A stretch of DNA of 64,000 nucleotides from Parasitella parasitica NRRL 2501. Lineage: Eukaryota; Fungi; Mucoromycota. The notes beneath the pieces are model-generated. The model was not told the DNA's origin and did no database searches. It worked only from the letters and a program-made list of their open reading frames with translations. Of this stretch, positions 1 to 64,000 are shown piece after piece. A program made the translations under genes and the position numbers. Each line of letters starts with the position of its first letter. Position 1 is the stretch's first letter. The stretch spans positions 1 to 64,000 of the forward strand of contig MU619299.1 of NCBI GenBank assembly GCA_025201805.1, in the 5' to 3' direction.

Positions 1-625
1 TTTTATTTTTCAACATTTATCATAAATATCACATATTTGCTTATAACTTGTGCTAAAATAATCATAGAACCAAGATCTAACTTGGAAAACTTAGTGATGA
101 CTTGGCGCTATCTGGCGACAACATTGCTATCCATGTTTGCACTGAATTATAGAAAGTTATCTTCTGAAACCATACCAAAATTGCATATAAACAATGATAC
201 GCTTCCATAGACAGTAACATAAACACTCTCTTATGCTTCATAAGAACAGGCTTCATCATCGCTATCTGAGCATAATTTGCTTTCCAATGGGCAATGTCTC
301 TATCAAACGTTTTTTTGATTTTCGGATCGGAGTTTGAAACGTTTTCACGTGATTAGTTTTTCCTTTTTGTCGTGGATTGATCGCAGCAGTAGTACTACTG
401 AAAAACTGAACCGATAGTAAGTGTGCTTCATCATTGTTGGTGATCATTGTTCGTAAAAGCCTGGTTTTAAATCAATACAAGCTCATTTGGGTAAAACATT
501 ACGATCATATTTCAACACGGTAGTATGTTATGTAGTAAAATGGAATTGAGGAATCGATGAGTCGTATCATTAGAATACACATTACGATGGAAATGCTTTA
601 TTTCGAATCTTTTACATCAATGTAT

Positions 626-2678
626 CTATTTATATTGTTTGATGATTTGCTTAATTTTATGTTGCTCATGTTCAGTAAAATCTCCCTCTTCTTTCAATGC
701 TTGCTCTGTGAGTTGAAAAAAAATAGAAACAAAAGCTTAATTAACAAAACTTCAAGAAAAATTTAGATACAAACATACCAAGGAAATTGACCACTAACTG
801 CTGAACATCTTTGATTAGTACCAGGTTTTCTACAAGAGGTTCTATAATAGCAACAGTATAGCGAATAAACAAGACACTGTATGGTGCCTGAGCCATCTTC
901 AATAGTTTCTTCACGAAATGAACAATCAAGCTATCATCTAAATCACGACCAGGACCACTGAAATATTTTAAAACGGGAATCGTATAGTTCAACTGTACCA
1001 AATAGAGCATGCGATCGACCCAAGTTCTTTGTAATGCGAGCTAAACAAAAATACATCAGCATACTTTCGAGATAGACACTATTGTCATGTAAGAAACAAA
1101 AAAAACTACCTGAATTTCAGGAGCAAATGTATCTGTTTTATGTTTGATGCACTCTTGAATCACTTTGAACACGATGGGTTGTTGTAATTGATGACGGCAG
1201 GCAATTTCATCCAATGTTAATAACAGGACGGGAATTTCCTTTGTACAAAAGTAGGTCTCAAAGTAAGCTGTATGCATAGCCATATACTCGATCCACATGA
1301 GGACACCCATGGATCCGATGGGGAAGCGAATAGCACTTATGATATACTTCATGGCTCCTGTAACACTAACTTCTGTCTTGTTGACAAGAGAGATGTACAA
1401 GTCCTTCAATATCGACTGCACCTTGTGGATCTCGCCCTGTTGCTCAGTTCGTGGTTTTGTGTCGTTCATTGTGGTTGCGTAGGCTATTAAAAATGTCACA
1501 TCATCTACTAAATCCTGCCTTAATAATGATCCATGCTGAGGGACATATAATGCTGCGAGCATTTTTATAATTAAATCGTAATCGCATAAATGGCGAGCTG
1601 CAGGTGGGTTTTCGGAAGCGTAGAATCGTTTCAGCTGCAAAATGATTAGCTGCAGACCGCGCAATTGTTTATACACACACTTACTGCAACAAGATCGCCG
1701 GGTGTAATATTTTGTGAATTCATGATTGATTTGATGGTTTTGGATAATTCCATAGGTGCATCTGAAATGTGGGTGTGGATAACATCAACAATGGCCATGT
1801 TTCCCTTCTTTTTAGCAGCAATTTCAAGTTCTCTGCGAAGGCGAGCAAAAGGCGTGGCCCCGAATTCGTCTGCTAAACGTCGAAGTAATATCTGTGCATA
1901 TAAGTAAGTGTCTTCTCGTTCACAACAGACTCTCTATACAGAAGCTAAATCAAAACGGTTGCCATGCACACATTATCAACCTTACAACAAGACTGGGTAA
2001 ATTGTCATCAAATTCGACATTGTCCTTCTGAACAAGATCTGATAAAGCATCGTTTAAAATCAGCTTGTACACTTTGACGTAGGTTGATGCTGTTCGTAAT
2101 TTTGCAATTTCTTTGTCATGGCCAGCTTCTGCGATTCGCTACAATATAACTTGGTCAAAGTATGCGCATGTCGCGATCGACTAAACTTACGAGAATAGCA
2201 AAGTTGAGAAACACACAATTTGGATGTTCTTCCAACAGTTCATAGAATATCTGCCTCCAATGAATATCTTCAAGAATTAAATCAAGCCATTCTGGTGCCA
2301 TTTGATCGTTTAATTGCATGAAAAACTCGTCGCAGCGTTGAGGGTCAAATCGATTCTTCAATTGATGTCGAATAGCTTTACGCATGATAGCATCGCTGCT
2401 CAGGCCAATTGAATCAACAGAATTAGCAGTAGCATTACACATGGAAGGGATGCCAATATAGGATTCAGACAAAAGGTTGACTGCATCCATAGGTGCTCCT
2501 CCGAGCTTCAAGTACTCAGATAAAGCGTCTGTATAGATGTTCTGCTCTAAGATAGCATCTGTTTGCGACAATGCTCTTTTATATTCGTCAATAGACGCAA
2601 TTCTTAATCCACTGTTCGTCTATAAAATACTATTTAGGCCTAATGTATCAAGTGCAACGCGACAAGTTCCATTACCAT
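626..2678 (-). CDS. NELFCD: Negative elongation factor C/D (TH1-family) homolog, multi-exon
   Basis: N-terminal exon (YLKLGGAPMDAVNLLSESY...RFDPQRCD...PEWL...WRQIFYELLEEHPNCVFLNF) matches the TH1/NELF-C pattern; FPIGSMGVLMWI, LLTLDEIACRH and DDSLIVHFV..PYS motifs follow. ATG at 2678 is followed directly by an intron; last exon ends at TAG 626-628. Confidence 0.85.
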
Positions 2679-3302
2679 TGCAGCTTGTAGATGAAAAGGG
2701 AAAAACAGGTGAATGTTCAGCTCGAAAATGTTTTCATAGCTATGTGACTCTTTACACTCCATTACTGACATTTGCGCATAATGGTGGTCATGTTTCTAAC
2801 CCCCAACTTGAAGTTTGCTACACATATTCAAAAGCAAGTTATTCAGAAAAAAAAAATTGAATCTTAACCATTCCCGGCCTGCCTCTGAAAAGAATTAGCC
2901 CTTGATCAGCAATGGCATGCTATATTGTAGTATTTGGAGATTGGGATTCCAGAGTTGTAGGCATTTCTCCATGTATAGGCACTCTTAAAGATGTAATCTT
3001 GCTGACCCTTTTATATCTCTTATGGTTGTTGCGTGCATAAGGATCGCAGACAAACGCTTTTACATGAACTTGAGTTTGATGCATACGAACAAACCCTGTC
3101 AAAATCAGTATTCTTTACAGTGAGGCTCTGCTGAAAATGCCGCACTATAATTTTGAGGCGAGGAAGCCAGTTGATGATTAAAGAAAAATCAAATGTTACA
3201 CCCTGCGGATCGTTTTGGTTATTTTTAATCAGATTACAACCTCCTTTAATTAACTCGTTTTTTCTTTCTTTCTTTTTTTTTTTCTTTATAAATTTCAATA
3301 CT

Positions 3303-4970
3303 ATGAGCGAAAGACAATCCAAAACAGTTCAGGATAGACATGAACGTATACTAAATGAAATAGTAAAGACTCTTGGAAACGAACTCTGTGCCGACTGTGG
3401 CTCTAAAAGTAAAAAGTTATTTTATCACCATGCCACCAATTTCACAGTGCCTAAACAGCGTTTTAGATCCGCGATGGGCTTCCTATTCTCTAGGCATCTT
3501 TTTGTGCATTCGCTGTGCAGGTATCCATCGCAAAATGGGCACTCATATTTCTAAAATTAAATCCATCACTATGGACCAATGGAGTGCAGAACAAATTGAT
3601 GTAAAGTATTGTATACAATGTGTATTTATAGCGCCCATTCTAAAACAATGTTGTTGCTACAAATAGATGATGCGTAAATCAGGAGGAAACATCGCAGTAA
3701 ATAAGAAAGTCAACCCTAATCCTGGTAACAATCCACTTCCTTTGGCTCAAGATGACGAGCAGTAAGTAGTACAAGTAGCATTTCCCAAGAGTTGATGTTG
3801 ATATATAAATGTGTGTATCAAGTGCCATGGAAAGATACATTAGAGCAAAATGGGAGAAGCGTTCATTTGCAGCCGACAATAGAATGGTATGTCGTGCATT
3901 TACTAAAAGAAAGGGTCTGTTTTTTTTTCAAACCATGGGATTTTTAGGCGCCTTTACCAAAGACACCAGCTGTTGCTAGACTTCAAACACTGCCTAAACG
4001 ATCTTCGTCTGTTCCAATCCTGGCTTCACTCAGCAAAACCAATGATCCTTTATCGGCTGCTTTGAATCAATTGCGCGAAATGGGATTCAAGGATGAGTCC
4101 AGGAACAAGCAAATCTTGACGCAGACTCAAGGGAGCATTGAAGCTGCTGTGGATATACTGTCTCGAGCTTCCCCTCCTGCCATGACCCAGCAATCCCTAA
4201 CAGATGATCAAAAAGTAGAGCAGCTGATAAAATTGGGCTACATCGATAGAAAAAGTAATGTAGACGCACTCCGTCGTTCTGGTGGCAATATAGATATCGC
4301 AATTACGATTTTGAATGAAACAAAGACGATTCTACAACAAAAAGGATTTGCTGGCCAAACCCAACACCATCAAGGATCGTTTAGGTCAAATTCAGTGCCA
4401 GTATTAAACTATCAGTCGCTTATCGATGTAGGTCCCCCAGCCACTACGAGCTCCATTGGCAATGGGCTTAATAACCCGTTTGCAAGTGCGCAACAACAGC
4501 AGCCTCTTCAAATGCAGCAGCAGCAGCAGCAGCAGCAGCCATTCATGTATCAACAACAGCCTCAACTGTCTATGCAGAACCACGCATTTAATAATAACCC
4601 TTTTGGATTGCCATCAACTACACCTAATAATTGTAAGTGTATACCAGTGTTGCGGACACTCCTTTTTATCTAGATCTAACACCTTCTCATAGTCGCATTA
4701 ACCCAAAATGTTGACAATAATAATATGCTGCAACGACCAGCTGGCTTTTCTAATCCATTTTCTCAAGTGACCCCAGTGGCCAGTTCTCCTTACACTATTA
4801 ATAACAGCACTTCTTACTTTACAGCAACATCGACTCTGCCCCACCAACACCAACAGCAGCAGCAGCACCAACAACAGCAGCCCTTTTTACAGCAGCAGCA
4901 CCCGCAACAAACTCAACAATCCATGAACCCTTGGTCATCTGCTGCTGCTACTCCAAATACTTTGTTTTAA
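3303..4970 (+). CDS. ArfGAP-domain protein with two UBA-like domains and Q-rich/NPF tail (SMAP/Gts1-like)
   Basis: CADC...[22 protein letters not shown] zinc finger; MGF...AAVDIL and LGY...[11 protein letters not shown]-like motifs; NPF motifs; spliced. Confidence 0.9.
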
Positions 4971-5497
4971 GCAATGCATTTGAATTGCCATATAATAAAA
5001 ATAAACAAATTCAATAAATCCCTCCATTTGCTTGAGTTTTTTTTTTTTTTTTTTTTTTTTTTTCTCTAATTCCAACATTGGCACCGAGGTTCATTAAAGA
5101 CCTTTAGAAACCAACATACAAGTCAGCTAAGGTCTCAAAATAAAGCCTGAAAGATGACATTTATTACATTTGAACGCAAGCTGGATCTGCCACATTATCT
5201 ACCTCGGCCAGATAAAGTTGCATTGTAGGGGACAGTATGCTATCATGTGGTGAGCCGTGCCCGACATCTTTTGTTTACTATGTGCCTATATAGTCTGCTG
5301 GATCAGATAAAATCTGGGAATCAATTAGGCAAATCTAGGTGTGCGAAACAAGACAACGTTTAATTAAACAGACATCTTTGTACTCCTTCTTGCCCCTTTT
5401 TTGCTTAATTTACTTGGTTTCCCCTTTTCTTGATTTCTCACACGTTTTTTTTTTTTTTTTTTTTTTTTNNNNNNNNNNTTTTCCTCTCTCCAACGCA

Positions 5498-8400
5498 ATG
5501 TCCAATCCGATAGCTGATACAGCCGAGTATTTTGCTCGTTGGAGACACAACATCCAAGATAAAAACCATGCAACATCACTTGATGAACCCGCCAACAGCA
5601 CAGTGCCCCGCTCTGTTGGCGGCGGCATCACCACTACAACCGCCGCTGGCGATTCAGTCCACAATGACAGTACCGTGTCTGACCATCGCTCACAGTGGCT
5701 GCGTCTACTGAATAGAGTGTCGTTCATGAATTCGGTAGACTCAACGCCGATGAAAGATGATCAGCAGCTTTCTGACGAAGAATCTGTCAACGTGGATCGA
5801 GATACGTTTGAGCTGATGAGAAGTGCGGCAAGAGAGAACCGTCAACGGTCTCGTCACCATAGTCTCAATGTATCCACATCAGCCACAGGTGCTGTTAGAG
5901 GCCGCGACGATGAACCCACCGTCCTGGAAGAGCAAGAAGATGACCAGGAAGAGCTGCTACCTTCCGCTTACGACTTGGAAAACGATCATGTCTATCCGCT
6001 GAGCGATGACTCTGAGGACGAAGAAAGCAACTACTTTACCCATCCGTTCCAAGCTGAGCAAGACGAACAACAGGATGCGACAACAGCAGCAGCAGCGCCA
6101 CCACAGCGACCTCCGCCTGTGCTAAAGTACGCACGCACTGCAATACCTAGCAGAAGGCCTGAGGCTGAAAGCAGCGCAAGTGGTGTGCCTGTGGATGGAT
6201 ACACTGATGACACCCGTATTCGCAAAGACAAATGGGACAGAACCTTGGACAAGATCAAATTGATTGCGAATTTCCAACCAGGGACACCACCCCCACCGTC
6301 TCCTCATCAGACACATGTAATGCTGGGCCCCTCGCACACATTAGCGACGTACTATCCGCCTGCTTTTGATCCTATTTTTGCAGCCTTTGCCAAGGACGAG
6401 TATGGCAAGAATCTGGTAAGTAGCACAATCCGTACGACGCTGTTGTGCTAATTTTGAGCCCTTGTGTTTCATCTGGTTATATAGCCACCCATTTTGCTGC
6501 AGTGTATCTACGTGAGTGTGCAAACTGTTTTTTTTTTTTTTTTTTTTTTTTTTTTTGTAGCGTGTCAAGCAGGGACGTACTGACACAGAACATGATATGA
6601 TAGTTAAATGTGACAGACTCGGAATATCTGTATGGCACCGGCCAGTGGGTGTTCCGCATAGAATTGCAGTATGGAGATGTCAAGTGGGTCATTCGTCGTG
6701 GCATTGCAGACTTTGTAGCTCTCCACATCAAGCTCAAAGTCAAGTCTAATCTTTACGATTATGTCCCTGACCCGCCCGTTTTTCCGAACCAACTCGCCAA
6801 CTTACTGGACACAGCTAAATCTACAATGGGCCTCCATTACCGAGGCGATGAGCCCGAGCCTTCTCTTGCGCTGCCAGCATATCAACATCAGCACGACGAC
6901 GGCTCCAGTATCAAGAGCAAAGTCGCTTTCAATCGCAGAACGGCATTGACCCAGTATCTACGAGCTCTGTTACTGCGTGCACATGTCACTGTCAGCTACG
7001 ATATCTGCGAATTTTTAGAGCTATCTGCTATAAGCATTGTACAAGACATGGGGTGGAAAGGCAAGGAAGGCTACATGCGTAATCGTATCAACTATGTTTC
7101 GCCGCGCTGTTGTCAAATTTGGAAAACACATCGATGGAGTACAGAATGGATCATTCTTAGAGATTCGTAAGAAGCTTCTATTGAACCGTGATGTGATGAT
7201 TTGAACTCAAATTTTAAATGCTATAGATACATGGCGTTTTGTACGGATACAGCATCACCCACGCCAACAGATGTGCTGCTGTTTGACAACGGGCTTTGCA
7301 TTGATATTCAGGAACCCCGCGTCTATTTAGGCAGCTATCATATATCCATCAGCAACGAGTCTCGCAAGATAGAAATCAAAGGCACAAAACGAGAAGTCGA
7401 TCAGTGGCTTGAAAGCATGGAAAAGGTTCGAAATGATAGCCCCTGGGTGCAAAATCACCGCTTTGGCTCGTTTGCGCCAGTTCGCACACATGCCAAAGTG
7501 AAATGGTTTGTTGATGCAGAAAGTAAGTCTTTTTTTTTTTTTTTTAACGAGACAAGGGCGCTGAGCCATCTTTTTTTTTTTTCGTCGCACTATTCGCATA
7601 GATCACTTTAATGCGGTTGCAGAAGCGATTCTTTCTGCAAAGGTGGAAATCTACATAGCTGACTGGTGGCTCACTCCAGAGTTGGTAAGCTCAGCAGCGA
7701 TTATTTTATGCTATTGCATGGACTAATCCATGTGGACGTAGTATCTAAGAAGACCCCCTGAGGAAAATGAAGATTTCAGGCTAGACAGGCTGCTTCACCG
7801 TAAAGCCGCCGAAGGAGTCAAAATTTACATAGTTGTGTATAAAGAAATGTCGCTTGCGCTTACCATCGATTCTGTACATACAAAGCAATGGCTGCAAAAC
7901 CTGCACCCCAACATCATTGTTCAGCGACACCCAGACCACACATTTGGAAACGACAACACAGTTTTGTTTTGGTCGCATCATGAGGTATGTTTTGTGTATG
8001 AATAAGCCCACAGACACTGCATACGATATACACACGAATTCTCATTCCATGCAGAAAATTGTTGTTGTAGATAATCGTTTGGCATTTATCGGCGGCCTCG
8101 ATCTGTGCTTTGGAAGATACGATACGCACAGCCACTCTCTTTCCGACTATCCTGCTGATGGGCATGACCGTGAAGTATTTCCTGGTCAAGATTACTCCAA
8201 TCCTCGAGTCAAGGATTTTGTAAATGGTAACTACAGGACTTGTCGAATCAAGTATAGCATTTGCATGTGCTGATAACTTTTTTGTTTTGCTTTTTGTGTG
8301 TGCAATTTAGTTGCCCAGTTTGATAAAACACTCGTAGACAAAAAAGTAACTCCTAGAATGCCATGGCACGATGTTACTCTGGGTGTAGTTGGCCCCATCG

Positions 8401-10236
8401 CCAGAGACATAGCACGCCATTTCATCCAAAGGTGGAATTTCTTGAAATCAACAAAGAGCATGCATCGCCGTAATTTGCCATTTTTGATGCCAAAGGGTGA
8501 GTATGTCGCTGCTCGGGACGAAAGCAACTTTTCAGGCACATGCAAGGTTCAGCTGCTGAGAAGTTCTTCTCGCTGGAGCTCGGATGTTGAACGTGAGCAC
8601 TCAATCTACAATGCTTACATGGAATGCATAGCACATTCAAAGCACTTTATCTACATTGAGAATCAGTTCTTTATCAGCACTACGCAAGACGACAAATTGC
8701 TCCGTAACAAGATTGCTCAAGCTTTGGTGGAAAGAATTAGACGAGCCCACGATAAGGGCGAGAAGTTTAGAGTCTATGTTGTTATTCCGCTTGTGCCTGC
8801 ATTCGAAGGGGATTTAGCATCAAGCGAGGCGTCGTCGGCTAGGTATGTGGCATTCTACGCAGACAATACTTACTCACCACAATTGCTTTTGTAGAACTGT
8901 GATGCATTTCCAGTACGTGACCATCTCGCGAGGTGGAAACTCCATCATTCAAAAACTCAATGAATACGGCATCGACGCTGACCAATATATTTCATGGTTC
9001 AGCCTACGAAACTATGGCAAAATTAAAACCCCCAAACCTCCTCCACAACAGACAGACGCTGATGATTTACAGCCACCGCACAACGACAGCGGATCTGTAT
9101 TTGGTGACGAAGCAGTTGCAAAGGATCCTTTTGCAGACAATGCTACTCACCATCTCCACCCCCACTTGCATCTGCACAAAGTAAACACAAACGAATCTGT
9201 CTCCTCAACCACAACGGCTGCCAACAGCTTTTTAGGCGGGCAATCCTCCTTGCATCCAGAAACATTTAACGGTAGCAGGCGCGGATCTTCCACTAGCAAC
9301 ACTGGTGATTTGGTAGACGATGACAGATACGACTATGTTAGTGAATTGCTGTACATCCACGACAAGTTGATGATTGTTGACGACCGAATTGTGCTGATGG
9401 GATCTGCCAATATCAATGACCGTTCACAGCTAGGAAATCGTGATTCAGAGATTGCCATGCTAGTGGAGGATACAGATATGATTCCTTCCTTTATGAACGG
9501 CAAAGAGGTATGTAGAAGCAGCCACGTGTGTGTGTGTGTGTATATATTTATATATTTATATATCTTTTACTCACTGGACTGCACTATTCAGTACAAGGCG
9601 GCCAAATTTGCACATACTTTACGCATGCAACTTTGGAAAGAGCATTTGGGATTACTCAATTTTGAAAAATGGTCCCAACTATTACAAGACCAGGACGAAA
9701 AGCAAGTAGAAACGCTTGATATACCACCGTCTACCAATACCAATATGAACGCATACCCAAGTCTGACAAGATCTCTCAACAATGCCCATGATATTAAAAC
9801 CATTGAGGCAGACGAGCCTGTCAAGATGCTGGACAGAGCCAGCCGGACGTTTAGCTTCTACGACACGTTCAAAACACATCATCCCCATGGCAAACGACAT
9901 GATGCGGCTGCTCTTGATCCTCTATCAGATCACACCTACAACAACATTTGGAACAAACGGGCAACCGGCAACACACACATATACAGACAGTTGTTCAGAT
10001 GCATCCCCGATGACACAGTGCACACTTATGAACAGCACCGCAAGTTTATCCCGAATCCAGCCAAAGTCAAGACGGGCCATATAGCAGACCCCAATTTGAC
10101 AGAGGAAGAGATTTGCGAGCAGTTGGGCCAAATACGAGGTCATCTCGTGCTGTTTCCCAAGGACTATCTCAAGGAAGAAAACTTACTGCAGGGCACAATT
10201 ATCGATACAATGACTCCATTGATTATTTTTACTTGA
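5498..10236 (+). CDS. PLD1: Phospholipase D1 (PX-PH-2xHKD, Spo14/PLD1-like)
   Basis: Two HKD motifs (WSHHE|KIVVVD; YIHDKLMIVDDR..GSANINDRS), PRMPWHD, YIENQFF, PX/PH region, C-terminal ...IIFT. Confidence 0.95.
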
Positions 10237-10842
10237 CATTGTTGTATAAATCAGTTGCTGTTAGTCCCTTTAAGCTAAACCCATGAATGTCGTTTTTGCC
10301 CTCCATTTGTTGTATCGCAGTTGCGTTTTTCTTGATTATATCTCTTGCTTCACCAGTCTTTTCATCTAGCACTTTTTGATCTATCGTGTAGTAAGGGGAA
10401 ATTAATTATCTGTGCCAAAAGAGTGGTGTGCAGGGTATACCACATGCCTTTTTCTATCAATGCTTTGGTTTTCTCTGTTGGCAGTTTGATAAACATGTCT
10501 CCAAAAAATGTCCATGTTTTCGTGTCTGGCATTATGCGTAAATGACGAGATTCTTTTTGCACAATGTTTGGATACATACCATGTGTCTTTTTCAAGCTGG
10601 ATAACGCTTCCCTGTTTGAATTTCTTTTCCTGTCATAGTCAACCACCTTTTGTCCGCGATTGTTAGCTATAATCAAACACAGACTCCTGTATACGACTTT
10701 ACTGCCTGCTTGTTGACAAGTATTTCCTCTGCTAAATGCTCTTTTGCAGCCAGTGCTATCACCGTACGTTAGCAAGCTATGCTATCGAGGGCTTTACATC
10801 ATACGCACTTTTTTCAATCTGATTTGCTACGACGTTGGCCAT
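10229..10842 (-). CDS. PDRG1: p53 and DNA damage-regulated protein 1 (prefoldin-like), 5 exons
   Basis: Spliced product MANVVANQIEKTLAAKEHLAEEILVNKQAVVDYDRKRNSNREAL...FGDMFIKLP...IEKDQKVLD...GFSLKGL matches the PDRG1 family pattern. Confidence 0.85.
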
Positions 10843-11088
10843 GGTTTTTTTTTGGGTTTTTTTTTGCGAGTGTAAATTCAGAAAAGAAACAGCAAGCCAC
10901 ACCACTGCCTTATTTCAAATAAAAAAGCTGTGTTGTAGGGCTGTGCCGGCAGTACCTTCTTTCTCCCTGTTTACTTTTTTTTTTTTTNNNNNNNNNNNNN
11001 NNNNNNNNNNNNNNNNNNNNNNNNNNNNNNNNNNNNNNNNNNNNNNNNNNNNTTTTTTCACCACGCGATTTTTGTTGTGTGTCTAGAA

Positions 11089-12806
11089 ATGAGTGTATTC
11101 CCAAAGGAAACTATCAAAGTAAGTAAAAAGAGCTCAATTGCCAATTGTCTATAGTATGCAGCAGTGGTTGAATAAACGACTAGAATGTTGGTGAATCGCT
11201 AGGCATTGCCAACCTCAAAGATGAAGTTGCCACAGCATTGGCCCAAGACGTTGAATACAGAGTCCACGAGTTGATTCAAGTATGTCGATTGTCTGTCTCT
11301 ATTCCTCATATACCGTTTGCTCACAAAAAAAAAACACGAAAACATAGGAAGCAGCAAAATTCATGCGACACTCTAAAAGAACAAAGTTGTCCGTAGACGA
11401 CATCAATGCAGCGCTTCGCGTTAAAAACGTCGAGCCGCTCTACGGATACACATGTAGAGAAATGCCCAAGTTTAGAAAGACAACTGTCAACTCCACCGAC
11501 ATCTATTTTGACGACGATGAAGAGGTCGATTTTGATTCAGTGCTGAACAAACCGCTCCCAAAAATCCCCTTGGACATTACATTCACAGCGCACTGGCTCG
11601 CTATCGAAGGCGTGCAGCCAGCCATCCCACAGAACCCAACGCCCAGCGGTAATCTATCAATCAAATGCGTGGAGAGTTGGCCTCCTAACATTTGTGTATG
11701 TATATAGACGCTAAAGCAGAACTGTTGTCAAAGCGTGCAAAGAACCATGCTTCCTCCAACGGCATTACCACAGACCAAGTCAATGTCAAACCGCTTGTCA
11801 AACATGTGCTGTCCAAAGAACTACAAATGTACTTTGAGAGGATTACAGAGGCTGTCTTGAGCGAAGACGAAAGATTACAATCACAAGCATTCGAGAGTTT
11901 GCGCTCAGATCCCGGCCTACATCAATTGCTGCCTTACTTTGTTCAGCACATTCACAAGAAGGTGACCCAAAACCACAAGAATTTGGATGTCCTAGAAGCC
12001 ATGTTATCGATGGCCTACTCGCTGCTGAACAATAAGCATCTATTCGTGGAGCCATATGTATGTCGATTCTGTGCTATACAAATAGCCAAAACTCTAAACA
12101 CACACACACACACACACACACTTACTCACTCACTCACTCACTCACTCATATCATAGCTTCATCAACTAGTCCCTCCTATTCTCTCATGTCTAGTAGGTCA
12201 TAACATCTGCGAGAACCCACAAACACAAGATCATTGGTCTACTCGTCAGCGTGCTGCCACATTGATTGCCGACATTTGTCATCAGTACGGCAAAGCTTAT
12301 CATACGTTACAGCCTCGTATTACAAAGACTTTGCTGCGTGCATTTCTAGATCCTGCGAGACCTCTTACGACACAGTATGGATCCATCATTGGATTAGACA
12401 AAATTGGCACAGAGGTGACTCGTGTGCTAATTGCTCCCAACATCAAATTCTACACTGAGAATTGCCTGGAACATGGCCTCAATAGCCCAAACCCTATGCG
12501 AGTAGAGGAAGCTTTGAAATGCAAAGAAGCATTGGTGGTAAGTTTTTAAATGTGAACGGAATCGTGGATAGGAATGCTGATTAGCGTACCGACGCATAGA
12601 CTGTGTTGGATCATATTGCAGAGCAAGATGAGAGTGCATCAAAGAAACCAAGATCAGAGCATGATATGGAGCAAGATGAACCAGCTCCTACAGAAGAGGA
12701 AAAGAAGCAGCTAGTAGACTTTGTGGGTCTAGTTATCGGGCAAGCTTACTTGGACAAAGAGCACAGAAAGTCAAGGGTCAAGAGTTTGATTGAACTGGCT
12801 GCTTGA
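11089..12806 (+). CDS. TAF6: TFIID/SAGA subunit TAF6
   Basis: Histone fold (LAQDVEYR, KFMRHSKRTKLSVDDINAAL..NVEPLYG), HWLAIEGVQPAIPQNP, KHVLSKELQ, DPGLHQLLPYF. Confidence 0.95.
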
Positions 12807-13267
12807 TTTGATGGTTATGTATACATACAATAAAACTATATTATTATCAAAACAAGTTTACCAAGCCCTGTAAAATGCCGACTGCGTACAGTCAACATTA
12901 GAAATGTTCTTGGTAGTGAATGGATTCTAATATACAGGCATGCATGCATACAAGCCTTAGCACCATGACATACGAAATGGAACCAATATACATGCACACA
13001 TAATTGACCACTTTTGAAAACCAAACAGAATTGGCCATGATATGCTGCACACTGTTAGACGAGGCAAGTAGATCATGTCATAATGGCCAATGCAGATTAC
13101 TTACGAACAGATGACTGTCATAAGTTGAATCTAACACAAACAATCAACAAGTACACAGTTGCAGGGCACAAAACTGAAGGATCTGTATTCCCGTTCCCAT
13201 CAAACACATGTACAATACAAGCACATAGTGTGATACATGATAAATGAATGCATTCTTTTTATTTTAC

Positions 13268-13302
<35 letters not shown>

Positions 13303-13668
13303 NNNNNNNNNNNNNNNNNNNNNNNNNNNNNNNNNNNNNNNNNNNNNNNNNNNNNNNNNNNNNNNNNNNNNNNNNNNNNNNNNNNNNNNNNNNNNNNNNN
13401 NNNNNNNNNNNNNNNNNNNNNNNNNNNNNNNNNNNNNNNNNNNNNNNNNNNNNNNNNNNNNNNNNNNNNNNNNNNNNNNNNNNNNNNNNNNNNNNNNNNN
13501 NNNNNNNNNNNNNNNNNNNNNNNNNNNNNNNNNNNNNNNNNNNNNNNNNNNNNNNNNNNNNNNNNNNNNNNNNNNNNNNNNNNNNNNNNNNNNNNNNNNN
13601 NNNNNNNNNNNNNNNNNNNNNNNNNNNNNNNNNNNNNNNNNNNNNNNNNNNNNNNNNNNNNNNNNNNA

Positions 13669-14060
13669 ATTAACTTACATAGGTTTCATCGAATTGCAAT
13701 ACTAACTTGAAAGTACCGTCCTCGAAAGGGGTATCAGCTGAAAATCTGTTGTAAATAAACAATCGTACAAACCAGAGGCATTCGACTTACCAGGACCAAA
13801 GATTACTGCATTCCACATCATGATATTTTCGGGGCTGGGAGCGCCTGTAAAACAACATACCGTCAGTATTGATGCCTTCTTGGAAAAACCAAGCAGACTA
13901 GTTACCTGATACGCCGGCTAAGCATCCACAAATAGGGTGGTATTCAACCTGTTAATAGACTGCGACTAATGTATTTTTTACTTGAGCAACATTTACCAGG
14001 AGGATCACTTTGTAATCTCTTAAAATCACGCATAAGTCTTCTTCTAGTAGGTGTGGACAT
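13669..14060 (-). CDS. RAD6: Ubiquitin-conjugating enzyme Rad6/Ubc2; 5' part only, remainder in the N gap (13303-13668)
   Basis: Spliced exons read [55 protein letters not shown], diagnostic of Rad6. Missed by the ORF track because the exons are tiny. Confidence 0.9.
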
Positions 14061-14744
14061 GTTTTATTCTGTATATTACTTGATTCTATTCCTAGGTCGG
14101 GTGTGGGTGCTGTGCTTTTTACGGGTTATACAAAGAGCGAGGGAAAGAAAAAGAAACAAATCACTACATGTTAGAACGGGCGTAGTCTATATAAAAGCAA
14201 ACGAGAAAAAAAAAAAAACGACTGCTTTTGACGATGCTTCTACAGTGCATTTGAACTTTATCTGTGAGCCATTAGTAATGCTATGCAGCGCCAGAGACTT
14301 AGTAGATGATGACTAAAAAAAAAACGGCTTGCATGGAAGCTCATTGACGACTGCTGGAGAGTATTCCATGGTCGTCAAAAAAAAAAAAAAAAAAAAGTTG
14401 GCCCCACACCCACTTTCTGATTTAAGGATAAATTAAATTTTACCTTGATCGGTTCAGTGGATGTAAATGGCAAATGTACCAGTGGATGTAGATACAGTAC
14501 TAGTTGCTGCTGAAGCCTCGCTCGATTGGCTCGGAAATGTACGAGTCTCTCTCCAAAGAATAGCTTGGTTGCATGACTGGATTTCACATGCTTGCCTGAT
14601 GGTTTATTTCACACACGTTTAAATACTGTAATTCGTTTTTTAAATAGCCGATTTGCATACCCACTTCTCTCACTACATTTCGTGAAAGGACCATCTCTTC
14701 TTTTTGCTCCACATTTTCACTTTTTCTTTCTCGTTATTTCAAAG

Positions 14745-16102
14745 ATGGCTCTACGTCAAGCTTTCATTGTTTCTGCCAAAAGGTATAGTAGCCAATTGTG
14801 TTGGCTGTAAGTGCACCATGCTAAACTGCAATCACATTAAACAGAACTCCCTTTGGTGCCTTTGGGGGTAAATTCAAGAACCTCACAGGTAAGTGCACAA
14901 AAGAGCTTACTGCTGACAAATCACTGAACCTTGAACAGCCTCCGAGCTGGGCGGTTTAGCTGCCAAGGCTGCCATCGCTGATCTCCCTCAAAACGTCCCT
15001 ATTGACTCTGTGATTTTTGGTAATGTCCTCCAAACAGATGTTGCGGGTGCCTACGTTGCACGTCATATCGGCCATCGCGCCGGTTTGCCTGTTACTGTCC
15101 CTGCCTTAACCGTGAATCGTCTCTGTGGTTCTGGTCTTCAAAGCGTAGTTAATGCAGCTCAAGAAATCGTGTTGGGCGAGAGTGAAATTGTATTGGCTGG
15201 TGGCACTGAGAATATGTCATTAGCCCCTTTCACTTTATCAGGCTCTTCTCGCTGGGGTCTCAAGCTTGGCCAAGATCCTGCGCTCCAAGATACGCTTTGG
15301 ACAGCCTTGACTGATCAATACCCTACTCCAACTCCTATGGGCATCACTGCCGAAAATTTAGCCGACAAATATAAAATTACAAAGCAAGAATGCGATGAGT
15401 ATGCTTTGTCAAGTCAAAATCGCTACGAAAAAGGTATGTAAGGATTTCCCGAGAAGCTGAATGGGGGTCATTGACGACAAGATGGTAGCTGCCAAGGCTG
15501 GTATTTATAAAGACGAAATTGCGCCTGTCGAGATCAAGGGCCGCAAAGGTCCTGAGATGGTCAGTGAAGATGAGCACCCTCGCGCCGGCTTACAAATAGA
15601 AAACTTGACCAAATTGAAGCCTGTCTTCAAGAAGGATGGTGTGGTGTCTGCTGCCAATGCCTCTGGAATCAACGACGGCGCTGCTGCTTTAATCGTTGCT
15701 AGTGAGGATGCGGTGAAAAAGTACGGCCTGACACCTTTGGCTCGTATTCTTAGCTGGCAAGCATCCGCTGTCGAGCCCACTTTGATGGGCTTGGGTCCTG
15801 TTCCTTCTATTCAGGGCGCATTGAAAAGAGCTAACCTCGAGCTCAAGCAAATGGGTTTGGTTGAAGTCAATGAAGCCTTTGCTGCTCAATACTTGGCCTG
15901 CGAAAAGGAGCTCGGATTAGAGAGGGAGATCACCAATGTCAATGGCGGCGCTATTGCTGTTGGTCACCCCTTGGGTGCTTCTGGCGCTCGTATTTTGACT
16001 CATTTATCGCATGCTCTTCAACGTACCAATGAAAAATATGCTGTTGGTTCTGCCTGTATTGGTGGCGGTCAAGGTGTTGCTGTCATTTTGGAAAGAGTAT
16101 AG
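14745..16102 (+). CDS. 3-ketoacyl-CoA thiolase (ACAA2-like)
   Basis: NRLCGSG, NASGINDGAAA, VNEAFA, GHPLGASG and CIGGGQG thiolase motifs. Confidence 0.95.
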
Positions 16103-16340
16103 ATTTGGATGAAATAGGAAATGACGAAAAATAAAATAAAAGTGTGCTGCTTGTATTTGCAGAATGGGAATGATGCGTTTATGTTTCTACCGTTTCGTTC
16201 CGAGAATTATCAAATCTGGGTCCGTCGATACATGCACTACAATAATTGCCTCACATTCAGATCAAAAAAAAAAAAAAAAATTCAAATGCTACCCCCCTGA
16301 GTTGCATTAAAATGCCGCTCTATGCATCGTTCAACTTTAT

Positions 16341-17240
16341 TCATACCAAAACAAATTCAATGGTCCAGGTTCTACGACACCATAGCTTACACGTCTGAAT
16401 ATTCTCTTTGTCTTTTCCACTAACCGGAAAAGTAGCTCTACTCCACCAGCATCTGGCCTGTGTTTTCAAAATCATAAGCAGGCTTTACATAGTTTGTAAA
16501 TAGCATTAAATACATACAAATGGGTTACTACGGAACATCATCAGTTTTTGCCCAACTTGCAATCTATCATCGTATTCAATGCTTGCAAAAGCTATGCTAT
16601 GAATAGAAGACACGTTTGGCTCTTGTGAACGAACCTGCCATTTGTCTTCCAAGCTAAAGCCAGCTAAACGTAGGATGTCTACAAAATCAGCTGGCTGGCT
16701 AACATTAAAGATCGAATCCTGATCTAACAGTAATTTTAGGCTTGTTTGTTTTACTGACGATGAGTTTTCACAAATTACAAAATAAACCAGCTCTTCGAGC
16801 AGGACCATGATGCCTTGCCTTGTTAATAGCGGGCTTAACGGAGTGCCTGTTACGACGGCATGAGCCAAGTAAGCGTCTTCATTGAATTGACTGTGTCTCG
16901 CAAGGAACTTGGACTTGTGGGATTTATAGTAGTCCAAAATATGAGCAAGCATTTTGGGATCGAAATCTGAGCAATATTCCTTGACATCTTCCAGAAGACC
17001 TTGGGGAAACAGAATCCGCAACACTGTTTCTGGCACAGTGCGCTTTTGTAATAGAGTAGATGTTCATGTCAAGCTTACTTTTATGCGCATGTACAGTATA
17101 CGTACTAGAGTGTTTTTATCCAGATCAATACGAGTTCCTCGTAGATTCAAGCGCAATACTTCTGGCAAATGCACTGCACGATCCTGCTGCTTGACTAGCT
17201 TTGTGTTCTTCTTCTTAACTTGGGTTATGATGGTTGACAT
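16341..17240 (-). CDS. WHI2: Whi2-like BTB-fold protein
   Basis: LRLNLRGTRI..., PETVLRILFPQG, and last exon ARCWW...KLWCRRTWTIEF resemble Whi2 conserved blocks. Confidence 0.75.
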
Positions 17241-17243
17241 TAC

Positions 17244-17276
<33 letters not shown>

Positions 17277-17329
17277 AAAAGATATGATTAAAGACACAGC
17301 AGCGGTTTTTGTTTGTTTATTTATTTGGA

Positions 17330-18666
17330 TCAAGCAGAAGCAGATTTTTGCATGGAAGAAGTGCGACGACGTTCAATCTTTTGTTGCTTGGATTCCTTGA
17401 CACGCTTGGCAAGCAATTGTTTGTATTCGGCTTCAGCTTCTTTAGAAGCCTCAGCTCTTCTGCGCTTAAGAGCTTGTCTATGTCTCTTACGTTGAAGAGT
17501 GAGGGGAGTAACGAGACGTTGGATCTTGGGTGCCTTGGTGTAAGCCTTCTTGCCTTCGGCCTTGGGTTGAACCTCACGACGAATAACATACTTACGGACA
17601 TCGTCTTCCTTGGTCAAGTTCTACTTGCAAATGGAATGTTAATGTCTAAACCAATCTAACATACACACACACACACACACANNNNNNNNNNNNNNNNNNN
17701 NNNNNNNNNNNNNNNNNNNNNNNNNNNNNNNNNNNNNNNNNNNNNNNNNNNNNNNNNNNNNNNNNNNNNNNNNNNNNNNNNNNNNNNNNNNNNNNNNNNN
17801 NNNNNNAAAAAAAAAAAAAAAAAACCTACAAAAAACTTTCTGATCTTGGAAGCACGCTTGGGGCCAAGACGCTTGGGAACAGTGGTATCGGTCAAACCAG
17901 GAATTTCTTGCTCGCCTTGCTTGACAACAACAAGAGACAAAACAGAGAGATCAGAGCCGACAATACAACCACGAACCGACTTTCTTTTACGCTCACCAGT
18001 ACGGCGAGGACGGTAACAAGAGTGGCCCTTGGACATCAAGAGGCGAACACGGTGAGGCAAAAGAACACCTTGCTTCATAGGGAAACCTTGCTTATCGTTA
18101 CCACCAGAGATGCGGAAAACGTAGCCCTTGAATTCATCGCCGAGAGAATCGCCAGAGACTTCTTGGGCCATGCGCTTGTCGTAAAAGCCACGGCTATGCG
18201 AATGTTAGTTTTGCTAGTTCAACATCTTGGTTCCTATCAAGCACTTACACACGACGCTCATCTTCGATTTCAATTAATTTTTGACAGCCGGTGGCTGGGT
18301 TCGCAATATTGAGCTATTATGTAGAATTTTGTGTGTATTAGAATCATATTTTCGAGTACTGTCGATAGAATGTTATTTAGAGAGAACTACGCTTGCTAAT
18401 TCAGTTGTAGCGAGCTGCAATTGTAGACTGAGAAATGGCGCTTTTAGTGATCAAGAGAATGTTGAGTATACGGAGAACTGTGGTCTACATGATAGTTTTT
18501 TTTTTTTTTTTTTTCCTCTTTTGTAATGCTCCCGTTTAGATATCCATCCATCTATCCATCCATCCATTATCCTCCATTATATCTATCTGATCCATTTATG
18601 GTCGTCCGTCATATTTCTCTCTAAATAACGCATCTATCTTGATTTTCATGCGATTCTTACCTTCAT
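17330..18666 (-). CDS. RPS6: 40S ribosomal protein S6 (eS6)
   Basis: MK|[56 protein letters not shown] phospho-tail; 6-nt first exon and 347-nt first intron. Confidence 0.97.
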
Positions 18667-19164
18667 GGTAGTAGCTGTAGGATCGAACCTAAGTATGAAA
18701 GAGGAAGATTTTATTGTTTTGGCTGCCGGTGCATCTCTATAGTGGCGGCAATTTCTGGACCTGTGATTTGAATTCCAGTCCACACTGCCATTTTGTACAA
18801 GTTCTGCCAAACAGCATTCGAAGCAAACATTGACTCGCAAGGGCAGTTGATCGTTGCTATGGAAACAGATATAGTTTAATTACAATTTTATTTGCTAATA
18901 ATTTTAGTATACAGCCTTAAAAAATAAGCACATCCTGTTTTAAAATCTCTCAATCTTTACATCATTGCTGAATTGCCTATAAAATAAAATTCTAATCTAT
19001 AGCTCACATGTCATTAATTAAGCTAAACAATTTTTATAGCTCTTATATAGCTCCAAGGAGGCGTGAAAATCCTTCAAAGTAGAAAATGAATTTTATTTTT
19101 TATTTATATCACAACCATATAGACCACAGAATTACATCATCCTACCTGCCTTAAAGTACGCTGT

Positions 19165-19199
<35 letters not shown>

Positions 19200-19238
19200 T
19201 GCCAATTTTGCACTTTGCTATTGCAACTAGTTTACAAA

Positions 19239-19907
19239 ATGAGCTCACAACATTTCATACCCCCAGTGGTAAATAGACAAAAAAAAAATACCTTGAATAA
19301 CATCTTTTTGACTTTTTGTGAGAAATAAAGAATTTTGGTATGATAGAAGAAGACTTGTATCGTTCAGGACAACCAAACGAGCTCAATTTCCCATTCCTGG
19401 AAAAGTTAGGGTTGAAAACAATTGCTTGGTTAGCGCCAGAAGAACCCAATCAAAGATTGTATGTAAAGATCTATTAGTACAAACAGAAAGACTAAATCAT
19501 GTCACCAGCTTGGACTTTATAGATGACCAAGAGATACAACTGCATCATTTAGGCGTTGTTTCCTCTGTTAATGCGTGGGATCCTATCACAGAAGAAGCAG
19601 TTCTACAAGCACTGGAATTAATATTAAATCCTTCAAACTATCCGATGATGATCATGTGTAATTTAGGGCGACATAGAACAGGTATTATCGAACTGTGCAT
19701 TTGGAAGGACTTTGTTTTTGATGGAAAAAATTAGGCACAATCGTTGGATGCATGCGGAAGCTACAGCGCTGGAATCTGACATCTATATTCGAAGAATACA
19801 GAAGATACGCTGGGCCAAAAGTCAGGCTACTAAATGAACAATTTATTGAATTATTTGATACAGATCTTGTAGCGATCCCTGCTAATAAACCAAAATGGGG
19901 GGTTTAA
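19239..19907 (+). CDS. OCA1: Siw14/OCA-family atypical dual-specificity phosphatase (OCA1-like)
   Basis: IPPV|[17 protein letters not shown]5R motif [28 protein letters not shown]. Confidence 0.85.
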
Positions 19908-19921
19908 CACATGTGTTTATT

Positions 19922-21591
19922 TCATAAATAATGGCTGTCTGGATTTTTGCGAGTAAAAACAAGAGGGTCTTCACAATTAGTAGCAAAAGCACCTGCAATT
20001 GCTGCAACAGGGTAAGGCTTGTTTCCACTGACCGTATCGATGTCAAAATGCTTCAAAAGATAAATAAGGGACATTTCAATCTCTTGAACAGCAAAGAAAC
20101 GACCGGGGCACATGTGCTTGCCCATACCAAAACTAGCAAAGTCTTTGGCTGGAGAAGTGCTGGCCTTGTTTAATGATTTAGCAGGGTCCATCTCGGCAAC
20201 AGTAGACCGAGTGACATTATCGCCAAAGTTCAATTGACGAAGAGTCGTGTTGACAGAACGCCCCTTTGGCACTTGGTAGCCGTTTTTAAACGTGTAGTCA
20301 TTGAGAGCCTTTTTACCATTTGCCAGTTTATCAACGCCTTGACGAAGCACCTCACGCATGAAATTATTCAAAAACTGCATCTTGTGCAAAGCCTCGTGAG
20401 TTACATGTGTGTTTCCAGGAGCAAAATGCTCAATTTCTTCCAGCAGTGTTGCTTTCAGATCAGGGCGTGCAATCAGCCAGTAGATGGCAAAGCTCAAATT
20501 CATGGATGTGGTATGCACAGAGGCGAAAGCGACAAGCAATACAGCGTGAGCAATCTCTTTTTCTGTGTACGGTTTGCTTGGATCATCCGTGTTTTCGAAT
20601 TCCATTAAGCCTTGTAAGAAATTATACTCCAAGCCGTGCTCTACACCGGCTTCCTGAGCTTGCTTCATCTTTTCTCTTCTTGCTTGAATAACAGGCGCAA
20701 CATATTTCTCCATTACTTGATGATGTTTACTGGCAGATTGCAAGTACTTGGCGAGGTAAGGATGCAGAAACTTGGGTAGCATCATAAAGATACCAACATT
20801 CTTGGTGATGTCTCCGGTAAATTCAGCAAAAGACCTGATCACCTCCACATTGGTGGCCATTTCCTCGCCTAGCAACGTAGGAACACTCATGTAAGCAACA
20901 AAGTTCTGGAAAAATGGGCTAGGTGTTTCTACAACAGTGGCCCCGTCCTCATTGAATAAAGCTTCTACGCCTCTTTCAAGGCCCACTTGGATGCCATGAA
21001 TATACATGGGCATCTTGCTGCTAGCAACGGTTGCCTTGGCCACAATCGGATTGGCTTTGATACCTATGGCCATGGTATGATGATCGAATACATAATCAAG
21101 ATGCAGTAAATCTAACAGAAAAATGTCAGGATACTCGCTATGGACGAGCTTTCCCCAACGTAAAACATACCTTTAACTATGCCTTCTTCTAGCGACAAAT
21201 CAGATTGATCGGCCTTCAATGCCTCTTCCGCACATTTACCGCTAGCTACAGTAACTTGCTTACCAAGGAAATTAAGGTTATACAGTTCCCCGTAATTTTT
21301 GTTACACCAGTCAATGAATTTGTTGGACATTGTCATCATGTACAAGGTGTGGCCCACTAAGGGCAGGCTGAGCGGCACTGTGGGAGGAAGATTCAATCTT
21401 TGACGCCTTGTTTTAATATAAGATACAAGGTTGTATGCAGTTAATAATGTAGCAGCACCCAGAAATGCAAGCTCATTTCTTGTGGAACGCTTATAGAAAT
21501 CAACCCATTGATGAGAGACGGGTGCTTGTAGAATCAATTGAATAGCATGCTGAATGGGTGCTGCTCTCGTCAATGTGTTCAAGTAATCCAT
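19922..21591 (-). CDS. Cytochrome P450, 2 exons
   Basis: N-terminal TM anchor and Pro-rich hinge, I-helix AFASVHTT, EVLR (ExxR), heme motif FGMGKHMCPG. Confidence 0.95.
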
Positions 21592-21801
21592 GTTTCTGGG
21601 CGGGAGTGAGGTAAGGGGCCAAGGTTCACAATAAGGGAATCAAATGGAACTGTGAGGTAAACTTTGAGCTTCTTATATATATTTATCTCGACAAGGACAA
21701 GTTGACAGAATTACCATCTGCAAAAGACTCCGGATATTATAGCTTGGATTTTTTTTGACGGAATGATATGGCCGAGCCTATGACATTTACATTTCACTTT
21801 A

Positions 21802-23296
21802 TTGTATTTTCAAATCAAAACTTATTGGGGGGGGGGGTACCTACAAAATCTGAAAATGAATCTCACAACAAAAATGACCTTCAACAAACTTACTTGAAAT
21901 GATGTAAAGGATTAAAATAAAAAAGCATCATGCTATACATATTTCCGGGCTATTGCATATATCTTAATATACTTTGTTCTTCGCTTAGCATATATATATA
22001 TACCATTTAGTTTTTAGGAATTATAAAATCATCTCTTTATATATAATCTACCATGCCCAAAAACCTTCAACGCACTATCACACATACAACTGTGGAAACT
22101 CGAGAGAAAATCTGCTTTGACCATTTTATGGGTTTCATGCCAGTAAAAAAAAGTCTGACAAAAATATCGAATAGCTGACAAAATAGCCAGAGATATCCAT
22201 GATCAATTTCGTAAAACTGACTCTGTTGAATACCGTCCTCGAGGAGACCCACGAAATGTAAAGATTCAGCAAATCCGCTCTGAATTTTTAAGAAATATAA
22301 TTGACGAAGAAGGTGAGGGAAATATTTTGACATTAGAGCGACTGCAGCAAAGACTTATTGTCGAGTTCCCAGAAGAATTTCCTTTAAAAAATGCAATTGG
22401 GATTGCTACAATCCAAAAGCATATAACTCTCAGAAGCTGTGCCTGACTCTCAAAAGAACATCCCCAGTGGAATAAATACAAATAACTGAAAGAATAGCAA
22501 GAGAGCGAAAAGATTACTGCATTGGTCTTTCGCTCAAGGGTATTAATTACATGACAAATTGTATTTTTGTTGATGAAAGTGGATTTAATGCTTGTATGGT
22601 ACCTGGACATGCAAGATCAGCCAAAGGAAAGAAGGCCCATGTAATCAAAAAAGACGAAGAGAGGCAAGAATATTTCAATCATTGGTGCTATTTCAGCAAA
22701 ACGGGTTGAATCTTTTTACAAGCTGCTATGACAGATGGTTATACAAACGGGTTTATTTTTGCTGAATTTACCAAGCAGCTGTTGGAATGGGTTGATATGG
22801 AATACCCACATCAAGAATTCTATTTTATTATGGATAATTTAAAATTTCACAAGAGTCCTATTAGACAGAATCTTTTTAAACACTCAAAACATAGCCGCCA
22901 TTTCTTGCCGCCATATTCTCCTATGCTAAATCCTATGGAAACTAGCTTCAACGAATTGAAAAACTTTGTTAGAAGGGATCCAAAGAAAAACAAAGAGACT
23001 CTCTTGGAGCTCATTAAGGAAGTAGAGAAGAAAATAACTCCTCAAGACTGTGAAGGATGGGCCCATCATTGTGTCAATAATGTCAATAGATGTATTGCTG
23101 GAGAAGATCTCACGTTTGAAAATTAGTGTTATATTTTATTGAATAAAATGACTTTCTTTACCAAAGTTGTGATTCATAAGTACTGTCGGTTCGATAAGTA
23201 ATTTTTGTGAGATTGACTAGGTCAATTTTGTGAGTTTGATTAGATCATTTTTGTAGGTACCCCCAAATATTTTGTGAGTTTGATTTGAAAATACGA
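21802..23296 (+). mobile_element. Tc1/IS630-type DNA transposon, ~1.5 kb, decayed
   Basis: Imperfect TIRs (ttgtattttcaaatcaaa...gggtacctacaaaa / ttttgtaggtacccc...tttgatttgaaaatacga) flanked by TA at 21800-21801 and 23297-23298; internal transposase. Confidence 0.9.
22053..23126 (+). pseudogene. DD34E transposase pseudogene
   Basis: FVDESGFN (~22565); IMDN-x34-E spacing ending FLPPYSPMLNPME; stops and frameshifts upstream of 22728. Confidence 0.9.
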
Positions 23297-24665
23297 TACT
23301 ATCTATTTTACATGTTTAGCGTTAGAGTCACAAAAAGGGACTTTTGAACTGACATTAAGCATTTTTATAAGCGATAATGGTAAAGGGCTTTTCTGTCACT
23401 CGCAATTAGTAACCTATGAATTATTTACAAATAACAAGGGGTTATTACAGCAAAGCATTGTATCCATTAATTATCCTCTTCTGCTTCCAACTCGATGAGC
23501 CACACCTGTTTTATCATTTTATTATGAAGAAAGGTATAATTTAAAAATATTTACTTTATAAAGCTGTAGAATTGATATTGACGTGATATCACCTCCAGAA
23601 AAATATTTTTACAGCTTAAAAGCAAGAACTTTAGCTTCGTGAGCCATTTTTCGATTAATTTTCATAATCAAAAGTGCTCTGAAAACACGAAAAATAGTAT
23701 CCATTGGTAAAAATATATATTATATATGATTTTGGTGCGATTTGAGCATGATTTTTTTTTCGATGCAAAATGACAGATTTTTTCAATTTTTTCCTTGTAT
23801 CCACACATCTAAAATCATCAATTATGCATTATCCTCGATTTTGACCTCAAAAATGCAACTTTTTACTATATCATATATTGGAGGAAAATGATCATAAAAG
23901 GTCATTGCTTGATCTGAAAAGACTAGAAATGCGCTTTGATTAAGCAAAATGTTGATTTTTTCCTCTTAATCTGTTTTTGAGGTTTTTCGGCAGAATTCCT
24001 TTCATAAGCATACGGGAATTATGAAATGACACCAGCGTATAGAGCGTCCAAAAATACAGCTATTATCATAAAATGACAGCCGTGGTATGCATAGTATCGG
24101 AGGATGATATCTTGCCTCAAAGGAGTAATTTTGGTTTCGAATTGTCCAAATGGAGTTTCTGAAAGAATCTTTTCTTCCTGATTTTGGACGCATTTAATCT
24201 CCGCTGCCAGAGAAAAATGGTGCTTTTTTGAAGAAAGCATTAGCTTTGAGAAGACATAGCTTACCCAATTAAAAAGAAAAACAATCGAAGCCTATTTTAT
24301 ATAAATTTTGAGCTTCTTGGCTTTCTTATGGTAGTACTTGCATGTCTGTACCTGATTTGACGATATCACGCTCCGATTTTGAAAAATACTTTTCCGAAAA
24401 AAGTCAGAGATGTGGATACCTTCATCTGATTTCAACTTAAAAAGAATAAAATCTTGCTTTAAGCTATGCAAATATGTAATCGAAAAGGTGCCTTATAGTC
24501 GAATACATTACTTTGTATTACTTTTTTTGTGTTTGAGATTGCTAAACATTGTTTTCTTACAGTTTTTGTCTTTTTTCTGACAATAACACAGTGAAGCCCG
24601 CGTAGACCAAAAAAAAAAAAAAAAAAAATCAGACGCCTAAAATCTACGCTGGCTTTACAAAGACA
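23297..24665 (+). repeat. Dispersed ~1.35-kb non-coding repeat, copy A1
   Basis: Collinear with the reverse complement of 57836-59185, with near-identical core blocks (e.g. gaaaatgatcataaaaggtcattgcttgatctgaaaagactagaaatgcgc). Confidence 0.9.
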
Positions 24666-25134
24666 CACTTTTGAACCATTCTAATATTATGGAAAAGATA
24701 GCACAGGTTTGACTAGCTGTTCTACTGTGCAACTGGATATGCTGATCCCAGCTTGGTACTTGTCTGACAAGACCTTCTACACTAGAGGACTCCAGGTAAA
24801 CTGAAGGTATAAAGAAATGCCAGAGAAAAGGAAAGAGTTTGCCACCAGGATAATATACCCATTCATAAAAAATCATCTGTATAAAAATTTATAAAATTCC
24901 AAGCCCATTTAAATGAATCTTGCTGTTCGTTCCTGAATCCCTTTAAAGGTTGTAGATCCAAAGTCAACAGACATACTTACACCCAGAATCACAGTGATGT
25001 TTGTCAATAGGCAACCGTAACCTTTTTTTAAAGACTATTTTGAACTTTAAGGTAAGATGCAAATAGCTTATTTCACAACACATTCTCTTAATATTTTCAG
25101 TACGAATGAAACAAATTAAAGCAATTACTTTTTT

Positions 25135-25266
25135 TCTTTAAATATGGAATCCCTACTTAAATTCATTTTAGGGAGACATTTTTCTTCTCTCAGAAACTTC
25201 GTAGCATTTATCAGAGATAAAAGTTTTTTTTTTTTTAACCAGAAACCCTAATATATATTATCACAA
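25135..25266 (+). repeat. Diverged fragment of the repeat family that flanks XPB
   Basis: cctactt...gagacattt...ctctcagaaacttc...cagaaaccctaat aligns with 59875-59993. Confidence 0.75.
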
Positions 25267-25279
25267 TTGATGTTGATAC

Positions 25280-25380
25280 TAATAAACTCTCGAGGATATA
25301 AACCGCTACTTACGCCACTATATTCTCTTTTTTTTAAAATCCACATTGAGGAGTTTTGGTCTAAAATTGAGAAGAACATT
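25280..25380 (+). pseudogene. Tc1-like transposase C-terminal fragment
   Basis: RGYKPLLTPLYSLFF...IEEFWSKIEKNI is a degenerate form of the PPYSPFLNPIEEFWSK motif. Confidence 0.65.
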
Positions 25381-26367
25381 GGCTTAATTTTATGTCTCTT
25401 TTTAAATTATCTTTGTCTAAATAATTTTATGCAAGTCCAAATCGTCTCAAATTCAATCGAAACATCGCCCATCTGATATCATTAGCAAATTGTATTTTGA
25501 AAGAATACAGTTGCGTCTGCTGACGTTCTCTGTCTGGAGGTAGCAACGAGCTATTTCCAATTGTCCTTGTCTTTGAAGACTTTCAATACCTGCTCCGCTA
25601 AAGAGGGACAAAGATGAATTTATATGGGGGAAGCTACAAGCTACTGCATTAGCCAAAAACAAGCTTGATTCTCATCAGCAGCTTATTCGCATGCGGTTTT
25701 ATTTCGATAATTGCAGGTAAATTGGAAGCTCTGCGATACGTCTAAACAGATTGGCTTCATTATACCGTGAAATGGTAATGGCAAGACTCCAGTGAGAGAT
25801 TGGGATTTCACGTCGCTCAAAAAAAACAGATTCATCCACACCTTCGACAGAGCAGGCAAGTGATACGTCGATCAGTGGTGGCAATCATAAGCGAAAGGGG
25901 CAACTCTATCTCTATGGTAGCCTTTGCCGATCATGGCACCACTGGCTATCGTTATTTTTTTTGTGATCAATAGAGAAATATACTGTCCTACCTGCCCCTT
26001 CTATAAAATTGATTCGAATGCTTTGCAAGCAAGACGGGTTTCTTCCACTTTGCTATTTCTTATTTTGATAGCAGATTTCGTCTCGTTGTTTTCCTGTCCA
26101 CTCTGGAAGATAAATCTATCTGCAGCGCACGGTTGATAAGCGCTTGTTTCTAATAACCAATCTCATGCCAACTTATGCTCCAGCTTCCTCCGTGATGTAT
26201 ACGGTAGCCCTGTTGGCCACTGCGATGGCTCTGCTCATGGCGATAGCCGTCTGAAACCAAGCGAAATGACTGTTATATAATGCTTTCCATTTTTTTTTTT
26301 TTTTCTCCTTTCAAAATTGCTTTTTTCTATTCCAACATACAGTAGATATTGCACGTAAATAAATTAC

Positions 26368-28868
26368 ATGAATACGAATAACCCACTGCTACCTATCTCT
26401 TCAACACCGGGGAAGAAGGCCAAAGACGCATCGCAAATCAAAAGAAGAATCACACAAGCATGCATTCTATGTAGAAAGAAAAAGGTAAATTTAGCCTTTG
26501 TGTCGTGAGTTATCTCGGTAAGTAACCTGTAAAAAAGATCAAATGCGATGGAGCCAAGCCAGAATGCGTTCACTGCCAGGATGCGAATATACAGTGTCAC
26601 TATACAGAATATAAAAAGAGAGGCCCTCATAAAGGCTACGTCAGATTATTAGAGGAAAGGCTAGCACAATTAGAGAGAAGATTAACGAATGCTGGAGCCG
26701 AGATTCCTCCACCAATATCCGCTACCTCACCAACACAGCAGTACAATAGTCCTTTAGTAAAAGCTGGGTCATCCTCTCCTTTGTCAAATTGCAAACGAGA
26801 TGGAGATGATGACTTTCCTCCGCAGGACATTGTTACTCACCTCATTGATTTATTCTTCCAGTATATCAACTCAGTATTCCCTTTTGTTCATCGTGCGAGA
26901 TTGAAACAGTCTATCCACGAAGGGAATGTATCAAAGCCATTGCTATGGGGCGTCATGGCTATTGCAGCAAGGTAAATATCAATTGCATGTGCGTGTCGAA
27001 AACATTTCTCAATTCCACGATTAGATTTTCAGACCATCCCAGTATAAAAACAGATCCCCCATATTGGGCAGGCGAAAAGTTTGCCATGAAAGCAACTTCA
27101 CTTATCAATGCAACGTTGTTGGAGCCTACCATTCCAAATCTACAATTCTGGGGTATCATGTCCTGTTTAGAATATGGTAGAGCGTCAGGTTCAAAGTAGG
27201 TTTTTCGCTCGTATTCTGTGGTAGTAGTAGTAGAGAAAGTGATTATTGACTCTATTAACTGGATAGAGCTTGGATTTACGGTGGTATTGCTGTCCGGATA
27301 TGTCAAGAATTGGGGTTGAACAAGGAAGAGATTCTCAAATCCCCGATATTAGCAGTTGATGGTTCTATTGATTATGTGGCTATGGCTTTACGCCGGCGCA
27401 TCTTTTGGAGCACGCTTTGTATCGACAAGTAAGTCTCTTTTCCAGCGTTTTTGGTTACACACGTTGCTTATTTCGAAATTATAGATTTGCTAGCACAAGC
27501 ACGAATCGCCCGCAAGGTTTCGACATTGGCGAATACGATGCTGAGCCCCCAACCCTCAGCGAAAGCCGTCTTTTGAGAGACCCCTTGCAGGGGTTTACTC
27601 TAGACCATCTAGTCATTGCCAATGATCCTTTGATGGATGTCATTCCCCGCTATCTCCGTGTTTTGGAGAGATTTGGAGAGATTGCAAAGTACATGAGTAG
27701 AGCTAAAACTGCGGCAGCTATAGTTTCCTGGCCACCCATCGACGAATTCAGCATATTGGATGCTAAAATGCGTAAATGGCGAGACGATTTACCAGAAGCT
27801 TTTCAATTTGGGCCTGGCAATGTTAAAAAGTATCGAAATTCTGCCAGTCAGAATTATCTCAATTTTTGGATTTGTTCACATGCGATGTATTGCACCGGTA
27901 TGCTGGCATTGCACCGTGGCAGTTTAGCATACAGCGATTTATCTGCAGCAGAATTATCACAAGACACCTATGACCGTATACAAGCAAGCATCAGCGCGTG
28001 TAAAGCAAATGTCGAAATCGCAATGGACGTTTTCAAAGCTCTGCATGATATTTGTGGCTGGAATGTTTTACCCTACATGGGCTACTGTGCCTACATCTTT
28101 TCTACTGTACTTATGACATCGGCGTTTTCGTCTGATCCTATATCCTATCAAAAGAGCAGTGCTGGTTTGGTCATTTTGTTTAATACAATCAAGGTAAACG
28201 AGAAATTAGAATGATCGTAAGCATACTGACCGATATTCTTTCAGTTGCTCGGTGCATACTGGCCAATGAGTGAAAGGCTTTCTCTTACTACTCGCGATAT
28301 GCTTTCAGCTCACAGTCGATTGTATGACGGTCAGGAACAAGAATTTAACTACGAAACCACCCGGTTGGTACCTCCGCCGCTGCAGCAACAGCAACAGCAA
28401 CAGACTATGCACCTTCAGCAACAAAGAACTCTTTTGCAGCCTCCTGCTCAACTACAACAGCAGCAACCTCAACCTCAACATAAATTGAATAATCCAAATA
28501 TTAACACATTAGTACCTGTATCAGCTGTAGAGACCCCAAGTATCCCCGCAGCTTCATCATCCTTGTCATATACAACTTTCGTTCCAAATAATAGCATGAT
28601 GCCCATTCAGCAGCAGCAAGCTCAAACACAAGATCAGCAAATCAGTGTTTATCCAGTGCAACAAGGAAGCATGAATAACAATGATATTGACTTTAATAGT
28701 TGTGAGTTTCTGTACGATTCTGCGCTATTCGGTCAAATCATTTTCGATACATCCAAAGCTGAAATGAGCGTGGCACCCCAATATTCTATACCAACCTCAA
28801 ATGCGCCAGTGTATCCTCTTTATCAACAGCAGCAACACAAACAAGCAACTACCCCGTGGGGCGTATAA
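26368..28868 (+). CDS. Zn(II)2Cys6 transcription factor with fungal TF middle homology region and Q-rich tail
   Basis: ACILCRKKK|IKCDGAKPECVHC..C.Y cluster, LEERLAQLE coiled coil, LFFQYINSVFPFVH, RRRIFWS..CIDK. Confidence 0.93.
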
Positions 28869-29790
28869 TTGACTTTTTATAATGTATAGTGTCAGAGCAA
28901 AACAAGTAAACTGGATATTTTTATTTGAGGAAAAAGACAGAGTTAACTGTAGTTTTCTCAACAAGTCAAGTCCAGTTAACTAGTGGCTATAATAAATACA
29001 TACATTGCTTCGCGGTGCCTAGCACATACTGCCGCTGACCTGCTTGGCTTCACGAAATTCTTCAAGGTGTCTACTCTCATAATCGCGCCACGTCTGATAG
29101 TGACATGATGGCTTTATTACTATGTAGTAGCATTTTTCAAAATTTTGCCACGACGATGTTAAGAGATAATAGTTTTTATCCACAACTTGTACTACTATTA
29201 TGCATTTTCATGTTTTCTAAAAGAGTTATTGTTCCGTCTTCATAAGAGATGCTCATTTTTGTGGATAATCCGTTGTTACTAAAGAATTTAAAAAGTTGGG
29301 CAAATTAGCCTCAAACATCTGGGCAAATTAGTCTCGCACAAGTACGCAATTTCGCTCAAAAAAGAGGGNNNNNNNNNNNNNNNNNNNNNNNNNNNNNNNN
29401 NNNNNNNNNNNNNNNNNNNNNNNNNNNNNNNNNNNNNNNNNNNNNNNNNNNNNNNNNNNNNNNNNNNNNNNNNNNNNNNNNNNNNNNNNNNNNNNNNNNN
29501 NNNNNNNNAATCAAAAAAAAAAAAAAAAAAAAAATCCACTCATAAAAACGTATTTACTTGCAGTGATTTGGTGCCTTTTGAGAAAAGAAAAAAAACGATC
29601 AGTAAAAGGCTATATACGAGTAACAAAATACAAGAGGTAGTTTGATTATTTTTATGCCAAGTTCACATTGTGAATAAATGCACCTTCCCCCTTCACAGTA
29701 ACCCCGCAACCGCCAACTTGTCCACAGCCCTATACAATTGATATACTTTGCTTTGTTTTATTTTATTTCTTGCTTGTATGCACACATAAT

Positions 29791-30954
29791 CTAATCAATT
29801 TGCATATCATCGCTCTTTTCGTTGGAAGTCTTTTCGCCGTCTTTTCCGTCCACATCCAGATCCTTCACATCCTTCTCTATTTGAGCAGTTGCTGATGATT
29901 CCGTGCCTTCCAAAGCATTTTCACTCTTGAAGTTATCAATCTTATTATCAATCAAATTATGAAGAGCGATAACCGCACGAATCATGCTAGACAAATAAAT
30001 CAACAATAATTGATCGTTTGTCTTTGTGCTGAATGAATTGACCATATCGTTGTTTTCGAGATTGGGCAAAAGGTTGAAAATATCTTGCAGGTTGTAAATA
30101 ATTTGGTGGTTGACAGGTAATTTACCACTGACGACTTTTTGCAAGTAGTCGCGGATTTCTTCAAGACGGCCTTGAAGACCTCCCAAGGATCCTAGTTGAG
30201 ACGTGATGCGAGTACTTAATGTGCCAACTGCGTTATCTTTAATATCTCTTAGCAGATGTTCAACGCCAATTTCTTCAGCCTCTTCTGCCACGATTTCTGA
30301 TGGAACATGCATAAATGTTTTTGTTGTAGTGGTACCGTCCTAATAGTCTGGATTCAGTAAAATGGCATAATCTCTGTGCGATATCAAAATACTCACATCC
30401 TTGATTTCTTCGATAGCAAAATAAGCATCGGTAGGAATTTCTGCATCATTAGGCTTTACATCGACAATGACGAGCACAGGATTGGGTGTGTACCGTTTGA
30501 AGAGCTCATTGATTTCTAAATCTGAAGAACGAAGCTTGGGTCCACTATGATACCAACCAATCAGCTTTTCCTTTGCTACAGAAATATCTAAGTACCCATA
30601 CTGCCTCTATGTTTGTGGTAGAGTCTCTTTACCATTCACTTTTTTAAACATATCGTTCATGGCTTCCACGTAGTTGTGATCCAAAAACCAAACTGAAGGA
30701 TCCTTGGGATCTTCCTCGAAAGGGACTATTTACAACAGTCAGAATACACAAACAACACAATCGCATTGCAAAATCTTACCAGCAAAACTGTTGGAAACAT
30801 TGACGGTTTTTCCCTTGTTCTGTCCAAGCAGTACACCAACGACGCGCTTCTTGGTATCCTTGGCAACACGGTTGTAATGATCCGTTGCAGAAAGCAGCAC
30901 AAGAGGATGAACATGAGCTGTGACGGAGGGTTGGACAGTTATAGTAGCAGGCAT
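29791..30954 (-). CDS. RPN8: 26S proteasome lid subunit Rpn8
   Basis: [53 protein letters not shown]. Confidence 0.97.
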
Positions 30955-31235
30955 TTTTACTTTAGATATATCAAGAAGAAAAAGGATATCAAATACAAAG
31001 CTCAGGCCCTAATGCTCATGCTCTTTATACACACTTACGCGTACAATAAGATGCCGGAATCCTATTAAGCCAGCGGATCGTGACATCATCTCGTATGCTA
31101 CAGAGTTCCTGCTTCCTGATTGCCTTTGGGCCACTGGTTTGAGCTCGATGCTGAATTAAAAGGGAGCTGAATACTATTTCTTTCTTTTTCCGTCCTTTTA
31201 CTGCCTGCTTAAAAGAGACATCCGAGAAAGACCTC

Positions 31236-32345
31236 ATGTCTAATTACAACTACAATTACATCATAAAGGTTTTTGACCTCTGATCTTTGATGAAACAGCA
31301 TATTAACATGTAAAATTTGTTGAACAGTATATCATTATTGGTGATACAGGTAAAAAGAAAAAAAAAAAAAAAAAAAAAAAAAAATAGCGAAATTACATAC
31401 TAAGCGTGTACATTAGGCGTAGGAAAAGTAAAGTATCCAAGAAAATCATCCGAATGTCTATGCTTTTCGGAACTAATGTATATTCTGTAGTCATGTATTT
31501 TGTTGCAGTTTACAGATAAAAGATTCATGCCAGCTCATGATTTAACCATTGGGTAAAGTATATGGCTTGAAACGTTTCAAAAAAGGGGAAGGGTTTCTTT
31601 ATTAACATTGTTTCTAGAGTTGGATTCGGCACTCGTTTTATCACAGTGAATGACCAACCAATAAAACTGCAAATTTGGGATACAGTGAGTTATGTACAAG
31701 TACAAGCTAAAGTGTATCTGTACTCATTACATGTAGGCTGGACAAGAATCATTTAGATCAATTACACGAAGTTATTATAGAGGCGCTGCCGGTGCTTTGT
31801 TGGGTAAGGCTTTGTTATGATTTCAGGCACCAACTAATTTATTTACATGTATGCTAGTTTATGACATAACAAGAAGAGATACCTTTGAGCATCTACCAGT
31901 TTGGCTGGAAGGTAGTATTGTGGCTATTTACATGTAAGGTACAAAAGCTGATTGCACATTGCAGATGTCCGCCAACATGCCAACCCAAACACTGTCATCA
32001 TGCTGGTCGGCAATAAGAGCGATTTGGAAAAGAATCGACAGGTTTCAAGAGAGGAAGCCCAGAAATTTGCCCAAGAAAATGATTTGTTCTTTCTGGAGAC
32101 ATCTGCTAAATCCTCTGATAATGTAGAACGAGCTTTTGAACAGACGGCAGCAGAAATTCAAAGGAAGATTCAGAGCGGTATCATCGATATGAACAGCGAG
32201 GTAAGTAGTGCTTTTGCTGCCTAGTTTTTTTTTTATCATTCCAACAACAATTGGCTAGACAAATGGTGTCAAACTGGCCCCTCCCCAAGGCGGATCTTCT
32301 TTGCCCTCTGCAAACAGTTCCTCGAGCAGCGGCGGATGTTGTTAA
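31236..32345 (+). CDS. RAB2: Rab2 GTPase, many small exons
   Basis: [60 protein letters not shown], C-terminal GGCC. Confidence 0.93.
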
Positions 32346-33045
32346 AGTAAATGTCAAAAAACATTACCCCTCTTTTATTTCATACTCTATCTCGTCCTTA
32401 CATCTAATATCACATCAAATAAACTTTTTTTCATTGTTACACCTTGAGATGAAGTGAGGATTATTTTCATTTGAGCAAACGTCAATACAGTTTTAAACAT
32501 TGTTGTGTTAATATGGTGCGCGACGATAAAAAATGACTTTAAGGAAGCTGCTGTTTCGTCCTTGCTGATATTGGTGCAACATGTTCTTTTCGTTATCGAT
32601 GTCTGAACTGGGTTATATTATCATACAAAAACTTTTTGTGTCCTGAATCTACATATATCTACGCAATGGTTCAGTCTCTTCTATGGGCACCATTGCAGCA
32701 TTGATACTTGTTTAAGGAGGCTGTGTTTCACAAACTGTCGCATAACAATCCAAAAATGTCTTGCAATTAATGAAGACTGACGTTATTATGGAAATATTCG
32801 TCTTTTACACTAACCCATAAAGACGCAAAATAGCATTAAAGCTATAGTTTGGGGCAACTAGGAATAAATCTCTGGTGTACATGTATTGATGAATATGCTG
32901 TTGTGATATAGCAGCTGACTGTGGACTGAATAAACGTTACTTGGTGAAAGGCAATTACATACAAAAAAATAATGATCAATTGACGCAATAGTGGCTTTCT
33001 CTCTGTCTCTCTCTCCCTCTCTCTCTCTTATTTTCATCGATTCAA

Positions 33046-34835
33046 ATGCCAACATTCAACGAAATCACAGATAATAAAGTTGATGCCACTTCATTCAACG
33101 TCAGTGTCCCTGATATTCTTGATCATGAAGCATCGAGTAGCACCTTCCCGTCATCGCCATTTTCTACCTATCAAACTGATTCTAATGTGCCAAATGATGC
33201 CACAAGGACGGCACCATTATTATCTTCCACTGTAGAAAAGTCAAGAGAATCATTAATGTCTGAAATTGAAGATACAATTGAGCAGATCTTTGCTTCTATA
33301 GCCATTGGAGAATCATTCAAAGTACCCACGACATGCAGACCTCCATCGACTCTGCAAAACCAAAAGTAAGGCCATGTGCCTTATGTAGTGATGAGGGATA
33401 AACTAATACATTGCACGCTTGCTTATATACCTGCAGAAGAAAAAGACCTCCAGCTGCTGCAACCGCAGCATGTAGCGATGTTGCCAACGCTAGTAGTGGC
33501 AATACTCGCAATCTAACACTCTCAAGTAGCAGCAAGTCAACTCAGGCTTTGGCTCGCTATCTCTCTGTTTTACAGATGATTTATGAAGCGATTGCGCATA
33601 GAATTATGCTGACAAAAAGAGACATATATTATCGAAACGTCGAACTGTTTAGCAAGCAGTCTGTTGTGGATACAGTAATATATTGCTATCGTATTAGGAG
33701 GGGTGTTATTACTCGTACTGATGATTACAAAGATTGTAGATGATATGTCTCGTCATTATAATGTGCCGCGATGTTCACTAAATGTTGTTAGTATAATCGC
33801 CGACATCTATATGGTTGACCAAACGGGACTGATACATTCCTAGAGTGCAGCATCCAAGGGCCTTGTATTTGGGCCAATTATTATAAAGTTAAAGAACAAC
33901 AAGACGTTGGATTGTAGTTTTAGCAGTGCGACAACAACAACAACAACAACAACAACAGTAACAACAGCTGATGATGGGCAAGTAAGTTTGCCGTTGAATA
34001 CAACACGTACATCTGTTTACAAATTATTGTTTCGACTTTATATGTGCAGGGGATATTGATACCTCCTGTTCATCAAATAGTTCAAGTACAGTGCAAAGCA
34101 AAATGTATGATTGTAGTCGAAAAAGAGGCTACATTCCGCTATCTAGTCTCAATTGGATTCTGTCAGTCCTTACCCGAGAGCTGTGTATTAGTTACGGTAA
34201 GTATATCTTGTACAATGATAAAAAAAAAAAAAAAAAGGCTCAATGGCAGAGTCCCATTGTAGGGCAAAGGATACCCTGATTTATCTACTAGACAATTTGT
34301 TAAATACTTTTCGACCCACTTTACCATGAAGCGTATACTTGCACTTATGGACGGAGACCCACACGGGCTCGATATTTATGCTACCTACAAGTGGGGGACG
34401 AGGACCATGTCGTTTGATGTGTTCAACTTGGCGGTAAACAGTATAGAGCTGATTGGGCTAACATGTCGAGACCGTCAAGAGTGAGTTTGGTGGGGGTGGG
34501 GTGGACAGATGCAGATTTTCGAGAGCTAAAACAACGTGTACAGATTTCACATATCTCCGCAATGCCTGATCCCTTTGACAGAAAGAGATAGAGCAAAGTG
34601 CTTGACCATGGTTAAAACGTACAATCAAAACGAAACGCCAGGACAGAGCCAATTGATCGAGCGAGGATGGCAAGACGTGGACACTCAACTAGCGTCGCAA
34701 GGACATCGGTCATACATACGGGAGATCAACTATCTGCTGCAGTCAGGCCATAAATGTGAAATACAAGCACTTAATGATAGCGGCCCTTTCAGCTTGACAA
34801 ACTACTTGATCAAGAAACTGGGCAAATATCAATAA
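33046..34835 (+). CDS. SPO11: Meiotic topoisomerase VI A-like protein Spo11
   Basis: TKRDIYY (catalytic Tyr), QSVVD, ASKGL, VEKEATF, GKGYPD, DGDPHG Toprim motif. Confidence 0.93.
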
Positions 34836-35052
34836 CAGCAAATATCTACACCAGCAGCAGCAGGGCCAATCAAGCTCCGTTGATATATAATAATAGCCAT
34901 TTGCTTTGAAAAATAAATTGCTCCCTTGTTTCTTTACTTTTTTGATACAAGACAAACAACATGGCAGATTCGTAAGTAACATCACAGGCTGCTACATTTA
35001 GACATGGCTTTTTTCTGACAGCAGCTTACATTGCAAAATCAACAGACAACGG

Positions 35053-36088
35053 ATGATTCTGGATCCTGGTATGTTTCTGCATTACAAGCTTCTTTTCACA
35101 CGCGATACTAACTCGCCCAACAAAGCTATCCGTGATTGGGTTCTCATACCCATTCTGTTCGTGATGGTCCTCGTAGGCATTCTTCGCCACCACATTACAA
35201 TTCTCATTACAGGCGCACCAAAGACGCCGCAATTGAAAGCTATTCGTGAGTCGTAAGTTTGTCTGTCTGCCTTTTGTTCGTTTCTTGAGAATTCAAGCTG
35301 CTCTCCACATTCCATGTAGAAAGGCATTGTTACGAGGATTGCGGCTACGAACGGTGGGCAATAGCATCCCACAGCATGCTTTTGCTGTTCGCAAAGCGTA
35401 TCTAGCGGATGCATTTGAAAAGGGCAAGTATCTTAAAAACCCTGATGCCAACAAGGAAGGAGCAGCGCCAGCAAATCCCATGGCAGACCCTGATATGATG
35501 GAAGGAATGATGGAGGGCATGAAGAAGCAGATAACCAACATGGTGCCTCAAATGGTGATTATGGGATGGATCAACTTTTTTTTCCAGGGATTCGTAGTCA
35601 TCAAGCTCCCCTTTCCTCTGACACCTCGCTTCAAGCAGATGCTGCAGAGTGGTGTCGATACTCGCGATATGGACGTCACCTGGGTCTCCTCTCTTTCCTG
35701 GTACTTTCTCAATCTGTTTGGACTCGGTAGTGTATTTTCTTTAATTCTGGGTGACAACAATGCAGCAGGTGTAGACATGACAGCCATGAGCTCAATGCCT
35801 GGTATGATGCCTGGAATGGGTGCCATGGGTGGTGCCCAACCAGGTCAGCCGCAGGATTTCAACAAGATGTTTCTGGCCGAGAAGGAGAATGTCATTATTA
35901 CGCCTCATGTGTGGGATTTAGAGGACGTTGAAGAAAGGCTGTTGAAAAAGTATGGCAAGACCATTGCCTCAAAGACAACAACAGCAAAGTGCGCCACTGA
36001 GCCCGCCAGTGCTGAATCAATAAAGAAAAAGGAGCCTTCTGTGCGTGAAAAGATTCAAAAGGTTCAAAAGAGCAATAAGCGTCGATAA
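35053..36088 (+). CDS. EMC3: ER membrane complex subunit 3
   Basis: LDP|AIRDWVLIPI, GWINFFFQGFVVIKLPFPLTPRFKQMLQSG, WVSSLSWYFL. Confidence 0.95.
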
Positions 36089-36123
36089 AAGAAAAAGTTT
36101 AATAAAAAAAAAAAGAAAAGAAA

Positions 36124-37447
36124 TCAAGGCCGTGTCCTGGCCAAGCCTACACGAGTATTTCCAAAGTCATAGACTGAATAGTAGCTTCTTAAAAATGTAT
36201 CGCCCAGGATGACAAGCGGTGTATTGGCTTCGGCAACACCAGAATAACAGAGCCCGCTCTTGTCGCCTGACGCCTGGGACATTTTGGCTCTTACTAAATC
36301 CTTGAGAAAAAGGGGAAAGTCTTGATCTCCAAGCTTGATACTAATGGATTCTGTAGAATCGCTGTCTGCAAAACTGCATGGCATTCTCCAGCCGTACATG
36401 GGGTCGTATTTTGCATCTGGGATGGCCTTATGAATGGCGTTGGACACTGCACTAGGTACGATAATAAGCGTGGTTCCAGTGTCAACTATAGCAGGCATTG
36501 CAGAATGAAGAACATTGACCCCTCCAATTTCTACACCTGTCATGTCTACTTGCCAGTACTTTTTGAGTGTCACTGGGACGTATTTCAGTTCACCCTCGAA
36601 ATGGTTTTGATTAATGTCACCAAACAACTATAAATAAACGTAAGCTTGTCGGTTCTGCTTGCCGCTGCTGGTGTACTTACAATTTCGCCTTTGCCGCCAT
36701 CACGATTATGTCCCAGATGAAAGCTGACGATTGGAGAAGGAATGGAACCAGCCATATGTAAATCTTCAACAATTGAGGCCTTGATGCCCGTATAAGCCAA
36801 GGGAGGGAAAGCCAAGCCAAAGATGCCGTCCAAAAACTTGTCTGAGGCAAATTCTGGTGTCTCATCACTCACCAAGCCAATTAGTTGCTGAGGCCGAGTG
36901 ACGTTTCCCAAATGTACAGCATCCATGGCCGTATATCCTCGCACACTGGAACCGTCGCCGTAGGAGAGCTGCCATGTTTTGCTGTTTATCTCTTTGTAAG
37001 TGGATGACTTTGAGCCGTCAAAGCGATTATGTGTGCTGCAGCTAGACCCACATCTGGAAGAAGGCACCCAGATATCCGAGCTGCCCGTGTCAAAATCTAC
37101 ATTGAACTTTTGTGGCGGTGTGCCAATGGCAATTTCTCCAACGTATTCAATATCGACATAGGCACTAAACAGCTCGATTGCTGCGTTGCTGGCAGAATTC
37201 AATCTGGAATTTAGCTTTTCGTCCACAATCCCATATTTGGCTAAAGATCGCTTGACTCTTGCGGGTGTATTCATGCGACTGCCTTCAATGAAATCGAGGC
37301 CGACGCTATAGTACAAGGAGCTCAAGTTAGTTGCTATCAGTGGGTGATACGCATAGAATACTACTTTAAATGACTAAGCTGAGCTTCAACTACCATCAAT
37401 AGCACCAGTGCAGTGGCGGACGCTACTAGGCTTAGTTGCTTGACCAT
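36124..37447 (-). CDS. Secreted A1 aspartic protease (rhizopuspepsin/pepsin-like)
   Basis: Signal peptide; FDTGSSD and VDTGTT catalytic motifs; YGDGS flap; ILGDTFLR. Confidence 0.95.
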
Positions 37448-37880
37448 CTTGTAGGCGATATTTGTTGGGATGCAGATGTAAATAAAAGCTGTAAACAAAC
37501 TTTTGTCTCCCTTTATATATTGTACATGTACCTCTATGGCGATATAGCCCGAGGATTTTGGATCAAAGACTTTCATCAAGTCACCGAAGAAGCAAGGCTG
37601 AATCAATTTGACACAATTGGCATGTGTAGCATAACCTCTATATCGATGACGACTTGGTAAAATACGATAGATGCATGAATCTTGTAATTAATCACATGCC
37701 ATGCGTTTTTGCCAGTGCTTTGATATTCAAGATATACAATACGCTTGGATTTATCAGAAGCCATATTTTCTAAGCTGGAAATTACCCTCGGGTAGATTCT
37801 TGTCTTTCCTCCTCCTTCCCCCCTCTCCCTTTGTTTCTCCATCATTCTTGTAAAATTCTCCTCTTTCATAAACTGTTATC

Positions 37881-38849
37881 ATGGTACACCATCCTGGCCG
37901 TGTATCCATCATCGGAGCAGGCACACTAGGCGGTACCATCGCTTATAGCCTCATGCTCACAAATGCCGCTAAAGAAATACTGTTGGTGGACATGTCGCAA
38001 AACATTATCCAAGGGCAAGTGTTGGATTTAGCAGAAGTACCAAGCACAACAACAGTTCGTGCTGGTACCTTTAAAGAAGCAGGACAGTCTACATTGGTCA
38101 TACTGACGGCAGACACGCCACCTAGCGACACAAATCGCCAGCAATGGCTTAAAAGAAGCCGACACTTGTTGCAGAGCATTGCATCCAGCATGTCTCCTGT
38201 GCACTCGGAAATCATGGTTTTAGTCACCAGTGATCCTGTTGATTTATATGTACAATCTTTACAATCGTATTTCCCCCACGTGTCTCCGAACCGTATTTTT
38301 GGGCTAGGCAATGCCATGGCAACAGTTCGATTCGCAGAGTGGCTCAAAGAGATGATGACTTTGTCGTTGTCGTCTTCGTTGTCTTCGTCGTCTTCGTCGC
38401 CTTCATTAGCCAAAATTACAGACGCCTACTGTATTGGAACACAGCATTTGCCAGTTGTAGTTTGGAGTAATGCCAAGGTCAATGGCTCGCCAGCGTCCGC
38501 ATTATCCAATTTAACTGCACAAAGAGCCACTTGCGACAAAGTGGTTTCCAACCATCGACGATATTTGATCTGCGAGCGCAAAGGGGGGGCTTGGTTTGGC
38601 GAAGCTGCTGCTGTTACCCGACTCGTCGTGGCGATCCTCAGGCAGCAGCCTTCCTCTCGCACTGCCGATACCATTTGGGTTTTATCTGTAACTGTACCTC
38701 GTTACCAGTGTTGTCTTTCCTGGCCTGTGGTTATTTGCAACACGGGGGTCAAATGCCTGGTTGACATACTACTCTCAGCAGACGAACAAGAACAAATCCT
38801 GCAAGTGGTAGAGTCAAACGTAGCAGACTTTCAAGCAAGCTTTACTTAA
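37881..38849 (+). CDS. L-lactate/malate dehydrogenase-fold protein, probably catalytically divergent
   Basis: IIGAGTLG Rossmann motif, GQVLDL, DPVD, RIFGLG, ERKGG..FG; intronless 322-aa ORF. Confidence 0.8.
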   Translation: MVHHPGRVSIIGAGTLGGTIAYSLMLTNAAKEILLVDMSQNIIQGQVLDLAEVPSTTTVRAGTFKEAGQSTLVILTADTPPSDTNRQQWLKRSRHLLQSIASSMSPVHSEIMVLVTSDPVDLYVQSLQSYFPHVSPNRIFGLGNAMATVRFAEWLKEMMTLSLSSSLSSSSSSPSLAKITDAYCIGTQHLPVVVWSNAKVNGSPASALSNLTAQRATCDKVVSNHRRYLICERKGGAWFGEAAAVTRLVVAILRQQPSSRTADTIWVLSVTVPRYQCCLSWPVVICNTGVKCLVDILLSADEQEQILQVVESNVADFQASFT

Positions 38850-38868
38850 TTAATAAAATACCATGCAT

Positions 38869-40041
38869 TTATTTCTTGAATAATTTATTTAATCGAACTT
38901 TGAATTGGTCGTTCAAGCGAGCTGATGCAGAGGGCCTTGGCGAGCTCGGATTAGGGAAAAACGGTTGGATGTGCAATGAGCTCGCTTTCGAGGCTAAATT
39001 AGAAGAAATATAACTATCTTGGCTTTGGGTGCTTGATCTCCTACTCGCTATGCTACCTTGGCCGCCATTGGGGTTGGATTTCTTAATCCTATTTACAGCT
39101 CTTTGGAATTTGCTTTTAAATAACTGGCCTGGGCTAGACAAAGATGGTCTTGGGAGTGGTGGTAGCAGTAAAATGTCGTCCATCAACGCTATGGTATCGA
39201 TCGAGGTGATGGCTGTATGTGGTAGAATTAGGCAGTCTGGTTGGTCTGACTGGTCTGACTGGTTTGGCTGGTCTGCCTGGTCTGGCTGATCTACTAATAA
39301 AATTGCTGCAGTAGAATTGTTGTCATGGGGTAAAGGAGTCATGACAGAACCGGTTGTCTGCTTGATAGCAGTAGAAGGTTTCGAGGCTGTTTCTAGTAAC
39401 AACAGCGAGGATACCTCTTCATCTTCTTCAGAGGTTGATGAAGACGAGGAAAATGTCAACATGTCGTTTTGTGATGGGGATGTAATTAAAGGGTGCTGCT
39501 CTTTTTTGGCAGTGGTGTTGGTTTTAAAATTCCTTTGCTCGTCGTACTCGAGTTCTTGATGTATGGCAGACCAGTCGATGGAGCTATTTTCTTGTAAATG
39601 GTGATGATTCTCATCATCGCTGACAAAATTAAAATGTGTGTCTAGCCTTGGTAATGTAGTTGGACAGGATGGAAATTTCATGAGGTTCTCGAAATCTATA
39701 GAAGAAGCATTGGAAATGTCATCCTGCTCGTGTTGATCGTCTAGTGTGCAGTGGTTAATGGATGCATAGTGCGGTTCGTTATCGTATTCTAGAGAGTTCT
39801 GCAGAGCGCAAGGAAGATTTGATGGTGGAGCTTCTATTAATTTGGTTTCCCTGGGTCTTTCGTCCTGCTGCTGCTTGAACAGCATGAAATATCCCAATAC
39901 AAATGCTGCCAGCAGATAAGTAGGTAACTTTGCAACGATAAGCACACAAATCAATGGGATGAATTGACGAGGTATTTTTGATTTTTTCATGATTGCCTGT
40001 AAGATTTGTTGTTGTTGTTGTTGTTGTATAGTTGTTGTCAT
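38869..40041 (-). CDS. Hypothetical protein: N-terminal hydrophobic segments, low-complexity acidic/Ser-rich body
   Basis: Long uninterrupted ORF; likely start MTTTIQQQ; no recognisable family. Confidence 0.7.
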   Translation of the reverse strand: MTTTIQQQQQQQILQAIMKKSKIPRQFIPLICVLIVAKLPTYLLAAFVLGYFMLFKQQQDERPRETKLIEAPPSNLPCALQNSLEYDNEPHYASINHCTLDDQHEQDDISNASSIDFENLMKFPSCPTTLPRLDTHFNFVSDDENHHHLQENSSIDWSAIHQELEYDEQRNFKTNTTAKKEQHPLITSPSQNDMLTFSSSSSTSEEDEEVSSLLLLETASKPSTAIKQTTGSVMTPLPHDNNSTAAILLVDQPDQADQPNQSDQSDQPDCLILPHTAITSIDTIALMDDILLLPPLPRPSLSSPGQLFKSKFQRAVNRIKKSNPNGGQGSIASRRSSTQSQDSYISSNLASKASSLHIQPFFPNPSSPRPSASARLNDQFKVRLNKLFKK

Positions 40042-40550
40042 TGTATCATCATGTAGGAGGAAAAAGAAGAAAAAAGAATGAGAAATCACATTTTCAATAC
40101 ATACAAAAAAATTTCAAGGGGATCAAGTGTATGGAATGCTGTGCTTATTTTACACCACCCACCACCCATGAATGGACCTCCTATTTCGCTCCCTTTCTCT
40201 TTCAACACTTTTTTTTTTTTTTTTTTTTGACCAGGACATACGACTATTCTTGGTATATAAAAACAAAAAAAAACAAAAAAAAGGTCATTAGTGATATTTT
40301 AAATGCAAGTATGGCATACACCTTTTTAATTCATAATTTGCTGTTTTTATTGTTATGTTTATTTAATCTCCATCACAGCGTATTCAAATGTCAATTTCAA
40401 CCTTATATTATGAAAATAGATGTTTGGAACACATACGTCTCCTTTTGCTTATGTTGGCCCCTGGCGTTGTTACATAATGTATGGCCACACAACATTCGTA
40501 AAGTACATTAAAGCACAACAATCAATTCAAGAAAGCATGTCGATGATTGG

Positions 40551-40643
<93 letters not shown>

Positions 40644-41273
40644 CATGACTAACCCAACCATTAAGAATAAAACCCATTAGTTGTTACACTCTCCTTTTAT
40701 TCTATTCTCCTGGAGATACATGTTATGCGTACATGGCCCTCTCTTTTCATATGTCTCATGCAGAATCCAAAATTGATCTGCGTTTTAAGCTATATAAAGC
40801 ACTTTTTACCCTGAGTAAAAAATAAAACTGATGACTTTAATTCAAATACACTGATAATATGTCCCCTCCGCCTTTTGCTCAATATCAATATCTTAAAGTT
40901 ATTAATGAACACAATTATGGTAAATTAATTTCACTCGTTCTTGGATATAAAGATACAAAACTACTTTTACTGATTCAAAGCTTGAATCAGATTTTTAAAA
41001 GGGCATCCAGGCTATTTTTCTCGTAAGACCGACATCAGACCACAGATTTTGAGTGTTGCTTGAAAGTGAAAAACTGAGTTCACAGCCATGTTTGATGACA
41101 TTTGTGAATTCAGTTTCTCAAAAAAAAATCTTGCAACTTGTATAATAGAAAATTACACCAAAATTCTAAATCTAAAGTTTATACATGTCTTATATACAAC
41201 ACTACAATACTATTTACACTGAAAGAGCAAAATCTGTCTCCAAAAAAAAAAAAAAAAAACCGGAAAGAGCGAG

Positions 41274-42885
41274 CTATTCAAAGAAGGATACAATTTTAGG
41301 TTGATTAAGCATATACGTGCTCAACTCTTCGCTCTTCCTTCGATTTTTAGTGATTGATGAGGACCGAGTATGATGTATTTGCCGTAACATGCCAACGCTG
41401 CCAACTTCTTCACTCTTTCGCCGCATTGCTGGCATTAACGGAGTAGCTAAAAACTGCTGTACATTGTTGGAGCTAGCACTTCTCTTGAGCGCAAGCAGCA
41501 ACCTGTTTCTTTCTTGTACAACAGAATCAGGAATTTGCACGGTTCCGGCAGCAATTGTCATGGGGAATGTTCCCAGCGTAGTCTCAACAGAAGGAATGCC
41601 ATGCACATCACTAATTGTCTCCGTCGATAGATCGAGCCATTCTTGACGGTTTCTCGTACAAGCATGCACAAGTTCTATACATTTGGGGAATAGCTCGGAT
41701 AATGCTTCAAAATATGGATTCACAATGAAGTCGATAAAACCCACATTGATTTTGGAAGGATTGGCAATCGTTTGGTCCATGTTGGGTGAAACAGGAAGAC
41801 CTAGACTGAGCTCCCTTTCACCTTGGCGAAAGAATTCAACACATACTAGACGAGATTGTTGGTAAAAGACAGGCCATGGGCGACACGGGTTGCTGACATC
41901 TGCAGCATGTAGCAGTATATTGCACATCATGAGTCGCTCCTTTTTATTTAGCACTGACGTATCTGTCACGGTCGTGGTCGCTGTGGGCATGGCCTGGCTG
42001 AAATGCCTTTGTTTGAAATATTCGAATGGATTGTCATGTTTGGAGAATATTGGTTTTAGAGCTGATTTCAAATGTTGCATCTGAGACGCACGTTTGATCT
42101 TGTCATGGAGAACTGCGATATTATCTTTTAGTGTGAAATGACAGACCATGTCCGTCGCTAGTATCATTTGAACAATGGATGACTTGAAGTCTTGCAGAGT
42201 GATAGGACATCCAAATTCTTGGCTCTTGCTCTCCACATGACGTAGGTAGTTGTGCTTTTCAAAAAGCTGCAGTGCGATTGTGGACGAATGGCTCTCCAAA
42301 ACAGACAAGTTGTTGTATCGCAAAGCTCTTTCTGTTTTGCAAGATACTTCAAAGCCATTGTTGTTACCGGGCTGTGTACGTAGAGGATTAAAGACTGAGT
42401 GGGACGGTCCTCTTTGTAGCAACACTTACATGTCCTATGTCATGGAATAGCGCAGCTAGCATCAGCATAGCCAAATCAAATCTATTCAAATATTCAGACA
42501 TGCCATATCCGCTCAACATGTGATGTAAAACCATCGCTACGTCGACAGCATGATAGAACGAGTGGTACGGATTGTCGTTGTATTCCCTTTCTATATCGAT
42601 GAGTAGGTCCAAGAAATCCGAGGTAGTTGTTCCGAGCGTTTGGCATATGCCGATGCGCTGGAAGATGCCAGCGATAAAGCCATAGACCTCGCTGCGGGAT
42701 TTGCCATGCAGAGAGTAGTCCAATGCATGGTGATTTGGATGGTCTGATATCTTTAACATTATCTATTTGTATTAAACTTTAACCTTAAATTTCACAATTC
42801 AGGCCACTGTGTGATGCATGATACCCACTGTTTCGATTGCGAACAGATCGCTGCTTGATAGGCTATTGTGTCTTAGGATGATCAT
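41274..42885 (-). CDS. Class I cyclic-nucleotide phosphodiesterase
   Basis: PYHSFYHAVDV, HDIGH|PG.NN, SVLESH, LATDM, HAADVSNP, EFFRQG. Confidence 0.92.
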
Positions 42886-43061
42886 TTTGTCTAAAAAATC
42901 GAATTGCACAAAAAGAAGAGAGAAAGAGAGTAATAGAACAAAAAAGTTTTTTTTTTTTTTTCCGTATATATTAAAAAATAACCAAGTTCAATCTGACATC
43001 ATTGCCGAAAGTATCCGTGTTTTTGTGTCAGAAAATGGCAGTGGAATTAAAGTGAAACATT

Positions 43062-45063
43062 TTATATAGACGATAAGGATCCATAGCCTTCTTGCGTGGG
43101 CGTCCACATTTCACTTGCAACATATTCCAGCAACTCCTTGTGGCTCAAGCGTTTCAAATCCTGCTCCCTTTGACAGAGCCCTTCCTTGATGGACTGTTCA
43201 ATCACAGCAGCAGCAACAATAGCAGAGACTTGGCGGATGCGCACCAGAGACGGATACAGCCAGCCTTGACTTGACTCCTCGGCTGTTAACGAATCTGCCA
43301 GTGCCTTTGAAGCACTGTATATCATGCCATCGGAAATCATGGTAGGTTTAGCCAACACACCAGCAAACCCTAACCCAGGGAAAATGTACATGTTGTTGCC
43401 TTGGCCGGGAATGCGGACTTCGCCAGTAGCTTGGATCGTGTAGCTAGGGAATGCTGTGCCTGACGCAAAGATGACTCGATTTTCTGTAGCCTCCATGGCT
43501 TCTGCAAATGTGCACTCGGCCTGTGTAGCAGGGTTGGACAACGGAAACACAATAGGCTGCTTGTTGATAGATGCTAGGCGCTGGAGAACCTGTGTGTTAA
43601 ATGCGCCAGTGGTAGAGGATAAACCGATTAACCTATGGTGATTTGCGTGTGTCAGTTAGTATTGGACTGAACCCGCCCCCCACCACCACCTATGTTTTAC
43701 AGATACACAACTTACGCAGTAGGTTTGACATAGTTGACAATGTCAATCAACTCTTTATATTGCTCATTTTGATTGTCATTACGGGCAAAGTAGATTTTAT
43801 GCTGAGCCAATCTATCGCCACGATCCATAGTAACAAGGCCCTGCAGTTTGTGTTGTTAGATACTGCCATGTATACATATATGCAAANNNNNNNNNNNNNN
43901 NAAAAAAAAAAAAAAAAAACCCTCCCCGTGCTGTACCTTGGAATCAACAATCCAGAATACACGTCTGGCCTCATCTTCCGCCATGCCAAACTCGGTCTGG
44001 AAATAGTCTTGAATCTGTCGAGCAACACCAATAGCCGCAGAGCCAGCGCCATAAAACACAATGCGATGATCTCTAGGTAAGACACCGTTTTCATTTTGGA
44101 CTTTGCGAATAGCATTGATGACTCCTGACAAAATAACTGCACCGGTGCCTTGGATATCGTCATTGAAGCAAACGAGTTTTTTTTGATATTTTTCCAAGAG
44201 GCCAAATGCATGCTCGCTGGACCAGTCTTCAAACTGGATGAGCAAGTCGGGATAGACGTCGTAGATTGTGCTTAAAACCGTGTCTACAATGGAATAGAAC
44301 TCTTCATCGCTAGGACGCGGCTGGCGAAGGCCAATATAAAAGTCATCGCTGCGCAACTTTTCGTTGCTGGTACCCAAATCCAGGACAATAGGCAAAGTGC
44401 GACGAGGATCAATACCAGCACCGGCCACATACAGTTGCAATTTGCCAATGCTAATGCCAATACCATTGCTGCCCAAATCACCCAAACCCAGAATACGGGA
44501 GCCATCTGTAATGACAGCAATCTCAGGAGAAAAGTTGGGTACAGGTCTATAATTAGCAATCGTATCTTTGAGGTTTTTCAAATCTGTAGAGTCAATGTAT
44601 AACCCATCAGGTACACCGGGACCAGCTAAAAAGGGGTAGATGTTGGAATACTCAACACAGGCCGTACCGACAGTAGGGGTATAAATCACAGGAGCAAATT
44701 CTTGTAAATCGTCCATGATAATCTTGTAAAAGAGACGAGTGTTGGAGGATCTCAATTGTGCCAAAAAAATGTACTTTTCAAGCATGGTAGATTTTGATCT
44801 GACATGCTGTAATGCGCGGCGTCTTTGAATGTCCATAGTCTCAATAGCAGAAGGCAATAAACCTGTTAATCCCAATGCTTTGCGCTTTTGCTGCTCAATT
44901 GCTGTGCCTGTGCTTTGAGTGTTGAGACACTGTGCATATATCAAGCGCTCGGATTATTATGTTTACCTTCATTGTCATACCCAGAGATATATCGAAGAGT
45001 CTTTTGTTGCTTTTGAGATTGCGTGTCTGTATTAGGCGCAGTAGTATAAAATGAAGGTGCCAT
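43062..45063 (-). CDS. Malic enzyme (NAD(P)-dependent)
   Basis: YTPTVG, TDGSRILGLGDLG, IQFED, FNDDIQGTG, GAGSAAIG, PLSNP, GQGNNMYIFPG. Confidence 0.96.
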
Positions 45064-45945
45064 TTTGACGATACAAAATGTATATTATACAAAGAAGCTC
45101 TCTTTTTATATCAAACAGAGAATCGCGCTATAGTTCCAAAATATCTACGAATCAGATAACCAAGCTGCTTTGTATTTTCGGCTTATTCATGATTTCAAAG
45201 GTAATTTGTGGGGAAAGAGATATCCCATTATTAATACGTACGACCCTGTTTTGCAGAGTTGACAGAAATAAGGGTATAATTTTTGAAAATCTCCTGGCTT
45301 GGTATACCATACCTGAATATTGTGCAATATATCAATACAAACCTTGAAACTCAGTGGATCTCTTTAAATGTATAACAAGAATGGTTTTTGCGGGGAATTC
45401 TTGTATGTAATATGGAAAACGTTTGGGGGAAAATCTCACCAGAAGGTGGGAAATATACCCTTTTATGTATATTTGTGTTGATCAAGTCAGCTAATTTCAA
45501 CGGTTAGAGGTAGGCATCTATAGTCTATTAGGTGCTCTAATTTATACGCCTTTCTTTTTTCATTTACTTGTTTGCTTCTTAATGGCTGGTTTATAACCCT
45601 GTTCATAGAGCATCTCGTATTTTGTCAGATGGCTCTCCCGCATTGGCTTTTTCGTTTGAGCAGTCTGTTCTGGATTTTTGCTGGAAAGAGTTTCCTCAAT
45701 ATCCATAAAGTTTATTAATGGAACATGTTTGTTGTATTAAGCCAGTCTTATTGCAGTTTCCAAAAACCCTCCTTTTCCCCTTATGGTAAAAAGTGCATTT
45801 AGATAAAAAGAAGGGTATAATTTATGCTAAAGATCCACGTTATATGCCTCAGATCATGAATAGATGGGATTTTTCAAGCAAGAGCATAGACGAATACCTT
45901 CGTTTTCTTTTAAATTTTTTTATTTTATTTCAATTGGTTCTTTTA

Positions 45946-47750
45946 TCAATTCACCGCGTCTTCTTCTGCTTTGGATGACTCACGTAAAGCTGTCAAAAGA
46001 AGATAGCACTCCTCTAAGATATCTACACATAAAGCTTGACCTGCAAGTATCGAAATATGATAATTACCACAAAAGTTGCTTTTTTTTTCCTCGCTTCATT
46101 TTATAAATACCTTCAGGAATATGCCCTCTATCATCATAGAATTTACCATCCTTGCGCAGATTTTCGATACTTGTGAGTTTCATTTCATAGCTAATGCTCA
46201 TAATGTAAATAAACGGGAACAAAATAAGCAGCACAACTTACGGGTAGAGTTCTTCTGCAGAACAAGGAGCTCCAGTCTTCTTAACAGCCAGTAGACATTG
46301 GCGCACAGTTGTTAGTTGATTGTAGACTGGTGTTAGGGCTTCTGAAACAGGAACACTTTCACTCAAGAGGACAAAAATCATCCGATAACATTTGTTGAGC
46401 AAGAATTCAAGGATTGTTTGGCCTTCGGGCGCAGTTTTACCATCCTCATTCAAGAACTTGCCCAATAACGTAGGATCACCGACTTCTTCCTCGTTGTCAT
46501 CACTGTATTTCAACTTTACAATGTCATGAAGTTGGTGCTGGTAGGTGAATAAGTCTGTTTGACGTAGTGTCCATTTATGCGTTAATTCCAAGCGTTCCAA
46601 CTGATTCTTGATTTCAAGCAGACGCTCACGAATACTCTGAAGATTGGGAGAAAATCCTTCACTACAAGCAATAATGAGATCGTGAGACCAAAAGTAAAGC
46701 TGCTCCAAAAGGTTGACCAGGACAGCTTGACCAGCAGGAACATTTACCCCATCTTCTCCTAAAAATTTGCCATTCACTCGCATATTGTCAATAGCGCGGA
46801 TCTTTTCTTGCAGAGGTTTGATATCATTGGGTGAGTAGTTGCTACGACAGCATACAGAAGCAAGATGGCGTCTAATACGTAGCATTTTGTCTCGGATGGG
46901 GATACTATTTAGAAGTTGTGAGTTTCAGTAATCATGTTTTTGCTATGTTACTGACAGTTCAGGCGCAACTTCGTGGATCGTGGCGATTAAGGCGTCGTAA
47001 ATATGGCCTTCAGTGAATTTGATATCATTAATAGCACATTTCTTCAATAAAATAGATTATTCAACTTACTGCATTGCATGTATTTGTACTTTAAAACTTG
47101 CATGACAGAATCCGGCAAAGCATGGCTTTTGTCATCAACATATAGAATCTTGTTGATTTCATCTAACTTGACTTTGTAGGGCTTCAAATACTCTTCTTCA
47201 TATACACCAAATTCTTCTAAACGATCAAAGATGTGCTACGTATAACAAGTCGCTCAACAAAATGAACCTTTATGCGTTACGCAATATATATATATATATA
47301 TATATATATACGCACCTTGATTGCCACTACTTGAGAATACACAGCAGGACCTGAAGCAATAAGAGGATTATCAGTATGTATCATTATTGCTTTTCTATAA
47401 GATCATCTTACTTTCTCGCTTTTTACCCAATGAAAGAAAGCACAAACTAAGCATTTGCAGTACTTCGTCTAATACATCATCCGCTCTGTTCAATACACGA
47501 TTTTTGTCCAAAAGTCTGCCACCTCGAATGTCGCTTAGAATCTTCATTTCAGCTTCGGTCTCGAGACGTAAAGGCATGATATCTTCCATTTTAAGGTAGC
47601 TTGAACGATTACGTTTGGCAGCTGATAGTTTTGCTCGGATAGCTATTAATCTGTCAAGTGAGGCTAATTCTGAATACATGGTTAATGCTGGTAATTGCAT
47701 ACATTGACAGACGTCTACTCTATACCTTCTGCAGGAACTTTGTGAGGCAT
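45946..47750 (-). CDS. CUB1/YPL260W-like protein (DUF2408)
   Basis: VPAE|ELASLDRLIAIRAKLSAAKRNRSSY; repeated DGKF...P.GQ motifs; PVSEALTPVYNQLTTVRQCL; ELYPYEMKL. Confidence 0.75.
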
Positions 47751-48490
47751 TTCTCGGTTGAATTTTAGATTGTGTGGAGAATGAATGAAAGAATAGTGTC
47801 TGATGATAATTTCAAAGAAGCAGTTGGTGTGATATATATCTTCCGTGTCCTACCGAAAAAGACTGCTAGGCTGTGTGACATTGTGTCTCATGTTTTTGGG
47901 AGCAAAAGGCCAATTAAAGCTATTGGGTTCATTGTTCATTGTTAGCACAGGGCGCGCTGATGAAGAATAGATATAGCTTTAAACATAAGTGTTTCTTTAT
48001 GTTTAAAAAAAAACTCTTTATACAAGTGCTTAAAGATAGCTGATTGATTCAACATCGCAGCAGATCAATCTAAATCGCTTTTTTTAAGAAACAATGCGAA
48101 CTCTACTACTATGTTATACGGTATATAGTGATCCAATACACATGTCATGGCTCAAGCATGTCTTTTTCATTAAAATCTTTCATACCTTTATTATATTTTA
48201 AAATTAATTACTTGGCGTATTATCTACGTGCAAAAGGATTTCTCAAACAGAAGATACTTACTTTCACAATTAATATATTCTAGAAAACACATCTGTTGTA
48301 TTCACATTTTGTCAACTGGATTCCTAAAATTTTTATTTTTTCCGAGACGTAAATTACTCAATGAACCAATAATTTATTTCAAGTGTACAAAATTTCAAAA
48401 TATATTAAAGTGGGATTTTTTGATTCTAATAATTATAAATCTGATGAAAAAAAAAAACTCTCGATCTAAAGCGAGTAAGTTTTGTTACAA

Positions 48491-49804
48491 TTATACAATT
48501 ATAAAAAGACCAAAAAGGGCAGCTATAAAGAGAGGGCCATTGAAAGTATTAGAACTACCAGAACTGGTGGCAGCAACAGATGAGGTACCAGTAGTACCAG
48601 AAGCAATAGCGCCTGGTGAGACAGAACTGCTGTTGGAAGAAGAGGAGGTACCAACAAATTGCTCAAACGTGGGGAAAGTAACCGAAGTCTCAGCATAGGG
48701 TGTAGTAATGTTCATGCACGTGGCAACATCCAAGACATGGGAGTAAGCTTTCTTGATAGCAGGGTAGTGTTTCATGAAGAAATCCATAGTTTGGTTGTTA
48801 ATTTCGTGGGATAAGACAATGTTACCGCTGTTGGCAAAAGTTCCATTGGAGCCCATGTTGATGTAATCTTGGTAGAGGTTATCGACGGTCTCAGTAGTTA
48901 TACCAGCTTGAACATTGGCAGCCCAATCGAAAGTATCCAAGTTCCAGATGATAGCGGTCAAGTCCAATTGAGTTGCGATCCAACGGACACGATCATCCAA
49001 ATCACCCAAAGCCTAAACGTTAAATATTAGTTAAAATGACACTGAAAAATGAAAAGGGGGGAAACTTACAGGACGCCAGTGCTTGGGGGTGATACCAGTG
49101 ACATGCTTGATAGCCTTTTGAGTATAGTAAAGTTCAGCAAGGACTTCTTGGTTAGTTAAGGTTGTCATCATCTTGTGAGACCAAGTGTGGCCAGCAAGAT
49201 GATGTCCATCCTTAACACCACGGAGGGCACCATAAGGCCAGTTAACGACATTGGAACCAATATAGAACATGGTTGCCTTTTGCTTTTCTTGTTCCAAGAA
49301 ATCATAAAAGGCATTATGAGAACAATTGGGTCCATCATCGAAGGTCAATCCCCAGACATCGGGCTCGGGACAAGCGTAAAGATCAGCATTGATACCTTCA
49401 ACTTTGGGAGTCTTACAGGTAGAGCTGGACCACCAGCAGGCAGGGTCATTTGCGCTGTCATAGCCGGTCATATCAAGACCACCAGCAGCAGTGAGAGTTC
49501 TGGGAGGAAAATTAGGGACCTTGGTCCAATCAATTGAATTATATAAAGCTGTGAATTCAGCAGATGTATTCATGCCATTTGAGGTAGCAATGTCCCAAAC
49601 AGTAGGCCATTCACTAGGATTGATTGAGTAAGGTGAGTTGTAGTAAACGCATTGTTGAGCAGGATCAGTAGATGTCACTTGAGGGATATCAGGAAGAGTG
49701 ATTTGAGTAGGATCAGTAGAACTGGTGTAATTAGTGGTAACTGCGTTGACAGAAGCTAAAGTGGCAGCGGCGGCAGCTGAAATGAAGGCAACTTTCCAAA
49801 CCAT
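48491..49804 (-). CDS. Chitin deacetylase (CE4/NodB), secreted, probably GPI-anchored
   Basis: Signal peptide, TFDDGP, HTWSH, WRP, DTFDW, IVLSHE; Ser/Thr-rich region and hydrophobic C-terminus. Confidence 0.95.
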
Positions 49805-50600
49805 TTTATTTCAAATGCTTATGTTGTAGGTATTAATCAAAAAGAAATGAAGAGATGTGAATAAATACTAAAAAAAAAAAAAAAAAAAAAATAGAATAGA
49901 ATCTGTAGAAAAACTGCGGATAAAGAAATATTAGTTATTTTTATTAATAAAGAAACCCAATAATGGCATATACAAAAGCGCACAAAGAACATGGAGTTTC
50001 AATGATAAGAAATGATACAAGCGACATTTCGAAGCAGTAATGTTACACTTTTGATTTGATCTGGGCCTGCCAATATATTACAAAAGTAACATTATTATCC
50101 AAATTTAGGGCACAGTTTTACTTTACGAAGTGCATCCCCCCCCCCCTAAACAAATAAAATGTATAAATTTGTCGTTGGGTGATTCAACGAGATAAATTTG
50201 TTAAAAATAGCTGTTTCATTTTTCAATTCAATCAACGAGCTTGATGGACAAAATAACAAAATAAAATGTTTACAGAATATGAATGTCTGTGTCAAATCGA
50301 GCCAACACGAAAAGCATACCTTTTTACTGAGAATGCAACACAGGTAGATCCCATTTTATCATTTTGTTCAGGACAATGTATTCCATGAAAGCATATTATA
50401 GAAGCAAAATTTGTTCAAATGTAAGGAATACAAGATAGTTCCAGACCAATTAGGAAATCTCGACGGAGGAAAATATCTATTTGCAGCAGAAGATCCTGCA
50501 GCACACCGTTTTTAAACTGCAGTTCGTACAATAATGATATGTGTGTGAGTAGAGCAAGTAAAAAAGCAAATTTTGCTGATCGTCCGGGAAAAAATATTTA

Positions 50601-51171
50601 CCGTCAATTGGTCGTTATAAATTTCAATTGGTCAATTATTTGAAGCTCAATCGGTCACTTTACAATGCGTTTGTTTTTTTTGAGACGTAGGAAATTGATT
50701 TTTTTACATTCATTATCTTTTAAATAAGATGTAGGCTGAAGACGTCTCTACACAGTAACTTTAAAACCAGATAAAGATACGGCTCACTGTCAGACATGAA
50801 CACTCGGATCTTTAGAAGAGGGAGCTTCTGTGGACAACTAGTAGAGGGTAAAGAAACAAGACCGACAAAGGGGTCTTCAGTCTTTTGTTGTTTGTTCCCA
50901 ACAGAAGAAGAAAAAATCCTTCACAGAATGAGGAAGAGCCCAGTTAAAAAAAAATATAGTAACATTCTCTTCTGAAATTTGTAATTATTCTAAATACTAC
51001 GCGCACGCCAATCAATCTTTTAATTTGACGTCACTAAAATTTTTTGGCGTGTAATTTTGGCGCGCGCCTATTCTCATCCTTTTAAGTTGATCAATTGGGA
51101 TTCAGAAAAGCGATCAATTGAGCTTCAAAAAATTGACCAATTGAAATTTAAAAAGCGACCAATTGACGGTG
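50601..51171. mobile_element. MITE (~570 bp) with ~60-bp TIRs, TA-flanked
   Basis: ccgtcaattggtcg..aaatttcaattggtcaatt..tgaagctcaat at left is mirrored at 51110-51171; no coding capacity. Confidence 0.8.
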
Positions 51172-51583
51172 TAAAATTTCTGTTCCGTTTGGTGTGTTTT
51201 ATTATTGAGCGAGAATGGTTTTAGAAATGTAACATTCGCCTTGTGCTTTATATCATGAAGCAAGAATCTTGTGCCCCCTAACACCAAATTGATGAAGAAT
51301 AATAAAAAGTGATACCAAAAATTAGAGTTTATAATGACGATGAAGCCGTGGATTGTATAAAAAAAAAAAAAAAAATGGAGAAATCGTTTAAAATAGTAAA
51401 GCATGAGATAGTCAAAATGCATGTACATAATAAGATTAGACAAACGACAATATCAATACCTCCTGAAAATAGAAAAAGACCGAAAAGCAGAAAAACAGAG
51501 AGTCAAGACATGACTCGCCGTAGTCTCTCATGAAATGTATTAGTATAGCTTTCCCATTATGATTATAAGCTTATTGATTAGTT

Positions 51584-52168
51584 TTATTTAACAATTTCGT
51601 TAATATTGAGCATATGAGGTTGGTATTCAGATATTATTAGTGGATTTGCACCGCAACATGAACAATACTTTTTCTTTTTTTGGACACAGGCATTGCAATT
51701 GGCACACCAACCTTTGTCTAAAAATGCTAGTGGATCAGGTTGTGGTGTCCAACCAGTTCTAAATATCCATTGATTACTACTAGTTGCACTCGACACTATA
51801 TAACCATGTCGAAGACGTTAATGCCGGTTTTTGATCCGAAGCAGCATTGAAGACATACCTGATATACTCTTATGATACTCAGACGGCACGATCCACGGTT
51901 GCTGTGGGCCATCCGCTATTGTCATTGAGTCTCTGGTGGAAGGGGAAGAGTTACTGTCATAACAGCAAGGCTTTTCCTTATCATGCATTGAAACTGCTAC
52001 GGTAGTTGATGAGGAATTACTATTGCTTTTGAAGGTAGTTTTCTTGCGATCATTTTGATAATAACATGGCATTAGAATAGATTTTATAATACGATTCATC
52101 TTTTTTATAAGTGATTTCTTGTTTTTTCCTGTTGACAAGTATGTCGTTTGGCTTGTCGAATTAGACAT
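51584..52168 (-). CDS. Small hypothetical protein with C-terminal Cys-rich (zinc-ribbon-like) motif, 2 exons
   Basis: Two ORFs joined by a phase-compatible GT-AG intron; WCANCNAC...YCSCCG. Confidence 0.6.
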
Positions 52169-53499
52169 TGCTGGCTTTCTGCATCGCGAGCAACACTCAT
52201 TGTTATAGTATCGAGCGTCTGTTTGATATTGTGTTAGTACTAGCACCTCACAATGAACACAATTTTCTTTTTATAGCACATGCACTACATACAAACCTTT
52301 ATCTTCGAAAACCATGATATTTTATATGTACCTTTGAGCAAACAAAAAGGATGAAAGAATATGGATGACAACTTGGCGTTGAAACTTTTATATGTGTATA
52401 ATATTTGGGGGGTTCCCCGGTTGAACCACGTTTTTAACTTTTTTTTTGTCAATAAAGAGAAAAAATCTTTAATGGACAGCAATTGAAGCAAATTATAAGA
52501 AAAGGGGAAGAGAAATGAAAGAAGGAGTTTCGTAAGGGTGATGATAACCAAAAGAACTTTCGCCTCCTTGAAACTGTTTGGCTTTTTGGTTTGTAATCCT
52601 TTGCTCTCATTATCTCTAACTTCTATATACATCTCAGGGCTGTGAATCCGTTGATGCGGTCTAGGTGTGTCCCACTGTTGGAAAAAATATGTATCACAAG
52701 AGAAATAGTAGCACAAGCTATATATATATAGTTGCCTTATATAGCGAATCGCTAATATAAACAATGGAATAAGAATTCTGTATTATAGACACAATGAGCC
52801 GAGATGATATACTCTTGGGGTATCAAATGCGAATTCAAAAGATGACTATTCGAAACGTGGCATACAAACATGGCTATAAATGACACATGAGAATTGCGGT
52901 TCTTGTGCGAGAAAATATCTTGCTCATTCACCAGATTAATGTACGCTTGTATTCTTCTCCTTGAACCTCTTTTACATTAAAGGGTTTCAGGGCTATATCC
53001 TGTTGAAATTGGTACAATTTGTGAATGATGTCAAGTCTGAGGCATCTAGCGTTACTTTTTGGCTAATAAAGCGTTTATTAGAAGGTTTGCTAACATTTTT
53101 ATCGCAATGATTAAGGCTGTATAATAATAATTCAAGATTTAGTATCTAGGATTTGGATATTGATCCTGACTTTATTTTTTTTAATTACATAATATCTAAG
53201 GTACACAGCTAACTGGAGAAAATTTCTCTTTAACTACACGTTTTCCGACGTCATATGATGCTTTGCAAATCTTACACCTCGGACGCATTTTTTTTTTAAG
53301 ATGGGTAGGGGAGAATTGTTGACGAGGAAGGGAGCGATGTAATAAAATGGGAAGAAGAAGTTCACCCACTTCACCTAGAAACGTTAAGCCGCCTAAGACT
53401 TTATTGTGGAAAGCAGGGCCCAGAGCAAAACTCGGTTGATAAAGCTTTAGGTGCTGAATACGAAGAAGCTGCAAGAGTAGTAAAAACGCAGAAAAAGCA

Positions 53500-53785
53500 T
53501 CACAATGGCTACTCCAGCGAACAAAAACTTCCTTTTGTCTATTATAATAGGGTAAACCTATTCGATGCTGCTAAATCTGGTAGATTAGCTGAAAGAATTG
53601 CTGAATGAACAGCACAGAAATGGGCCAAGAGACTCAAAAAAGACAAAAATTGGAACATCTTGGAAAATCAAACTAACAAAGTCAATAGGCCAAAGGCGCA
53701 GCTTGATGAAAGACATAAGATTCATCTACTCAACTTTTATGATGATAACCCTCAAGCCAAGATTGTTGATGTAGTTGCTTCGCTC
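53500..53785 (+). pseudogene. Tc1/IS630 transposase N-terminal (HTH) remnant
   Basis: AAKSGRLA..IAE*TAQKWAKRLKKDKNWNILENQTNKVNRPKAQL...FYDDNPQA with an in-frame stop. Confidence 0.75.
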
Positions 53786-53789
53786 ATTT

Positions 53790-54060
53790 CTGTTTCATGC
53801 ATTTTGACACTGGTACTGTAACCATTAGTTATATATAGGCAGGTCCGGTAGATGATTTTTAGTTGAGCCTAAAACATCGACACCATTCAATGCTTACAAG
53901 ATAGCTTGTTCACCTGTCAAACCACCTGTGACAATTGCAATCTTTCGATCAATTTTATTTGGTAATCTAGCATAGGCAGCAACTTGATGTTACCCCAACA
54001 AAGCTCTCTTTATAGTTTCTTGGCCAGGGAGCTGCTAGATCCAAAAATCAAAACTTTCAT
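53790..54060 (-). pseudogene. NAD(P)H-binding flavin reductase/NmrA-like pseudogene fragment
   Basis: MKVLIFGSS / GQETIKRALLG*HQVAAYARLPNKI..IVTGGLTGEQAIL*ALNGVDV, with a frameshift and stops. Confidence 0.65.
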
Positions 54061-54679
54061 TTTGTAACGTTAAAGTATAATTATATATTGGGTAAAGAGA
54101 AGTAGTTGGATGGTGGGCATAGCTTTTATGTGTAAAGCAAAAATGAGACTAGACTACAAATAATCCCCATTACTGGCTCATATTGTAAGATTCTGTGCGC
54201 AATGGAGAGTCTGTTGTGCTTATCATTATCTATTGATATTATACCGCATAAATTTACATGAGTCAAATGCGCAAAAATTAATACAGTGGAATAAACGGGT
54301 TGAAGGTGAAAACCATATTTCATTATACCTATTGGTATTACGCACTGTCTAGAGGATCTCCTATTCTAGTTTATAACGCTGCTGGAAGGAGAATTTGTAT
54401 AGAATTCTCTTTCATTGACAACATTTTGCAATGGCCAGCACTACTTTTCATACAAGTCAATGTTATCTTTGAAGGATCTTGCGTTGAAAAGTTATATCCC
54501 AGGCGATACCATTAAGCCCTCGTGAATGTCTCTTTGTCATTAACAACCTACATAGCAACAGCGACTTTTCCTTCGAACAAGAACTGTATTATGGACTACA
54601 TTACATGTGTAAAATTTGCAACCATGTTTACTTGATTGAATGAAATAAAAGAATATGTATCATATGAACCTATGCTGTT

Positions 54680-55193
54680 GTAGAACCAAAGTACTTCAGT
54701 TCTGATCAAGAGGTACTAGCAAGAATACATTTCGAATTCAAAATCGACTTGGACAAGGCGAAAAAGATAGGCATTTCTTTAACTTCGATAAGTTTAAGAA
54801 GAACATGTCGCTTCTACTACATGTCATGCGCTTCCAGCAGAAGGTTGTAACCCAGCGACGCTGCATACTATCTATTGCCTCACTTAGGCATTCTATAACC
54901 CCAGCAACGCTGCATATAGAACCCTTTGACTTGAAGTAGAATCAAGGTAATTCATTTCTGATCAAGAGGTACCAGCAAGAGCACATTTTGAATTCAAAAT
55001 CGAGTTAGACAAGGCGACCAAAGACAGATATTTCTTTACCTTTGATAAGTTCAAGAAGAGCATGTCGCTTCTACTACATGTCATGCGCTTCCAGCAGAAG
55101 ATTGTAACCCAGCGACGCTGCATACTATCTACTGCCTCACTTAGGCATCCTATAACCCCAGTAACGCTGCATATAGAACCCTTTGACTTGAAG
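54680..55193 (+). repeat. Tandem duplication, two ~257-bp units
   Basis: Units start at ~54680 and ~54937 (gtagaa.caa.gta.ttca.ttctgatcaagaggtac); second halves are nearly identical. Confidence 0.9.
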
Positions 55194-55479
55194 AAAGCTT
55201 GTTTCTGAGGGAAGAGAATAATGTATTAAAAATTACAAAAACAAGCAATAATTGACTGATGATGTCAGCATAGATTTATCAAAATGTGAACGCGGACGAA
55301 TAGGCAAACCAACTTTTCAAACCAATGTCAGAGTATCGAGGAAAACAAGGTGAATCAATAGAGATACTTACATGTAGATCATAATATACTAATCAAAAGT
55401 TCAATTTTTTTACAGCATTACATAGTTATATAAATAATAACAGAGTTCCTTATTTCAATGATTTCATCACAGAGAACAA

Positions 55480-57615
55480 AATGAATTTCATGCAATGGCT
55501 GGAGTACAAGCAGCAGATAGAGCCAATGACCCTTTTTGCATTGTGGCGAAGCCGATTTGCAATGGCCCTACGAGATTATAAAAAGTTGGAGATGAAAGTA
55601 GAAGGGTAAGTAGCTTAATTACTTTGATTGATGTAATAATCTGATAATGAAATGTACGATTTACCAAAAGAAAAGGCACGTATAACAAGGCATTTTGGGA
55701 GGATATTTTAAAAGGGGCAAAGGCACTCGTAAGTTGCAAATTATTCACAACCATCAATATCTTGATATTAACCACAAAACAAAACAAACTACATTTAGTA
55801 TGATGCAAGAGTTACCTGCACGGTCAACGCAATTGGGGCCGCTGTGATGGCTACTGCTGCCGCCACTACTATGCTAGCCGAGTCCTTTACTACCACTGAT
55901 AATGAACTTGTTGCTGATTCCTCTACTTCCACTGTCGATTATACTACTACTACCGCAGGTAAAGAGAGTACAATAAGAACTGCTGCTGAAACTACCTCTC
56001 GAAGTTATGAAGCGACCAGCACTAGTACTATGACTCCCACCACTGGCGATGACACTATTGCTTCTGCACATCTTACCTGGGATAAGATACCAGCGGACGA
56101 TCATGAATCGCGCTTTCATTATTTGGCCCATAAAAAGGTAAGCGCCATATACTATTTCCATCAGAACTATGCTAGATGTTCTAATTTTTTTAAACAGTGT
56201 TCTCCAAGTGCGCTTTTAAATGAAGAAGAGAAGATGTATTTGAGTGATTACAAAAGCAATGGCTCTCCCAAGGCGGATCTATTATTTATTTGCGCATCTC
56301 TACTTTTGAAAGAAGAACTCACGTGTGAAGAGGATGCATTGCTCGAGTAAGTAATATAAATAAAAATACGTCTTGCCCATTTTAACGATAAATGTATGCA
56401 GATTGAGTCTTTCCGGAATTTACAACTATCTAAATCCATATATGAAGAAAGTGTACCAAGAGAAGTTGAATAGAGCACCGCCCTCCACAATAATAACTAC
56501 AACCACTGCCACCAATTCCGTTGCTGAAGTCATGACAAGCGTTCGTAATTTGCTCGACAGTGAGAAAGATATGGATGATATGCTGTATGAAGTACAGTTG
56601 GAAAAAGCCAGACTTGTCAAAGAGAAGCTGAGACACAGTGACATGTACAAGGCACTGGCAATTCTGGAGAAAGTGTAAGTAGAGCAATATACGGAAATCT
56701 TGAATATACTATTGACAACTGCCAACTACCATTAACAGAATTGAAGACACGCAGCTTTGGAACGAAGCGGGCGACGAGCAGGAGATGACCTTCTACCGAC
56801 GCTTCGCTAGCTATCTGGACACACTGCTAATTAAAACTGATCTGAATATGATCGAGTATGTGTATAGAACCAAATTTGATATTTCTCTAATCATATCCCT
56901 CTTATTTTTCTCAGTGGAGAAACTGGCTGCTCAAGCAGCAAAATTGCAATTGAAACTAACAAACAACTGTTCCACGTCGAAGATTCGTCAGCAACGTACG
57001 CACGCAAGAACATAGACTTATGTAGTAATGAGTGGAAGAGATCGAAGGTGACTTCAGAGTTGAAATTAAAGCAGCAGTCAAAAAATTTGCGCATAAATGC
57101 TTCCATCATGAACAGCTTGCATGCATTTGGTACCTCTCCCTCATCTCTTTTAGCAATTGATATGATAGGTGATGATATTGTGATTAACCGTAGCGGCAAA
57201 TTATTGACAAAATTATATTCTATAGGTTTACACGGCTATATCTACCTGTTGACAAAAGTGGATGACTACTTCGTTGCAACCCCCCACTCAATCCTTGTAA
57301 TACCAAGACGTTTTGCAGACATTGCATGTATTGAAAATACTCTCCTAGCTCTTTTTAAATTCAAAGTAAGTGTCTTTTTCTTTTACAAGTGCACGGCCGC
57401 GTTGAATTGACATCAAAATTTGATAGCATTTTTACACATCATTGGTTCCTGCATTAAGAAAGAGAATTGCTGCAACTGAGATTTACAGTGATATTGGAAG
57501 TGTTTGCGAGATGGATGCCGCTATCTCTGATAGTACTCATGTCAATCAAAATTTTATATTTTTTAAGTCTAAAAAAAGAAAGCATAGTGCCTCCGAGTCT
57601 GAAGAGGACAACTAG
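55480..57615 (+). CDS. Hypothetical multi-exon protein of a repeat-associated family, possible PD-(D/E)xK nuclease fold; 5' end uncertain
   Basis: EMTFYRRFA..LD, GET..SSK, IDLCSNEWK, QQSKNLRIN, IDMIG|LHGYIY; spliceable exons end at TAG 57613-57615. Confidence 0.55.
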
Positions 57616-57835
57616 AAACTCCCTCACATGAATATTTTCTTGTATTTTATTATTCTTTTTTTATTTTTTTCATCAATAAATTAGTACCATAGTATACCCT
57701 TTGCAGTTAATAATTATCATATAAATTTCATTCATGAATAGCTGGAATATAGTGCATTGACGTGAAATCCTGAGTTAAAGGTTGATTTGATCTATCATAG
57801 TCCAATATATCTTGTATAGTGCACATCTTATTTGA

Positions 57836-59185
57836 TGTCTTTATAAAGCCAGCGTAGACCTTGAGCGCCTGATCTTTTTTTTTTTTTTTTTTTTTTCGGT
57901 CAAGCGAACTTCAGTGTGTTATTGTTGGAAAAAAGACGAAAACTGTAAGAAAACAATTCTTTAGCGATCTCAAACAAAAACAAAAAAAATTAATTTAAAG
58001 TACTGTATTAGACTATGTGGCACTTTTTAACTACATATTTGCATAGCTTAGACCAAGTTTTTGTACTTTTTAAGTTGATATCAGTTAAACGTAACGACTT
58101 TCTTGACTTTTTTCAGAAAAGTATTTTTCAAAATCTGAGCGTGAGATTGTCAGGCTAGGTACAGACATGCAAGTACTACCATTAAATAGCCAAGAAGCAC
58201 ACAATTTAATAATCGAGGTTTCAATTGTTTTTCTTTTGAATTAGTTAAGTTATGGCTTCTCAAAGCTAATGCTTTCTTCAAAAAAAGCACCATTTTTCTT
58301 TGATGGCGGAGATTAAACGCATCTAAAATTAGGAAGAACAAATTCTTTCAAAAACTCCATTTGGACAATTCGAAACCAAAATTACTCTTTCGAGGCAAGA
58401 TATCATCTCCCGATACTATGCATACCACGGCTGTCAGTTTATGATAATAGATGTATTTTTCGGCGCTCTACAAGATGGTATCATTTCATAATCCTCGTAT
58501 GCTTAGAGAAGGAATTCTACCGAGAAAACCTCAAAAGCAAATTAAGAGGAAAAAATCAACATTTTGCTTAATCAAAGCGCATTTCTAGTCTTTTCAGATC
58601 AAGCAATGACCTTTTATGATCATTTTCCTCCAATATATGATATAGTAAAAAGTTGCATTTTTGAGGTCTAAAGTGAGGATAATGCATAATTGATGATTTT
58701 GGATGTGTGGATACAAGGAAAAAATTGAAAAATCTGTCATTTTGCATCGAAAAATAAATCATGCTCAAATTGCACCAAAATCACATATAATATAGTTGTT
58801 TCCCAATGGATACTATTTCTGGTGTTTTCAGGGCACTTTTGATTATGAAAATCAATCAAAAAATGGCACACGAAGCTAAGGTTTTTGATTTTAAGCTGTA
58901 AAAAATATCTATCTGGAGATGATATCAAGTCAATATCAATTCTATTACATGGCAAAGTCCTATAAAGTAAGTATAGTTGATACCACAAGAATACAATTTT
59001 TTAAGATACCATAATCAAACAGATGTGGCCGATTGAGTTGTAAGCAGAAGATAATAATTAATGAATACAATGTTTTGCTGTGATGACCTCTTTTGATTTG
59101 TGAATAATTCATAATTACCATTTTTAATTATGAGAATGCCTAATGTCAGTGATTTCAATGCTAATCATGTACAATAGAAAGTAGA
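57836..59185 (-). repeat. Dispersed ~1.35-kb non-coding repeat, copy A2 (inverted relative to A1)
   Basis: Reverse complement aligns with 23297-24665. Confidence 0.9.
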
Positions 59186-59509
59186 GTAGAGGTTAGGATT
59201 GAGGTTGAGGGTAATTGTATTAACAAAAAGTAAAGCTTCATAATAAGCTTCTGATAAATTCCAGGTTCCAGGCACTGCACTTTCAAGTATCAAACTCTGA
59301 CAAGGGGTAATTTGCTATACCAAACACATTTTTGCACACCAACCCGTCCTTGATATTGGATATGCTGACTTTACTCAACAGATGTAACATAAAATGATAA
59401 TGCGAAGTTACAAAAATAGAGATTGTCATTTGCTGAATCTTCTATGATTTTTCATTGTGTAAATTCATATTTTGACAGATACGTACAAATGAATGCTTTA
59501 TTAGTATAT

Positions 59510-59950
59510 ACAGTTTAATTTGATATTTTGATGGTTTTGATGGTTTTGTGGTTTTGTGGTTTTGTGGTTTTGTGGTTTTGTGGTTTTGTGGTTTTGTGGT
59601 TTTGTGGTTTTGTGGTTTTGTGGTTTTGTGGTCTAACCATTTTTTTTAGTTTAAATACCTATGCAGTTCTATAGACTTGTCTAAATATTTGGGTTTATAT
59701 AGATGTCTAATATCTAACGGAAATATCTGAAATAGTTAAATTATAGGTCGTTGGTGATTGTTCAGTTTTAGGTATCTAAAGTACATCCTGCAAAATGATT
59801 GCTTGATCAATAATTAGGGCATCGCAATTTCGCATATCATGTTGAGATTTTCCCTCTTCTTTGGTATTTTTAATCTAAAATAGAAATCCTACTTGAAATA
59901 TTCTTAAAGAGACATTTCTCTCTCAGAAACTTCTCAGCTTTTATCAAAAA
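59510..59950 (+). repeat. Left arm of long inverted repeat flanking XPB; contains (TTTTGTGG)11 at 59544-59631
   Basis: 59510-59934 reads as the exact reverse complement of 63576-64000. Confidence 0.97.
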
Positions 59951-60154
59951 TAAAAGGCTTGTTATCAGAAACCCTAATGTATATCATCTCAATCACCATG
60001 CCCTTTGTCATTTACTGGAATTTTTTTCCAGAAACCATAAAAAGACTGTAAATGCATATTGCTTTGTAAGAACGTGACTAGGAAACCAGCTCTACAGTAA
60101 TCCATCAACTGCGGTTTGGTCAACATTTTCTTCTTGGTTTTTACTCAATCCAAC

Positions 60155-63121
60155 ATGAGCAATAAGAGAAGAATTGATGGTATATACGTGCACATTGAGT
60201 CAGTTGGTATAACACACACTATAGCTGTTTACATATAAATGTAGAGCTCAGTGATGACGAAGATGATGATGATGTTCAATTAGATGATACTTTACAATCA
60301 AAGCTCTTTGGTAAATAAAGAAGATGTGTCCAACATTGTTGTAGCTTTGTATAACTTGTGTAATAGTTCCAAAAAATGCCAATCTCGAAATCAATTCTTT
60401 AAAATCAGGCAATGAAACCATTGTCGAGTCCAATAAGTCTGATTTCATTTCTCACATCTTTGGTCGTGAAGATTACACCAATCTCCCCTTAAAGCAAGAC
60501 CACGCCTCTAGACCTCTGTGGATCAGTCCTGAGGATGGGCATATTATTTTGGAAGGTTTTTCACCTATTGCGGAGCAGGCTCAAGATTTCTTGGTTGCAA
60601 TTAGTGAACCTGTCAGTCGGTAATATTGCTGTTGATTAAAATTTGGGTTTAACAGCGAAGAAACTCATAGTATATTCATAGGCCTGCTCACATTCACGAG
60701 TACAAACTGACACCCTATTCATTATATGCTGCTGTTTCCGTAGGTTTAGAGACGGAGGATATTATTGAAGTTTTGAATCGTCTTTGCAAGGTGCCTGTTC
60801 CTGATTCCATCACCCAATTTATTCGTCAATGCACATTGTCATATGGTAAAGTTAAGTTGGTCTTGAAGCATAATCGTTATTATGTCGAATCTTCTCATCC
60901 CGAGACATTGCAAATGCTACTCAAAGATGCTGTTATCAATACGGGTCGTATTGTACGGGACGAAAATGACCAAATTATCAGTGCACCTGCTGGGTCTGCC
61001 GCGCTCTTGGTCAACTCAAAACCCACAGGAAAAGATCTGGCTATTCCTGGTGTCAAAAACCCCACGAAAACAGACGATGGCAGCGTTGAGAAGATTAAGG
61101 AAATGACAGCCGAAGAAGATGAGCGAAAAAAAGAGGAAGAAAAGTTTTTTGGTGCAGTTGTAGGAATTGATAAAGAAGACGAAGAAGATGATTTTGGCGG
61201 GGAGCAGGTTCATTCGTTTGAAATTGCTGCAGAGCACGTAGAGGTAAATGTGTTTATTATATTTGTGATTTAGATGTAAATACTGATTTGGATGGTATCA
61301 CAGAACATCAAAAAAAGATGTAATGACATTGACTATCCCATGTTGGAGGAATACGATTTCCGTAATGACACAGTCAATGCAAATCTCGAAATCGACCTCA
61401 AGCCGACAACCACGATTCGTCCATATCAAGAAAAGAGTCTCTCTAAAATGTTTGGTAATGGGTAATGTATAGCGATCGATTTGATGTATAACTGAGAATG
61501 CTCAGACATTTTGCCAATAATAGCCGTGCTCGTTCTGGAATTATCGTTCTTCCGTGCGGTGCTGGCAAAACTCTTGTTGGCATCACTGCTGCCTGTACTA
61601 TTAAAAAGAGCTGTCTTGTGCTGTGTACATCTTCGTAAGCATCTCCCTACAATATAATGTCGCTTCTTGTTGCTAACCTTTCTTTGTAGTGTATCAGTCA
61701 TGCAGTGGAAACAGCAATTTTTACAGTGGAGTAGTATCAAGGAAAATCAGGTTGCTGTATTTACATCTGATTGCAAAGAGAAATTTTCTGGTGCATCAGG
61801 TATCGTAATCTCAACCTATTCGATGGTGGCAAACAAGCGTAAACGTTCGTATGATGCTCAAAAGATGATGGAGTTTTTGGAGTCTCGTGAATGGGGATTT
61901 TTATTGTTGGATGAAGTGCACGTTGTGCCTGCAAATATGTTTCGAACTGTTGTTACAACCATTGCTGCACACGCCAAGTTGGGGCTGACAGCTACCTTGG
62001 TTCGTGAAGATGAAAAGATTGATGACCTCAACTTTTTGATCGGCCCCAAATTATATGAGGCCAATTGGATGGATTTGGCCAGTCGTGGTCATATTGCAAA
62101 TGTACAGTGTGCCGAAGTATGGTGCCCGATGACGCCCGAATTTTACAAAGAGTATTTGTATGAAAACTCTCGAAAACGTACATTATTATACGTGATGAAT
62201 CCAAAGAAGTTTCAAGCCTGCCAATACCTTATTGGATACCACGAGAGACGAGGCGACAAGATTATTGTCTTTTCCGATAACGTATATGCTCTTATCGTAA
62301 GTTGTTGGACCTAATCCACAAAAGTATTAATTGACATAACCTTGTTGGTAGGAATATGCCAAAAAATTAGGAAAACCTTACATTTATGGTGGTACTGGTC
62401 AACAGGAGCGTATGCGTATTTTGCAAAATTTTCAATACAATCCTGCCGTCAGCACAATCTTTTTGTCGAAGGTTGGCGACACAAGCATCGATTTGCCTGA
62501 AGCTACTTGCTTGATCCAAATCTCTTCTCATTATGGCTCTAGACGGCAGGAAGCCCAGCGTTTGGGCCGTATTTTGAGAGCAAAGAGACGTAACGATGAA
62601 GGGTTCAATGCTTTCTTTTATTCGCTCGTTTCACGCGATACGCAAGAAATGTATTATTCTACAAAGCGCCAGCAGTTTCTAATTGATCAAGGTTATGCTT
62701 TCAAAGTTATCACAAATCTCGAAGGCATGGACAGTGATCCCGACATTGTGTTTAGAACTCATCAAGAGCAAATGGACCTTTTGAAGGCTGTATTATTAAC
62801 AAACGATGTAAGTTGTCGGCTTAAATCAGGTTGTTCCACTTACTAAGAGAAATATAGACTGATCTAAGAGACGAAGAGTTAATTAATGTGGATGATGTTG
62901 GTAAAATTACTGACCGCAAGGTCGCTGCCAAGAACCGAGCATCAGGCCTGGTTAAAAGACAAGTTACGACAACAAAAACTCTTGCTGGTGGTGATAACAT
63001 GGCCTACCTTGAATACAACCGCAATTCTGGCGGCCAATTTTCTGGTCGTGGCCGTGGCAATGGCGGCGCTCCTCCGAAGGAACATCACACGCTTTTCAAA
63101 AAATTCATGGGAAGAAAGTAG
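60155..63121 (+). CDS. SSL2: TFIIH helicase/translocase XPB
   Basis: [65 protein letters not shown]; exons appear spliceable with no lesions seen. Confidence 0.97.
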
Positions 63122-63559
63122 TTTTGACCAAATTATTAAAAGCCCTTTGTAAATAACCACATGTTTTTGTTACATAAGAATGGCACATTCTAAAGCAGCA
63201 GATTTATCATTATATTATCCTCTATTACAATCTTGGAAAAAAGAAAATATAGGCACTGTTTTATTTCACATGTCGCAGCAATTCACAACAGGAATCAGCT
63301 TTAAAAACAATGCATTGGCATCTACAAAAGTCGAATGGGTCGAAGCAGGCTGTTGGCATGAATCCTGCTTTTTCTTGACAAAAAGAAGTTCTTTTTAGTT
63401 TTTTCATATGACCAAAACGTAGAATTTAAACTATTTAGACCAGCAATATGGCCCTGATACGAAAAATAAATCCTTTGATAGTACTATAAGATCAAAAGTC
63501 CCTTTTGTGTGTGTGTGTGTTCCTTGAGGAAGGAGGGAACAACATTATAATCTATAGTC

Positions 63560-64000
63560 TTTTTAATAAAAGCTAAGAAGTTTCTGAGAGAGAAATGTCT
63601 CTTTAAGAATATTTCAAGTAGGATTTCTATTTTAGATTAAAAATACCAAAGAAGAGGGAAAATCTCAACATGATATGCGAAATTGCGATGCCCTAATTAT
63701 TGATCAAGCAATCATTTTGCAGGATGTACTTTAGATACCTAAAACTGAACAATCACCAACGACCTATAATTTAACTATTTCAGATATTTCCGTTAGATAT
63801 TAGACATCTATATAAACCCAAATATTTAGACAAGTCTATAGAACTGCATAGGTATTTAAACTAAAAAAAATGGTTAGACCACAAAACCACAAAACCACAA
63901 AACCACAAAACCACAAAACCACAAAACCACAAAACCACAAAACCACAAAACCACAAAACCACAAAACCATCAAAACCATCAAAATATCAAATTAAACTGT
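63560..64000 (-). repeat. Right arm of long inverted repeat flanking XPB (runs off the window); (CCACAAAA)11 at 63879-63966
   Basis: Mirror image of 59510-59950. Confidence 0.97.

Follow-up and report, generated by a model that had tools for sequence, protein, structure and literature searches.

The XPB/SSL2 gene on contig MU619299.1 of Parasitella parasitica lies between two oppositely oriented copies of an abundant Tc1-like element, which form a perfect inverted repeat of about 2.1 kb. Judged from gene structure and synteny, XPB is a resident host gene at its usual place, without capture by a transposon. The best reading of the identity of the two arms is that two separate insertions were homogenized by gene conversion, and we consider the chance that this is correct to be about even. 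The analysis was started from the first 64,000 nucleotides of the contig (the window) and the repeat was followed beyond the window edge. The features are listed in Table 1.

Table 1. Features of the XPB locus on contig MU619299.1
Feature	Position	Strand	Remarks and basis
Left copy of the ~2.86-kb Tc1-like non-autonomous element	57837..60048	+	Colinear alignment with other copies; located termini
Left arm of the inverted repeat, 2,114 bp	57837..59950	+	Exact in 57837-57889 and 58004-59934; 2 mismatches in 59935-59950; ~2x k-mer depth in 4 runs
8-bp microsatellite inside the element, ~12 units	59526..59632	+	Repeat search; variable region among family copies
Unique XPB island between two TA dinucleotides	60049..63554	+	Pfam, exon frames, tblastx, promoter alignment, k-mer contigs
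Conserved core-promoter block of XPB	~60060-60155		Aligned to the other Parasitella assembly
XPB/SSL2 CDS, multi-exon	60156-63121		ATG 60156, stop 63119-63121; exon frames
3' flank of XPB inside the island			432 bp
Right copy of the element	63555..66274 (window part 63555..64000)	-	Terminus search, alignment; right arm 63560-65629

Extent of the inverted repeat and independent read evidence

A repeat search reported inverted arms at 59510-59950 and 63560-64000. The first-pass annotation of the window had described an exact inverted repeat of 425 bp with first mismatch at 59935/63575 and a match running off the window edge, and both statements were borne out. By a base-by-base count the arms are exact for 425 bp inside the window, and a second mismatch follows at 59945/63565. 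Beyond the edge the exact match runs for a further 1,507 bp to 58004/65506, where the right arm is interrupted by a scaffold gap of 70 N (65507-65576), and past this gap the arms match again at 100% for 53 bp (57837-57889 and 65629-65577). The true arms extend over 57837-59950 and 65629-63560 (contig coordinates equal window coordinates) and have 2,114 bp each, about five times the length that the earlier annotation could see, with a spacer of 3,609 bp between them. No mismatch between the arms was found over 1,984 comparable positions, followed by two mismatches in the innermost 16 bp; positions 57890-58003 of the left arm, whose partner is the N gap, were left out of this count. The microsatellite has 12 units of TTTTGTGG in both assembled arms, an equality that may stem from the construction of the assembly and is beyond the reach of 31-mers. 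Matches of other family copies in BLAST break at about 59560-59620, in the microsatellite region. At position 57959 the k-mer contigs contained a variant with a 1-nt indel, whose depth was about one third of the local value, and the arms may therefore differ at this site.

An inverted repeat of this kind may result from assembly or scaffolding if one arm is wrongly duplicated or collapsed. The assembly is indeed scaffolded and contains many N gaps, including the one in the right arm, and a single consensus may have been entered twice to give a perfect repeat. As a read test we used Logan k-mer contigs (k=31) of four public runs (X1, X3, X4, X5) from four studies. In X4 and X5 one contig covering 59905-63605 crosses both inner junctions. 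The right inner junction is bridged in all four runs (contig end 63605), and the junction-spanning contig begins at 59928 in X3 and at 59959 in X1. The contig ends fall exactly 30 nt past the last arm-specific bases. At the outer left boundary, a left-flank contig of 2,703 nt stops at 57864-57866, corresponding to 57836 + k-1 and thus to a branch in the graph; it reaches 28-30 nt into the arm, just below the 31-nt rule for bridging. The k-mer depth of exact arm-internal contigs was about twice that of the flanks, with 296-340 versus 150-159 for X1, 72-88 versus 40 for X3, 61-74 versus 38 for X4, and 55-67 versus 27 for X5, while the XPB island was a single 1x contig in the four runs. The inner junctions, the exact branch at the outer boundary and the roughly doubled arm depth argue strongly against an artefact, which we regard as extremely unlikely. 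This confirmed that the inverted repeat around XPB is real.

The arms belong to an abundant Tc1-like family

The genome-wide search with the arm that had been proposed in the first-pass annotation identified the arms as members of an abundant, dispersed family with at least 200 matches in the genome. Homology spans about 57836 to 60050, with at least 73 and 48 scored matches out of 135-228 candidates. The element is about 2.86 kb long and non-coding, has TIRs of about 190 bp and the ends CAGTC...GACTG, and is flanked by TA. The A-end and C-end TIRs are complementary over 189 bp at 82%, with the ends CAGTC.../...GAC(A/T)G. TA follows 17 of the 20 distinct C-ends and five of the eight A-ends, the remainder being mostly TG, and beyond the flanking TA the sequences of the copies are unrelated. 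On the basis of the TA flanks together with the CAGT termini, the element is Tc1/mariner-like and, as judged from its sequence, non-autonomous. In view of the TA/CAGT statistics, readings of the termini as hAT (8-bp), Mutator, LTR, Helitron or Transib were abandoned. A 5-bp TSD, GCATT, formed by the C-end of the left copy and the A-end of the right copy, is not a trait of the family; three other full copies lack one, and the true flank is TA. An identity as Mutator/Foldback element, as suggested earlier from long TIRs with internal tandem repeats, does not agree with these data: the flanks show TA only without a TSD of 9-11 bp, and the arms consist mostly of a unique-sequence body with one microsatellite of 96 bp. 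Likewise, no TSD of 8-11 bp, for which the first-pass annotation had suggested a search, surrounds the unit, and the flanks in the family are mostly TA.

Other copies are 84-90% identical to the arms overall and at most 93% in the central 400 bp. The genome contains at least 171 matches to DDE_3, many of them apparently intact ORFs of the Tc1 type. In one family copy (L019) a DDE_3 ORF is located directly upstream of the last ~700 bp of the family sequence, which is suggestive, but only suggestive, of a link to an autonomous partner. Tc1 transposons of the Tc1-MP1 type with long TIRs are known from Mucorales, and a homolog from Parasitella parasitica, CEP14362.1, is listed (PMC9977792). The element at XPB resembles Tc1-MP1 in its ends (TA|CAGTC...GACTG|TA here and the TACA...TGTA type in Tc1-MP1; PMC9977792), in its long TIRs (about 190 bp versus 141 bp in Tc1-MP1) and in the host clade. 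It differs from Tc1-MP1 by the lack of a transposase, the size of about 2.86 kb and the internal microsatellite. The non-autonomous family of ~2.86 kb with TA flanks, CAGTC termini, TIRs of ~190 bp and at least 200 copies appears to be so far undescribed.

Termini of the two copies

The left copy is without the outer 646 bp, which comprise the A-end TIR and a spacer. At its other end the C-end TIR is complete, with the terminus ...AAAAAGACTG adjoined by TA at 60049-60050. Position 57837 corresponds to position 647 of the family reference and other copies align colinearly through it, so the left copy breaks off on its outer side within the element; the break is preceded by GAT, not TA. The right copy holds both termini. 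Next to its A-end terminus (...ATGACAG) stands TA at 66275-66276, and its inner C-end terminus reads GACTA followed by TA, one transition off the consensus. The copy has lost 88 bp internally at an A5/T5 microhomology, with this terminus left in place. The GACT-TA match at the inner end of the right copy has a probability of about 1.2e-3 to arise by chance, and the two element ends were the sole matches among 1,295 A5-followed 7-mers in 74 kb. We also considered a subfamily sharing the deletion junction of the right copy, and the pattern search matched this locus alone.

The two copies are oppositely oriented, and the C-end terminus and TA of each face XPB. Since both copies have their own C-end terminus and TA beside the XPB island, two transposition events are indicated.

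XPB and its genomic neighborhood

The insertions sit 107 bp upstream of the ATG of XPB and 432 bp downstream of its stop codon, and XPB keeps only about 100 bp of native promoter. When the exons were searched singly, the Pfam domains Helicase_C_3, ResIII and ERCC3_RAD25_C were found, and the exons are colinear with XPB of Mucor lusitanicus with 77-100% amino-acid identity (tblastx). By these features XPB is intact at this locus. The arms contain no ORF longer than 83 aa, and the tested ORFs (83 aa and 66 aa) had no Pfam match. Pfam, exon colinearity and the ORF check of the arms thus agree with the earlier description of the spacer as containing XPB and no transposase. A tRNA scan of 55-64 kb did not find any tRNA. 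A second DNA copy of XPB was looked for in the genome and not found, so that the copy count proposed in the first-pass annotation gave a single copy at the DNA level; the only other locus with ERCC3_RAD25_C (C15) is a different gene with a weaker score.

Synteny, the comparison of which had also been proposed, was traced through the single-exon neighbor ESA1. XPB is adjoined by zf-C2H2 and ESA1. The arrangement ESA1(+) zf(+) XPB(-) recurs unchanged in order and orientation in a divergent Parasitella assembly, whose genes share about 86% DNA identity with those here, and XPB also adjoins ESA1 in two Mucor species. The 21 kb examined in the other Parasitella assembly contain neither the arms nor a copy of the Tc1-like family, and the same neighbors are kept in this arm-less assembly. 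We attempted to reconstruct the empty sites from this assembly, and the intergenic DNA was too diverged for clean empty sites: only the core-promoter block of XPB and the 3' end of zf could be aligned.

Proposed readings of XPB as cargo or invertible segment

Two inverted copies of one Tc1-like family bracketing a single gene may be taken for a mobile unit that carries XPB, whether in the form of a non-autonomous element with long TIRs, of a Pack-type capture or of a Tc1 composite. Inverted pairs of DDE_3 genes with equal score, 1-8 kb apart, are also frequent in the genome. We consider a mobile unit highly improbable. The termini point inward, so that XPB lies outside both elements, XPB is single-copy, and its neighborhood is conserved in relatives without arms. 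Functional termini at both outer ends together with a TSD of the whole unit were not found, the right outer end being the only terminus, and because of the missing left outer terminus the unit cannot move as a composite. The view of the first-pass annotation that a long-TIR element carries XPB was therefore abandoned. Its proposal of a composite transposon was right in recognizing the arms as copies of one repeat, but a mobile composite did not emerge. Instead, the locus essentially shows the arrangement that the first-pass annotation had named as speaking against its own reading, with XPB at its ancestral site and on each arm, as a member of a dispersed family, an own inward terminus with TA.

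Pack-MULEs and other gene-capturing DNA transposons, as well as composites of the bacterial style, share with the XPB locus the position of a gene between inverted transposon-derived repeats. The XPB locus differs from them by the lack of a pair of outer termini and of a unit-wide TSD; unlike the cargo of Pack-MULEs, XPB is complete, single-copy and syntenic, and the superfamily is Tc1-like and not Mutator.

The arms can support inversion of the 3.5-kb XPB island by homologous recombination. Both flip states of XPB share all four junctions, and the 2.1-kb arms exceed the phasing of contigs with k=31. No recombinase domain was seen among the few neighboring ORFs scanned, and nothing indicates that inversion of the island is programmed or functional. 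A more speculative view, to which we assign a low probability, is that the island is a segment that flip-flops by recombination in the multinucleate mycelium, or an early stage of gene packaging between mirror-image Tc1 copies. If this were true, a 2.1-kb hairpin would form from read-through transcripts and could feed the RNAi machinery of Mucorales.

Inversion was also considered as the origin of the repeat itself. A staggered break or a recombination flip could have started from one intact element beside an oppositely oriented XPB and duplicated 2.1 kb. The full C-end of the left copy and the A-end of the right copy would then add up to one full element plus a duplication, and in the flipped configuration the 5-bp GCATT stands beside both TAs. 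The right copy has, however, its own C-end terminus and TA in the present state, the family generates duplications of TA and not of 5 bp, three other full copies show no 5-bp TSD, and the arm-less relative already shows the present orientation of XPB. A staggered-break inversion with an element that is whole only when flipped is therefore disfavored and considered improbable.

Origin of the arm identity

The arms are 100% identical to each other over 1,397 aligned bp, compared to 84.5-89.6% between the arms and 11 other copies (median among those 87%). Just inside the identical tract, homology persists and is diverged, with 2 of 16 mismatches plus 1 of 12 at the terminus. This pattern, with arm identity far above that of the family and diverged homology beyond the tract, fits gene conversion without proving it. 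The maintenance of arm identity by conversion, suggested in the first-pass annotation for an invertible cassette, is the part of that proposal that we favor. According to our model, the resident XPB gene would have gained two insertions of the same Tc1/mariner-like element in this Parasitella lineage, both copies being as old as the rest of the family. Intrachromosomal conversion between the inverted copies, possibly from left to right, would then have made the shared 2.1 kb identical. The identical tract ends with the uninterrupted homology: its outer limit is the truncation of the left copy, and its inner limit lies 16 bp short of the 88-bp deletion of the right copy.

Alternatively, one copy may be a very young derivative of the other that arose by recent local duplication, through a local hop of a trans-mobilized element, aberrant or one-ended transposition, or template-switch repair. 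Two deletions would have followed, of 646 bp in the left copy and of 88 bp in the right copy, the latter of a kind that abortive gap repair at microhomology typically leaves. The lack of differences in 1,984 bp, including the microsatellite in the assembly, and the 88-bp deletion at A5/T5 with retention of the terminus are in line with such a scenario. The many apparently intact DDE_3 ORFs imply that transposase may be available, and another pair of family copies with 98% identity indicates that the family has not lost all activity. The three inner mismatches, each a C:G>T:A transition, cluster at the deletion junction and could represent repair errors in a recent duplicate. Other observations argue against it. 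No other copy exceeds about 90% identity to the arms over their length, which does not suggest a recent burst from such a master, and two independent deletions are required, yet there are no substitutions. In addition, the T of the right copy at the mismatch 59935 is present in 8 of 29 other copies; as a shared family variant it looks like an old lineage marker and not like a new error. The ranking of the nearest relatives also reverses between the shared and unshared parts. For the unshared A-spacer of the right copy, L050 is nearest (89.3%) and L047 farthest (84.0%), whereas the shared body is nearest to L047 (88.6-89.9%) and far from L050 (about 85%). This reversal, with a signal of only about 2-3 standard errors per comparison, suggests that the right copy is a mosaic. 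We thus consider a recent local duplication possible, though rather doubtful. Homogenization of two insertions by conversion has its own difficulty: between copies that had already diverged by 10-15%, conversion is expected to be strongly suppressed, so that similarity kept from early on or an unusual event would be needed.

Discussion

Inverted-repeat arms that are homogenized by gene conversion occur in the ampliconic palindromes of the human Y chromosome and in plastid IRs. As in these palindromes, the identity of the arms at the XPB locus is far above that of dispersed paralogs and drops sharply at the arm boundary, and the unique spacer could flip by recombination. Unlike them, the arms represent two transposon insertions and not an ancient segmental palindrome, and they are gene-free, with one gene only in the spacer.

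XPB is an essential helicase of DNA repair and transcription and part of TFIIH. What looked like an essential gene inside an element with giant TIRs has been resolved as a resident gene between two common Tc1-like insertions, and in this respect the locus is neat but unexceptional. It also illustrates cleanly how two inverted copies can be perfectly identical over 2.1 kb in a family that is otherwise diverged by 10-15%. This makes the locus suited to estimates of ectopic conversion or local transposition, processes that are little documented in Mucorales, and it marks a position at which an essential gene could be inverted or lost. The ~2.86-kb family adds to the picture of a Parasitella parasitica genome that is crowded with elements of the Tc1 type.

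Extent and read support of the inverted repeat

The window belongs to a scaffolded assembly of 32.8 Mb and 450 contigs, and 10 kb beyond it were examined on its contig C63 (175,947 bp). The exact 425-bp inverted match described in the first-pass annotation (59510-59934 versus 64000-63576, first mismatches at 59935 and 59945) was correct, and it did exceed the window edge as stated there: the exact match continued outward for another 1,507 bp, to 58004/65506, and halted at a scaffold gap. Past this gap, another 53 bp (57837-57889 and 65629-65577) were 100% identical before the arm ended. Each arm measures 2,114 bp, and 3,609 bp separate the two (see table). The assembly sequence contained no mismatch between the arms in 1,984 comparable positions, including equal microsatellite length and leaving out the N gap.

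We compared Logan k=31 contigs from four public sequencing runs (X1, X3, X4, X5; four studies, two organism labels) with 57700-63699. In all four runs, the right inner junction was bridged by one single-depth contig ending at 63605. This contig spanned 59905-63605 in X4 and X5, covering both inner junctions, and started at 59928 in X3 and at 59959 in X1. Contig ends at 59935-30 and 63575+30 are exactly what is expected from a de Bruijn graph if the shared sequence starts at 59934 and 63576. A left-flank contig of 2,703 nt halted at 57864-57866 (57836 + 30) in all runs, indicating that the graph branches precisely at the outer boundary of the arm; this contig entered the arm by only 28-30 nt, with 31 nt required for bridging, which is inherent to k=31. 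The k-mer depth of exact arm-internal contigs was about twice that of both flanks in every run (296-340 versus 150-159 in X1, 72-88 versus 40 in X3, 61-74 versus 38 in X4, and 55-67 versus 27 in X5). Junction contigs, outer branch and arm depth together make an assembly artefact very unlikely. Since all four junctions are common to both flip states, k=31 contigs look alike for either orientation of the island, and they do not resolve the microsatellite length, for which equality holds in the assembly sequence.

In three of the four runs, a variant lacking 1 nt at 57959 made up about one third of the local depth; this position corresponds to the N stretch of the right arm. The variant suggests that arm identity is less than perfect there, which may account for the gap. 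At 59043, A>G was seen at about single depth in three runs, though a double-depth contig has A at this position. Both variants could be arm differences or stem from a third near-identical copy. A contig of about single depth in all four runs linked 59942 to 60021, omitting 78 nt, with a shorter side of just 21 nt; it is probably another copy of the arm family.

The arms belong to a dispersed element family

Searches of the strain's own genome revealed that the entire arm, and not the inner end alone, is a member of an abundant dispersed family (at least 73 and at least 48 matches scored, among 135-228 candidates). Homology to the left copy begins at about 57836 and finishes at about 60050, with BLAST identities of 77-89%. 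Other copies are colinear across the equivalent of 57837 and extend 646 bp further, across a spacer and into a terminal repeat, giving a full element of about 2.86 kb. It comprises the A-end (terminus ...AAAATGACAG), a spacer of about 460 bp, a body carrying an 8-bp microsatellite, and the C-end (terminus ...AAAAAGACTG). A-end and C-end have an inverted repeat of 189 bp in common (82%). No ORF exceeded 83 aa, and the 83-aa and 66-aa ORFs had no Pfam match. TA followed the C-end in 17 of 20 and the A-end in 5 of 8 distinct copies, with unrelated sequence beyond. This combination of TA flanks, CAGT termini and long TIRs is characteristic of Tc1/mariner elements. PMC9977792 describes Tc1 elements whose TIRs measure 141-169 bp and whose ends read TACA...TGTA, among them one Parasitella homologue. 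The arm element is a new non-autonomous member of this known superfamily, apparently undescribed so far. At least 171 DDE_3 matches occur in the genome. In the window, a decayed DDE_3 transposase fragment is located about 400 bp from another arm-family copy, and at L019, an arm-family locus on contig C8, a DDE_3 ORF immediately precedes the last 700 bp or so of the family sequence; both are possible remains of autonomous relatives.

The C-end of the left copy, with TA (60049-60050) after it, lies 107 bp upstream of the ATG of XPB. The right copy is colinear through the arm, and its A-end is followed by TA (66275-66276). Its inner end reads GACTA and then TA directly after the shared A5, a sequence one transition away from the family terminus. 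The right copy thus has an 88-bp internal deletion at A5/T5 microhomology but has kept its own end. The probability of a chance match of this terminal 7-mer at its spot is about 1.2e-3; no A5-followed 7-mer other than the two element ends matched among 1,295 in 74 kb. Both copies thus face the island with a genuine terminus and TA, and XPB lies outside both elements. The left outer boundary (57837), preceded by GAT, is an internal breakpoint of the element. As the pair lacks a left outer terminus, it cannot transpose as a composite, and the composite transposon considered earlier is very unlikely.

Features at the XPB locus, elsewhere in the genome and at L056 of GCA_000938895.1
Feature	Position (strand)	Remarks
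Left arm	57837-59950	
Right arm	65629-63560	
Scaffold gap	65507-65576	70 N
Left copy	57837-60048	A-end and spacer missing; C-end complete
Right copy	63555-66274	opposite orientation; A-end present
Island	60049-63554	3,506 bp
XPB stop codon	63119-63121	
XPB core promoter block	~60060-60155	
DDE_3 fragment	22563-23003 (+)	decayed
Arm-family copy	23415-25267 (-)	reference 58-1923, 85%
Segment upstream of left copy	52872-57836	
Tandem duplication	54661-55193	
ERCC3_RAD25_C gene	C15:219339-220019 (-)	133 + 80 bits; 628-aa open frame
MITE-like sequence	L056:14351-14982	46-55-bp inverted repeats (91-95%)
Inverted pair L030/L029	C161:31171-32837, 35329-33661	arms 1,669 bp, 99.64% identity; spacer 824 bp
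Inverted DDE_3 pairs	C46:167897/175900; C128:47419/51283; C25:91988/96190; C66:63818/69960; C38:61848/67094; C46:211998/215770; C30:246049/249895; C29:17151/23961; C14:312667/313700	

XPB is a resident gene

As the first-pass annotation had noted, the XPB/SSL2 gene in the island is complete and has several exons (Pfam domains Helicase_C_3, ResIII, ERCC3_RAD25_C). These exons are colinear with those of XPB in Mucor lusitanicus, and amino-acid identity is 77-100%. No second XPB DNA copy was found in the genome. Another, weaker ERCC3_RAD25_C locus on contig C15 is a different gene with no DNA similarity to the window XPB; it may be an XPB-like paralogue.

Other assemblies were reached through the neighbouring single-exon MYST/ESA1 gene. 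GCA_000938895.1, also labelled Parasitella parasitica, has ESA1(+), zf-C2H2(+) and XPB(-) in the order and orientation of C63, with XPB and zf-C2H2 tail-to-tail in both assemblies. The 21 kb of this locus (L056) contained neither a long inverted repeat nor an arm-family copy. ESA1 also adjoins XPB in M. lusitanicus and M. ambiguus, but head-to-head, implying small inversions older than the transposon arms. Alignment of the XPB core promoter block with L056 reaches to within about 10 bp of the element end. Conserved synteny and the aligned promoter indicate that XPB is resident, not cargo, and that the elements came to it. The proposal that an element carries or captured XPB is contradicted by the single DNA copy and the same neighbourhood in the arm-less relative.

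Coding DNA of the two Parasitella assemblies is about 85-86% identical (L056 versus window 60126-63127 and contig 66523-68961), the ESA1 protein is 92% identical, and intergenic DNA is unalignable; this is species-level divergence under a single name. The XPB-zf intergenic region of L056 harbors a MITE-like sequence unrelated to the arm family. The 5 kb or so upstream of the left copy have no counterpart between matching anchors in L056 (window 52754-52872 = L056 19606-19714); this segment has ORFs without Pfam matches and a tandem duplication, and is single-copy by contig depth.

Origin of the arm identity

Over an alignment of 1,397 bp, the arms showed 100% identity to each other, compared with 84.5-89.6% to 11 other copies, which among themselves had a median identity of 87%. 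There is about an even chance that this reflects two old insertions, which would later have been homogenised through gene conversion. Both copies possess a terminus of their own. The tract of identity stops with uninterrupted homology, at the outer truncation and, inside, 16 bp before the deletion; diverged homology continues just past it, with 3 differences over about 28 bp. The T of the right copy at 59935 also occurs in 8 of 29 other copies. The nearest relatives of the right copy differ between its unshared spacer (L050) and its shared body (L047), this reversal amounting to about 2-3 standard errors each.

A less probable but serious alternative to conversion is that a duplication took place locally and recently, through a local hop, aberrant transposition or template-switch repair, and that two deletions came later. 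It would fit the absence of substitutions between the arms, the resemblance of the deletion to gap repair, the three inner differences, all transitions at the junction, and the many apparently intact Tc1 transposases of this genome. A single staggered-break inversion, by which the element would be whole only when flipped, would explain why the left and right copies sum to one full element; the right copy's own terminus contradicts it, the duplications are TA and not 5-bp, and the arm-less relative already has XPB in the present orientation.

Inverted pairs and their possible consequences

Contig C161 has another long inverted pair that includes arm-family sequence. Its family C-ends point outward, each arm consists of about 600 bp of family and about 1 kb of other sequence, and the pair resembles a mirror-image derivative. 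In about nine cases, two Tc1-type DDE_3 matches with identical bit scores lay on opposite strands of one contig at a distance of 1-8 kb; among the matches listed, none formed a direct pair of equal score. Near-identical inverted Tc1 pairs seem to be common in the P. parasitica genome.

Nothing suggests that the XPB island is a designed switch, and the few neighbouring ORFs scanned included no recombinase. Perfect inverted repeats of 2.1 kb at a distance of 3.6 kb should recombine and invert the island at some frequency; an inverted island would still have its native promoter of about 100 bp. The arms contain no XPB sequence, and hairpin read-through RNA from them is possible. The locus is a known situation, a gene between inverted transposon copies whose arms were homogenised or recently duplicated.
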